Shown piece by piece: positions 1-64,000 of a stretch of 64,000 nt of DNA; position 1 is the stretch's first letter, and every line of letters begins with the position of its first letter. The stretch comes from Sminthopsis crassicaudata (Eukaryota). The stretch covers positions 213,497,198 through 213,561,197 of the forward strand of contig NC_133622.1 in NCBI RefSeq assembly GCF_048593235.1, in the 5' to 3' direction. Below the pieces are notes generated by a model. That model was not told the origin of the DNA, ran no database searches, and saw nothing but the letters and a program-made list of their open reading frames with translations. A program made the translations under genes and the position numbers.

Positions 1-3000
1 TTCCACTTTTCCCCAAAAAGCAGAGGACAGCAAGAATTCTCAACATGAAGGGGGAGTATTATCCTTTACAAACACTGTTGCTTGGACTTTGCATCTCATT
101 TTTTGCTCACTTACCTTAGGAGGTCTTTTGTTTGGTGGTAGTCAGTGTACTACCTTCCCTAATACCCAGCTGCCAGACATTGAAAATTACTTACAATTCC
201 CAACCCAAAGCCAATGTCATCTGCATCCTTGACCACTTAAAATCCAGCAGAAGTTAGGTACATCCCCAAAGTCTTAATGCAGCCAATCATCTTAAAAATG
301 CACCGACTTACTTATAAAGATGCAAAATAGTACTTTACACTATTTTGTAATAGGAGTACATAATAAACGATAGTTGAATGAAAAATTGCTCCCAAAGGTA
401 ACAAAGAATATTTCTGGGAAAATAATAAATTCACAGTCAAAGGGCTTGAATTTGAATTCTGATTCTACTACTTAATAGTGGTCTTAGGTAAATCACTTTG
501 CTGGTTCAGGACTCTTGTTTCTCTAGAAGGTGAGGATTGGACAAAATGCTCTCAGAATCTTCTTACAGTTCTAAATCCTAAACCAACATGCCGTAGGGAG
601 CAACCATTACCTTCCTTGGCTAAGGACTGTATTGACTTATGTATTGCTTGTATTATTTTAGTGGGGAAATGTGTAGGAGGACTACCTGGGGGCTTCAATT
701 TGACAGAAAAGCAAATTTAAGCTAATTTCCAAATGTCTCTTGTGCATTTCTGCAATGGAGGATGAAACTACTTATATAAAAGAACCAGGTCTTTGAATTA
801 GGTCTTGCATTGGCAGGATTTCTCCCCTGAAACGCATAATGTCATCTTTATGAATAATGGGCTCTTCAAAAATGGTTTCTATGAATTGAACTGAAGTAAA
901 AAACGGAAATATCCTTTTTAAAGTCTAACCCATTAGTCCATTTTCATCCATTAACACCTTCAAAAGTTTCCACTTGCTAGTTGTCAACCCAAAAAGCAGA
1001 AAGCACGCTAGCTAGAGGACCAGAACATAGGCAAGATTGCTTTTTGAGAGGGCTAAAGAGCAGGAAGTTTGGAACATGAAGCAGTGTCAAAGAGATTAAC
1101 TTCTTTAACCATTTGTGACTCCCTTATAGGATCATTGAATCTTGGATTTAAAGGAACTTTAGAGATTATCTACTCCAACCACTCCATTTTATAGGCTAAG
1201 AAACTAAAACTGAAACAAGGTTAGTGATTTTCCCAACATCCCCAGAGGCAGACCTGAGATGTGAACCTATATCCTCAACTCAAAATCCAATATTCCTTGT
1301 ATTAGGCTATCTTTTCTTCCACTGTAGTAAATGGTTCATAAAAACAACCCCCCAAAAATAACAATTAAGGAACAGTAATGAGTAAGTTTCAGAGAGGATA
1401 TAAAATGTTGAGAGAGAGTGAGAACATATGTAAGAGAAGAAAATTTCATCTAATAACTAAAGCAATCCTTTTACCATAGTAAAACATAATATATATTGAA
1501 GTAAATTGAACTGACTCTCCTTTACAATTATTTTCTTTGGGTTTTAAGAATACTTTATTGTTGCATTCGGCCATTATTAGATACAGCTGCAGAAGCTGAC
1601 AGATGGAAAAGGTTTCAGAGATTCTTTCTTCCACTGGGGGCATCTACCATACCACATTCCCTACAAGTGGTCATCCATTGCAATTCAAACAGAAATGGAT
1701 CTCTAAAGCCTCATTGATTTAGAAAACCACAAGTTAACATTATCTATGTTGTGTTGTATTATTTCCTAATTACATTTATCAGAGAATGACCCTGACTGGA
1801 GTTTTACAGGTAGGCTGCAAATGTGATATCTTTGATCTAATGTGTACATAAAGACCACCAGTACTGAGAAACTCACTACATCCCAAGGCTATACATTCTA
1901 GCTTAAAATAACTCTAATCAATAGGAAGACACCAGCAGACACAGGGCTCATTTTCTGTTAATTCACATTTTTTATGCAAAAAGCTTTCATTCTATAGACT
2001 GATAAAATGTTTTGAGTTCAGACTTCAGAGATCATGAAGCACAGCATCCCCTCTATCATGTCCCTAACGCATCATAATCCATCATTTAATTTAAGAAGCA
2101 GTTATTGCCAGACACTGACACTATATGGTAGTGCTGGAGATGCAAAATGAAAATATTCAATATTTCTTGACCTCCTCGGAGTTCTTTGGAAAAGATTCCC
2201 CAAACAAGGGACAGGAGATCAAAAAAACAACAAAAAAAGCCTTTCTCCTAAGCCCTTCCAGGGAGGAAAGTCTAATATTTATGTTAAATTTTTATCTTAA
2301 CAAGAATAACCCATTAAAATATTTATACTCCAGATTCCATCAAATATACATTATTTTTAAAATATTTGATGGAATCTTGAGTGTAAACATTTTTAATGGG
2401 TTGTTCTTGTTAAGATAAAAATACTTACAGTATGATTCCCCTTCTAAGGGACTACAAAGAGATCCAGTCCTAGTTATTCTCATTTAGATCGCCAAACTAT
2501 TTTTCCAACTTGTAACAAAATCACAGTCATAAAATAGAATGCTATATCTTTCTCTGAGGAATTGAAAGGTCATTATAAACATATCTTAATTCTATGGGTA
2601 TTCAGTGTCATGGTCTCTGAAGTTAGAGTTAATTACTTGTAGGGTTAAACAGGGATATTTTCCTACTTTCTTGGTAAAGTATTGACTTGCCTTTATAATT
2701 GAGGGCCAAAGGGTTTAGAAGTTTAGAACATTTGGTCCAACCCTTTCATTTCAGAATTGAGCAAATTGATGCTCATAAGGCTATGTGATTGCCAAGATCA
2801 CATAGATAGGAAATAGCAGATCGTCCTGAGATTTGAATTTGCATCCAAGTGATGTTCTGTTTCCTACTACCCCGTATTTCCTCCAGGGGACACTGATCAC
2901 AAAGGATGTGATCCTCTGCATGAATAGTCTATGTGATTACCACAGTTATGCCATTAAGGGCCAAAGCTAGACAGCTGACTATGGTACATCTCCAAGTAGC

Positions 3001-4399
3001 CTATTAATCCTTTATTACTGTAACAGTTGCCCGTGGACATTTATGGATTTAGGAAGAATACCCAAAATCATTTTTATCCTATTCCACATTACAATGCTCT
3101 GCCTTGATTTGTTAATAACTGATCTGTGCTCAAAATATAAACCTGATTGGATGTAACCTTCCTGAAAAATACAGGTTGCCCACAGAAAGGCAGAGCCAAG
3201 AAATGACAAGAAGCCATCATTTCTCTGAATGATTCCATTCAGTCCTTTTTAATATGCCATTCAAGTTTTAAGACTTTCAAATAAAAACTGTACAATTTTG
3301 AAAGGTCTGCCCATAAAGTAGCCTGTTGAGGTTTATAACACATGCCTGTTAGTTCATTCCCCCAGCAACTCCTAACATTATAGGCCTCCCAAACTCAACT
3401 AGCTCTGCAGCAAGCTAGAAAAGTAATTTTATGTAGTGAGCAGAGAAGAGGAATGGGAATAGGGATTTCATCTATCCATAATTTATTATAAATGTCTTTC
3501 TGGATTTTCTGGTTAGCAGGAAAAAGTAAAAAACAGCTGGGAATGGGAATGAATATTTGGTTGTTTATTTAAAAAATAATATTGGGGAGGGGATGATATA
3601 GATCTAAGATTTCAGCAATATCAGGAATTTCTGACACAGAAAATTCTTCTTCTTGGGCAGATCAACATCTTGTCTGAAATGTATAATTTTTGAGCTATTC
3701 CTGGGGGTATTAAGAGATTTAATGACATACTTATATGTGGAAGATAAGAATACCATGAAGAACTTTCTGATTGCTAGGGTGAGTCTACCAACTCTGTACA
3801 TTAAAAAAAGTTTATTTTCTTTATGTGTCTTTAAAAAGCAATGTTTGCTAAAACTAGATGTGATATATATTAAGATAACCACATCCAGAATTTCCAGAAT
3901 TTTCAGATGAGTTCTTAGATTGATGATCAGATCTCTGGTGTTTGAGGGCAAGATCTAGAAAGGGGAAGCCCTTAGTAGTTCTCAGCTGATGCTATATAAT
4001 AATATATGAACATTTTATATATATCTATATATATATCTATATAAATACAATGATAATATATAAATAAATAAATATATATATATATATAATAAAATATAAA
4101 TAAAGTACTAGACCTAGAATCAGAAAAAACACCGATCTCTGAGGGTTATTGTGAGGATCAAATAAGATAATATTTGAAGTGGGGTAAAGCACTTAGCACA
4201 CTGCCTGGGTGTAATAAATTCTGTATACATGCTGATTCCCTCCCTCTTTCTCTATTCTGATGGCTACCCAAACTAGAATTCTCTCTATAATATGACCATT
4301 CTGTGGTCATTCATTCTTTGCTCCAAAGCCCACTGGTGAGACAGCTCTCATAATGGCCTGAAGCAACTCCTTCTACTTTTAGATGGCTACAATTTAGGG

Positions 4400-4720
4400 A
4401 AGTTTTATTTGCCTCAATTTGATAGTTTGTTATATTTCTATCCATTGCTTATAGCTCTTTCCCTGCATACAAGGACTTTAAATATGGAAGATACACAAAA
4501 TGCTCCAACTAAAATCTTCTGTTTCCCAGTGTCACTTTCCCAGTTTTCTTCCTCTCACTCTTAACTGGCTCATTCACAAGGTTCTTCAATGTGCTGATCT
4601 TCCACTTCTGGAACCTTTCCAACTCATCAACATCTTTCCTAAAACAGGCTGCTGAGAACTGAAAAACAACATACCAGAGGTAGCTTGGCCAGGGTCAAAG
4701 ACAGAAGGCCCAGTTTCATT
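4400..4720 (-). mobile_element. Decayed L3/CR1 LINE fragment
   Basis: Resembles the antisense of the CR1 3' region (e.g. caacataccagaggtagcttggccagggtc). Recognised by eye; boundaries approximate. Confidence 0.4.
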
Positions 4721-7019
4721 CTTTCTCCACATGTTCTTCTCTCAGTATACTCTAAGAAAATAATTAACCTTTTTAGGCTGCCCTATTTCACAGTTAATAT
4801 CTCAGTTATGGGGTACATTAAAATCCTGATATTTTAAATTGTTGTTATTCCATGTTATCCCACTATCTTCTCACCTCCCACCTCCCCACATGCGAATTTT
4901 ATATTCTGAACTGAAATGTAAGACTTCGTATTTTTCAATCTTCGTTTTAATAAATTAATAATTTGTCAGAAATCTTTTTAGATTTAACTCAGCCACCCCA
5001 TGTGCTCATTATTTCTCCACTTGCTAGCTATGGTTTTATCCAAGTCCTGATGAAGAATTGCCCGTCTTCCTGTCATCCTCTAGGACTCCATCTCCTCCTC
5101 TTCCTCCACAATATTTCAAAGACCACTGATAGTAGTACTTTCATTGAGTGTACTTTCAGCACACTAAGATGCAATTCATTTAGAAGAAGGGACTCAAAAG
5201 GACTGTTGGGGACTTGTAAAGGAGACAGATGGTCAGAAAAAGCTCAGCAAATCTAAGTCAAGTCTATACTCTCTTCCCATTCTCAAGCAGAGAAACTTGT
5301 GTGTGTTGGACTGAGACAAGACTTTAAGGTGAGTAGAAAAAACATGGTGGCCTTTCTATGAAAAGCTTTAATTCTTTCATCTATATGCAAGCTATTTCAA
5401 AGCTTCCATATCCCCCCTTCTTTTCTAGGGTGTGCTTCCTCTTTTTTCTCTTTGCCTTCCCTCTTTTACTGAAAAAATATAAATGGGGGAAAACAGATGT
5501 TCCCTGACCCCAGCACTGAACTAGTGTATGGATGAACATTTCAGAGGGTCTATCCTGTTCTTTACTGTTCATCCTCCAATCTAACACTCCCCTTAATGTC
5601 AACTATCTATGGGCATGTTCTCAGTCCAGGGTCTTTGTATCTCTCTATAATCAGGGCATTCCCCTAAATCGACATAACCTCTAACCTTTTACTGATGTGA
5701 AAGGTTATAGAATCCTTTGATTTAAAGATGGTCAGGGACTTCAAAGGAAATTTAGCTCAAACGTATGCTTTCACAGTTGTTGAATTTGAGGCCCTGAGAT
5801 ATTCAGCGACTCCCCCAGAGTCTCATAGATGGTAAGTGACATAGCCAGGATTTGAATTCAGTACTTTCCGTTATGCCTGATGGACAGTATTTAAAGAAAA
5901 CCCTCCAGCCATACACATTTCAGTGTTCACTGATTCAGTGTTTCCAGTGAAATGGAGCTAAGATTACTTTTCTTCTTCTAGAGGACTTCCTACCTGCAAT
6001 TTCCAATTGTCTTACTTAAAAATATGTCTTTCCCAGAGAAAGCCTCAGGCTGCTTATCCATCTCACAACTCAGGGTTCACTCCACAGGAGAATTAGTAAG
6101 TGAATTTCTTCTATTTTTTCCATTAGATGCCTTTCAATAACTCTCTTTAGAATGCCTTATGTAGCACTTGAAAATGAGTGTTTTTACCACAGACTAAAAG
6201 GAAAGTGAGTGGTTTAGTTGGTAACCAGACATTTAAATGATTGCAGTCCGGAGTACCTACATGTGAATGACTTGGTAAAGGATTTTAAGGAGAATTTGGC
6301 AAATTGATTTTAAGTATCTAGTTAGGTTTTCTTTTCTCTTTTGGAGTGGAGTTATGCCCATAACCAGTTTTATTATAAGATCTTTTCCATCGCGTCTGGG
6401 TGTGCTATTAAGGACTTTTTTTCCATAGTACAATAATACTCTACAGCAAGGTTTTTCTCTCTCCCCCCCCCCCACCTCCTCTTTTCTTCTCCCTGTTTCT
6501 CTTTTTCCCTTTAATGGAGTGTCTAGTTTATTAACCTCTATGATGAAAAGTTACTTTGATTTGCCAAAAGACTTCTGATCTTAGCTTGCAGCTGAGTGTA
6601 TTTTTATATGTGTAAACTTGGACTGGGGTAAAAGCAAAAATTCTAAGATCTTTCAATCTCCTCTCCTCCCTATTCCATTCCCTGATTTACTTTCCCAATC
6701 CCCCCCCAATCATTTCCATTTATCCTATATAGAGAGAGTAGTTCCAAAAGTCTTATTGTGATCTTAAGCTTGAAATCACACTAAGATTTTGGAGAACTCC
6801 CTATATATCTTGCATACATGTGGCTATTTATGCATTGTTTAACACTATTAGAATGTTTTTCTTTAAAAATAAAAATTGTATTTTCCCCTTTTATTTGTAT
6901 CCCCATCACTTAGCATGGTACCTGAAACATTTTTTGTTGTTGTTGTTGAATCTTTTTTTTTTAAATCATGTCTGATTCTTTATAACCCAAAGTTATTGAA
7001 ATGGTTTGCCAGCTCGTTC

Positions 7020-7145
7020 TCCAGCTCATTTTATAGATAAGGAAACTGAGGTAAACAGGATTAAGTGACTTGTCCAAGATCACAAAGCTAGACAGAATTT
7101 GAACTCAGGTCCTTCTGGCTCAGCAGTTTATCCATTTTACCACAG
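7020..7145 (-). mobile_element. MIR/core-SINE fragment
   Basis: Antisense core-SINE motifs: cattttatagataaggaaactgagg...aagtgacttgtccaagatcaca...atttgaactcagg. Confidence 0.7.
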
Positions 7146-7535
7146 AGGTACCTTATTTGAAATATAGTAAGTACTTAATAAATGCTTGACAGTTTTCAAT
7201 GCATAGAGGGGGGAAATTTACCCTTACTTGATAGGACTAAGAGAACCCACATAGTGGGGAGCTGGGGATGGGTTATAGCAACGGCTGATTTGGGGCCTTA
7301 CAGCTAAGATATGGGAACTGACATGGTAAGAAAATATGCCTTCCTCTAACATATGTTGATAGCTTGAGGAAAAGACAGCGTTGACTCACCCCAATTACAT
7401 TAATTATGCTGGGCTGTTTATTAAGGCTTATAAATTTTGGAGAGATCATTATCTACTGATTAAGAACCTATGCTTTCTGATGCATCCACGAAGCATGTGG
7501 ATATATGTAGGTTTATATATAATATGCATGAAAAC

Positions 7536-7538
<3 letters not shown>

Positions 7539-7570
<32 letters not shown>
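7539..7570. repeat. (TA)n microsatellite within a TA/CA-rich low-complexity tract
   Basis: Direct reading; it explains the spurious ORFs at 7381-7704 and 7449-7673. Confidence 0.95.
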
Positions 7571-7573
<3 letters not shown>

Positions 7574-8580
7574 ACATATTTCTAGTTTCTACTTTATATA
7601 CATACACATGCATGTGTGTCTGCAGGTATATGTATACATATAAACACATGCATATATTTATACATATAACCACACATATGTGTCTGCATATAGTTGAATA
7701 TTGATTGCTCTTTTTCTGTTTTAGTTTCTTTGCTTCTTATACAGGATAACTAAAATGCAACATGTTGATTTTGGCCTGAATTGATACAGCTGGCTGGCAT
7801 AAAAAAGCCTTCTGGATTCCAGTAAGGTCAGAGTTTCCACTTGTTAATCAGGGGTTTCTTCAGTGTGAATTTTATGTAGAATAAAATTGTCTGCCTCAGC
7901 CTCTCATGGAAAGAAAAAAAGAGAAGAAAGCCAGTATCTCTAAGTTCTAAAATTCTTTTTTTTTTGGTTGGGTTTTTTTGGTTGCTTTTCGAACCTCTGG
8001 GTAATATCAATTGACAAGAGTCAAATAAATAAGCCAAACCACACGGTCTGGTGTTCCCGTCAACATGTTTTAGAAATGTGTTACCATAAACTAATTTTTT
8101 TTATTTTGGATTCTTTTTAATTCCTTCGTTCCTACTTTCTTATTTTATCCTGTCATGGGACACAGTATTTTTGAATAATAAAAAGTTTTGGGACCCCTCA
8201 AGTGAGCCCAGCAGTGATAGTCGAGTATTTTTATATTGAAACTGCTCATTAGGTCCAGATTCTTCCCCAGAGCCCTTCTATACCTGTTTAAAACTTTTTT
8301 TTTTGGTCTGGGAATTCGGACTGAATATAATGTTTTTATATGCAGAAGCTAGTCGTTCAGATGTGTCACTGATTCATGAATCTCTCTGGAAGTGACACAA
8401 CAACAGTCTTTGGGCCTGTCCCTCTATCGAAGGATTTAAATCTGTTTTGGCAGAGGGTTGGGGCAAGTACAGCTCCGGATGATTAAAAAACCAGATGTTC
8501 ATGTCTTGATCCATTTCTTCCTTCCCTTATTAAACAGGTAGCAATAGGCTTATTGGTTAAGGTTACATATAATTATATAT

Positions 8581-8584
<4 letters not shown>

Positions 8585-8633
<49 letters not shown>
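8585..8633. repeat. (CA)n microsatellite
   Basis: Uninterrupted AC run. Confidence 0.97.
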
Positions 8634-8636
<3 letters not shown>

Positions 8637-9149
8637 CTCTGCCCACTCAGTCAACTCCCTTTTCACTGACCTCCTCTTCTATTTTGTTGGTACCATTTGG
8701 CTGATGTTTGGCATAAGCTACCTTTTCTTCTTATTTACTTGTTAGTTTTCCGACATCCAATCAACTGAATTTTAAATCCTTTGAAGACAAGGATGTTAAC
8801 ATTGTGCAATTCCCTTAACCCTCTTCAGACCTCAGTTTCCTCATTTGTAAAATTATCCAGATTAAGTGGAATGAAATGTATAAGACCAACCCTCAAAGAA
8901 CTCTAGTAGGAGAAATAAAATAGAGCTAACAGGAGAAGAAATAGTAAGAGATACGATGAAAAAGTAATAATGACTAGTAGCTAAATTAGCTCTTCACATA
9001 GCTTATCTTACCTCACAACCTAATCATCGTTTCCAGTACCTATTATCTCTTAGCTCTTATATTCAGTTTATTTTAATTCAATTTCATTCCAATTCAGCTC
9101 TGCATTCTCTTCTTCCCAGTTCCTTTCCCTGTTTTGAAAGAAAAACATA

Positions 9150-9424
9150 NNNNNNNNNNNNNNNNNNNNNNNNNNNNNNNNNNNNNNNNNNNNNNNNNNN
9201 NNNNNNNNNNNNNNNNNNNNNNNNNNNNNNNNNNNNNNNNNNNNNNNNNNNNNNNNNNNNNNNNNNNNNNNNNNNNNNNNNNNNNNNNNNNNNNNNNNNN
9301 NNNNNNNNNNNNNNNNNNNNNNNNNNNNNNNNNNNNNNNNNNNNNNNNNNNNNNNNNNNNNNNNNNNNNNNNNNNNNNNNNNNNNNNNNNNNNNNNNNNN
9401 NNNNNNNNNNNNNNNNNNNNNNNN
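9150..9424. other. Assembly gap (N run)
   Basis: Run of N. Confidence 1.
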
Positions 9425-9429
9425 CTAAA

Positions 9430-9750
9430 TCCAATCTGTTGCTTTCTTTCCCTACTTGAAATCTCTCCCTACTCCAAATCTTCTAGCCAGCTGTCAAACT
9501 GATCTTCCTAATGTACTTGTCTAACCACATCACCTGACTTCCATGTTGATCCTCTCACCAGACACACTGTTTCCTTACTGAGCATTTTCATTGTCTAACT
9601 CCAGTGATTGTAATTCTCTCTCCTCTTCTCTTCATCTCTATCTCTCAGCATGCCTGACTTTTTTTTTTTGAGTGCTAGTTAAAGCTACCTTCTCCAGGAA
9701 GCCTTTCCTGATTCATCTTTATGATAGTGTCTTGCATCTATTGAATGTCT
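9430..9750 (+). mobile_element. L2 LINE 3' fragment
   Basis: CT-rich L2-like sequence including ccttctccaggaagcctttcctgatt. Confidence 0.55.
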
Positions 9751-9756
9751 CCAATT

Positions 9757-9797
<41 letters not shown>
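9757..9797. repeat. (TA)n microsatellite
   Basis: Direct reading. Confidence 0.95.
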
Positions 9798-10439
9798 GTT
9801 AGTCAATTAAATGTCAACAACCCTAGTATATAAATATTGCAGATATTTTTATCTTTAAGGTACAGATAGGGAACTTAAGTCTATGAGATACTAAGTGACT
9901 TGCTGTGATCATACAGATAGTGAGAATTAGAGATGAAATTTGAACCCTGATTTTCTTGATTCCAAGCCTAGTTCTTTTCACTACGAAATATTGTCTTTTA
10001 TTAAAGACCAAATGAACAATGTTAGGTATTTTGATATCAAAGGACAGTAATCAAAGAACTAGTTAAATGTGAACCAGAACATTTTGGGAAGATTTCGGGG
10101 AGGAGATTGGATCTGAGCAAGGTTCTAAGCTTCCAGGTTGAGGAAGTAAAACAAACACAAAACCAAAGACTAATAAATACAAAGGTGTGCTTGGGAGGGG
10201 ATGAGTAAATTAGCTTAATAAGTAGTATGGTTAGTTAAATTAATAGTCAATAATTAGCATTATTGTTATTATTAAAACAATACAGCTTTGATCTAGGAAT
10301 TGATGGCAGTAGAAAGGGCTTTTGAAACAATTTCTCTTACTGTTCATATAGAGAAGATTGGGAGATGGGACTAGGACTAGACTATTATCTTATACAATTT
10401 AATATATTCAGTGGTGTTTGGATGGCCATACTCAATGGC

Positions 10440-10600
10440 AGTTATTAGTAGTTTAATGTTAATATAGCTAAAAGGCTCCAGAGGAAGGTGCTAGGAATCC
10501 AGGCTTGACCTTGTGCTAATTTACATTTTTTCAATGATTTAGATAAAGTTATAGAAGAAGTGTTCATCAAATTAGCTGATGACATCAAGCTGGGAATAGC
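10440..10600 (+). mobile_element. L3/CR1 LINE, decayed RT region
   Basis: tgaccttgtgctaatttacattttttcaatgatttagat...aaattagctgatgacatcaagctgg resembles the CR1 coding stretch VLFNIFINDLD...KFADDTKL. Confidence 0.7.
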
Positions 10601-10789
10601 GAGCTCCCTGTATGGTAAAGTTATCCCTGACCAGCCTTTTCTGATACCTCAAGATTAGAGGAAAAACAAAAAAATTGTGGAACATTTAGCAGGTTACAAA
10701 AAGAAGGTACCTTAGTCATGGTATGGAAAGGGGACTCAGCAAGGAGATAACCTTGATTCCATTAAATGTAGTTTCCCTCTACTTCTCAT

Positions 10790-11020
10790 GAAAGCTGGAG
10801 GTGCTATAATGGATGGAGTGATGGATTTGGAGTCAGAAAGACTTGACATAGGCATTTACTAACTGGGCGACATGGCAAATCATTTAAATTATCTCTGCCT
10901 CAGTTTCTTTATCTGTAAAACAAGGATAATAATAGAAGTTATAAACAGCTTTTTGGAGAATCAAAAGAAATAACATATGTATAGCACTTACAAACCTTAA
11001 AGGAATATATATGTACTAGC
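10790..11020 (+). mobile_element. MIR SINE
   Basis: ggatttggagtcagaaagac...tgcctcagtttctttatctgtaaaa core motif. Confidence 0.7.
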
Positions 11021-11026
11021 TATTAC

Positions 11027-11072
<46 letters not shown>
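11027..11072. repeat. (CAT)n microsatellite
   Basis: About 15 perfect CAT units. Confidence 0.97.
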
Positions 11073-11074
<2 letters not shown>

Positions 11075-11189
11075 AAGTACCATCCAGAACAGCAATATTT
11101 TTTAAGGAAACATTAGCTTAACTTGCACTTAGGAAAAACTAGCCTTAGTCTAGGAAATATTTCTCCTTTTCAACACAGTATATAGCAAA

Positions 11190-11735
11190 GTAAGGATCCC
11201 CAGAGAATTTGAAGGGTCTAGAGTATGGATCTTATAAGATGCAATCCAATAGAAATAAAAAACAAATCTTGTACTTGGGTATAAAACAAAGCAAAAAAAT
11301 TAATTTCACAGATACAAAATGTGAAAAAGATAGGATTAGCAGTAGTTCTGAATGGTCTAGTCATTTTAGTGGATTACAAGGTTAATATGAGTCAGCAAAG
11401 TATGTGGTGGACAAAAATAAAATCTGTGATCTTGGGTTTCATTAAGAAGGGAACCACTTCCAGGAAAAGTCTGGTGATAATAGTCCTAGTATAATCTTTT
11501 CTCCTGTGACCTTATCTAGAGTATTATGTTCAGTTCTGGGCTCAAGGGATCAAAGAAAGCTATTGATAAGCTTAAGAGTATCCAGAAAAGTACACATAAG
11601 ATGGCAGAGGGCCTTGAGATCACATCCAGGTGATCAGGTAAAGGAAGTGGGTATATTTAGCTTGAAAAAGAGAAGTTTTAGAGAGACATGATACCTATTT
11701 TTAAGTATTTGAAGGATTTTCATGCAAAAGAAAAA
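11190..11735 (+). mobile_element. L3/CR1 LINE 3' region, probable continuation of 10440-10600
   Basis: gtattatgttcagttctggg...atatttagcttgaaaaagagaag...tttttaagtatttgaagg, typical of the CR1 3' ORF end. Confidence 0.7.
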
Positions 11736-12214
11736 TTAGACTCAAAGTCTAAGTTAAAAATAAGCTCCGTTGCCCCAGTTTCCTTATCTATAAAATGAAA
11801 AGATTAAGTTAGATGGCCTCTAAGGACCCTTACAATTTTAAATTTGTGATCCCATTGCAAAGGATGAAACCTTTTGTTGTGATTAAGTCCTGAGGTTTTG
11901 AGTACCAATCACTTTTATTCTTCCCCCAGTCAAGCATTTGCCATCCCCAGTAAATCACCTTGAGCATACCAGCTCATAGTCCTGATCCCTGGGTAGTTCT
12001 TTAATGACTACAAGTCTAAATTACATTCAAGATTTATTACATGCTCATGTCACAATAGTATAAGCGTACCCACACAAGCATTTACAGATTAATTAAAGTA
12101 AAGCAATGAAATAATATTGGTAGGTCTACATAGTAATAAAACAGGTATAAAATTAAACCTTCATATACAAGTACCTATTTGACTATTAGCTCCATTGTGC
12201 ATGGTTGATAATAA

Positions 12215-12440
12215 AATAAGTAGTATTTACATACCTCCTACTATGTGCCAGGGACTATGCTAAGTGTTTTACAAATTTGATCTCATTTGAAACTCCTAAC
12301 AATTCTAGGATATAGTTGCTATTATTACCTCATATTATAGTTGAGGAAACTGAGAGAGACAGTCATAAAGCTAGTAACTGTCTAAGGACAAATTTGATCC
12401 CAAATCTTCCTGACTCCAGACTTAGTGCCTTTCTACTTAG
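12215..12440 (-). mobile_element. MIR/Mar-type core SINE
   Basis: ctatgtgccagggactatgctaag...gaggaaactgag...cctgactccag antisense motifs. Confidence 0.65.
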
Positions 12441-13118
12441 CTGTCTAATACACAAATATATCTATGGTACATAAATATTCAGTGACTACCATGTGTATCC
12501 ATGAACATATGCAATTACATGTAAGGCATGTATTGCCATCTGGCTAAATGTATCAGCATTTCTCCAGCTTCCCTTTTCAGACTCACCCTTTACATCACAT
12601 AATCCTATGACACCTCATTGACTAGGAAAATGATGATGTCATGGATCGAAATAGGGAATTCTGGAAAGATTTTTGATATAATGGTACAAGAGATAATGAG
12701 GGTGGTAAGTAGGGGTTATAGCCACTCATGAGTTCCAAATAACTTGTCTCAGAGAAATACTACTTAGTATATGGTTATGGCAGGAACTCTTTAATAAAAA
12801 AAATTTAAAAGAATTTAAGAGGGTCTATGAAATTTCATTAATTGTATTAGGATAGAACCTTCAAAAAAGATGTCCATTTATCAGGGATCGAGAATAATAT
12901 TTTTGTATAACATGACCTTTTAAAAAATCATTCTTGATCCAAAGTGGTAAAAATGAAAGAATTATTGACTTGTCATGCAAAAACAGAACTAATCACAACA
13001 TTTTCCAAGTTCTGTAGAGTTTCTGTTCAACCCTGACCAAGGCATCCCTACTCTCTGAAGTACTGGACATTCACTGATTCAAAAAGTTGGAGCAACATAT
13101 TGATAATGAAAAAAATAT

Positions 13119-13870
13119 TTTTAATGTTTTATTTTTTAATTAAAGCTTTTTATTTTCAAAATATATGCATGGATAAATTTTAATATTCACCCTCGCAAAA
13201 CTTTGTGTCCAAATTGTTCCCTCCCTTCTCCCCACCCCCTTTCCTACACAAGTAATACAATATATTCTAAACATGTACAATTCTTCTATAAGTATTTCCA
13301 CATTTATCATTCTGCACAAGAAAAGTCAGATCAAAAAGGGAAAAAAATGAGAAAGAAAACAAAACACAAGCAGATAACAATAAAAAGAGTAAAAGTACTA
13401 TGAGTGATCCACACTCAGTTCCCACAGTCCTCTCTCTGGGTGTAGATGGCTCTCTCCGTCACAAGATCATTGGAACTGGTCTGAATTATCTCATTGTTAA
13501 AGAGAGCCACGTCCATCAGTATTGATAACAGTATCATCTTGCTGTTGCCGTGTACAATGATCTCCTGGTTCTGCTCATCTCACTCAGCATCAGTTCGTGT
13601 AAGTCTCTCCAGGCTTCTCTGAAATCATCCTTCTGATCATTTCTTACAGAACAATAATATTCCTAACCTTCATATCCTATAACTTATTCAGCCATTCTCA
13701 GCTGATGGGCATCCATTCAGTTTCCAGTTTCTTGCCACTACAAAGAGGGCTTCCACAAACATTTCTGCACATGTGGGTCTTTTTCCCTCCTTTATGATCT
13801 CTTTAGGATATAGACCCTGTAGAGACATTGCTGAGTCAAAGGGTATTACAGTTTGATAGCCCTTTGGGTA
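13119..13870 (-). mobile_element. Old L1 3' fragment (ORF2 end plus 3' UTR)
   Basis: Similar to the 3' end of the young L1 at 58-59 kb (gtgtacaatgatctcctggttctgctcatctcactcagcatcag...). T-rich tail on the left. Confidence 0.85.
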
Positions 13871-14859
13871 TAATATAAAAAAAAAATTAAAGGGCTATAG
13901 ATCATTGCTTTCTTCATTCTCTCCTGGGTCACGTTTTCAAGCTTCAAACCATCACATCTGGCATTTCCCTCTTTCTGAAGAATAAACTCTTTCAACAGAC
14001 ATCTTTTCTATCAATGTTTTCCAAAAAGAATACCATCCCACTCCCAACCTTTCTCCATCCTTATCTTTCATCTTCCCTATCTATATAGTCTTTGGGTACA
14101 ACAACAACATAGCATATATTTATCTGCCTATTGATTATTTTCATGTACTTTTCATTAATATTTTTATCTGTCTCTCATCTCCATATCCCACATGCCTGCC
14201 CTAGCCACTGACTGGTTGGGTGACCAGGTGCTCTCAAGCGTAACAATCCTATCTAACAGTGTCTCTGTGTCTTAGTGTTAGAAAGGACCTTAGAGGTCAC
14301 TTAGTCATTTATTTCTTTTTGTAATCTTTTTTTTTAGCAGACATTGTGGGTGCCAAGGGAAGACACTTATCAGATTAACCCAATTACGCTACAAATGAAA
14401 ATTTTGTTTGTGAAAAATAAAAGCAAAAGGATCTTGTAAAAGGGAAAGAAATCCTTTGGGTAATGTTTTTTTAGTTATTATTGTATTTTTCCTATTTGGT
14501 GGTTTTATATAACTAGCATTTCCCCCTTCCTCCCCAGATATATTTTCTTTAATTGCAGCTCACTGTGTTGGGTTGGGGGGCAAGAATTGCAGATTATAGT
14601 ATTTAGAAACTACTGAAAAGCTTTTTGTTTTATTTCCCATCATAAACATTGTTGAAAACTCTCATGTAAACAAAATTTTTAAATTCTTCCAGAGAATTCT
14701 TCCAGAATGTGGCCAATTCCAGCAAGTGAGACTAATTTTGGACATCTTACCTTTGTTATTTTGTTAGAGGTGAGGTCAACAGATTTGAAAGAAAAGTCTG
14801 CCCTCTAGTGTCCATTATAGAGAATTTAGGTACATTGTTAAGCGTTCATTTACAAAATC

Positions 14860-15120
14860 TTAGGGTTGGAAGGGACCACAAAAATTAACATGCTTCCTGA
14901 ATAGAGATTCCCTTACAACACCCCCAACAAATATTCACACAGCCTCCATTTGAACACTTCTATTGATAGGGAACCCACTATTCTCAAAATAATATATTCT
15001 ATTTGTGGACAGTTATTATTGTTAATAAGAATTTACTTTTATCCATTCAAAATTTTGACTTCCCTCCACTGGGTCATAATTCTGCCCTCTAAAGCTTAAC
15101 AAAACAGGACTCTCTCTTCC
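14860..15120 (-). mobile_element. L3/CR1 3' fragment
   Basis: agggttggaagggacc...tttgaacacttctattgatagggaacccacta, antisense CR1 3' end. Confidence 0.5.
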
Positions 15121-17764
15121 CCAAGACAGATAACATTTATATTCTATTTTTCATCAGCACAATTTACTTGGAAATTGAAAGAAAAGAAAAAGAAAAAGAA
15201 ATATATTAGGCAAAAGGCAGTTTGCATTGAGAAGACAGTTTTTAAACTGTGTAGGAAAGAGAAATCATGAGAAAAAAATCAGAATTATCTGCATATTTCT
15301 TCTTGCCTCTGTTCATTCTTATATAAGTGAAGGAGGCGACAGAGCTATTCTAGTAATGTATTTGTTGCTTATTGTTTTTGTATGTGAGTATAAATTATGC
15401 ATAGGAGAAAACAGGATGAGGGAATAGCTTGTTTCAGAGGCACAGATTTAAATTCTAAACACGCAAGCAAAACTCTGCAAAGAGCCTTCTTTGCAGAAGT
15501 GTCCCCAAGCATCCGCACTGTCCCCTGTCCTATTATGCCTTCCTCTTCCAACTCAGATGGGATTGCCTGAACAGTAGAAAATATAGTGGAAAAGAAACAT
15601 TTTGAAAAGGCAAGTAAGTAATTAAGTAAGGAATTATGTTATTGTGTACCGTTCATTATATCTGGCACGGCACATTAGAACTATTTAATGGAGGTCCATA
15701 AATGCCAGTAACATTTAATAGATAATTCAATCAGCTCAGGAGATTTGATGCTTTGTTATTCAAAGATTATAGACAAAAAAGCATGAATTTTAGACAAATA
15801 GGGAAAAAACCTTGGAAGGTCCATTAAATTCTTCAGGGGGGAAAAGCAGGGATAAAGGATGAGGGAGAAAAACCAAGTTGATCATAAGTACTCTTCTGAG
15901 GGAAACAGTGAGTGGGAGAAAGAGCCAGGTATTGTCACTCTCTGATGAATAGATTCTATTCTCAGCGATATTTCATAGACACATTTAGTATGGAGGCCCC
16001 TGTCCTTAGCTCATTTAATTATTACACCATGTGCAGAGAGATGAAGGCCCATTCTGGATGAGCCTTTGAAAACCCCAAAGGCATTTTGTCCTCAGCACTC
16101 CAGTGTCTCTAAGCAACCAAGGCTGGTTTGCTTTGTATTTGGAGTTTGGGGGTGTCGTTAAAGGCCCTTCCTTGTGAGAACAGGATTAAATGGAACCCAA
16201 GGACATCATGGCAGTGTTCAAATAGCATCTATTTCCAGAAACGCAAGCAGGCTCAGCCATTACACTGGGTCATGGTTAGAGTGCCTTTGCAGCCAGGCTT
16301 TGTTCGGTTTTGAATTGCAGCCTTAATTAAAATTTTTACAGGCACAATTTATCATTTCTCTTTTAATATATTTTTTCTCCTTTAGAGAAAGAAGTTCAGG
16401 GCCCATTACCTTGGGTAAACCCTATTATGTTCTTTTACAGACACCAGGAAAATATTAACTTCCTTGAGTCTTAGGGGGGCATGAACGAGTACAATGGTTA
16501 GATCTTCACTATCACCTATGACAAATTATAACCAATTTCTTTTTACCATTGTCTCATTATTCTGCATTTTGGCTTAAATTTCTGTAGGAGAGAAACCCAA
16601 TGCCGTTTCTTCTATTATTCATTTGTTTTGTTCCTACCTGTATCTTCACAGGTGAAGAGAGTTACTGGTGAAAAAAAACACTCTCTGGGGATATGATAAT
16701 TATTCTGTTACTGTTCATCTCAAAGGCAGGGTCATCATATTAGAATATAAATAAGAATTTATCAACTAGACCTGGAATATGTCCTGAAACATCTACCTAT
16801 AGGTCCCAATTTGGTTCTCTAGAATGGTGATTCTCAAACTTTTATTTTTAATATATTTATACCATTAAAATGATTGAGAATCTGTCCAAAAAGTTTTTGT
16901 TTTTTTGGGTTATGTTTATAGATACCATATCAGGCTTTTCTGAAATCAGCCTGCTCATCATTTCTTACAGAACAATTCTATTTAATTCCATTCATATACC
17001 ATAGCTTATTCAGCCATTCATTTTTACATTATTCGTCCCTCTGGGAAGTAAAATAAATGCCTTTCCTTTCTTCACCCCTTCTCTTTAGACTCTTTTTTTT
17101 CTTTAAACAAAGAAAAACAATTAGCCAAAAAAAGTCAGTTATGATGAGTGTATCTGAGAGTGAAGACAACTTGATAGACATGTCCTCTATATCTATTTTC
17201 ATGGTAACTCTTCAAGAGTGTGACGACCAATCCTCCTAATGCTATTCTCTTACAGAATTTAAATTAAGCATCTCCACTTCAATGTTGCATTCCTTAAATA
17301 GGGTGCCAACTCACCTAACTTGCTTTCCTCTGGAAGCTTTCCATTTTCCCAGAATCCTCCTTGAGGGCTATTATATGAAAACTAGACACAATACTCCTGA
17401 TTTTTCCCAATCATGGCCATAGCCATCAGAATTGACTAGTATTTGCCTTTTTCTTTCATCATTAATTTTCCAGACATAGCAGTTCGTTTTTATTTGGGGA
17501 TATGAATAAATCTTCATGGTCAATGAGTGTTATCATAGTCAGTTTTCATTTTATGACATACTCTGACACTTTTTTTTCATTTATAATACATAGTAAGGGC
17601 TTAATAAATTCTCATTGGTCAGTGTTGTATTTTCCAGTGGGAAGAGCACTGTATTTATAGTCAGAAACTCTACCTAATTCAAGTCACACCTTGTGACCTA
17701 GATCAAGTCACCTAATTTCCCTGCAAATCTTCATTTTCTTCCTCTGTACCATGATGGACTTTTT

Positions 17765-17995
17765 GTTATGGTTGTTCAGTTGTGATTGTTTGTGACCCCA
17801 TTTGAGTTTTCTTGGCAAAGGTAAATGTTTGCTATTTCCTTCTCCAGCTCATTTTACAGATGAGAAAACTGATTCAAGCAGTGTTAAATGACTTGCCCAG
17901 TATCATACAACTTGTATCTGAGGTTGGATTTGAATTCAGTCCTTTTTAACTCCAATGCTAATACTTTCTCCATTGTGCCACTTAACTGTCTAGCA
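17765..17995 (-). mobile_element. MAR1-type SINE (core plus RTE-derived tail)
   Basis: gtgaccccatttgagttttcttggcaaag...gctatttccttctccagctcattttacagatgag. Confidence 0.75.
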
Positions 17996-18074
17996 TGGCT
18001 TGATTTTAAAGTCATTTCCAATCTTAAATCTAAAAACTTATTTTAACAGAGAGAAGAAGAAGGATAAGAAAATT

Positions 18075-18320
18075 CAGCTCTCAGCACTTCCTAAATCAGG
18101 CACTGTGCTAAGTGCTTTAGATTTTTTTTCTATTTGATTCTCATATCACTTCTAGGATATAGATGCTATTATTAAACTCATTTTACTCTTGAGGAAAGGG
18201 ATACATATAGAACTTTAAGTGATTTGCCCAGAATCACATAGCTACCAAATTGGAGAAGGTAGAATTTAAAATCAGATCTTCCTGACTATATTTCTGGAGT
18301 TTTATCCTCTGAAGCACCCA
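18075..18320 (-). mobile_element. MIR/Mar core SINE
   Basis: caggcactgtgctaagtgcttt...gtgatttgcccagaatcacatagct. Confidence 0.6.
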
Positions 18321-19019
18321 GCTGCCAAGGAGGGTCTAAAAATTGTTTTCTAAAAGTAGCAGAAAGGATCAAAGATAAAGTTCTATATTAGCATTTTTAA
18401 ATATTTTATTAAGTATTATTTATTTGACTATTAAGTATTATTAAATAAATACTTTATTATTCTTTCTCCAGACCTAATTTGTTGAGGGACATGCAAGAAA
18501 ATAGACCTATTACTGCAGAGGGGGGCTCAGGATACAGTGTTTTTTAGGAAGGAATTCAAATTGCCGTGATATTAAAAAGTTCGAATAAATGTGAGAAGAG
18601 GAGCATGGGTTTATGGTTGTATGTATTCAATGTATATAGATGGATAGATAGTGAATAAGTGCAAATATTTGTATATTTAGATATGTGTGTTTGTTTGGAC
18701 ATATAACATATGAAAGAAAACACAGTAACATTTGAGAGAAAAAAGACAGACTTCCTATAAAAGATGTTGCCTGAAGGACAGCTTCTGTTTGAATACTTCC
18801 AACTGTGAGGAACTCCCTAGGATTCCTGCTCCTCTCAGTCCATTAGATTAGACAGTACAATGTTTGCTAGACGCTGAGCAGGGAAACAGCATCTAACAAG
18901 TATTTCCTTTGACCTGATAGTGGATAGTCTTCTTCCTCTTGTTTTCCTGTATTCTTGCCAGGGGGTTCACATGTTCTCTCCTCTCTTATTTCTTTGGTCC
19001 TCTGATCTCTGTGGAGTCA

Positions 19020-19400
19020 GCACCCAACATTGTGAATTCCTGATCAGATGAGATAATCACTATTTTGCATGGTCCCGGAGATCTCCAGATGCTGAGCTCA
19101 AAACAACTGTGATCCTTGGGAAAGATTGAGTGGGATTGATTTAAAGCCACCCACTTTAAGGAAATGCTTGAGCACTATGGTAAACATGTGAGTGGATTGG
19201 GGGTGGATTGGAACAACTTCCCATTGATCTCAGCATATTTTCTTGCATCTTTCAGCTGGACAGTTGTTCTAGGGTCTTGATAAAGGGCATATGTGACCTA
19301 GGGCATTCTGATGGGCCCCTTGGTCCCTGTGACTAAGGCATATCAAAGATGATTGGCCCTAGAATTGGGAGGAACTTTTCCTACCATAAGCTATTTACAA
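19020..19400 (-). mobile_element. Probable decayed L3/CR1 ORF2 fragment
   Basis: Antisense CR1-like sequence recognised by eye only. Confidence 0.35.
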
Positions 19401-19899
19401 ATATACAAACTCTATCCCTCGCTACACTATTTCTGGACTCTGCTAGTTTTCTCTGGAAGTTCTATAGAGAAAGCAGGGATTCTTTTTTCTGCTTTTCCCC
19501 CACTTTTCCATCACGCACCTAGGTGACCTTTAGTCCCTGAATAAATATAGACTCTGCCCCAATTGATTGAGACGTGTGTTACAAAACTTTATGACAATTG
19601 TTCCAATCAGTCTCACTACATTTGGTGGAACTTTCAACCTCATTATTATATGATGTGTTTACCCAGATCATTTTTGAAAAATAAGTAATGCAATTAGATT
19701 TTCCAAAGTAGTAATATCAGGGGAATTATGAAATAGGTTAATTTGGAGTTCTTCAAAGCTGAAGGTATTCAGGGAGAAGTTGCCCATAAAACATCATTGT
19801 CTATAGGAAACCTTTTCTGATTCTCCTAACAGGTAGTGCTCATTCAAACTATCCTGTAGTTAGCTACTTTGTTTATATTTGCATATATTCACTTTATCT

Positions 19900-20035
19900 T
19901 TATTATCTACCTATTATCTATTATAGAGAGATAATATCTAATCATTGATTAGATAATAATCTAATCATTATCTAATATTATCTAATAATTAGATAATAAT
20001 CTAATCATTATAGAGAGATAATATCTACTCATTGC
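19900..20035. repeat. Compound AT-rich slippage repeat (ATTATC/GATAAT units)
   Basis: Two interleaved direct repeats: ttatagagagataatatcta(a/c)tcatt x2 and attagataataatctaatcatta x2. Confidence 0.85.
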
Positions 20036-20695
20036 CTCCCAAATAGGAATGGTTTCTTTTTTTTGTACTTAGATCTCTAGAACCTATCACTATGTTTGGT
20101 ATATAGTAGATACATTCTAAATACTTAATTGATTAATTGTTTGGTGTTTATGTCACCAGCACCACAGTCACATGATCTCCTGAGGCTTCAATTTCCTTAT
20201 CAAAAGAGTTGGATTTGATTGCTTCCAAGTGTATATGTAATTATGCTCTTGTGTGTATATTTGAAGGACAGCATGATGGTATGGAAAGACTGCTTAATTT
20301 AAGGTCCAAGAAGATCTGTTTTAATATCAGTTCTTTTACTTACTAATTGTATGGCCTTCGTCAAACTATTGATGTTTATGGTTTTAGTAACTTGCCCTGA
20401 AAAATGAGGACATTGAATTTAATGCTCTTCCTATTCTGCTCTCAGGTTTCTTCCACTTCTGACAATCTATATAGTTCTACCATGAAATAAATGCAAACAA
20501 TATTGCGTTTACACAAATAGCATTTCATTCAAGTTTTGGGTATTTATAGGGTTGTCAACCCATGTTTTCTAAACAAAGGCAAAGAACTGTGTGTATTTGA
20601 AACCCTTGTCTAATTCTCAAATGATAATTTCACTTTGATGATGTTCATTTTTAGAAAAATTTCAATTAAATAGGTTGATTCAACAAACATTTATT

Positions 20696-21408
20696 TTTTC
20701 AATAGTATTTTATTTTTCCAAATACGTATAGATGTAGTTTTCAATATTCATTTTTTTATAAGATTTTATATTTCAAATTTTTTTCTCCCTTCTTCACTTA
20801 TCTTCCTCCTCCCCAAGACAGCAAATAATCTGATGTAGGTTATGCATGTACAATACCTTCAAGCATATTTCCATATTTGTCATGTGTAAAAAAAATTAAA
20901 CAAAAAGGGGAAAATATGAGAAAGAAAAAGAAAAAAGAAATAAAAATACTATGTTTTAATTCACATTCAATTTCCATGGTTCTCTCTTTGGATGTGGATG
21001 GCATTTTCTATCCCAAGTCTATTGGAATTGTCTTGAATCACCACATTTCTGAGATTAATCATAGTTGATCATCATATAATCTTGTTGTCATTGTGTACAA
21101 TATCCTTTTGGTTCTGCTCACTTTGCTAAGCATAAGTTCATGTAAGTCTAGGCTTTTCTGAAGTCAGTCTACTCATCATTTCATAAAGAACAATATTCCA
21201 TTGCCTTCATGTACCATAATTTATTCAGTCATTCCCCAACTGGATGAGCATCCACTCAGTTTCTAGCTCTTTGCCACTACAAAAAGAGCTGCTACAATAA
21301 TTTTGGCACAGGTGGGTCCTTTTCCTTCTTTTATGATCTCTTTGGGATACAGATTCAGTAGTAGCACTGCTAGATCAAAGGGTATGCAGAGTTTGATAGC
21401 ACTTTGGG
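20696..21408 (-). mobile_element. Old 5'-truncated L1 with a 17-bp TSD
   Basis: L1 3' homology. The identical 17-mer TTCAACAAACATTTATT occurs at 20679-20695 and 21409-21425. Confidence 0.88.
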
Positions 21409-21467
21409 TTCAACAAACATTTATTAAGCACTTACTACATGCAAGAAATTGTAATAGGAGAATTAAT

Positions 21468-21472
<5 letters not shown>

Positions 21473-21550
<78 letters not shown>

Positions 21551-21559
21551 TGAGTGTGT
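21473..21559. repeat. Compound (TA)n-(TG)n microsatellite
   Basis: Direct reading. Confidence 0.95.
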
Positions 21560-21828
21560 AGATTTCTTCCTTTGGAACTTGTATTCTAGTCCCTGTCCTA
21601 CTTACATTAAATTAAAAGTGATCCAAAACACTCATTTATTAATTAAATTTTAATAAAATAAACCAAAAGATTGAAGGATATTGATGGAGGAAAAAAAAAA
21701 AAGGAAACCTTTTTTTGCATTCATCTGAAAGGACCAAAATTTGGTACCAGTCCCAAAGATTTGAAATCACCCACCCCCCCAGTTCACACTGAATTTTCAT
21801 ATTAGATACTTGTTACATTTATGTGGAT

Positions 21829-21844
21829 CTGCCACCTGGTGGCC
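21829..21844 (-). promoter_or_regulatory. Candidate CTCF site
   Basis: The - strand reads GGCCACCAGGTGGCAG, matching the CTCF core CCASYAGRKGGCRS with no mismatch. Confidence 0.6.
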
Positions 21845-22764
21845 TTTTATACAATCTCGCCTCTATCTGTTTTTCTTTCATTAACAGGTATTAAAAATTG
21901 TAAATCAGCCTAGTCCTCTGTTAGTCATTTTAAAACAGATGTTAAATAATTTAGTGGTAGTGTGTGGATATGGGTTTGTACTCCCTCTTGCTTTTTGGAA
22001 TGTGTGGGAGCAGAGAGCTGACAGTCTCCTGCAGCATGACTTACTAATGAACTGGCATTTAATGAGCTGGCAAAGATTTTGTTTCCTTTAGGTCATGTGG
22101 CACATCTTGCTTTGAAGGGTGTCAAGGTGCCATTACAAAATGAAATTGTCCTGCTTCCCTCTTCTACTCTGTGCTTTGGATAGAGTAATGTATTTTTGAA
22201 GGGGAAAGGAATGCTTTGACTTCAGTGCGTCTCAAAGTAAAATACTTTTTTTATTAACTTAACTGACCTCACCTATATTAAAGAAAAGCTATTAAAAAGA
22301 ACCTATTGTAAGAGCCAGAATAACAGGGTAAGTGCAATTTTAATTTTTTGACTGGAAGAATGATTCAACTTTGAAGGGTAAAATATTCAGAGCTATACAT
22401 ATTGTGACCTTCTCTCTATGTGGTCACTATACTCATCTGAGTCTGAGAATACATCTTTTCTTAGACCTAAATGCATTGCCAAATTCTAATACTGCTGAGA
22501 ATACTTACTTACAATACATAATGGGGACTCAGAGGAATCTGAATGATGTCAAATTCATAAAAAGAAGGGTCATCTTAATTCACTGGGGAACTAAATTAAA
22601 AAGCAGTTTTGTTGCTTGGAGTCCTAGAACTGATTCTGGGACTGTATAAACATTTAAAAGATAAATTTTTATTCCTGTATGTTCAGTGACATTAGTTGAG
22701 AAGAAAGAATTGGAAAGTCTAGACAAGCCCTGAAATATAGAAGGAAAGAAGAGAAGGAAGGGAA

Positions 22765-23005
22765 TAAGCATGAACTAGGCATCTGTTATGTGCCAGGTAC
22801 TGTGCTCAGTTGCTTTTACAAATATTATCTTGTTTAGTCCTCCACCCAAGAGGTAAGTGCTATTTTTATTTCCATTTTACACTTGAAAAATGTTGAGACA
22901 AAAATAAGTTAAATAACTTGTCCAGGGTGCTACAGCTTAAGTGTTTGAGGCCTGACTTTTAAATCATTATTCCAGAACCACATCTTTATATTTACCATGC
23001 TATTT
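22765..23005 (-). mobile_element. MIR/Mar core SINE
   Basis: tatgtgccaggtactgtgctcag...taacttgtccagggt. Confidence 0.6.
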
Positions 23006-23009
23006 AGGT

Positions 23010-23560
23010 GTCCAAGAAGACTGAAGATTATTCTTTATGAGAATTGGTTGAAAGAACTGGAGATGTTTAGAATTAAGAAAAGGAAAATTAGAGAAATAGG
23101 AGAACTAATATAAGTATTTGAATGCCTTGTAGACTGAAGTACTTTCCAATCCTTCCAAACTAGGTTAAAACATTAAACCCTGGAAATTTTCCAACTATAA
23201 CAAAAATATAATCCATTTAAATACTATTAATTTATGGTTTTCTAAGTCAATATGTATCCTATGGGATCCATTTCTACTTGAATTTGATCCAACAGCACAG
23301 GATTAAAGTTCTTCTTAATGAACCAAGACAGCAGAACCTGCAACTATGGGGCAAATGCCTTGTAGAGGAACATTTAGATTTGAAGGGAAACTTTGCTAAT
23401 TATTACCATTGTCCAGAAATAAAATGAGTTGGTAGGTGGTGGGTTCCCATTCACTAGAGGTCATTGAGCAGAAGTTGTACAACCATTGATATAAAATGTT
23501 CTAGAGGAAATGGCTTCTGAGGCTTATTACAATGTGGGACTCTTTAAATTCTATTCTTTG
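23010..23560 (+). mobile_element. L3/CR1 3' end
   Basis: gaaagaactggagatgtttag...taagtatttgaa...gggttcccattcactagagg...gggactctttaaattctattc. Confidence 0.55.
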
Positions 23561-25489
23561 AGCCCCAGATTGAGCCCAGATTTCTGAATGAAGAAGCTAA
23601 ACCAAATCAAACATAAAAAACAATCAACAAATGTTTATTAAGTTAGATGCTAAACACTGTGAATAAAAATAATACAAGTGAAATAATCTGTGCTCTCAAG
23701 GACCTCATCCTTAAAGACCCTTTGAACTCAAACAGCAAAACAAAATTTTGGTTATTCTCTCTATTCCTAAAGTTTCTCATTCAAATGGATATAAGAATAT
23801 AAATAATCTTAGAGAGTTAGAAAAATCAAGTGGATTCCATCTGAGAAAAACATGTAAAGGGAAGAAGCCAATATGTGCCATCAGTGATAATAAGGAAATG
23901 GCAGAGATTGAATGGGACCTTTTGTTGGGGGATACTGAAGAGGATTTTCTTCAGGTATATGTTGGATCAGATGGTCCCTATATCCTTTCCACTTTCTATG
24001 AGTTTATGGTTTATTTCTGTAGTAGGGCATGCCACATGATCAACTATGGCAGAAAACAAAAACATGATGTGAAAACAATAGATGTAAACTCATGAAAAAA
24101 CAGCAATAAGTATTCACATTCATAGGATGCTTTAAGGCTTGCAAAGTTTCTCATGTACATTATCTCATTTGAAAAAAATTGTTGAAGCAATAATATTTGA
24201 TGCGAAAAATAAAAATGGAAAGGGATTAATAGTTCTCAAGGGGGGAGGAGAAGAAAATATAAGCAAGGTGACGAAGGCTGAACAAGAGATTCCAAAAGCC
24301 AATTTTTGTAACGTGAAGTAAGCAAAGAACACTTAATTTGGAGAACCTTCTTAGAAATATAAAGAAGAGGAAAAGAATGCAGGTAGTAGAAGATTGAAGA
24401 AATTAATGAAAGACTGAACACAAGAGGAATTCTGGTCCCATTGCTCCTGGCATGTATATTCTCAAAGAGAGGATGACAAAAGTAACAGAGGCAATGGAGG
24501 AAAAATGCAGAAATCACAGAAAGATCCCAAAGGAAATTTACTTGGATTAATGCCCTACATCAAACAAGTTATAGAAATATAATATAATATAATATAGGTA
24601 AAAAAACAAAATTATTTCAAAGTAGGAAAATGACATTCAAAAAAAAATCAGGAGACAACCTGAAAGAAGGGAAAATAGGTTTCATATTTATATAAGAAAT
24701 AACTAGATTTGACAGTGGAGTTATTGTTTATAACTGGTCCAAATGGTGGGCCATTACATTAGTCAAGGAAAATAATGGTTAAAGGTGGGATTGTGTTTTT
24801 TTCATAATGCAAATGGTAAAAAGATACATATGAGATCTAGAATGAAAATTATGTGTGATCTTGGATGTGAAATAGAGAAGGGAAGAGCTCCTATTTCTTT
24901 CATTTGTCATCCAGAGGTTCTCCTAAGAAAATACAACCAGGAATCACTGTAATTGTATTTAAAGAAAAACTAACTCTTTTTGACAAGATGTTGGGAGAAC
25001 CAAGTTCTGCTTCTGATTCTACCACTTTCCTTTGGGGAAGTCACACCTCCTTTCCGTATGCTTCAGTTTTCTTATCTTTGAAATGAGGGACTTGAATGAG
25101 ATTGCCTCAAATTTTTTTTACATTTTAACATGCTGTTGTTCCTTAACTCTAAATATTTAATCAAACTGGAAAGGAATGCAAATAATACGATATAAAAGAG
25201 ACTATTGCATATAAACTAAGCTCAGTTATACGAGGCACTGGGCATATTAAGATGTGGAGAAATATAGATCATACAAGGGGGCAAAGGGCAAAGGAAAAAT
25301 CCAGGCAAATTTCCATTGGACAGATTGAGCAGTCATCTCTCATAGTTGTGGGATTATGGAAGGTTTTAGGTAAAAACTGGCACAGAAGGCTGAGTTATGG
25401 TAGAAGAGAATACCTTATGCAGAGATGTATAGAAATAGAAGGGTGAAGGATAAGAGGTCCAAAAAGTGGCTAATTTGCCCAATCCAATT

Positions 25490-25640
25490 TGCCCAGAATA
25501 CAGTATGTTAAAAGCAATAGTATGATCGTACATGTATAACCTCTATCAGATTGATTGCCATCCTAGGGAAGTGAGAGAGGCAGAAGGGAGAAAAAAAATG
25601 GAAATCAAAATCTTATAAAAGTAAAATGTCAAAAACTAAT
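25490..25640 (+). mobile_element. Old L1 3' UTR fragment
   Basis: acatgtataacctctatcagattgattgccatcctagggaag...gggagaaaaaaaatggaa. Confidence 0.55.
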
Positions 25641-26259
25641 AAATTTAAAAGGAAGGAAATACAATTATGTTAAATGACAATGGAAACCTAGGTTGGTCAA
25701 AATTGTAAATTAAAAAAAAACTTTAAATGTTATACTAGACTGAAATTGCATTTCAATGAAATGTCATGAGCAACCTCAGTCATGGAGCACTATAATGGAT
25801 TGAGATATGAGTGTGGATGTGGCTTAAAACAAAAACCCAAAACACCCTGACCCCCCAAAAAAACACCTATCTCATTTACTATATAGGTTGGCTTTGCTTA
25901 AATTTTTTTCCTTGTTATAAGGTTTCATGGCTTTTAGTCATGGAAAGGTGCTAGAGAGAAAAAAAATTATGGTCATAAAGGTGACAATTAAAAAAATTGA
26001 AATAATATTTTATTATATAGGTAACATGGAGCCACTGGATCCTTGTGAAGAGGAGAGTGAAATGGTTAGACTTTTGCACAAGGGAGAACTATAAAGAATG
26101 GCTTCATGCCAGCAGGATTATTTAATAGGCTAGTAAACAAATTGAGCAAGAAGCAATGAGGGCCTCAGGGAAGTTGGTGGCTGTGTGGGTAGAAAAGTAC
26201 TGTGTATTCCTGTCCTCTCATTATCCCATACAACAATTGCTATTTTCCCCTGCTGTCAT

Positions 26260-26345
26260 CTTTCTAATATTGTGGGTGTTAGGTGGACCCTCACAGCTGT
26301 TTTAATTTGCATTCTTCTTCTAATTAATGACTTGGAGCATTCTGT
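26260..26345 (-). mobile_element. Short L1 ORF2 fragment
   Basis: gttttaatttgcattcttcttctaattaatgacttggagcat matches the antisense of L1 ORF2 IREMQIKTT. Confidence 0.6.
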
Positions 26346-29300
26346 CATATGGTTCTCAGACCTGGCCAATGTGTTGACTTGTTTTGCTGGATTTTGCATA
26401 TTTATTATAAGTGAGGACTTCTATTCTGGGAAAAGAGTGGCAGGTTAGTGGGTGGTGAAAGCCAGGCAAAAAACAAAAAGTATCAATAATTTTTTTAAAA
26501 AGGAGATATACATAGGAAAATAAGGGAACACCACCAAAAAGGGAAATTTTCTTATCCTATTAAATGTTATAAATAAATGCAACTATGTATAACTATATGC
26601 CATATATAGCACTATATTTTATAACATGCCATCTATCTGTATAACCAAGTTTATAGTTATATGGGTATCACATGTTATATATGCAATGTATTATATATAT
26701 GATATGGATATGTATGATGTATTATATATGATATAGAAATATAAACTTTAAAAAAAATAATCCATACATAACAATTTACATTTTCTAATTTAAGCCTTTT
26801 TTTTTGCTTTTCCTTTTGAAATATTTATGTTGATCAAGTTTCATGATTTAAAAAGTTATCTGTCCACCTACATCGTTATCTTTTCATAGTATATAGATCA
26901 GCTAGTGTTCTTGAGGACTCTTCCAGTCAAATTCATGCTTTGTTAGGTCCTATACCAAGCTGGAAAGATTTCTTATACAGACAGTTATACATTGGGTGCC
27001 TGTCATGTAAGGATGAATCCAACTCAGGACAAAGAAGTTTATTGAAAGGCAGTTAAAACATTCAACATATGACTTTTTTGTGAGAGTGGGAAGCATTGTA
27101 GGTCATAAACTTTGCACCGAAGCGTGGAGAGGTTGAGATCTGCATCAGGGTAACAGACATGTCTGTCTATCTGTATCTTTCTTTCTCTTGCCCTTTTGGA
27201 TAATGCAGCCATCGGTAGCAATCCAGATCTGTCTGCCTTTCAGGTGAAATGTTGAACACCTGCTTTCACCCAATTCATGTAGCATGGTACAGAATGCAAA
27301 TAAACTTTATTCCCTGAAGCCCCCGATGTTGAACATATGCTCCATTAGGAAAATGTTAAAAGAGGATAAAGAGATTGCATTGGCCTATAATTTAATTTAA
27401 TAGTCTAACTCTAAAGAGCAGATGACTAAATTAAAAAAATGTTTTCACTCATGTTATGATAGCTTATAAAAACAGCTAGTGATTAGGTTAGAAAAGAAGG
27501 CATGGATAAACATGAGATCTCCCAGTGGACTGAGATGATCTAAATTTAGGTAGGTTTTCTTCTCATGGAAGCATTGGAGGGAGTGAGCAATGGAAGGAGC
27601 CTAGTTCATGAAAACTTTGCTTCAAATGAAAATAGCTACAGAGCAGACAGTAACTAGGATTTGAGAGGAAAGGGAATGTCTTAATAATAATGTCAAAGTT
27701 CTTGCATGGTCAATTAAGTATGGAAAAGACACATATGGGAGTAATAGTTATCAATAGACCATATACTAGGTAAAAAGATTTATGGTTTCGAGATAGAAAT
27801 GCCATTTCAGAGTTTAGGTAAATATCTGTAGAATATTAGGGGAGGGGAAAAAAAGTTACTTTTTCATTATTCAAGTGTAGCAAAGGCAAAAGACTTCCAA
27901 GCTAGAAGGGGTCACAAGTGGGAAAAGTTTAAGAAGCCCGGCCCAAGGAAATATCTTAGGAACTTTGTCCAAATTGGAGCAGTGGAAGAATAATAATCTA
28001 AGCTTCTCCACTTGGACAGTATCAAAAAAAAAAAAAGAAAAAGAAAAAAAAAATTAGTAATTTCTATCATGTGAATATTAAGTTACTGGCTCTGATTCTG
28101 TAAGGTTTAAAGTCAAAGTTTGTGAGTCTAAAAACCATGCATTCTTAATCTTAGAAATAATTTAGGAAAGTTGGTCATTTTGAAGGAAGAGAAAGAGTCA
28201 ATGACAAAGCACACAATATTTTGAAGATGCTTAAGGAGTCAATCAATTACTTTTTTTTTAACCAATTAATTAGTCTGTTTTTCTTTTTGAGGCAGCATAA
28301 AGTCTTCTTCATTCAGTGAAGAATGGGTTAGCACACTTTAGGTTTTTGAAGACAAATTAATAGATTAAGGGAGGAAAAAGAAAAATAATACCTTTTTCCT
28401 ATCTTACTTTAAAATGCAAATATTTCTATTTAAGTCTAATTTCCTTGTGATTCCCTGGGCATTTTACCTGCAATCTAGTTATCCCATAATTCAAAAGCCA
28501 GAGCCATAGATTCCCTGGTGGACTGGTGACCTCTTAAGAGGTTTTGCTGTTTTGTTATTATCGATTGATCATTTCCAGAGCTTATGAATTTTTCATTGTG
28601 TCCTACGTTAGTGGAAGAGAAATGACTTTTCTTTCAGTTTGCAATTCTTCCCTTGAAGTTAAAAGTATCAAAATGGAGTTAGACATCTTCCCTTATATGA
28701 TAGTCTTTTTTCTAGAGAGAGAGGAGGAAAAAAAAACACAAATAAATTACAAGGCAGTGATGCAAAGGAGATTTAAAATCATATTGTTATTTTCTAAAAT
28801 GCATTTTAGAGTTGGCAAAAGGATAGAAAATGATTTAACTGATTATGCTATAACTTCCTTATGATGTAATATTCTAATAAATTAAGAAACATATTATTTT
28901 TAGTTGCCTGTGCTAAGCATTAAGGATTCAAAGACAAAAAGGAAAATAATAAAGAATCTAATAGTTATAGGAAAAGGCTTAGCAGTTTGTGGGGGTTGGG
29001 GAATGAACAAGAGGCTCCTAAAGATTGTTTAGGGATGGGGAAAGAGTATCTAAAAGCCAAGGCTGGTGATGATGGAGTACTTCTCTTGAAATTACTTTGA
29101 AAAGCTTTTAAATTTACTTATATGTATAAATGTGATTTCTCTCAGTAGAGGGCAAATTCCTTGAGGGCCAGGAACTTTTTTTTTGCTTGTCTCCATAACT
29201 CCAGCACCCAAAATACTTGAACAAATGAGTAGAACAGAACACTAATAGTCCATGGCAAGACTGATTTTTTTAAGTCAGTAAATTATTTAACTGAAATCTT

Positions 29301-29439
29301 CCCTTTGCCTTTTCTCTATATTGTTAGGACTCACCTTACTGTCCCTTCTCACAATTCATTCTTATTCCATCAGAAATAGAATGCTAAATTCCTCAAAGGC
29401 AGAAGCTGGGTTTTTGTTTTGTTTTGTTTTGAGTAATGC

Positions 29440-29660
29440 TTCATATTTTTGTTAAGTCTTGATGACTCATTTGGGGTTTTGTTGGTAAAAAAAAAAAATA
29501 CTGGAGTGGTTTGCCATTTCCTTTTTCAACTCCTTTTACATATGAGCTTAGTAAAACAGGGTGAAGCGACTTGCCTAGGGTCACATAACTATTAAGTGTC
29601 AGACCCCCAAACTGAATTCAGGGAGATGTCTTCTTGACTTCAGGCCTGGCACTGTATCCC
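29440..29660 (-). mobile_element. MAR1-type SINE
   Basis: gactcatttggggttttt...ctggagtggtttgccatttcctt RTE tail plus core motifs. Confidence 0.75.
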
Positions 29661-29850
29661 TTGACGTGGTAATTGCGTAATACATGCTTGGTGATCAGTT
29701 TGAATTGGAGAAATTTGGGAAGAGGAGATGGGGGAAAAAACCTGATCTCATAGATGAAAGTCTAATTGAATCCAATACTGGTCCTCTCTCTTCCAGCAGG
29801 CTTCAAAGGCTGCTCATATAAGATATATTTTTGTTGTTTTCCCATTTCAG

Positions 29851-30069
29851 ATGCTGCACAACAAGCATGTCATGGTCCGTGTGGGAGGAGGATGGGAAAC
29901 TTTTGCTGGCTATTTGCTGAAACACGACCCTTGCCGCATGCTCCAGATCTCCCGTGTGGATGGCAAGACCTCCCCTATCCAGAGCAAATCACCTACTCTT
30001 AAGGACATGAATCCAGATAATTACCTGGTGGTCTCTGCCCATTACAAGGCCAAGAAGGAGATTAAATGA
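29851..30069 (+). CDS. GAS2: GAS2 (growth arrest-specific 2) last coding exon: C-terminal half of the GAR domain plus tail
   Basis: [72 protein letters not shown] is near-identical to the recalled mammalian GAS2 C-terminus. Acceptor tttcccatttcag| lies immediately before 29851 (phase 0); the first ATG is an internal Met. Upstream exons lie outside the window. Confidence 0.97.
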
Positions 30070-31120
30070 AGCTAGCTGGGCACCACAAGGGGACTTTCAG
30101 AGAGGCCCACATCACTTACTTCTCCAGTGTAGTCAGAGTAGTCTGTGTGCCTTGAAAGGACTTCGGGAAATTGAACAAACCCAGACAGACAATGGCATTA
30201 TGCTTGAAGGATTGTTAAAATTGTAGCACTATTTATTTCTAAAGCTTTTGTAGAAAATGACCTCTTAGGTGGAATGCTAATCTCAAATATAGTAGCCAAG
30301 TTTTAGATGAATCATTACTCCTCCATATGTGAACATTATGTTTAGAAAGTCTTAAAAGACTTGGTTCTAGGTAATTACAGAACCTTGTTAAGAGGAAAAA
30401 AACAAAATTAAAAAAAAAAACAACAACAACAAAGAACATTTAGGGTTTAATTATAAGTCAGTGGAATTTATCTGCCCTCTTTCTGACAGACTGAACCTCC
30501 TAGACTTTTACACATTGCAGGATTTCTGATCAAGCTTTAAAAAGAGAAAATTAGTGTGATTGAGTGTTACTAGACAATCAAACACCACTGTCAATAAATA
30601 TGTTTTCCTGGAAGCCACTTCCCATAAGTTTACATTCACTTAGACAATTGCCTTAAAGATCATCTCTAATATGACCAAATACTTTGGGGCTCCTATTGAA
30701 AGTTACCAGTAGGCCCTTTAGGGAACTGCTTGTGAATTCTCTCACAAAAGCACAGTTATATATCAATTAATTTAGTACAATCCACACAAGTAATTTCCAT
30801 GTTGATATATTGACAATAAATTGTACAGTTGAGCCTTCTTTTGACTTCTATGTTATTTTAAAATATTTTCTTTGTCAAAGTGTGTTTCTGGGGTGAATCC
30901 CTCTTTGCTATGCTGTAGAGTGAAAAGTTCATTGTGATCCATGATGGCATGGACTTACATATACCATTGTATGCTGGGGCAGAGCTGGGTTTTGCTAATA
31001 AAGAACAAAATAAGCACCCCTCATTGATTCACAAAATTAAAGAAAAAAAAGCTTTAAAATAAAAGATATATCTGTGTTTATTCTTAATTTACAATAAAGC
31101 TATTCTTTGATGAATTTCAG
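30070..31120 (+). terminator. GAS2: GAS2 3' UTR with multiple AATAAA signals (30593, 30815, 30997, 31058, 31093)
   Basis: Repeat-free AT-rich stretch after the stop with five AATAAA hexamers. The actual cleavage site is not determinable from sequence. Confidence 0.6.
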
Positions 31121-31239
31121 TGGATAGGAACTAGAGGAATCAAATGATACCAGAAAAAAGATCCCTGCTACATTAAATTGGCAAGTGTCATCCAACCTTT
31201 GTCTGTAGATCTCTATCAAGGAAGAGTCTATCCAGCATT

Positions 31240-31550
31240 TGTGGGAAGACTCCTATTGAGGGAGAAAGCCAGTGTTTCTCAGGGCATCTCATCCCTTTAC
31301 ATCAAACCCAAGTTTCCCTCTCTGGAACTTCCTGAGTCCTCTCTTTGGTGTCTGAGACTGAGAAGACAAAGTCTACCCCTTCTTCCACATTATTATCTTT
31401 TAAGAGCTACTATCTGCCCTGCTACCTCTTCCCATTTCTTGGGTATACAAATATCCTCAGTTCTTTTGACTGATCTGGATCTTCCCCAATCTGATTATTC
31501 TCCCTCTAAACAATGTCCTTCCTCAATGGGTTGCCCAGAATTGAACACAA
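31240..31550 (-). mobile_element. L3/CR1 fragment
   Basis: gggttgcccagaattgaacacaatg and related antisense CR1 motifs; explains ORF 31178-31570. Confidence 0.5.
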
Positions 31551-31659
31551 TGCGTCACCTCTTTCAATGACCTACTTTTTTGAGCATCCATTAGTTTAAA
31601 AAAATCATTAATACTCTAATTCATTTTATTTCAGCACATAAGTTGAAGAGAAAAAGGAG

Positions 31660-31880
31660 AAGGGAGGGGAATAAGCATGTCTTAATATCTACTATGTACC
31701 AGGCATGTTGGCAAATATTAATTCATTGTATTCGCAAAACAACCCTGTAAAGTAGATGCTATTATTATCTTACAGCTGAGAACACTGAGGCAGATGGAGG
31801 TTGTGACTTGTGCAGGGTCACACAGCTGTCTGAGGCTGAATTAAACTGAAGTTTTCCTTATTTCAGGTCCAGCATTCTAT
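31660..31880 (-). mobile_element. MIR/Mar core SINE
   Basis: actatgtaccaggc...acactgaggcag...tgacttgtgcagggtcacacagct. Confidence 0.65.
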
Positions 31881-31924
31881 ATAACGTGTCATTTAGAATC
31901 TTCTAAAAGAGTTAAAAGGCTCTC

Positions 31925-32160
31925 TGAAGTGATGCAGTGAATAGCGTGTTGGGTCTAGAGTCAGGAAGTCTCATCTTCCTGAATTCAAATCTGGCCTCAG
32001 ACATTTTCTAGCTGTGTGACCCTGAGCAAATCACTTTACCTTGCTTGCCTCAGTTTCTTCATCTGTAAAATGATCTGGAGAAGGAAATGGCAAACTGCTC
32101 CAATATCTTTGTCAAGAAAACCCCAAGTGGGGCCACAAAGAATCAGACACACTGAACAGT
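31925..32160 (+). mobile_element. MAR1-type SINE (tRNA-derived head, core, RTE tail)
   Basis: gtgatgcagtgaatagc...cctcagtttcttcatctgtaaaatg...aggaaatggcaaactgctccaatatctttgtcaagaaaacccc...actgaac. The RTE-tailed core SINE points to a marsupial genome. Confidence 0.82.
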
Positions 32161-33589
32161 AAGAGTCCATCTGACTAGATGGTGATGCCATTAATAACTT
32201 TTTTAAACTCTACAAACAAGTTTCATGACATTGTGAAGACTTAGGCTCATTACACATATCTGAAATCATAATTCTTTGAAATTCACTTGTTTTCTCTTTG
32301 CATTGAAAAAAAATCACATTCTATTTTTAAATTGAGCAAGAATCAATACAAAACACATCTTTTTCTGTAATCTCCCTTACCACAAATTAGTCTCATGGGA
32401 ACTCAAAGATGAAAAAAAAAATGAAAAATTAAGAGTTGAGAAGAGCTTTTTAAAAAATAAGCAGAAAAGGGGGAGATCAGAATAACAACTTCATTGATTA
32501 TTTTTTGCAAATATACATATTTCTCATGCCAGAAAGTTGTCACTTCTTAGCATAATTTTGTCAAGTCAAATGTGTTAGGGTCAAAATCCACTCTTCTGAG
32601 TCTTCAATTTCTGAAGTTTTAACACCAGACTCCTCCAAAAATGCTTTGTACTGATATTAGAATATAAAATATTATACAGCCATGAATCTGAAGTCACCTA
32701 CATTAATTCCTTTTACAGATGAGGAAATAGAGGCTCAGCAGGCAGTGATTTGTCCAAGTTATGTAACTAGTAAGAAGCAGTCAGGAGTGAACACCAGCCT
32801 ACTGGCTCCCAACTGTGTATTACAGAATTATTAGGAGAAACTACTCACTTAATTACATTTGGAAGCTACACAGAACTCTCAATAAAAATTCACTTCTCTT
32901 AAAAGAATATTTTATTTAATATCTGGGTAGCTAGAGGCATCCAAGTAGAGGAATACTGACCAATTTTTCTCTTCTGAAATGCCTGAATTGGTTAAAGCTC
33001 TTATCTTGGGCAAGGGAAAAAGTAGGGAATTTGTGGCTAGAGGACCTAGATTTTAATCTAAGAGTTCCTCCTTTACTGTTGTGATGTTTAAAAAAGTTGG
33101 ACAGGTATAATTTCTAGGAATGTCTGGAAGTTTCAACTCTCTCTTAATTAAGAAGCTAGTTTCCCAAATAATATTAACCGTAAGTCTTATATTTAAATAA
33201 CTATTTCAAACATAGGAAGGCAAGATGGTATGGAGGATAAAGTGACAACCTTGATTTCAGTAAATTCTAAGTTTAAGATATAGCTTAAACATATATTAGT
33301 TAGTTGTATGAGGCTGGGCAAGGCACATAACTCCTTAATGTCCTAGAGATCACTTTTTGAGCCTAATTTATAGATCAATTCTACTGGTGAAGGGAGTTTC
33401 TATATGGGCAGTTCACCAAAATGATTAGGTGACAGATTGAGACCAAAGCCAGTAATAAAATATTTTGGAAAGAGCTCTGGAATCCTTTTTGGAGACTTAG
33501 TTTCATTTCTAAACCAAGAGGTAGGGGCCATTTGATGTCTTTCCAATTCTAAATCTGGGATTTCTTGTCACCTCTGAGTTTTGTTAATT

Positions 33590-34330
33590 AGGGAAATCTG
33601 GGAAAGCTTCATGAAGATGACATTAAAATTGAATTTCAAAGGGTGAGTAAAAATTCAAAGGATGGGAATGGATCAAAAGGGAACTTCAGGCAATGGAAAC
33701 AGGGCAAATGAAAAGCAGGGGGAGGTTGGGGATAGAAAGTGCTGGTGTATATATGGAAGGTGAGTGAGTGGTTGATTGGTTATGGCTTACAGTAAGTAAA
33801 GCAGTGCTGTGTGAGATAAAGTTAGAAATGTAGTCACTCAGAGTTATGGAATCAATTTTAACACTGATTTGGAACAGTGACACAACCAGATCTATATCTG
33901 GGGAAGTATAGTGTCCTGGTTCAATATATCAGGGGAATAGAAATGGAGGCCTGCAAATAGGATGACATTAGTGGGGGAGGAAAAAGAAATGACAATGAAA
34001 GATAACAAGGGATGCTGCAAACATGCTGAGCTCTATCCATCCCCCTTCAAAACACATTACCTTTTTGACTGTAGGGAATCACTTAGTCTCTCAGAACTAG
34101 AAAATGAGAAGCTTGGACTGAATGATCCATCAGTTCATGTGTTAGAATCCAGAGGCAAGATATTTTGTGATACAGATTAGATATAAAAAGTTCAGCTACA
34201 CTGGTATTTAAATCTAAGCAGATGTTGGTGCCAGAGACAAACTTGAGAAATCAGGAAAAGTATGTTTTGAGGAAAAGAGACTGAACATAATGAGGGAAAG
34301 AGCAGCTGAAAGATCAGAAGATGTAAGTTG
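33590..34330 (-). mobile_element. L2 LINE fragment
   Basis: Purine-rich on +, typical of antisense L2; explains ORFs 33686-33883 and 33962-34180. Confidence 0.55.
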
Positions 34331-35133
34331 GTCCCAGTGTATAGTGGTGCTATATATTCATATGAATGATTTCATATTTGTAACTAAACATCCTTCAGAT
34401 CACTGACCTAGGTTTATGAAACTAACCCTCAGAGCAGGGATTCTTAACCTAGGCTCCATGGAGAGATTTCAAGGCATCTTCAAATGTGAATGGGAAAAAA
34501 AAAATTCAATCTCTAATTCAATATAATTGGTTTCTCTGCAATCTAATTTGATGCACTGAAAATTATTATTCGGAGAAAAGGAGCCTAGGTTTCACTATAT
34601 TGTCAAAGGGATCTGATTAAGAACCTTTGCCCCAGAGCAAAGTTAGATGAAGAAAATATGCAACCAATTTGATCAATTTGGGCAATTTACATTCAATGGA
34701 AATAAGGACAAGAAAGATTTCCAAATTAAACATGTTCTTAATAGAACATTTACAAATTTGAATTATGTATTAATTTCATGTAGAAAGGATCTTGTCATTT
34801 TATGCATGTGTAACATAAATTAAGGCATATGTGTATATATATATATTGACATATACCATATATATAGAAATATATGTGTTAATATATAATGATAATGATC
34901 TATAATAAATACTAGCCACGGAGAAACATAGGAATGTAAAAACATATCACTCAAATACACAACTGTTTTCACAAATGAAAACATTAGTGAAATCACACTT
35001 TGCCTTATGTCAATTTTTTAATAGATTTTAAAAAGTGACAACAAAGCTCATAATTTGACAAATGTTAGTCTATAATCTAATTACAACAAAAGTTTTTAGA
35101 GAAATAAATCAGATATTTTCTCTACAAGCACAG

Positions 35134-35149
35134 CACTGCCCTCTTCTGG
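35134..35149 (-). promoter_or_regulatory. Candidate CTCF site
   Basis: The - strand reads CCAGAAGAGGGCAGTG, one mismatch to CCASYAGRKGGCRSYV. Confidence 0.4.
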
Positions 35150-35829
35150 TAGTGAAAAGACCAAGCTTTAAATTTAGCCAATAAATTTTAAGTGAAGGAA
35201 AATACCCCATTTTTACATAATTTTTTTTTTTATAAACTTGAACAGAAAATAATCAGATTAAATCTTTTATTTACTTACAAATAAGCACTGAGTGAATCAA
35301 AAAGTATGGGGAAGGTTGGTTTCATTTGAGCCCCCAAATTATTTTTTGGGTATTTCCTTCTACTTATAGTCATTAAATTGAAGGTTTAAACATTGTCAGT
35401 ATAAATACAAAATAAACACAATTTATGTCAGCAAAGCTATAAATGTTCACTTAATTTTTCTTTACAAAGAAGAGATAATGTAATTTGAAAAACTGATTAA
35501 AGTTTTAATCATTACTACCCAAAGCAGAAATATATTATTATGCAGTACAACTTTATCTCTGTAAAGTCACAAATACAATCCCTGCCCTCAATATAGCAAA
35601 AATAAAGAGACTATATAGTAAACAGTTTTGGCCATCTTATTAAATATCCTGAGGTTTGTCTGCTCAAAAAAGTAAAGAATTTCCAGTATACAGTTTACTC
35701 ATCATTTATCACATTAAAAGAGAAGAGTGTTAATGTGTTATATGCAAAAGCCACATTACGAAATGCCAGTTGATTTCAGTTTTCCATAGGTTATCGGCAG
35801 TGGTCTTATCTTCCATTTGGCACACATTT

Positions 35830-35844
35830 TTAGGAAACTGTCCA
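35830..35844 (-). CDS. SVIP: SVIP exon 4 coding part (WTVS*)
   Basis: ttttcatctttttcag|TGG ACA GTT TCC TAA; strong polypyrimidine acceptor; matches the SVIP C-terminus. Confidence 0.92.
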   Translation of the reverse strand, partial: WTVS

Positions 35845-37989
35845 CTGAAAAAGATGAAAAGATATCTTTTACTTCCATATAAATCTCCAGGAATAAGATA
35901 TTTTGATTTTATAATGCACAAACAAAATAGTAGTCACATACACAGAAATGCAAGATGAGCTCTATAAAGAGCCAGGAATATTGCTCAAGATTTGTCAGAA
36001 ACATTCAGACCAAAGTAAGAGATGAAAGCTCTAAGGCTATCGGATAAAGACATGAATTCTACTTGGAGACATACGGAAATTAAGAAAGGAAAACCTGCCA
36101 ACCCATCAGTGTAGTTCAGTTTTAAATCTTAGCCCAGGATAAGATCAAAAGATCATAACTAAAAGAATTATATGTAAACAACAGCAACAAAACTGGGAGA
36201 CCAGCCAGGCACAAGGCAGAAAATTAAGACCTTTGGGTCCATGATTGAAGGACTAGATAAAGTTTTATTTAAATAGTTAATGTAAGCTCAGGGGATCATG
36301 CTAAGAATAAAGATTAATATGTCCCTAATTTCCATTACCTAGTAAAAGCATGTGTTTTGTGTTAATCAGGTTTGTATTTTTGACCACTTGGGTAGATTAT
36401 AGTACTTGTGAGGGCATGGGTTATTCTAACTTATTTGCTTTTGCATTTCGTGTTCATTCACTGTTGTGGCTATGTATAATAGGATTGTAGAGATGAGCCG
36501 TTCACAATACTCATTTTACAGTTATACCAGTGGTCACATTTGTGCAGAGCTTTTTGGTTTGCAAAGCTAGATAGTACCTTATGTGGTTCTTCCAACCATC
36601 TTGGGAGGTAGTCAAATCAAGAATTGATATAGTGTTCTTCCATGCTGGATATTGTTCTAAATTACACTACTATACTACACAGAAAGGCAAAAACAGTTCC
36701 TGCCTTCATGGAGCCCAAATCATAATAGGAGGACGACACTAAGATAATCTCTGAAGAGAAACTAGCAGTGGCAGGGGTAAAGACAAGAAAGATCTTTATC
36801 AAAAGGTAGAATCTGAACTGAGATCTGAAAAGAACAAACAAACAAACAAACAAAAACAGAGAAAATCATTCTCATTTTATAGATAAGCAAACTAAGGCTC
36901 ACAGAAGTTGTCATGTACTAGTTGAGTTCCCTTGCCTTCATAATAAATGTGTAAAGGCAGGATTTGAATCTGTCTCCTTAACAGTCCCATACTCTTATCT
37001 ATTCCATCACTTCTACTTGTCTAGATTAAAAAAAAAAAAAAAAAAATGAAGGCCCATGGGTCTTCCCCTATTTAGAATATGCAGATATATGGAATTTAAC
37101 ACAAACTTTCTACCTCCCAAATCAGGACTCTTTCCATATCCTGCTTTTCTTTCTCTAGTGTTTGACATTCTTAAAATTGATAAAGATAACGTCCTTCATT
37201 ACATGAATAACACGTTATCATGTTATGGGCAAGGCAGGGGACATCCCTCTCTGTCTGTCTTCCCATCTGTAACTAAATTCAGAGAGGAAGTCCTAGATGG
37301 GAAGGAAGGTCCACTCAGGCCTTTTGTTACATTAACAAATAGATTATTTTTTATTACAAAACTCTAAGTGAAATAAGGTAATAGTTTTGACAAAAATTCT
37401 ACAACAAAAAAAATTATTAATGAAATAAAACATCTATATATTAGATATGCATTTTCTTATTCGCTTTATTTTATTAATTCTTCTATAATGGTATTTAAAA
37501 GAAAAAAAAGGAAAATCTATTGCACAGAATAACTATGTTGAATTAGCACTTAAATATTCTCTTTAAAATTCACAGATTTTTAACATACTTACATAAGAAG
37601 CAACAGATAAAAGCTTAGATAGCCTTTATAAGAAGCTCAAAGTCAGAGTAATGTAAAAATAACAAAACTAAATATCATTAGGGAAAAGCCTATTCTTGAA
37701 CTACCTGTAACAGGCAGCTTAACTGCTCAGCTCCTGTATCTCAACAATATAAATAAATAACTGGGAAAATGATCTTGCAAAGTATGGTCATCCTCCAGTC
37801 AAAAAGACTTTTTAATCTGCTCTAGTGAATTCTCTCCATTAGTGAAAATAATTTAAACAAACTTGATTTTAATTATTTTGGCTTGAAAAAAAATTCTACT
37901 TGTAAAATCTTAACTATGAAGATACTATTTTCCAGCTCTTATCTAAATTTTTTTTTACTTTGATATATATGTGTTTTCCTATTAGATAA

Positions 37990-38048
37990 ATATACATACA
38001 TACATACATATATATATATATATACATACATATATATATATATATATA
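37990..38048. repeat. (TACA)n/(TA)n microsatellite
   Basis: Direct reading. Confidence 0.9.
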
Positions 38049-38420
38049 TCTCTTCATTTAAATTGGTCTATTATAAATCAAATAATCTTTTCATCTCCTT
38101 TCAATCTACAACCCCAGGTCTGACAAATATTATTTTTCAAGTTTTCTTCTGATAGCCAAATATTTATTATGAAAGGAAAATTTTTTAAAAATTTAATACC
38201 AAATATCACAATTTTAAAATAATTTTTCTATAAGTGAAAATCCAGTATGCAAGTTATTTTAAATGATGTACATTAACTCACAGAGTCTTAACCTTTGTTA
38301 AGTCATGAAACCTTTTGGAAGTCTGACAATCTACAGAAATCTCATCAGAATGTTTTTAAATGTAAAAAAATACAGAGAATCACAAAGGAAACCAAACATA
38401 TTGAAATACGATTACCAAAA

Positions 38421-38456
<36 letters not shown>

Positions 38457-38518
38457 AAACAAACAACCAACAACAAAGTCCCCAGACTCCAAGTTCAGTG
38501 GGCATCTTTTACACTTAC

Positions 38519-38629
38519 TCGGAGCCCTCCTTGAGATGAACCACCAGAAGACAACTGTTTTTCAATTTTTTCCTTTCTTTTCTTCTTCTCTTCTACAGAA
38601 TGCAGATTTAAAATTCCTCGGGATGAAGA
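38519..38629 (-). CDS. SVIP: SVIP exon 3 (SSSRGILNLHSVEEKKKRKEKIEKQLSSGGSSQGGLR)
   Basis: tttccctaaag| acceptor, |gtaagt donor, 111 nt phase 0/0; homologous to SVIP AASRGILD...KEKIEKQ...GGLR. Confidence 0.95.
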
Positions 38630-40156
38630 CTTTAGGGAAAAGAAATGAGAATAATATAAATGATTTCTGTTGTAATTAAAACACAAAATAAAAGTCAGGT
38701 GCATTACCAGTATATTTCTACAGAAGAGTTTACTCGGGGAAGAATGCCTATAATGGCTTAAGTAGAATTCAGAATAGTGGTCCCCAAACTATGGCCTATA
38801 AATCAAAGCAATGTGTTGCTTGTTTTTGACAGGTCACAACTAAGTCTTTACATTTTTATAGAGAGTTTTATCATGTGTAAAAATGTAAAATCCATTTTAG
38901 GCTCACAAGCCTGATAAAAACAGACTAAAAGTAGGCTTAATTTTATCCTTAGTTTCACATAAACCTCTGTTTAACAAACATACTGAAATAATTTTCTCAA
39001 AGTCTTTAAATTTGCCCTTACTGACAATCATTTTTTTCATTCAACATATTATTTTTTATAATAAATATTTAGGTATTTTTATATTTTGTTTATTATGCCT
39101 TACTCAGTGACAGAACATAAAATTAAAGCAAATTAAAGTTTAAGGAGGATGATCATCACAAATCTAATCACCAGATTATTTTTTTTTTTCAGTAATAACT
39201 CATGAAGACTAAATATCAAGGCACTGAGGGATTGTGGTTTGAAATTGCCAAAATAAATGACGTCATGGATCCCTGAAATCTGAAGTATTATGACACTGAA
39301 CAAGGAAAAAAGCCCAAGCACAAAAAGATTGGCACATTTTACTTCAGACCCGCTCATAGCACCTGTTAAAGATATCCATTTCACAGGGGATTGTCATCTC
39401 CCCATCCCCATCTTTTGCTGGAAGTACCCCAAAACCCAACTCCCCTGTGACCTTTGAATTCAATCTCTTTTTGATTAGATACCATCCGCCCTGCCATTAC
39501 TGCCCAAGATCTTAACCACTTTGAAATCTCTTCCACTCTTTTGTCAGAAACTAAGTACATACTGTAGGTTTCCACCTGCATCAAACTTGACTCCTTTATT
39601 TTTTCCTTTCCCTGGGCCAACCATCTCCAGTGTTCATGATTTCTATCTAGACACTGGACCCAGATGCCTCTGGGGGAGAAAGTGAGATTGGTGACTCACA
39701 GCCTTCCTTACTTTAATCTGATTCACTTGCATGTGATGGCATCATCTCTCTGATACACGGTGTTCTTCAAGAAGGAGTGTTACCTCCTTGAAGGAAGGGA
39801 CTCTTAATTTTCTGTTTTGTACTCCAGTGTTTAGTTCCTAATAAACTGTTAATTAATATTTCCATTCCATATAAGATATTCCTTCAAAAATTGCATAGAA
39901 AAAAATTAAATCTATTATTTTGCATGCAATTTATAGCAATTGTATGACAAATCTTTTTATAAAGTAAAATACCTTTGAATTTTTCAGGCATCTTTTTTTT
40001 TTTTTTTTTTGCTTCTTTTAAAAAAGGAATTGTTGCACTCAAAAATTCTAGCACATAATAGTAACAAAATTATATATATATATATATTTCCCAATAACCA
40101 GAACTGTATTTTTCAAATCTTTCCCAATAACCAGAACTGCATTTTTCAAATCTTAC

Positions 40157-40207
40157 CTCTCTTTGTCTTTTTTCTGCAGCTTCTGCAAGTTTTAATCTTT
40201 TTTCTTC
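40157..40207 (-). CDS. SVIP: SVIP exon 2 (EEKRLKLAEAAEKRQRE), containing the VCP-interacting motif
   Basis: atttttcacag| acceptor, |gtaaga donor, 51 nt. The VIM consensus R-x5-AA-x2-R is intact (RLKLAEAAEKR). Confidence 0.96.
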
Positions 40208-42599
40208 CTGTGAAAAATTGATAATATTTTTTTTAAATAACCATGAAAATCTCTAAGAAAACAGAACAGCAAGTTTGCATTGCTAACTCAGGAAGCAGTG
40301 TGCTGCAATAGGAAGGAGACCTGCAAACCAAATCCTTCAACTAGACAGTTTGCTCTGAAAACTTCCTAGCTTACTGTAAGCCTTTGGGCCACTTAGAAGC
40401 CACACATGTAAAGGAAAAAGAGCCATTCTAAGGCAACCAGAGGTCAGAGAACTGGGATTTCACCATGGGTATGGGCTATTGGCCTCCTCCACTCGTTCCC
40501 ACACCCTAGGGCTGGGGATACACACTGTACTCATCCCTGGCTCAAAAGAGCCTTGATTTCCTTCTAATATAAGCTCCAGTACTACCTTCTATAGTCAGGT
40601 CTCCTTGACAGCCACCAACTACTACTGCCCTTACTCTGGTATGCTTAGATAACCAATGTGAGAACAGTGAGGAGGGCAATCTGGAGGATCAGAGAGTATA
40701 GGAGGGAAATTATGGACAAGGCTGAAAAGGAAATTTGATGTAGGTTAAAAAGAGCATCAATAAAGTACATATTTTATTCTAGATTTAAAAGGCAGATGCT
40801 GCAAGGGGGGAGGGGAACTGATCTGCTGTGTAAAGATGGATTAGATCGGATGAAGAGCACCCCCCCATGCAAGTGGGACAATATAACAGCATAAAGGGGC
40901 ATGGAAGGTTGTATATGATGAACAGCAAGGCCAGTTTGCTTGGAATTTTGAATGATGATGAATAACATGCATGCAGCTGGCTACAGACCAATTCTTGATT
41001 TTAAAAGGCAAGCTGGAGAATTCTCATTTTTTCCTAAAGTTAACAGGAAGTTACCAAAATGTCTTGAGAAAGTCTACAGCCTTGTCAGACTTCTACTTCT
41101 GGCTGTTAGTGGAAAATGGGATTATAGTGAAGACAGAAAGTTCAAAAGTCAATAAGGAGGTTAAAGTCAAGAGGTGACCCTTCTATCAACCTCAAGTGGA
41201 ATGTCAACTGTGTGAGTGGGCAGAAGAGATCAGAATTAATTGAGAAGTGGTGGCTAATTCAAAAAAGTTTTTTTTTTTTCCTTATTACTATCTTAAGAAT
41301 GAGAAAGGTTCTGATTTTTTTTTTTAAGGAAAGAGCTTACTATGAAAATACCATTAAAATATAGTAGGGAGTGTGGTGGGGGAGGAAGGGAGAGAAAGGA
41401 GAGGGGGAGGAGGAAGGAGAGAAATAAAGGGGAAAGAAAGTGAAGGATGGATGAATCAAGGGCTCAACCAGAACCAAAGAGTAAAAAAGTTCCTCCTTGC
41501 ATCCCAGAGCCTAACACAGTATCTGTAATTCAGTAAGCACTTAATAGCTTACTAAATTATAATAGAAGGGTTGGCCTCGGTAAGAATTGTTACTTTTCGT
41601 TTGAGATTAAAGCAAAGAAGGAAACAATGTTTATTTCTTCTCTTTGAAGGCTTGGAGGCAGCTTCCCAAGTAGAGTAATTAACAAGTACTGCTTTATGAA
41701 AGGTTTGTTACTAAAGACTCAAAAAAGTACATAAAATAATTTGTAATCCTGGCGTTAATAACTTTGGGCCATATAAATGGTTACTTCTCAGAAAACTGCT
41801 TTATGGCCCCCAATGTCTTTATATTTTCCCTTTTCAACTATGGAGTGCCATGGTTAAGTTATAAGTGGATAAATCATATGCAAGCCTCTCTAAATTGAAG
41901 GTGAAAAGACAAGACATATTCTGTATACAAGTGGAATGTTACTGAAATGCTAAGGATATTAGCATGTGCCAAAGCTCAAGATACAACGAAAGTTCCTCGA
42001 TTCCCAAGCTCCTGTTGCTGCCCGAGCGCTTCTCAAGAGACTTCTGCCCAGAGAGAAAGAGTCCCCCGAGTATTCTAGGGGTCCTCTTTGAACATAATGC
42101 TGTAAACATACTGCTGTTGAAAAAAAGAACCTTCCAGAGAGATGAATAAATTGAATAAGCATTTGCAATACCATAAAAACAAAGTAGAGACATTTTAATA
42201 TGAAATTTTACTGTAAACAAACACAAATGAATAACCAGAAATCACAGCAGAATGATTAGTAACCTTAGGAGCACTCCCAAGTAGTTTTCTAATTAAGTGA
42301 ATACTTTCAAGAGTCCAGGAAAAATGAAACTGGAAAGAACACTGAATGAAAAGAAAAATCCTCTCTATCCAAATGAAACTATGTCAGTGACCAAGAGAAC
42401 ACTTGGTGAAAAGCAGTCAGGTATAAAGAAGAGTGAACTTGATTTTAGAGTCACATGACCTGGAATTTCAATTCTTGGCAATTTGGGCAAGGCCCAAATT
42501 CTCTAGGTTTTGTTTTTCCAATCATAAAAAGAAAAAACTTAAACTGATTTCTCAGGCTAATTCCAATATAGAATCTATAATATAAATTTAAATTCCAGA

Positions 42600-42720
42600 G
42601 AGGGAAAAAGAAGAAGAGAGGGGAAGGGTGAGAGAGGAAGAGAGGGAAGGAGAGAGGGGGGGGAAAGGGGGTAGAAAAGGGGAAGGAGAGAAAATATGAG
42701 GAGGGGGGAAGTGTAGTGGG
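42600..42720 (+). repeat. Polypurine (GA-rich) tract
   Basis: About 120 nt that are almost entirely G/A. Confidence 0.85.
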
Positions 42721-44199
42721 AAACAAGTAAAATCTCTGGCTCTCATTATTACCAGGAGAGAGTAGAAGTTCACTGAATTGCAGAATTTTGGGGTTGGAAA
42801 GGACTTTAAGCTCTCTGTTCCAGCACCAAACAATGGAAAGAAACCTTGATTCTGGAATCTGACAATCTGGGCTCACTACCACTTGGTAACTAGGGAACTC
42901 TGCTTAGGTCAAGTCAATTTCCTTATGTGTAAAATAAATTCATTGACTTTAATAAGCCTCTATGGTCCTTTCCAGTTCTAGACTTTATTTAAAAACAACA
43001 AATCACAAATAGCCTTTTATAATATAATCAAAAGGTTTCTCCCCCACCCAAAGTAGGAGAAGCCAGTCCCTGGAGAGGGAGTTCATTAAACTTTGTGAGA
43101 GTTTGAATTGCCAGAAAAGTGGCCTTTTCCCCTCTTTCTTCTAGCAAGTTTAAATTTTAATGGTTGATGTTTCAATTCCCACCTTTATGAAGCATCCTAG
43201 CAAAGCAGTCTCAATATCTTTAATCAATTTAATCAATATCAATAACTTAAAGGTGGTCAAGAAGATGCACAGGAGTTAAATGATTTTCAAGTCACATGGA
43301 CAAATTTGCCACTTTTAAGCATAATTATTTAACTTGTTCCTCATAACTAAGAAAGGCAAATACAGTAAATATTATTCATTTTGGAGAAGAGGAACCTGAG
43401 GTTTACTTCCAGAGGTAAAAGCCTTGCCTAGATCACACAACAGTAAGCCATAGAGGCAGTGTTAATAACAGTTGTGTAAATCCTTGGCTCTCCCTCTTCC
43501 AGAGGCCATAAAGGGCAGTTCCTCCAAGTTAGTTGAATCTGTAAGGAAATCCCCCATACACTGACTAGATGACTCTGAGCAGTCCACCTTTCCATGTTTG
43601 AGGTACTTTTCCAAGATTATCAGTTGTGGAAAAGGTGCAGATTTGCTTTTTTTTTTTCCCTTTCTTCAGAGTATCCCGTCTTGGAAGTTTCATAAATTAG
43701 GGGAAATTACAGGTCCTATTCCTATCCTTATCTTTAAGAGACACAACACAGGGCAAGGAATGGAGAGTAGGTCTCTGAAGAAGTAAAACCTCAGCTGCAT
43801 GGTGTGGTAGAGAGAAAGCCGTCCTCAAGCTAGATAGAAATGGATGGGTTCCATTCCTTCTCTCACGTGTGTTGTGTTGGCTATTTGTCTCCAGATTAAG
43901 CCTCGGACTGCTTCCACACTAGCCCAGTGTTTCTTAAAAACCTTTTCCCATTTGTAACCACTTTTCACCTGAAAAATTTTATTGTGGTACTGCTCATATA
44001 GATATATAAAATGGTTATAAAAATCAAATATCTGCTGATTAAAAAAAAATCACAATTTCACAATCTCCACATTCAGGTAGGAGTGTCCATACTGGGCCCT
44101 GAAACGCAGTTTAAGTAGCTGGGCTCTAGATGACTCAAGCTTTTAATCTGTGTGGGAGAGGGAATTTTCTCACCAGGTGACTCCAGGAAGGCCACGGAA

Positions 44200-44540
44200 C
44201 CTACCCCATTTATCAGAGTAATAAGAATAATAATAGCTAATATTTATATAGCACTTAGCAAGCGCCAGGCTGTTAACTTTGCCGTTCCATACTAGAAAGT
44301 CAGTGAACTGCCATTGTTCTAGATACCAGAGTAATAATCGCTAACATTCGTACAGCACTTAGTACGCGCCACACGTCGCGCTGGGTGCTGCTTTGCCATT
44401 GTGATCTCACTGGATCATCAGTAGCGCCTGAGAAAGCAGGTTTAAAGACTGTACCCATTTCACAGATGAGGAATTGGGACAAACCGGCTGGGTCCCATCC
44501 CCCGCCCCTCCGAGCAGGTGCAGGTGGGCTAGGTCCTGGC
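44200..44540 (-). mobile_element. MIR/Mar core SINE(s) at the CpG-island shore
   Basis: aataatagctaatatttatatagcacttag...cccatttcacagatgagga...cacctgggaatt. Confidence 0.6.
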
Positions 44541-44569
44541 CACGCCTTCACCTGGGAATTCTCTAACCA

Positions 44570-45420
44570 ATGAAACTTCGGGGGCCGTCCCTCAGCTGCC
44601 CCCAGCTACGGGCCCGGCTGACTGCCCCCACCCGGCCGGGCGCGCACAGAGCCGCGGGCGGGGGAGGGGCGCCTCACACAAGCCCCATTGTTCAGGCCCC
44701 TACGCGTGCGGCCCCCGCCCCGGCCCCGCCCTGCACGTGGAAGGCTCCAGCAGCCCTAGCTTTCCGCCGCCCCCACCTCAAGCCCGGGCGGTTGGGACCC
44801 CAATCGGCCCCGGAGGGAACCCGAGGGAGGAAGGGAGGGCCAAGCGGGGCCCCGAGAAGTCGGCAGGCCGTGGCGAAGAACGCAGCCGGCCGCCGCGAGG
44901 GCCACCTGTCGCTCCTGGGCGAAGTGGGGGAGCCCGAACAGGGCGGGGCGAGGGTCTGCAGGGGAGGGGCGAGGCCCCACTTACCACGTCTGGCGGGTCC
45001 TGGGGCCCATCTCCCAGGCAGGGCAGGCACAGCCCCATGTCCACTCCGTGTGGCACCAGCCCCAGCCGCCCTCCGCTAAGAAAGCTGGGGGGTGGGGTGG
45101 CCCCGCCCAAGCCGGCGTGCTCCAGCCCCGCCCCCCACGCCTGCCCCGCCCCGCCCCTCCCTGTGGGGTTCAGCTGGGCCGCGTTCTCACCTGCCCGGAG
45201 GGAAGGTGCTGAGACTGGCCCTACCCGGGCTAAGAGTAACCTCGTGGAGCTGGAGGGGATAGTGGAGCCAGCCAATTACCGTCCCCCCCACACTTCCCAG
45301 ATAAAGAACTGGGCACAGGGAGGTGAAGTCAGCCGGAAGTGTCCCAGGAGAGGCAGCGCCCGTTAGAAAAAAGTAGAATCCGAAGGACCCAAGGGAGCTT
45401 TAGGGCGAGGCCATCGAACC
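44570..45420. promoter_or_regulatory. SVIP: CpG island / SVIP promoter with GC boxes and an ETS (GABPA-type) motif CCGGAAGT at 45333-45340
   Basis: Abrupt rise in GC and CpG density in an otherwise CpG-poor window; multiple CCGCCC boxes at about 45100-45155; surrounds SVIP exon 1. Confidence 0.9.
44985..45038 (-). CDS. SVIP: SVIP (small VCP/p97-interacting protein) exon 1 coding part (MGLCLPCLGDGPQDPPDV)
   Basis: ATG at 45038, donor GTG|gtaagt. The MGLCxPC N-terminus (Gly2 myristoylation, Cys4/Cys7) matches SVIP. The four exons total 54+51+111+15 = 231 nt (76 aa plus stop). The GAS2-SVIP tail-to-tail order matches human synteny. Confidence 0.96.
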
Positions 45421-45741
45421 CCTTTGTTTTACAGATGGGGATACTGAGGCACGTGATTTGGTCACGTGGTCAGTTCTGGCTGCTGTGGGTCATTCGTTCT
45501 GGAAGAGCTCCGTGACCTCGGGGAGGGGATGCCAGGACGTGCAAGTGAGTCAGATTGAAGGGAAGAAGGGCTGTGTGAGCTCCTCTGCCCTCCAGAGACT
45601 CCGGGCCCGCTGCCCACGGCCGCTGATAGAATGGGAGGCCCCCTCTGCACGCTCACGGCCTAGTTTGGAACAACCATCCGTTCTCACCCCAATACGTGAT
45701 GGATGAAAGATATTTACTCTCTGCTGAATTATGTTTAAAAA

Positions 45742-45783
45742 TACACACACACACACACATACACACACACACACACACACACA
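45742..45783. repeat. (CA)n microsatellite about 0.7 kb upstream of the SVIP ATG
   Basis: Direct reading; one CA>TA interruption. Confidence 0.95.
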
Positions 45784-48119
45784 TATATATCTTACACTAG
45801 GATTTAAACTCGGGCTTTCCTCAAACCTAGTTCAGAATTCTATCCACAATGCCTTGTGGTTGCGTTTGGAAGGGCTGATCCTAAAACTCCTCAGTTCATG
45901 TACCTTCAACCATTTCTCTTACAAGGGCCAGGTTTAACTGATCTCTTTTTATTCTTTTCTGAAGGAATTTATCCGAATGTGTTCTTTACCCTGATCAGAC
46001 TCTAGTTAGCCTTGTCGTCTTATTCTGTATTAGCAAATTTACGTTCTTTGGGGGGAGGGGGGGATATTGGGAGAAGCTTGGAGTCTTCTTTTTATCCCCA
46101 TCCAGGATTAGACCCGTACATAACTAACCCTAAATGCGCTGCTTAATGTAGAAATAAAATTGAGTTGCCTTTTTTCCCCTTTGTTAAGAGAAAACTATTT
46201 CTCTGATCCTACTGAGAAGAATGCAAAAGTTGTTTTGTTTTTGTTTTTTTTCCTGATTGATGCACTAAAAAATATTAGAAGATAAGCTATTATGTAACAA
46301 AAGCACATTCATGGAAACATAGTTTTAAGGCTCCTGGAGAAATTTTAAACGGCATATAAATACTATTGCTATTTTGTCCTACTTTTTTTTTTATTGTTTC
46401 CAGCACAAAAATCCTACTCCGCCACCGCATGCCGGTGGTGATAAGCTAGACCAGGTTGCACCCAACTAGAAAGACTTCAAGAACTGGCCTGGTTACAGAT
46501 CACCGCTGGGAGATAACGGGATACTGGAACCACTTTCACCCACAGGTAAACGGGAACGGAGAGACCCTCAATTCACTCAGGAATCAAACTCACTTTACTC
46601 AGTTTTGCTCCATGATTTCTGGGGAGACTTTTCTATACTTGCGGAGAATTTTTACTCAGGCTCATACCATTTCCTGCTTGCACTAGTTGCTTCCTTCTGA
46701 ATGAGCTGTTTTCAGTACTGAGCGCCATGATTTGGTTCTGCATAAATAAAATGTTGTTATTCTGTGCCATTTTCAGTATTTTGTCCACACTAGGGAATCT
46801 TTCTTAAATTAAAACACACTGTAATTCAAATAAGGGTTGAGCTGTCCTGACCAGGATAAGCCAGTTACCCTAAAGGCAGTGCAAATGTAGCTTACATACC
46901 TCTTGTTCTACTTAAAATAGGCAGATCCCTTGAAATTAATCTTTCTAGTGCTATCTTAGCCTATTCTTCTTACCCCCGTGTTTATTTTTATTAGTTGTTT
47001 ATCACAGTTGTAATTATAGTTGGGCCTAAAGTGATTTGATACAGGAATGGGCATATTTGGATTTGAAATCTTGTTGAAATAAACTTGTGGCTTCCTGACT
47101 TGACTACTATGCAAAGGAGAATAATTCATTTGGCTCCTGTCTTTGTTATGTTTGTTTAAAAGTCAACCTAGATGTTATATGGGATTTCATTTTTTTCCTT
47201 CAGCCTCCAGGTATGAATCGAATTTTCATCCAACCCAAGAAAGAGTCAATATAGTTAAAATTACTGAAAACCAATTTGCAGACCTTTCTTTTGCCCTTGG
47301 CTATAAGCTAGTCTCCCAGGAAATGAGAAACATAAACACATTAAAAAGAATCTTACTTAATATCATTATAACTTACAACTTACCAGAAGAAGAAAGTAAT
47401 TTTGTATTTGCAATATAACTACAATTAAAAAAACCAAACGCCACAACACCCCATAGTTAAGAAAAGTGGCAGCAAAATACCTAAAATGCTATCTTATGTC
47501 TGGTTTATTGATTTCTGACATTTACTCATGTTTAACTAGAGACATAATAATCAGTTGCTTTAGAAATGAGGGTTTTTGTTTCTTTTTTCCAAGGATCTAC
47601 TTTCATAGTGATGTGCTCCCATATTATGAACTTTTAGGATGTTTTAAAAGAACGTTTTTACAGTTTCAGCACATATGTCTCTTGACCAAAATATTAAAAG
47701 GCAATAAGCTCCAGCATATTTATTTTTCAAGACACTACTAAGAATGGATTTTGTTGTCTATTTTTATAAATAAAATTTATCAAAGAGTCCCTTTTCCTGG
47801 ATTTTTGTGACAATTATCACTTGGTGGTTCTTTTAGTCTCTTTTCTCCTGGCCATCATAGATGCTATACCCATAACTATTGGTGTTCTCCAAGGCTTTGT
47901 ACTGTCCTTTTCTTTTTGATTCTGTGTTTCTCTCTTTTTTTCTCTCTTTGCTTCTTTTTCTCCTCTATGCTCTCCCTCCACTTTTATGCCCCCCTGTTCC
48001 ATTTGATCTTGCAGACAATTCAAATATACCCCTAATTTAACTCATCTTCCACTAAAAATAATTTCCCTCTTTGTAACTTCCCTATTTATGCTGAAAAAAT
48101 AGAGGTGAGGGATAGATAG

Positions 48120-48480
48120 AATGAGCAAGCAAACATTTATTAAGCATATATATGCCAGGCACTGTGCTAAGTATTGGGGATACAAATACAAGTCAGAAGA
48201 CAGTCTCTGCCCTCAAGGGGTTTATATTCCAATAGAAAAAGACAATATATAAAGAAGATCTATAAGGGAGTGGGGAGAAGGGCAATACCCAGGCTGTGTG
48301 GTTTGGAGATGGCCAGGACATGATGTGGAAGCTTGGTTCTGGCTAAGATAAGAAAAATGCTAACTGATGATCAGAGCCTGGCACCCAGGAGGCAGAGTTC
48401 AAGGTTCCTGTGGGATGGAGATAAAGATGATGGCTAGTCAAAGTAAAGTGACATGTTTTAGGAATGTCTGGGAAGTGATA
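48120..48480 (-). mobile_element. L2 3' end fragment
   Basis: aacatttattaagca...tgccaggcactgtgctaag...ggggatacaaa, the antisense L2 terminus. Confidence 0.6.
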
Positions 48481-48568
48481 AGGGACAGAGTGGGCAATAA
48501 AAAAAAAAATAGTCCAAGTGTATGACACTTGGACTATTTTTTTTTTTATTGCCCACTCTGTCCCTTAT
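48478..48568. repeat. Perfect inverted repeat: 43-bp arms plus a closing T-A pair, 3-nt loop
   Basis: ATAAGGGACAGAGTGGGCAAT(A)11TAGTCCAAGTG-TATGA-CACTTGGACTA(T)11ATTGCCCACTCTGTCCCTTAT, checked base by base. Confidence 0.97.
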
Positions 48569-48719
48569 ATACTTCATTGTCAAGTTCTCAAAGGAATTTA
48601 GAACTGAGTCTTCAGTTTACCTTTCCTTAATCTCCTCCAAGGTCACATAAGTATTAAGGAGCTAAAATTTCAATTCACATCCCCTGCTTCTCACTGCTGT
48701 TTTCTTGTTACTACATCCC

Positions 48720-49797
48720 TCTGGCTCTGCCAAGTCACCTCGGGTCTTTCATTGCTCACATATACAGACTTGGGACTCTTTCAAGAGATACTGCTTTTTC
48801 ACTGAAGAAACAGGCAGGACTACCTAACTCTATTTCAACTTAAATGGGCAAATCCTGATAGAATTATGTCTTATAAAGACATAGGAGGCAGAATGCCAAT
48901 AATTTAGGAAAAGATCCATTCCCATGATCTTTCAAGCATCCCAACTGCAGGATATAACCATATAATACTGTTTGATGTTTGATTCAGTGTTATTCTGGCT
49001 CTGTGAAAACAGACATGGAGCCAGAATGGATTGTCAACCAGCCTCAGCCTGTCAGAGACCTGTGGGTATTTATTAGCTAATATCAATAATGCCTCATTGG
49101 CTGTAATTGTGTCAAATAAGACAAAGCCTTCATATACAGGTGATCTGGCAAACCTCTGGGAAAGCAGATAAAGGAGATGTCTTTCACATCTTTTATGCCA
49201 AGCAAGTTGCCAATCACTTAACAAGCAGGGGTTGTTAGTAAAGCACAGTAAGATGAAGAATGGAAGGAACATCATTAGAATAGATTAGTGTGATCAACTG
49301 GTAGCATCTGAACCTTCTTTAAAGATGGAAAGAGATTATTTGGTTGTACTCTATTACATTTATAGATGTGTAGCCACAATACTTTTTATTGGTGTTTTGT
49401 CAATTTAATCCAGGAAGTCTGTACAAGATCAGCAAACTGACCTCTTATTCTTGGCCAATTTGTTTTTTCAACCTGTCTGTGTTTTTATAACACATTCCAG
49501 TATTCTCTATAACCTGAACTTCCCAATTAGAGGTTGTGGCTGCTATGGTTATCTCCCTTTGACTCAAGAGGTCATGATCTCAAACACATTTCAATATACC
49601 ATAATCCTTTATTAGACCTTGAGACCTTGGTTTGGTGGAATGGCATTATTGGGTGCTAATTCTCATGGCCTTTCTTTCCATCCTGTGATCAATCATTACT
49701 GCTCTATGCAGCAGAAAGGGAGGATTACCCAAATAGTTTCCCCCCCCAAAGAGATCCACGTGCAAATGGTGTTTTACATTATTCTGTCCAACACTGA

Positions 49798-49828
<31 letters not shown>

Positions 49829-52200
49829 GTATATAGGTACAGCCCACTCTGAGAGTAGATATCTGAGCCTGGAGAGCAATCATCTGAGCTTGGATGTATA
49901 TATGCATCCTGCACCTGCTAGTGGCAAATTAGTTGAAATAATTCTGGCTAAGATATAAAGCTAACAAAGCTTATGATTGATAGAAAGGCCTATGAGGGTG
50001 GTTGATCAACTGAGCATCCAAATGGAGTTTGCATGCCAGCACTACCAACCATCAGATACAGTGATTTGAAATGTAGGTCAAACTAAAATTGAACCTATTG
50101 AGAAAATGCTCAGCTGATGGGCTGGAGATTATGCTGTCAGGCAGGGTGCAGATGTTCTAACCCTCTTTTATCCAATATCCTATTCAAATCCACAAATGCC
50201 TGCTAATTGTCTTCTCTATACAGGCAATTTATTAAATAGCGATAGTAAGATTTTTTTTTATTCAAATGTACCTTTAATAGTAATTGGCATTTATATATCA
50301 ATTTAAAAGTTCCAAACTTAATCCTATGATGTGGTTTCTAAAGATATTATGCACAATTTTATATATAAAGACACTATATCAGTGACCATATGTTTGATAA
50401 CTATCAAAGGTAAAATCTGAATCCAATTCTTCCTGAATCTGAGTCTAGCCCTTTAGTCATCATTTCTTTTCCTCAGATTCCAGTGCCCTTTTGACATGGC
50501 TCACCTTCTGAAGGAAGCGTATTCAGGATTAACAGAGGTTAAACTCTTGGGAAAAAATAACCCTCATGGAACCAATAGATATTTTGGTCTCCAATATGAA
50601 CTGTTTTTGAAGTGTGTATTCTGATAGGGGCTTAAATACATTGGTTCTCCAGGTATTAAATAAGAACTTTGTCTCTGGTGCTAAGCTGAACCATGAATAT
50701 ACACTTAAGCCTGAAACTATTTCCATTTGTGCATATAGAGATAGAGACAGAGATAGTGGTACTAGATTGTTATCTGTCTTTGTAGAGGTGTTTTAAAGAT
50801 ACCTAGAAAAAATAAGGCCAGGTTCTAACAGTCATATTTTTTTGGAAAATAAAGGCTGTCTGCACAAGAATATTCAGATAATTAAACCCATACATATTAG
50901 GGTCAGGGTTGTTCAATCAAAGTCATCAGTCATTGAACAGGCATTTATCAAAGGCTTTACTAACATTTTCCAAGTAATTGTTAAACCTCCATTCTTGTAG
51001 AATGTAAACAACCTTAATTTATTAAAAGAAACCCCTATTTATAAATTTATTATTCTGTGATTTATAGAAAGTAGAAAATTAGCTTTCTAGTATTAAGCTC
51101 CAACCTCTTCTCAACTAGAAACAGACCCAAGCCAAAAGATCTTAAATAGTAAGATTTGTTACTTCACTAATAGAAGGCAACCAAGCCCCAAATTTGAATG
51201 AAGTCCAAATTACAGACCAACCCAGAATCAGAAGAGTTTTGTGAACAGTGAATAGACCTTTCCCCACTAAACAGTGTTACCAATGTGCCTTTGACTGAAG
51301 ATTCATTGACCAATGAAAAATGTAGTCATTCCCACTATCAGGTTGCAGATAATAGGATGCTGGATTTAGAGCCAGAAACTTCAACATATTGCCAGAGAAG
51401 AACCTTGAAGAAAATAGCATTAAAAGGTGTTACCAGGGAAACCTAAGAAAAAATTAAAATAGGTTGTTCGTGTGGAAAGGATGAAATGACAATTACATCG
51501 CCAGGGTGCCCCACTGGCATCCTCACAACATCATAACAAGAAAAATGGCCCTTAGTGTGTTGGGTGGGGCCTCCCTGTTTTAAACTTATGGGAGGAAGTA
51601 AATAGATAAGATGAATCTATTTGAGTATAAATGATAAGAGAGTCTGATGATACTTAGGCTATAAGTCTTTTAAGATTATGTCCCTGCCATAAAGCATGAT
51701 GGTATACTACCTCCAAGTTATTGTCTTATTGCTCTTACGACAAAGTTTGCTATAGAAAAGAATCCTAGGATACAAAAAATGTATAGGATTAATCTCAGAG
51801 TGGTGTTACAACCCAATTTCCCTTCAAGCTCTTGTTAGTGATTATTGTTATGAAAGGACTCCTGATTTGATGTGCATGACAGTTCTCATGTTTTAAAGTT
51901 TTAACCATTTTGGTTGAATTATATATAGAACCTTAGTCCTTATAATGATAGAATATAGCCATTCATCATTGCTAGATAATAACAGTTGAGGGCCAATTTC
52001 TTGGAAACTGATAACTTTAGGGATACTCCACAATTGCCTTGCCTTAGGATGCTGATACTTTGAGTCACGATTTTATTGGTGTGGGCATTTTCTCCACCAA
52101 TATAGAGTTACTATGGCTGACAAGCTGGCTTGCCTTTGAACTGGAGACCTCTTTAAATTTGAGCTGATATTGTTGGTAAAATTGTGGATTGATTCAACCA
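48720..52200 (-). mobile_element. Fossil Ty3/Gypsy (sushi-like) LTR retrotransposon pol region, heavily decayed
   Basis: Manual translation shows motifs in RT, RNase H, integrase order: NLDFIQIW (51189-51212; cf. YLDDILIF), D*TTLT (50901-50918; cf. DWPTPT), KQFILETKISIGSMRVIFSQ (50547-50606; cf. KQFILETDASDYAxGAxLSQ), HFLNRFNFSLTY (50073-50108; cf. LFFSRFNFTLTY), NWPRIRGQFADLVQTS (about 49413-49460; cf. YWPxMRxDVxDYVxTC), and VSDR...PFW...GMLER in ORF 48904-49275. Confidence 0.7.
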
Positions 52201-52221
52201 TTCAGGAGAACAAGTTGTAAC

Positions 52222-52908
52222 TGTGCCCCAAAAGGAGACCAAACTGTGTATACCCTTTGATCCAGTGATAGCACTACTAGGTCTATGTAGTAAAGAGATT
52301 ATGAAAAAGGGAAAAAAAGACCCAGATATACAAAATATTTATAGCAGCTCTTTATGTGGCCGCAAAAAAAAAAAAATGGAAATTGAGGGGATGCTTATCC
52401 ACTGGGAAATGACTGACAAAGACGCATAGATGAATGTAATAGAAAAAAATTGTTGTATAAGAAGTGATGAATGGGCAGATTTCAGAAAAAGATAAAAAGA
52501 GTTGTTTGAATCGCTGCAAAGTATCAGCAATGTTGTGTTATAGTCAACTATGAATAACTTAGCTCTTCTTGGTAATGCAATGATCCAAGACAATTACAAA
52601 AACTCATAATGGAAACTGCTAATCATATCCAAATAAAGAACAGATAGACTCTGAAAACAGATTGAAACATATTTTTCACTTTTTTTTTCATTTTTTTGTT
52701 TATTTCTTGTCTATTTCTTTCAACTTTGACTAATGTGAAAATATATTTTACATAATTGCATTTATATAACTTATAGTGAACTGCTTAACATTTTGAGAAG
52801 AGGGACAGGGAGGAAAAAAAATTGAAACCCAAAACTTTGTAAGAATGAATGCTGAAATTGGATTTATATATAATTGGGAAAAATACTATAAAAAAAGAAA
52901 ATAAATAA
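52222..52908 (+). mobile_element. Old L1 3' fragment
   Basis: ORF 52223-52429 KLCIPFDPVIALLGL resembles the L1 ORF2 C-terminus; A-rich tail at about 52890-52908. Confidence 0.85.
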
Positions 52909-53189
52909 ACTTGGACTGCTTTTTAGATGACATATAGACCTCTGATAGGTCATTTCTTGAACCCTTTTTTGCTTGATAAAAGTCCTCCAGAGATTGTGTT
53001 CCCACAGTAAATTTTCTGAGTGCAGTGAGTGTCAAAAGTCTTTAGTTCAATTCATTTACATTTCCCAATGGAGAGATAGCACTTGTGATTACAGAATTCT
53101 AAGAAACAAACATAGCTTTATACACATTATAACAAAGAATCATAGAAACTCCAAACTAGAAACTATGAAATGAGTCAGGTCAGCTGTTT

Positions 53190-53580
53190 CTAAGGGGAGT
53201 AAAGGAAAATATAGAGTGAAGAAGAAAGAATAGTAAAAGATGAAGGCAAGATTGTGAACCTGGGTTACTAAAAGGCTGGTGGTACTTCATGATGAATAAG
53301 TGAAAATGATGAAGGTGAATTTAGGGAAGAAGACAATCTCCTTTATAGACATGTTGAGTCTGAGATGCTCATGAGACATCTAGGTGGAGATAATGTCCAA
53401 CAAGAAGCTAAAAATATGGGACTGGAATGCAAGGGGGAGGGGGAGTCAGGCTAGATTTTCTATCCTGATGGTCATTTGCATAAATATGACTTTTGAGCCC
53501 AAGGATGATAGAGAATGGGATACAAAGAAAAGGTAGAGGGTAGAACCTCATGAGATACCCAGAATTGAGATGTGGAATAT
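53190..53580 (-). mobile_element. L2 fragment
   Basis: gacatgttgagtctgagatgctcatgagacatctaggtggagat...gtcatttgcata, antisense L2 motifs. Confidence 0.6.
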
Positions 53581-53895
53581 TGATGTAGCATGTGTATAAT
53601 TCAACAAAATAAAGTTGACAATCATTGTACTTGATCCCTGAGTGACCTTTGTTTGGATTTCTTGGGGGCTGTGTCTTCTAGGCTTGTGCAATACAAACTA
53701 ACTGATTATGGACAGAGCAACAAACCTCCGTGTTTCTGGTTTTATATTTGGGGAAAGGGAAGAATTGTGCTTCTAATGGATCTCTTCAATCCTCCATATC
53801 AGACCTTTGTTTTGAAGGCTGGGTAAAAAGAAGGATAAAAAAGAGAATAAGTCAGCCTGTGGTTAACCCTTCTAGGTTATTGTAGCCAACATGCA

Positions 53896-54057
53896 TATGC
53901 CTATAAGGGCCCTTCAGGGCCCCTTATCTCATATACACATATAGCTCTACAGGGTGGGCCCCTCATTCAGGGGCCTTTCACAAAGTTCAAGAATAGGACA
54001 AGCTGGCAAGTGTGAAAGTAATGCCCCATTTAATAATTTCTACCTACACTTGGAGTC
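53896..54057. repeat. Direct repeat, copy 1 (162 bp)
   Basis: Manual alignment with 55993-56153 gives about 10 substitutions and 1 indel (about 93% identity). Confidence 0.95.
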
Positions 54058-55019
54058 TCCTATAGCATTGTATACTGTTGTAGTTATATCACACGTATCA
54101 CCACAATTCACTGATGATTGAATAGATACTCATCTTGGCTATAATTTATCTATCTCCACCCATAGGAGGCATCAGAGGATCACTTTAGTGGAGTTTTTTA
54201 ATTCTAGACTATTAAAGTAATATTTTGAATTGTAAACAGATTTAGAGATGGTCAGTGTTGTTACTGTAATGTTTGTTCTCTTATTAAATATTTGACCAGT
54301 TATATTGAATTTGTTCTCATACTTGCCTCCCTTAGAAAAACATGAACAACTCAATCTGAAAAGTTCTCAGATCCTCTCCTGACCTTCCCTGAACCTGTGA
54401 CTGTACTACTCTATGAATACTTGAGGTCCAAACTGTAGGGAATGCCAAGGGATGTTCCCCATAAGCAAACTGTTTCAAGTCTGAATACCAGCAGCAGGCC
54501 TTGGACTCGGTCGTAGGTTCTACTGATAGTTACTCATGCATGCATGGTAGTGAATTTAAAAATAAATAGATAAAAGGAAGAATGAGGACAGAAAGAAAGA
54601 CCTAAGAAAAGAACAAGGCGAAGAAAGAAGAGAAGCAGATGTGGTGGAGAGTGGCAACATGCTAATGAAAGCATCACCAAACATTTACTCAGGCTCCTAC
54701 TCCTTCTGCTGTCTGCCTTCGCTTATGCTGATTATTCTGCTATATTAAATCATTTCCATTCTTTTATTTTACCTGACTTAATTTAGCCTTTTGGAATCCT
54801 TGTTATGATATGCTCATTCTTATAAAATTAAGTATAGTCATCTGACATTAATTTCTCATGTTTCCAAGTGACTTTTATACTTTAGTTCTTTTATTATTCT
54901 TCTTTTTCATAGAAAAGGATTACAATCTCACCATTTAGACTCAATTAAAATGTTGAGTAAAAAATAGTATATTCTGGGATCTAGTGAATCCAGATTCGCC
55001 GTTTCTGATAACAATGGGA

Positions 55020-55150
55020 GAGAATGAATGAATGAGTGAAAAAGCATTTATTAAGCATTTACTCTATATAAAGCACTGAGCTAGTCCTGGAGATACAAAT
55101 GGAACCAATCCCTTATCTCAAGGAACTTACTGTCCAGTAGGGGAGAGGCA
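55020..55150 (-). mobile_element. L2 3' end
   Basis: aagcatttattaagcatttact...ggagatacaaa...tctcaaggaacttac. Confidence 0.65.
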
Positions 55151-55992
55151 GCACATAGAAGAGGTTTCAGTTTCAAGTCAACTGGACTGTTTGCCAAAGG
55201 TACAACAGTAAAGCAGACTAACACATTTTCTTTAATGTCATTTCTATTTATAACACCATGTCTATTTTTGATGTGCAACCATTTCACAATACTCAGCACT
55301 TGGGTAGAGAGAACTTTTTCCCCATATATTAAGCAACTCTGACTAGGGAGGAAGTAGGAACCATGGTGCCTTCTTGGTGGTGGTAGTTGGTCTGGGGTGG
55401 TTGGTGAAGATGCCAGGCTCTTCCTCATGAGTTGTTGTTTGCCTTAATAATAGTAATGGGATGAAGTAGAAGGGCTAAAAGCAGGACAGGTAACCTAGGA
55501 GCTAATTCAACCTCCAAGTCTTTTTGCCTTTACCTTTTCTTTGGTCGGGGTTATTTTCTTCAGGGTTTCAGGGAACTAGTAAGTCTCAGGATGCTTTGAT
55601 GCTTCAGTAATGCTGGCTTGTCTTCTCTCTTAATGGCAATTCAATGAATGAATATCATGATTAGTATGTGTAGCTAAAGTAGATTAGTTGTAGCCAAGCT
55701 AATCTGGTGGTCAGAAAATTTATCATAAAATCAATTAGTAGAGACCAAACATAAAAGTACAGCTCTCATTATCATCATCATCACTTTTGCACTAAAATGA
55801 TCCTTTTTGTAATAATCCTTTTAGTGAAATCTCCTCTAACTTGGCCTAGTGCCTAGATGCAACTTCCAAGAATGGATCTAGGTTTCCATTTTCTACTACA
55901 CAGCTCATCATAGAGTGCAGGATAAAACAAAAATCAATTTCTAGAAATCAAAGTTGCCAGTTGTGAGGCAGCCATCAGAGGTAAGGTACCTG

Positions 55993-56153
55993 TATGCCTA
56001 TAAGGGCTTTGAAGGGCCCCTTATCTCATATACACATATAGCTCTTAAGGGTGGGCCCCTCATTCAGGGGCCTTTCACAAAGTTCATGAATATGACAAGC
56101 TGGCAAGTGTGAAATTATGCTCCATTTAATAATTTCTACCTACACTTGGAGTC
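55993..56153. repeat. Direct repeat, copy 2 (161 bp)
   Basis: See copy 1. Confidence 0.95.
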
Positions 56154-56199
56154 AGTTGTTCTAGATGTGAAATATTTGATTCCCTAAGAAGGTTAGGTG

Positions 56200-56410
56200 G
56201 CTCTGTACCAGACTTAGAATCAGGAAGATCTGAATTCAAATGTTGCTTCAGACACAGCTGTATGACCTTTGACAACTTATATAACCTCCATTTGCCTCAG
56301 TTTCCTCAACTGTAAGCAAGGGAACATTAGCAACACCAATCTCCCAGTGTGGTTGTGAGAATAAATTAAGATATTTGTAAAACTGCTTTGCAGACCTTTA
56401 AGTGCTAAAT
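56200..56410 (+). mobile_element. MIR/Mar core SINE
   Basis: aatcaggaagatctgaattcaaat...gcctcagtttcctcaactgtaa. Confidence 0.7.
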
Positions 56411-57349
56411 GTTGACTCTTGTTAGTCTTACATAGAAGGCTGTTCAGCTCAAATTTAAATGTTTCTCTTAGTTATATATTGTTTATATATTACTAGAAGT
56501 TTTATGCTAAATAACCTGGTTATTGGGATGAGGTTAGTGATAGCTAAAAATTAAATGCTCAAAATGGAAAGAGCAGATCACTGATGTTGAAGTAAGGATC
56601 AATGAATGTCTACTGATTTATACTTCTACCTCATTTATTTGAGGGCCTTCCAGGGAAATTCAAAATTATAACATTATGAAATGTTGGAGTGTCAAAAGAC
56701 TTCAGATGGCTTTTGATTTAATCCTCTTCACTTTATGATGGTGAAATGAGCCACCAAAAAATAACTTGTCCCACCTCAAAATTAGTAGTTGCAATCATTA
56801 CTCAATTCTGCTAGTACCCTCACTTACCAAAGCAGTAAGAAGACAATGCTCAAATAGAGGAAAGTCTTAAGTCAATTACTTTTTTACAATCCTAAATTTG
56901 CTAAAATTATTTCATAATGCAATCCTTGTTTTTAGAGAATTATATTTTAGGTGTAGACAAAGAGATTGCTTAAAATGCATTCAGATCATTGTGTAAAAAT
57001 GTATGAAAAATTTTATGTGTTATTATTGTATGAAACATTACTGAGCCAAGAGAAATAAGAACATTTAAAAGTGGAAGTTGATTGCATTGTGTTAACAAGG
57101 CTTCCTTCTTAGACTTTTTTTCTTGGTTGGCTGAGCACACAGTATTCTACTGTAAGATACTAATTAAAGGGTAAGGTGAAAATTCATAGAATGGAAGAGA
57201 AAGGATTGTTGATTTAACCTAAGAATACTTACTATTTATTAAGCAAGAAAACTGTAGCCCAGAAAAAGCATCCAAACTTTTTTCTAGAAGCAGTTGCTTC
57301 CTATGTAATTACAGCCTTTAAGTTCATCATCTAAAGCAGGCTTAATCTA

Positions 57350-57490
57350 AAGTGAGAGGATATCCTGGCTTTGCCACTTGTTACCTGTTATGGTTTAAGC
57401 AATTTATTTCAATCTTTTGAACCTCAGTTTCTTCATCTGTAAAATATGGGGGCTGGACTAGCTGACCGTCATTGTTCATTCCAGTTGATA
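57350..57490 (+). mobile_element. MIR fragment
   Basis: acctcagtttcttcatctgtaaaatatgggggctggacta. Confidence 0.65.
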
Positions 57491-57799
57491 ATCTTATTAT
57501 CATGATTTGGATAAAATATAGTCAAAATGGCATTAAATATTCGGCAATACATTGCTAGAACTTATTTCCTTGTTATTCCAGAATCAGAAGGATTTTTAAA
57601 TCTTCCTAGGGGAAGACATTTGTGTTATTAGGACCTGAAAAACAGTAGTGGGAAATGTCAACACTGATTATTGGCAATTGTATGGTCTCCTCCTTATTAA
57701 GTAATCAAAATCTGAACCTTGGAGACAAAACTTATTTTAATCTTGGTGTGTCTGATTTATTGACCCCAACTGCTAGTGTTTCCCATTTTCTTCTCCAAC

Positions 57800-57945
57800 T
57801 CTTTTTTACAGATGAGGGAATCTAGGCAAACATTGTTAAGTGATTTGCCCAGGGTCACACAGCTAGAAAGTGTCTCAGACTGTATTTGAATTCAGGTTTT
57901 CCTGATTCCAGGTCTGATGCTCTATCCACTGTGCCTCCTACCTGT
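57800..57945 (-). mobile_element. Core SINE (WSINE1/MIR-like)
   Basis: ttacagatgaggg...tgatttgcccagggtcacacagctag...tttgaattcaggttttcctgattccagg...tatccactgtgcc. Confidence 0.7.
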
Positions 57946-57971
57946 GGTATAAGATCTTAGCTGCTCTTTCT

Positions 57972-60900
57972 TTTTTTTTTTTATTAATAATTTTTTATTA
58001 TATATATATATTTTTATAATATTATCCCTTGTATTCATTTTTCCAAATTATCCCCCCCTCCCTCTATTCCCTCCCCCCAATGACAGGCAATCCCATACAT
58101 TTTACATGTGTTATAATATAGTCTAGATACAATACATGTGTGTGAATATCATTTTCTTGTTGCACAATAAACTTTAGATTCCGAAGGTACATGCAACCTG
58201 GGCAGACAGATATTAGTGCTAACAATTTACATTCACTACCCAGTGTTTCTTCTCTGGGCGTAGCTACCTATGTCCATCATTGATCAACTGGAAGTGAGTT
58301 AGATCTTCTTTATGTTGAAGATTTCCACTTCCATCAGAATACATCCTCATACAGTATTGTTGTTGAAGTGTACAGTGATCTTCTGGTTCTGCTCATTTCA
58401 CTCAGCATCAGTTGATTTAAGTCTCTCCAGGCCTCTCTGTATTCCTCCTGCTGGTCATTTCTTACAGAGCAATAATATTCCATAACCTTCATATACCACA
58501 ATTTACCCAACCATTCTCCAACTGATGGACATCCATTCATCTTCCAGCTTCTAGCTACTACAAAAAGAGCTGCCACAAACATTTTGGCACATACAGGTCT
58601 CTTTCCGCTCTTTAGTATTTCTTTGGGATATAATCCCAGTAGTAGCACTGCTGGGTCAAAGGGTATGCACAGTTTGATAACTTTTTGGGCATAATTCCAG
58701 ATTGTTCTCCAGAATGGTTGGGTTCTTTCGCAACTCCACCAGCAATGTATTAGTGTCCCAGTTTCCCCACATCCCCTCCAACATTCATCATTATTTGTTC
58801 CTGTCATCTTAGCCAATCTGACAGGTGTGTAGTGGTATCTCAGAGTGGTCTTAATTTGCATTTCTCTGATCAATAGTGATTTGGAACACTCTTTCATGTG
58901 AGTGGATATAGTTTCAATTTCTTCCTCTGAGAATTGTCTGTTCATATCCTTTGACCATTTATCAATTGGAGAATGGTTCGGTTTCTTATAAATTAGGGTC
59001 AGTTCTCTATATATTTTGGAAATGAGACCTTTGTCAGAACCTTTGTTTTTAAAAATATTTTCCCAATTTGTTACTTCCCTTCTAATCTTGTTTGCATTAG
59101 TATTATTTGTACAGAAACTTTTTAGTTTGATGTAATCAAAATCTTCTATTTTGTGATCAATAATGATCTCTAGTTCTCCTCTGGTCATAAATTCCTTCCT
59201 CCTCCACAGGTCTGAGAGGTAGATTATCCTCTGTTCCTCTAATCTATTTATTATCTCCCTCTTTATGCCTAAATCATGGACCCATTTTGATCTTATCTTG
59301 GTATATGGTGTTAAGTGTGGATCCATATCTAATTTCTGCCATACTAATTTCCAGTTTTCCCAACAGTTTTTTCCGAATAATGAATTTTTATCCCTAATGT
59401 TGGAATCTTTGGGTTTGTCAAAGATTAGATTGCTATAGATGTACCCTTTTTTGTCCTTTGTATCTAATCTGTTCCACTGATCTACCGGTCTATTTCGTAG
59501 CCAATACCAAATGGTTTTGGTGACTGCTGCTATATAATATAGCTTTAGATCAGGTACACTTAGACCACCTTCCTCTGAGTTTTTTTTTCATTAGTTCCCT
59601 TGCAATTCTCGACCTTTTATTCTTCCATATGAATTTTGTTGTTATTTTTTCTAGGTCATTGAAATAGTTTCTTGGGAGTCTGATTGGTATAGCACTAAAT
59701 AAATAGATTAGTTTGGGGAGTATTGTCATCTTTATTATATTCGCTCGGCCTGTCCAAGAGCACTGAATGTCTTTCCAATTATTTAAATCTGATTTTATTT
59801 TTGTGGCAAGTGTTTTGTAATTTTTCTCATATAATTCCTGACTTTTCTTTGGTAGATGGATTCCCAAATACTTTATACTCTCAACATTTGTTTGGAATGG
59901 AATTTCTCTTTGTATCTTTTGCTGTTGCATTTTGTTAGTGATATATAAAAATGCTGAGGATTTATGTGGATTTATTTTGTATCCTGCCACTTTGCTGAAA
60001 TTTTGAATTATTTCTAGTAGCTTTTTAGCAGAGTCTTTGGGGTTCTCTAAGTATACCATCATGTCATCTGCAAAAAGTGATAGTTTAATTTCCTCATTTC
60101 CTACTCTAATTCCTTGAATCTCTTTCTTGGCTCTTATTGCCGAGGCTAGCGTTTCTAGTACTATATTGAATAGTAATGGTGATAGTGGGCAACCTTGTTT
60201 CACTCCTGATCTTACTGGGAAAGGTTGCAGTTTATTTCTATTGCATATTATGCTTACTGAAGGTCTTAAATATATACTCCTGATTATTCTAAGGAATAGT
60301 CCATTTATTCCTATACTTTCAAGAGTTTTTAGTAGGAATGGATGTTGGATTTTGTCAAATGCTTTTTCTGCATCTATTGAGATGATCATATGGTTCTTAT
60401 TAATTTGATTATTAATATGGTCAATTATATTAATAGTTTTCCTAATATTAAACCAGCCCTGCATTCCTGGAATAAATCCTACTTGATCATAGTGTATTAT
60501 CCTGGAGATGATTTTCTGAAGTCTTTTTGCTAATATCTTATTTAAAATTTTAGCATCAATATTCATTAAGGAGATTGGTCTATAATTTTCTTTCTCAGTT
60601 TTCGATCTACCTGGTTTAGGTATCAGTACCATGTCTGTGTCATAAAAGGAGTTTGGCAGGACTCCTTCATCCCCTATTTTTTCAAATAGTTTATATAGCA
60701 TTGGGGCTAATTGTTCTTTAAATGTTTGGTAGAATTCACATGTGAATCCATCTGGCCCTGGGGATTTTTTCCTGGGGAGTTGATTAATAGCTTGTTCTAT
60801 TTCTTTTTCTGAAATGGGACTATTTAAGCAATTTATCTCCTCCTCTGTTAATCTAGGGAGCCTATATTTTTGGAGGAAGTCATCCATTTCACTTAAGTTA

Positions 60901-61179
60901 TCAAATTTATTGGCATAAAGTTGGGCAAAGTAACTCCTTATTATTTCTCTAATTTCCTCTTCATTGGTGGAAAGATCCCCCTTTTCATTTGTAAGACTAT
61001 CAATTTGATTTTCCTCTTTCTTTTTTTTGATCAAATTTACCAAAGGTTTATCTATTTTATTGGCTTTTTCATAAAACCAACTCTTGGTTTTATTTATTAA
61101 TTCAATAGTTTTTTTACTTTCAATATTATTGATTTCTCCTTTTAATTTTTGTATTTCAAGTTTAATTTTTGGTTGGGGG
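57972..61179 (-). mobile_element. Young 5'-truncated L1 (ORF2 RT and C-terminal domain, 3' UTR, poly-A) with a 15-bp TSD
   Basis: ORFs 59550-61214 and 58334-59326 contain [22 protein letters not shown] and CWRGC...HCWWSC. TSD TTAGCTGCTCTTTCT at 57957-57971 and 61180-61194. One frameshift in the T9 run at 59580-59588. Confidence 0.97.
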
Positions 61180-61789
61180 TTAGCTGCTCTTTCTAATTTT
61201 CTGCATGTTCTCAAGGGGAGAGGGATAAGGCTTATTTTGTACCCTGATTAAGTCCTGTAGGGACTTAAATATTTGTTCATTGAATGAATAGAAACTCTTT
61301 GCTGTGCCCTTGTTGACAACTTAGCCATTAATGCATATATTATCACATCCTATAATGTGGCAAATACAGGATCACCGTGCTTATAATTTTATTACTTGGG
61401 TTAGTTAGCTTTGTTGTTGTAACATCGAGCTACAGGGTTACGTTAATTGTACTGTAACAAAAATGCTTTAAACATTCCTTATTTTTATTTTATATATTTG
61501 AATACTGAGTCTTAGATAAATTATCGTATTTCTTTAGTATTATTGTACAAACTAGAAGCAGGCCCAGAAGAATAATGAAGCTTGTATATGTGTAATGAGG
61601 GCCTGTCACATACACAGAACATCAGCAGTTTTCCACATGGAGAGGCCAGAAGCCTGTTTCTATGAGAGTTCTGAGGATGTGTAAACAAAGTGGTTTAGGA
61701 AGGCTGTGGAGCATGTATAGGCATTCTGTGACTGGTTTCAGGGCTGGATCTTCGGCTGTAGAGACATTTAAGAAGTCTTATCAGCTTAT

Positions 61790-61936
61790 NNNNNNNNNNN
61801 NNNNNNNNNNNNNNNNNNNNNNNNNNNNNNNNNNNNNNNNNNNNNNNNNNNNNNNNNNNNNNNNNNNNNNNNNNNNNNNNNNNNNNNNNNNNNNNNNNNN
61901 NNNNNNNNNNNNNNNNNNNNNNNNNNNNNNNNNNNN
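61790..61936. other. Assembly gap (N run)
   Basis: Run of N. Confidence 1.
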
Positions 61937-63161
61937 TCAACAGTTCCAAAGATCAGAAAGATGTTCTGTTGTCCCAGTAATCTTTGGGACTCTAACTTAT
62001 CAGGAACAAGGACAGGGGACTCTTTCTGGCAGAGATGTGTTTTGACCTTTGAAGGCAGACTTGGTGTGGTGGGATCAATTCTGTGGAGGAACAGAGGAAA
62101 ATTTTAAGTTTATTCCTCCTAGAAATCCAGGAGAGCATGAATAGTTAATACCCCTGAGGTAATGGGGGAAATATTTGTACTTTGTCCTTGCTACACCTTC
62201 AAAGTAACCATTTCTTTTAATGAATGAATTTTAATGAATCTGGGGCATTAGTCACAGGCTGCTAACAAAGGAAGGGGATAGAAGAGAAGAGCACTGTGGT
62301 CAGGAGTTCAAGCTAATAATAACAGTCAAGAGCCACTCCCCAAACTCCCCATGATACCCTAGCACCTTGTTGGACCAATGTAGCAGCATGGCTTTGGAAG
62401 AGAGGTCAAGCATCCCTACTATAAATGTAGAATATCATAGAACTTCCACTCAACACTTTTATGTATAGAATACTTCCAGTCATCACTTAGTCTGACACTT
62501 AGAAAAATACAGGGATTGAGATTAAATAATGGAGGAGTTCTCTTGATCATTCTCAATTAAAGGGAAATGACTTGTTCAAAGTCTTCTAACAAGTAAATGA
62601 GAGAGCCAGGACTTTTGAATTTCATTCCAGACACTTTTCTATCATATCATTATATCTCTTTCTAGTCCTTCTCCTAGCACTTCATTACTTTAAACTGTTC
62701 TTACACATTAGATGTTTAACAAACCATCTATACTGTAAAACTAAAGAATATTAGCAGTAAGTAATGAGGTAACTTAAAGTATTGGTTTAAAAAACTAAAA
62801 ATCTTAGCATTTTAGACTTTATGCTGGGTCTTATCAAAATTTTAATGATTCATTACCATCAATTCCTTTGATATTTTCTGCCAACACTAAGCCTTAACTA
62901 CTGCTTAGAGATATACATTCTATACGTACCCCAAAAGATAAATAGGAGAAGTAGTCAGATTATGAGATAATTGAGCAGAGACACAACAAACATGCTTTAC
63001 CAAATGGCAATGAAGTTCTGCCCAGAAAGGCTTGGTTACAGGTCTGGCATTTTAAGGCCAATAACAATCTGACAGTAGCCTGTCTTTTCAGCTTTCTATT
63101 GGACTCTTTCATAATCTATGATCCAGACAAACTATACATCTCAGTGTTCCCTTTTCTCTCC

Positions 63162-63213
63162 CTCCAGGAGTGTATGCTCCAGGAGTGTATGCTCCAGGAG
63201 TGTATGCTCCAGG
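63162..63213 (+). repeat. 15-bp minisatellite (CTCCAGGAGTGTATG) x3.5
   Basis: Three perfect units plus CTCCAGG. Confidence 0.95.
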
Positions 63214-63289
63214 GTATCTGGCTATTTCAGGCCTCTGTGACCGATGAAACATTCTTTCAGCAGGCCCTATCTGTTATATAATGGGTCAC

Positions 63290-63510
63290 TTATGAGGTAG
63301 CCAGGTGATAGAGTAAGTAGAGCACTAGACCCAGAATGAGGAAGACCGTGATCAAATCTAGCCTCAAACTCTAGAGTCTATGTGACCTTGGGTATATCAC
63401 TTAACCACTTCCTTAATTTCCTCAACTGGAAAATGGAGGAGTATTACAGCATCTGCCTTCTAGGGTTTGCTTTGAAAACCGTAAGGTGTTTTATAAATAT
63501 TTGCTGCAAT
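63290..63510 (+). mobile_element. MIR SINE
   Basis: tagagcactagacccagaatgaggaagacc...tgtgaccttgggtatatcacttaacc. Confidence 0.7.
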
Positions 63511-64000
63511 TACATGATTCAACAGACACCTGTTACTTCTTAAAAATCTTGCGCTGCGGTATATGTGCACCATGACTTATGTGTGAGCGTTTATAAATCT
63601 GTAACCAGATTTATAATTGTACATTCTAGCTTGTTTATAGTCATTTTGAATGTCCTGATTTGAGAGAGACTGATAGAGGATTGTAAAATGTTTGTTGCTA
63701 ATTAGAATTCTTGGTAATGTTTTTCTTTACAATACTAAAGGTGAATGGATTTAACAAGCCTAACATTTATTGATTTGTTACTAGAAACTATATAATATCT
63801 TGCACTTTTATCTAACCTGTGTCCTTTTCCCTTGGACAATGGAACTAGATATATAGATCAGAAGAATGCATAGTAGTGCCATTCTGAGCCTGAGCTGTAA
63901 CTCTAATTGACATGAATTAGTGGGCCCACTAATCACCCAATATGAGTGTTCATGGGCAATGGAGAGGTCCATTTGGAAGCTGATGCTGTCATACAATTTA

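What the first reader, a model, noticed from the sequence alone, without database searches (positions are those of the whole stretch)
48720..52200. Fossil sushi-like Ty3/Gypsy retrotransposon pol (RT, RNase H, integrase) upstream of SVIP
This is the strongest hidden signal. Motif remnants are collinear on the - strand in Gypsy order. RT: AHW*HCLVGKGL (cf. GHYEYLVMPFGL), NLDFIQIW, GLFLVEKRLELN (cf. QLFVKAEKCEFH), D*TTLT. RNase H: KQFILETKISIGSMRVIFSQ, FLQKVSHVKR (cf. FFSRKLSPAER), HFLNRFNFSLTY. Integrase: NWPRIRGQFADLVQTS, TITANEALLIL, VSDR...NPFW...GMLER, GFAHLS, KSP. RFNFxLTY is characteristic of the sushi/chromovirus clade, the family that gave rise to PEG10 and RTL1 (established). Stops, lost catalytic Asp residues and MIR insertions (about 49300-49370 and 50400-50460) indicate a very old dead copy, not a domesticated gene. 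Gypsy relics this complete are uncommon in mammals. The reference motifs are from memory, so the family assignment is inference.
Basis: partly seen in the sequence, partly recalled or inferred. Interest (0 to 1): 0.7.

Follow-up and report, generated by a model that had tools for sequence, protein, structure and literature searches.

The report
Dead PEG10-related jumping-gene relic near SVIP

Summary
Partly confirmed. BLAST, Pfam and phmmer find nothing here. A frameshift-aware profile of 52 vertebrate-type Gypsy polyproteins finds one clear relic at about 50,700-50,000 (- strand): the RT connection region plus RNase H, split by a SINE-like insertion. It scores 24 bits against nulls near -2 (0 of 200 shuffles, 0 of 319 genomic controls), and each half passes alone.

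RT is at null. Integrase is borderline (11-21 of 300 shuffles reach it). Gag, protease, chromodomain and LTRs are not detectable.

The relic matches sushi-like references, not ERV, NYNRIN-like or pararetrovirus-like sequences. In a tree it groups with two better-preserved relics and with a relic behind PEG10. It has stops and frameshifts, and the core sits at the same place, SINE included, in two other species at about 93% identity.

It is one of several such relics in this genome, so it is not exceptional. Verdict: a real, very old, dead retrotransposon fragment of a known kind. The claim of a near-complete pol is unproven. Side find: one sister relic keeps a chromodomain trace.

The parts
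50488..50700 (-). RT connection region and first half of RNase H (relic, with stops and frame changes)
   Evidence: 6.9 bits, 0 of 300 shuffles; posterior and blocks
50226..50460 (.).
   Evidence: multi-copy matches in the own genome; spanned by single contigs of organisms B and C
49998..50172 (-). second half of RNase H and start of the linker to integrase
   Evidence: 13.5 bits, 0 of 300 shuffles; posterior near 1
   Evidence: at null; 1 of 40 in-band cells above the 95th percentile
48700..49800 (-). possible integrase remnants; borderline
   Evidence: 21 and 11 of 300 shuffles reach the score; 8 of 42 in-band cells
49800..49828 (-). poly(A) run of 29 bases inside the presumed RNase H-integrase linker
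   Evidence: read directly
44985..45038 (-). context: likely SVIP first coding exon in a GC-rich island
   Evidence: translation, GC 0.57; identity recalled, no Pfam hit for this piece
40157..40207 (-). context: likely SVIP second coding exon
   Evidence: Pfam PF15811 E=0.029, below the family cut-off

Best explanation
The stretch at about 50,700-50,000 is a broken remnant of the RNase H region of a Ty3/Gypsy retrotransposon, likely of the sushi-like lineage that also gave PEG10, and it likely does nothing today. Inferred history: an element inserted upstream of SVIP, probably around or before the marsupial-placental split; it lost coding capacity, received a SINE inside RNase H, and has drifted since. 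Shown: the homology of this core, its breaks, the insertion, and orthologous cores in two other species. Inferred: clade, age and neutrality. Open: whether the flanks are RT (my odds about 45%) and integrase (about 55%).
For: Forward score 24 bits, 0 of 200 shuffles and 0 of 319 genomic controls. An independent Viterbi version gave 30.4, 0 of 120 and 0 of 168. Only the 2 tiles that hold the core pass 1 bit among 63 tiles on two strands. Single-reference test: 105 of 116 Gypsy proteins score 0.7-11.8 bits, above their null maxima; 0 of 18 ERV-like loci, 0 of 13 pararetrovirus-like loci, and neither the NYNRIN-like locus nor the L005 relic exceed 0. Tree: window + L089 + L090 + PEG10 relic at 89.5/83, while the equally decayed L035 goes with the non-sushi group at 96.9/95. 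6 stops and 4 frame changes in 119 placed columns. Best-fit decay is 0.6, the same as the relic behind PEG10. Contigs of B and C span the core and the SINE at about 7% substitutions, with non-triplet indels.
Against: No standard tool detects it. The scoring model and its gap settings are mine; 9 settings were tried, and the first gave only 25.0 against 22.9 in controls. The references were gathered by walking out from PEG10, so other vertebrate Gypsy clades are represented by one decayed relic only. Tree rows were fitted to the same profile, the branches are long, and one outgroup (L047) is misplaced. DNA similarity to the sister relics is slight (3.2 and 0.3 bits). 9 of 12 differences to organism B inside the core fall on third codon positions (P=0.004, post hoc), which neutral drift does not predict.
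Confidence: 0.78

Rival explanations
1. The relic comes from another Gypsy lineage (Barthez/Gmr1, MamGyp-int type) or from an old retrovirus, and only looks sushi-like because of the references used.
For: The reference set is biased toward relatives of PEG10. Mean identity to the references is only 26%. Intact ERV pol also scores on this profile.
Against: ERV-like, NYNRIN-like, pararetrovirus-like loci and L005 score at null as single references. L035 separates from the window in the tree.
Confidence: 0.1
2. The relic has been co-opted, for example as a regulatory element of SVIP or part of an upstream non-coding transcript, and is under constraint.
For: It lies about 5 kb from a GC-rich promoter island. 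The C-half has 7 differences in 175 bases against 12.9 expected (P=0.056), and 9 of 12 differences are at third positions. Old Gypsy fossils can be exapted (PMC9004415, passages).
Against: Divergence across the stretch is a flat 7-8% in most contigs. The N-half shows no deficit (5 against 5.8). Stops, frame changes and a shared SINE exclude selection on the protein.
Confidence: 0.08
3. The match is chance in AT-rich DNA.
For: All off-the-shelf searches are blank. This reading may hold for the RT and integrase motifs.
Against: The core lies 20 or more bits above the best of 519 controls. Two halves pass separately and in the right order.
Confidence: 0.02

Closest known systems
Degraded marsupial RTL1 remnant (Edwards et al. 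2008, PMC2408620; passages read)
   Same: Sushi-ichi-type pol relic in a marsupial, heavily degraded, read as an insertion older than the therian split that gained no function.
   Different: Different locus, and no known domesticated counterpart in placental mammals. A later study did not find the RTL1 homology convincing (PMC11011659; passages).
PEG10 / SIRH12 and the 'degenerated' sushi gag hits in wallaby (Ono et al. 2011, PMC3158469; passages)
   Same: Same inferred lineage; groups with the relic behind PEG10. Decayed copies were already listed for a marsupial.
   Different: Those are gag-based and in part intact genes; this is pol-only with no open frame and no gag signal.
MamGyp-int, X1-X4_LR and other mammalian Gypsy traces (Kojima 2018, PMC5753468; passages); Gypsy protein fossils (Frith 2022, PMC9004415; passages)
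   Same: Low-copy, ancient Gypsy internal-region relics in mammals, found by frameshift-aware search.
   Different: Membership could not be tested (no Dfam or Repbase here). Frith's oldest fossils are strongly conserved, whereas this one shows no clear conservation.
Fish and amphibian chromodomain-bearing Gypsy polyproteins
   Same: Best-scoring living references for the core.
   Different: They are intact and carry gag, protease, RT, integrase and chromodomain; none of these is shown for this copy.

Membership tests
Ty3/Gypsy (Metaviridae) pol | Gypsy-type RNase H directly after the RT connection region | tested here: met
Ty3/Gypsy (Metaviridae) pol | Domain order protease-RT-RNase H-integrase | tested here: inconclusive
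   RT and protease at null, integrase borderline; power is limited
Ty3/Gypsy (Metaviridae) pol | gag upstream of pol | tested here: inconclusive
   gag/protease at null, 35 of 200 shuffles; a multi-copy repeat starts at about 52,150
Ty3/Gypsy (Metaviridae) pol | Flanking LTRs and target-site duplication | tested here: inconclusive
   no flanking direct repeat among those listed for 40,000-64,000; expected to be lost at this decay
Chromovirus, sushi-like vertebrate clade | pol sequence groups with vertebrate chromovirus references | tested here: met
   with reference bias and long-branch caveats
Chromovirus, sushi-like vertebrate clade | Chromodomain after integrase | tested here: inconclusive
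   not detected in this copy (86 and 24 of 300 shuffles); detected in sister relic L090 (15.1 bits, 0 of 300)
Endogenous retrovirus pol | Closer to ERV connection/RNase H region than to Gypsy | tested here: not met
   0 of 18 ERV-like loci above 0 bits
Domesticated SIRH/RTL gene | Preserved open reading frame | tested here: not met
   6 stops, 4 frame changes, SINE insertion
Domesticated SIRH/RTL gene | Transcription | tested here: inconclusive
   no RNA holder on record; one guessed-RNA run is uninformative
MamGyp-int / X_LR repeats | DNA match to the Repbase/Dfam consensus | not testable with these tools
   no repeat library on hand

The most novel reading that the evidence does not exclude
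The window copy is the oldest layer of an uncatalogued family of chromodomain-bearing, PEG10-related retrotransposons that was active from the time PEG10 inserted (decay about 0.6) and kept inserting well into the marsupial lineage (sister relics at 0.2-0.4, one with a chromodomain trace). Together with the RNase H relic still lying behind PEG10, these copies would be a fossil record of the element that PEG10, RTL1 and SIRH12 came from, and would date its extinction.
Probability: 0.35. Interest if true: 0.45.

Novelty: new member of a known kind. Interest (0 to 1): 0.22.

Why it matters
On its own it matters little: it is one more dead retrotransposon fragment. Its value is as a marker. It shows that pol relics of the PEG10 lineage survive below the reach of BLAST and Pfam. 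With the sister relics it bears on whether the sushi-derived genes came from long-dead remains (Kokosar and Kordis 2013, PMC3670739; passages) or from a family still moving in marsupials (Ono et al. 2011).

Tried and rejected
Blank searches: Pfam, homolog search (12), PDB (14), tblastn and hmmsearch. The 1.84-billion-protein phmmer search was also blank, but it was run on the frame that lacks the RNase H motifs, so it says nothing about the core. Ungapped dot-plot (31): no excess of hits in the region. Loose-gap alignments (26, 27) chain through RT, integrase and beyond, but reversed controls and the GC-rich island score as high, so those chains are rejected as evidence. DNA pair-HMM against sister relics for RT and integrase (52): at or near null; a few off-target pairs also reached 0 of 40, which shows the noise level. 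Pfam SH3_Tf2-1 in the genome (39): 2 sub-threshold hits, not followed. Pfam SVIP genome search (54): missed the locus. L005 query in viral contigs (43): nothing. Expression: no RNA holder listed. The guessed-RNA run X7 holds 0.48 of the words while its contigs amount to about half the genome's size, which fits low-coverage DNA as well, so it is no evidence either way. Organism D's contigs do not cover the RNase H core, which proves nothing. Second MIR at 49,300-49,370: no match found. Earlier-findings look-ups: nothing that bears on this. Literature: no report of this locus in searches; subscription papers, repeat libraries and supplements were not seen and may list it. One search timed out after its first parameter set; one search was a script error, rerun.

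Full report
Setting. The window is G000:C6:213,497,198-213,561,197 in a 3.24-Gb, 8-contig genome. That it is a marsupial is my inference from genome size, contig number and a PEG10 gene. Exon-like pieces on the - strand read like SVIP; one hits Pfam SVIP weakly (E=0.029) and the rest is recalled. The likely start codon is at 45,038, so the relic core lies about 5 kb upstream on the same strand.

Observation. Pfam: 0 of 6 frames and no retroelement family in 21 fragments. Homolog search: none among 7,993 candidates. PDB: 0. tblastn and hmmsearch: nothing significant. I therefore collected references by walking from the genome's own PEG10 to a Xenopus Gypsy protein and its 120 best relatives, mostly fish and amphibian where named. 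From 52 of them, picked for carrying integrase and chromodomain regions, I built a profile and scored DNA against it with a model that allows neutral decay, stops, frameshifts and long insertions.

The core is real. The connection plus RNase H region scores 24.0 bits; 200 local shuffles peak at 0.9 and 319 genomic controls at 2.6 (23.5 bits at a second decay setting). A Viterbi version agrees (30.4; 0 of 120 and 0 of 168). Posterior mass is confined to about 50,700-50,000, with a gap at about 50,460-50,230. That gap is a multi-copy SINE-like repeat. The halves on either side pass separately (6.9 and 13.5 bits, 0 of 300 each) and swapped-order controls do not. In a whole-window scan only the two tiles holding the core exceed 1 bit. 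In the block alignment the first catalytic-type Asp of RNase H is replaced and a later one is kept (catalytic roles recalled).

RT and integrase are not shown. RT is at null in local, anchored and narrowed tests (156 and 169 of 200; 119 and 157 of 300); one in-band grid cell of 40 reached 2.6 bits. Integrase gives 79 and 36 of 200, 21 and 11 of 300, and 8 of 42 in-band cells against 14 of 245 off-band (overlapping cells). So the integrase blank says little, and the RT blank argues mildly against a complete RT. Gag, protease and chromodomain are at null. No flanking LTR pair is listed.

Family. Scored one reference at a time, 105 of 116 Gypsy proteins reach 0.7-11.8 bits, above their null maxima. 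One viral-contig Gypsy-like locus reaches 2.5. All 37 other loci stay below 0: 18 ERV-like, 13 pararetrovirus-like, 4 other viral contigs, a NYNRIN-like gene and relic L005. The ERV, pararetrovirus and NYNRIN labels are my reading, not a tool's, and references under 15 bits on the sub-profile or under 120 residues were dropped first. In a 34-row tree (19 of 52 references used) the window groups with L089, L090 and the relic behind PEG10 (89.5/83) among the vertebrate references. The equally long-branched L035 joins the ERV/NYNRIN side (96.9/95). Caveats: rows were fitted to the same profile, one outgroup is misplaced, and other vertebrate Gypsy clades are nearly absent from the references. Sushi-like is therefore likely, not proven.

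It is dead and old. The placed columns hold 6 stops and 4 frame changes. Of three other organisms laid, B and C cover the core and its SINE with one contig each (135 substitutions in 1,827 bases; 125 in 1,758), with indels of non-triplet length. C and D cover the downstream part (7-11%); D does not cover the core. Best-fit decay is 0.6, against 0.3 (L089), 0.4 (L090), 0.3 (L091) and 0.6 for the relic behind PEG10. These are relative figures, sensitive to base composition. The match to PEG10's relic suggests a similar age; PEG10 is put at 160 My or more (PMC11011659; passages). One oddity: 9 of 12 differences to B inside the core lie at third codon positions (P=0.004) and the C-half has 7 against 12.9 expected (P=0.056). 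This is post hoc, from a cut table, and cannot reflect selection on a protein that a shared SINE interrupts. I read it as chance but keep a small exaptation rival.

It is not alone. No second copy shows at DNA level, but profile searches found other relics. L089 has RNase H 101 bits and integrase 27. L090 has RNase H 80 and a chromodomain trace of 15 bits. L091 has RT 152. Four gag relics score 9-37 bits, the RNase H relic behind PEG10 scores 44, and the non-sushi L035 scores 43. Each was 0 of 100 shuffles, and the chromodomain 0 of 300. Pfam confirms RNase H in L089 and L090. These two match each other at DNA level. The genome searches score only top candidates, so this list is a floor.

Comparison with what is known. 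Decayed sushi-type sequence in marsupials is in print: the RTL1 remnant (PMC2408620; doubted in PMC11011659), three 'degenerated' gag hits in wallaby (PMC3158469) and remnants of a second Gypsy lineage (PMC3789554). Mammalian Gypsy traces are catalogued (PMC5753468; PMC9004415, lists 83 pre-amniote Gypsy fossils in human). PMC3670739 holds that no chromovirus is active in any mammal and that the domesticated genes came from remains. PMC4408412 and PMC9447858 added only context. I saw term-matched passages of all nine papers, with no full texts and no supplements. Searches found no report of this locus.

Verdict. A real, ancient, dead RNase H-centred relic, likely of the PEG10 lineage. New member of a known kind; interest 0.22.

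Noticed in passing
window 48,478-48,568: Perfect 44-base inverted repeat with a 3-base loop. Organism D lacks the left arm, so it is a recent inverted duplication in this lineage or an assembly artefact.
   Followed up: partly
L090 = G000:C3:118,090,000-118,099,999 (- strand): Sushi-like relic with RNase H (Pfam E=1e-8) and a chromodomain trace (15.1 bits, 0 of 300; no Pfam chromo hit).
   Followed up: partly
L089 = G000:C1:475,945,000-475,954,999 (+); L091 = G000:C1:302,515,500-302,525,499 (-): Better-preserved pol relics: RNase H plus integrase start (L089) and RT (L091), decay about 0.3.
   Followed up: partly
L030:2,825-6,600 (G000:C5, behind PEG10): After the PEG10 ORF2 stop, a decayed RNase H relic (43.8 bits, 0 of 100 composition-matched shuffles) and faint RT and integrase traces (3 bits each); no Pfam hit.
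   Followed up: partly
L031-L034 (G000:C4:23.39 Mb, C1:580.03 Mb, C4:172.28 Mb, C1:489.23 Mb): Four sushi-like gag relics; one may be SIRH12 (not checked).
   Followed up: partly
L035 = G000:C2:533,094,000-533,103,999: RT plus RNase H relic of a different Gypsy lineage.
   Followed up: partly
window 53,896-54,057 and 55,993-56,153: Direct repeat of about 160 bases, about 93% alike, 2.1 kb apart; origin unexplained, no Gypsy signal between the copies.
   Followed up: no
window 49,166-49,262: Organisms C and D carry about 124 other letters where the window has about 90, a lineage-specific replacement.
   Followed up: no
G000:C3:337.28-338.46 Mb: Ten near-identical ERV-like pol matches, in runs spaced about 32-40 kb, suggesting an array of duplicated segments.
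   Followed up: no
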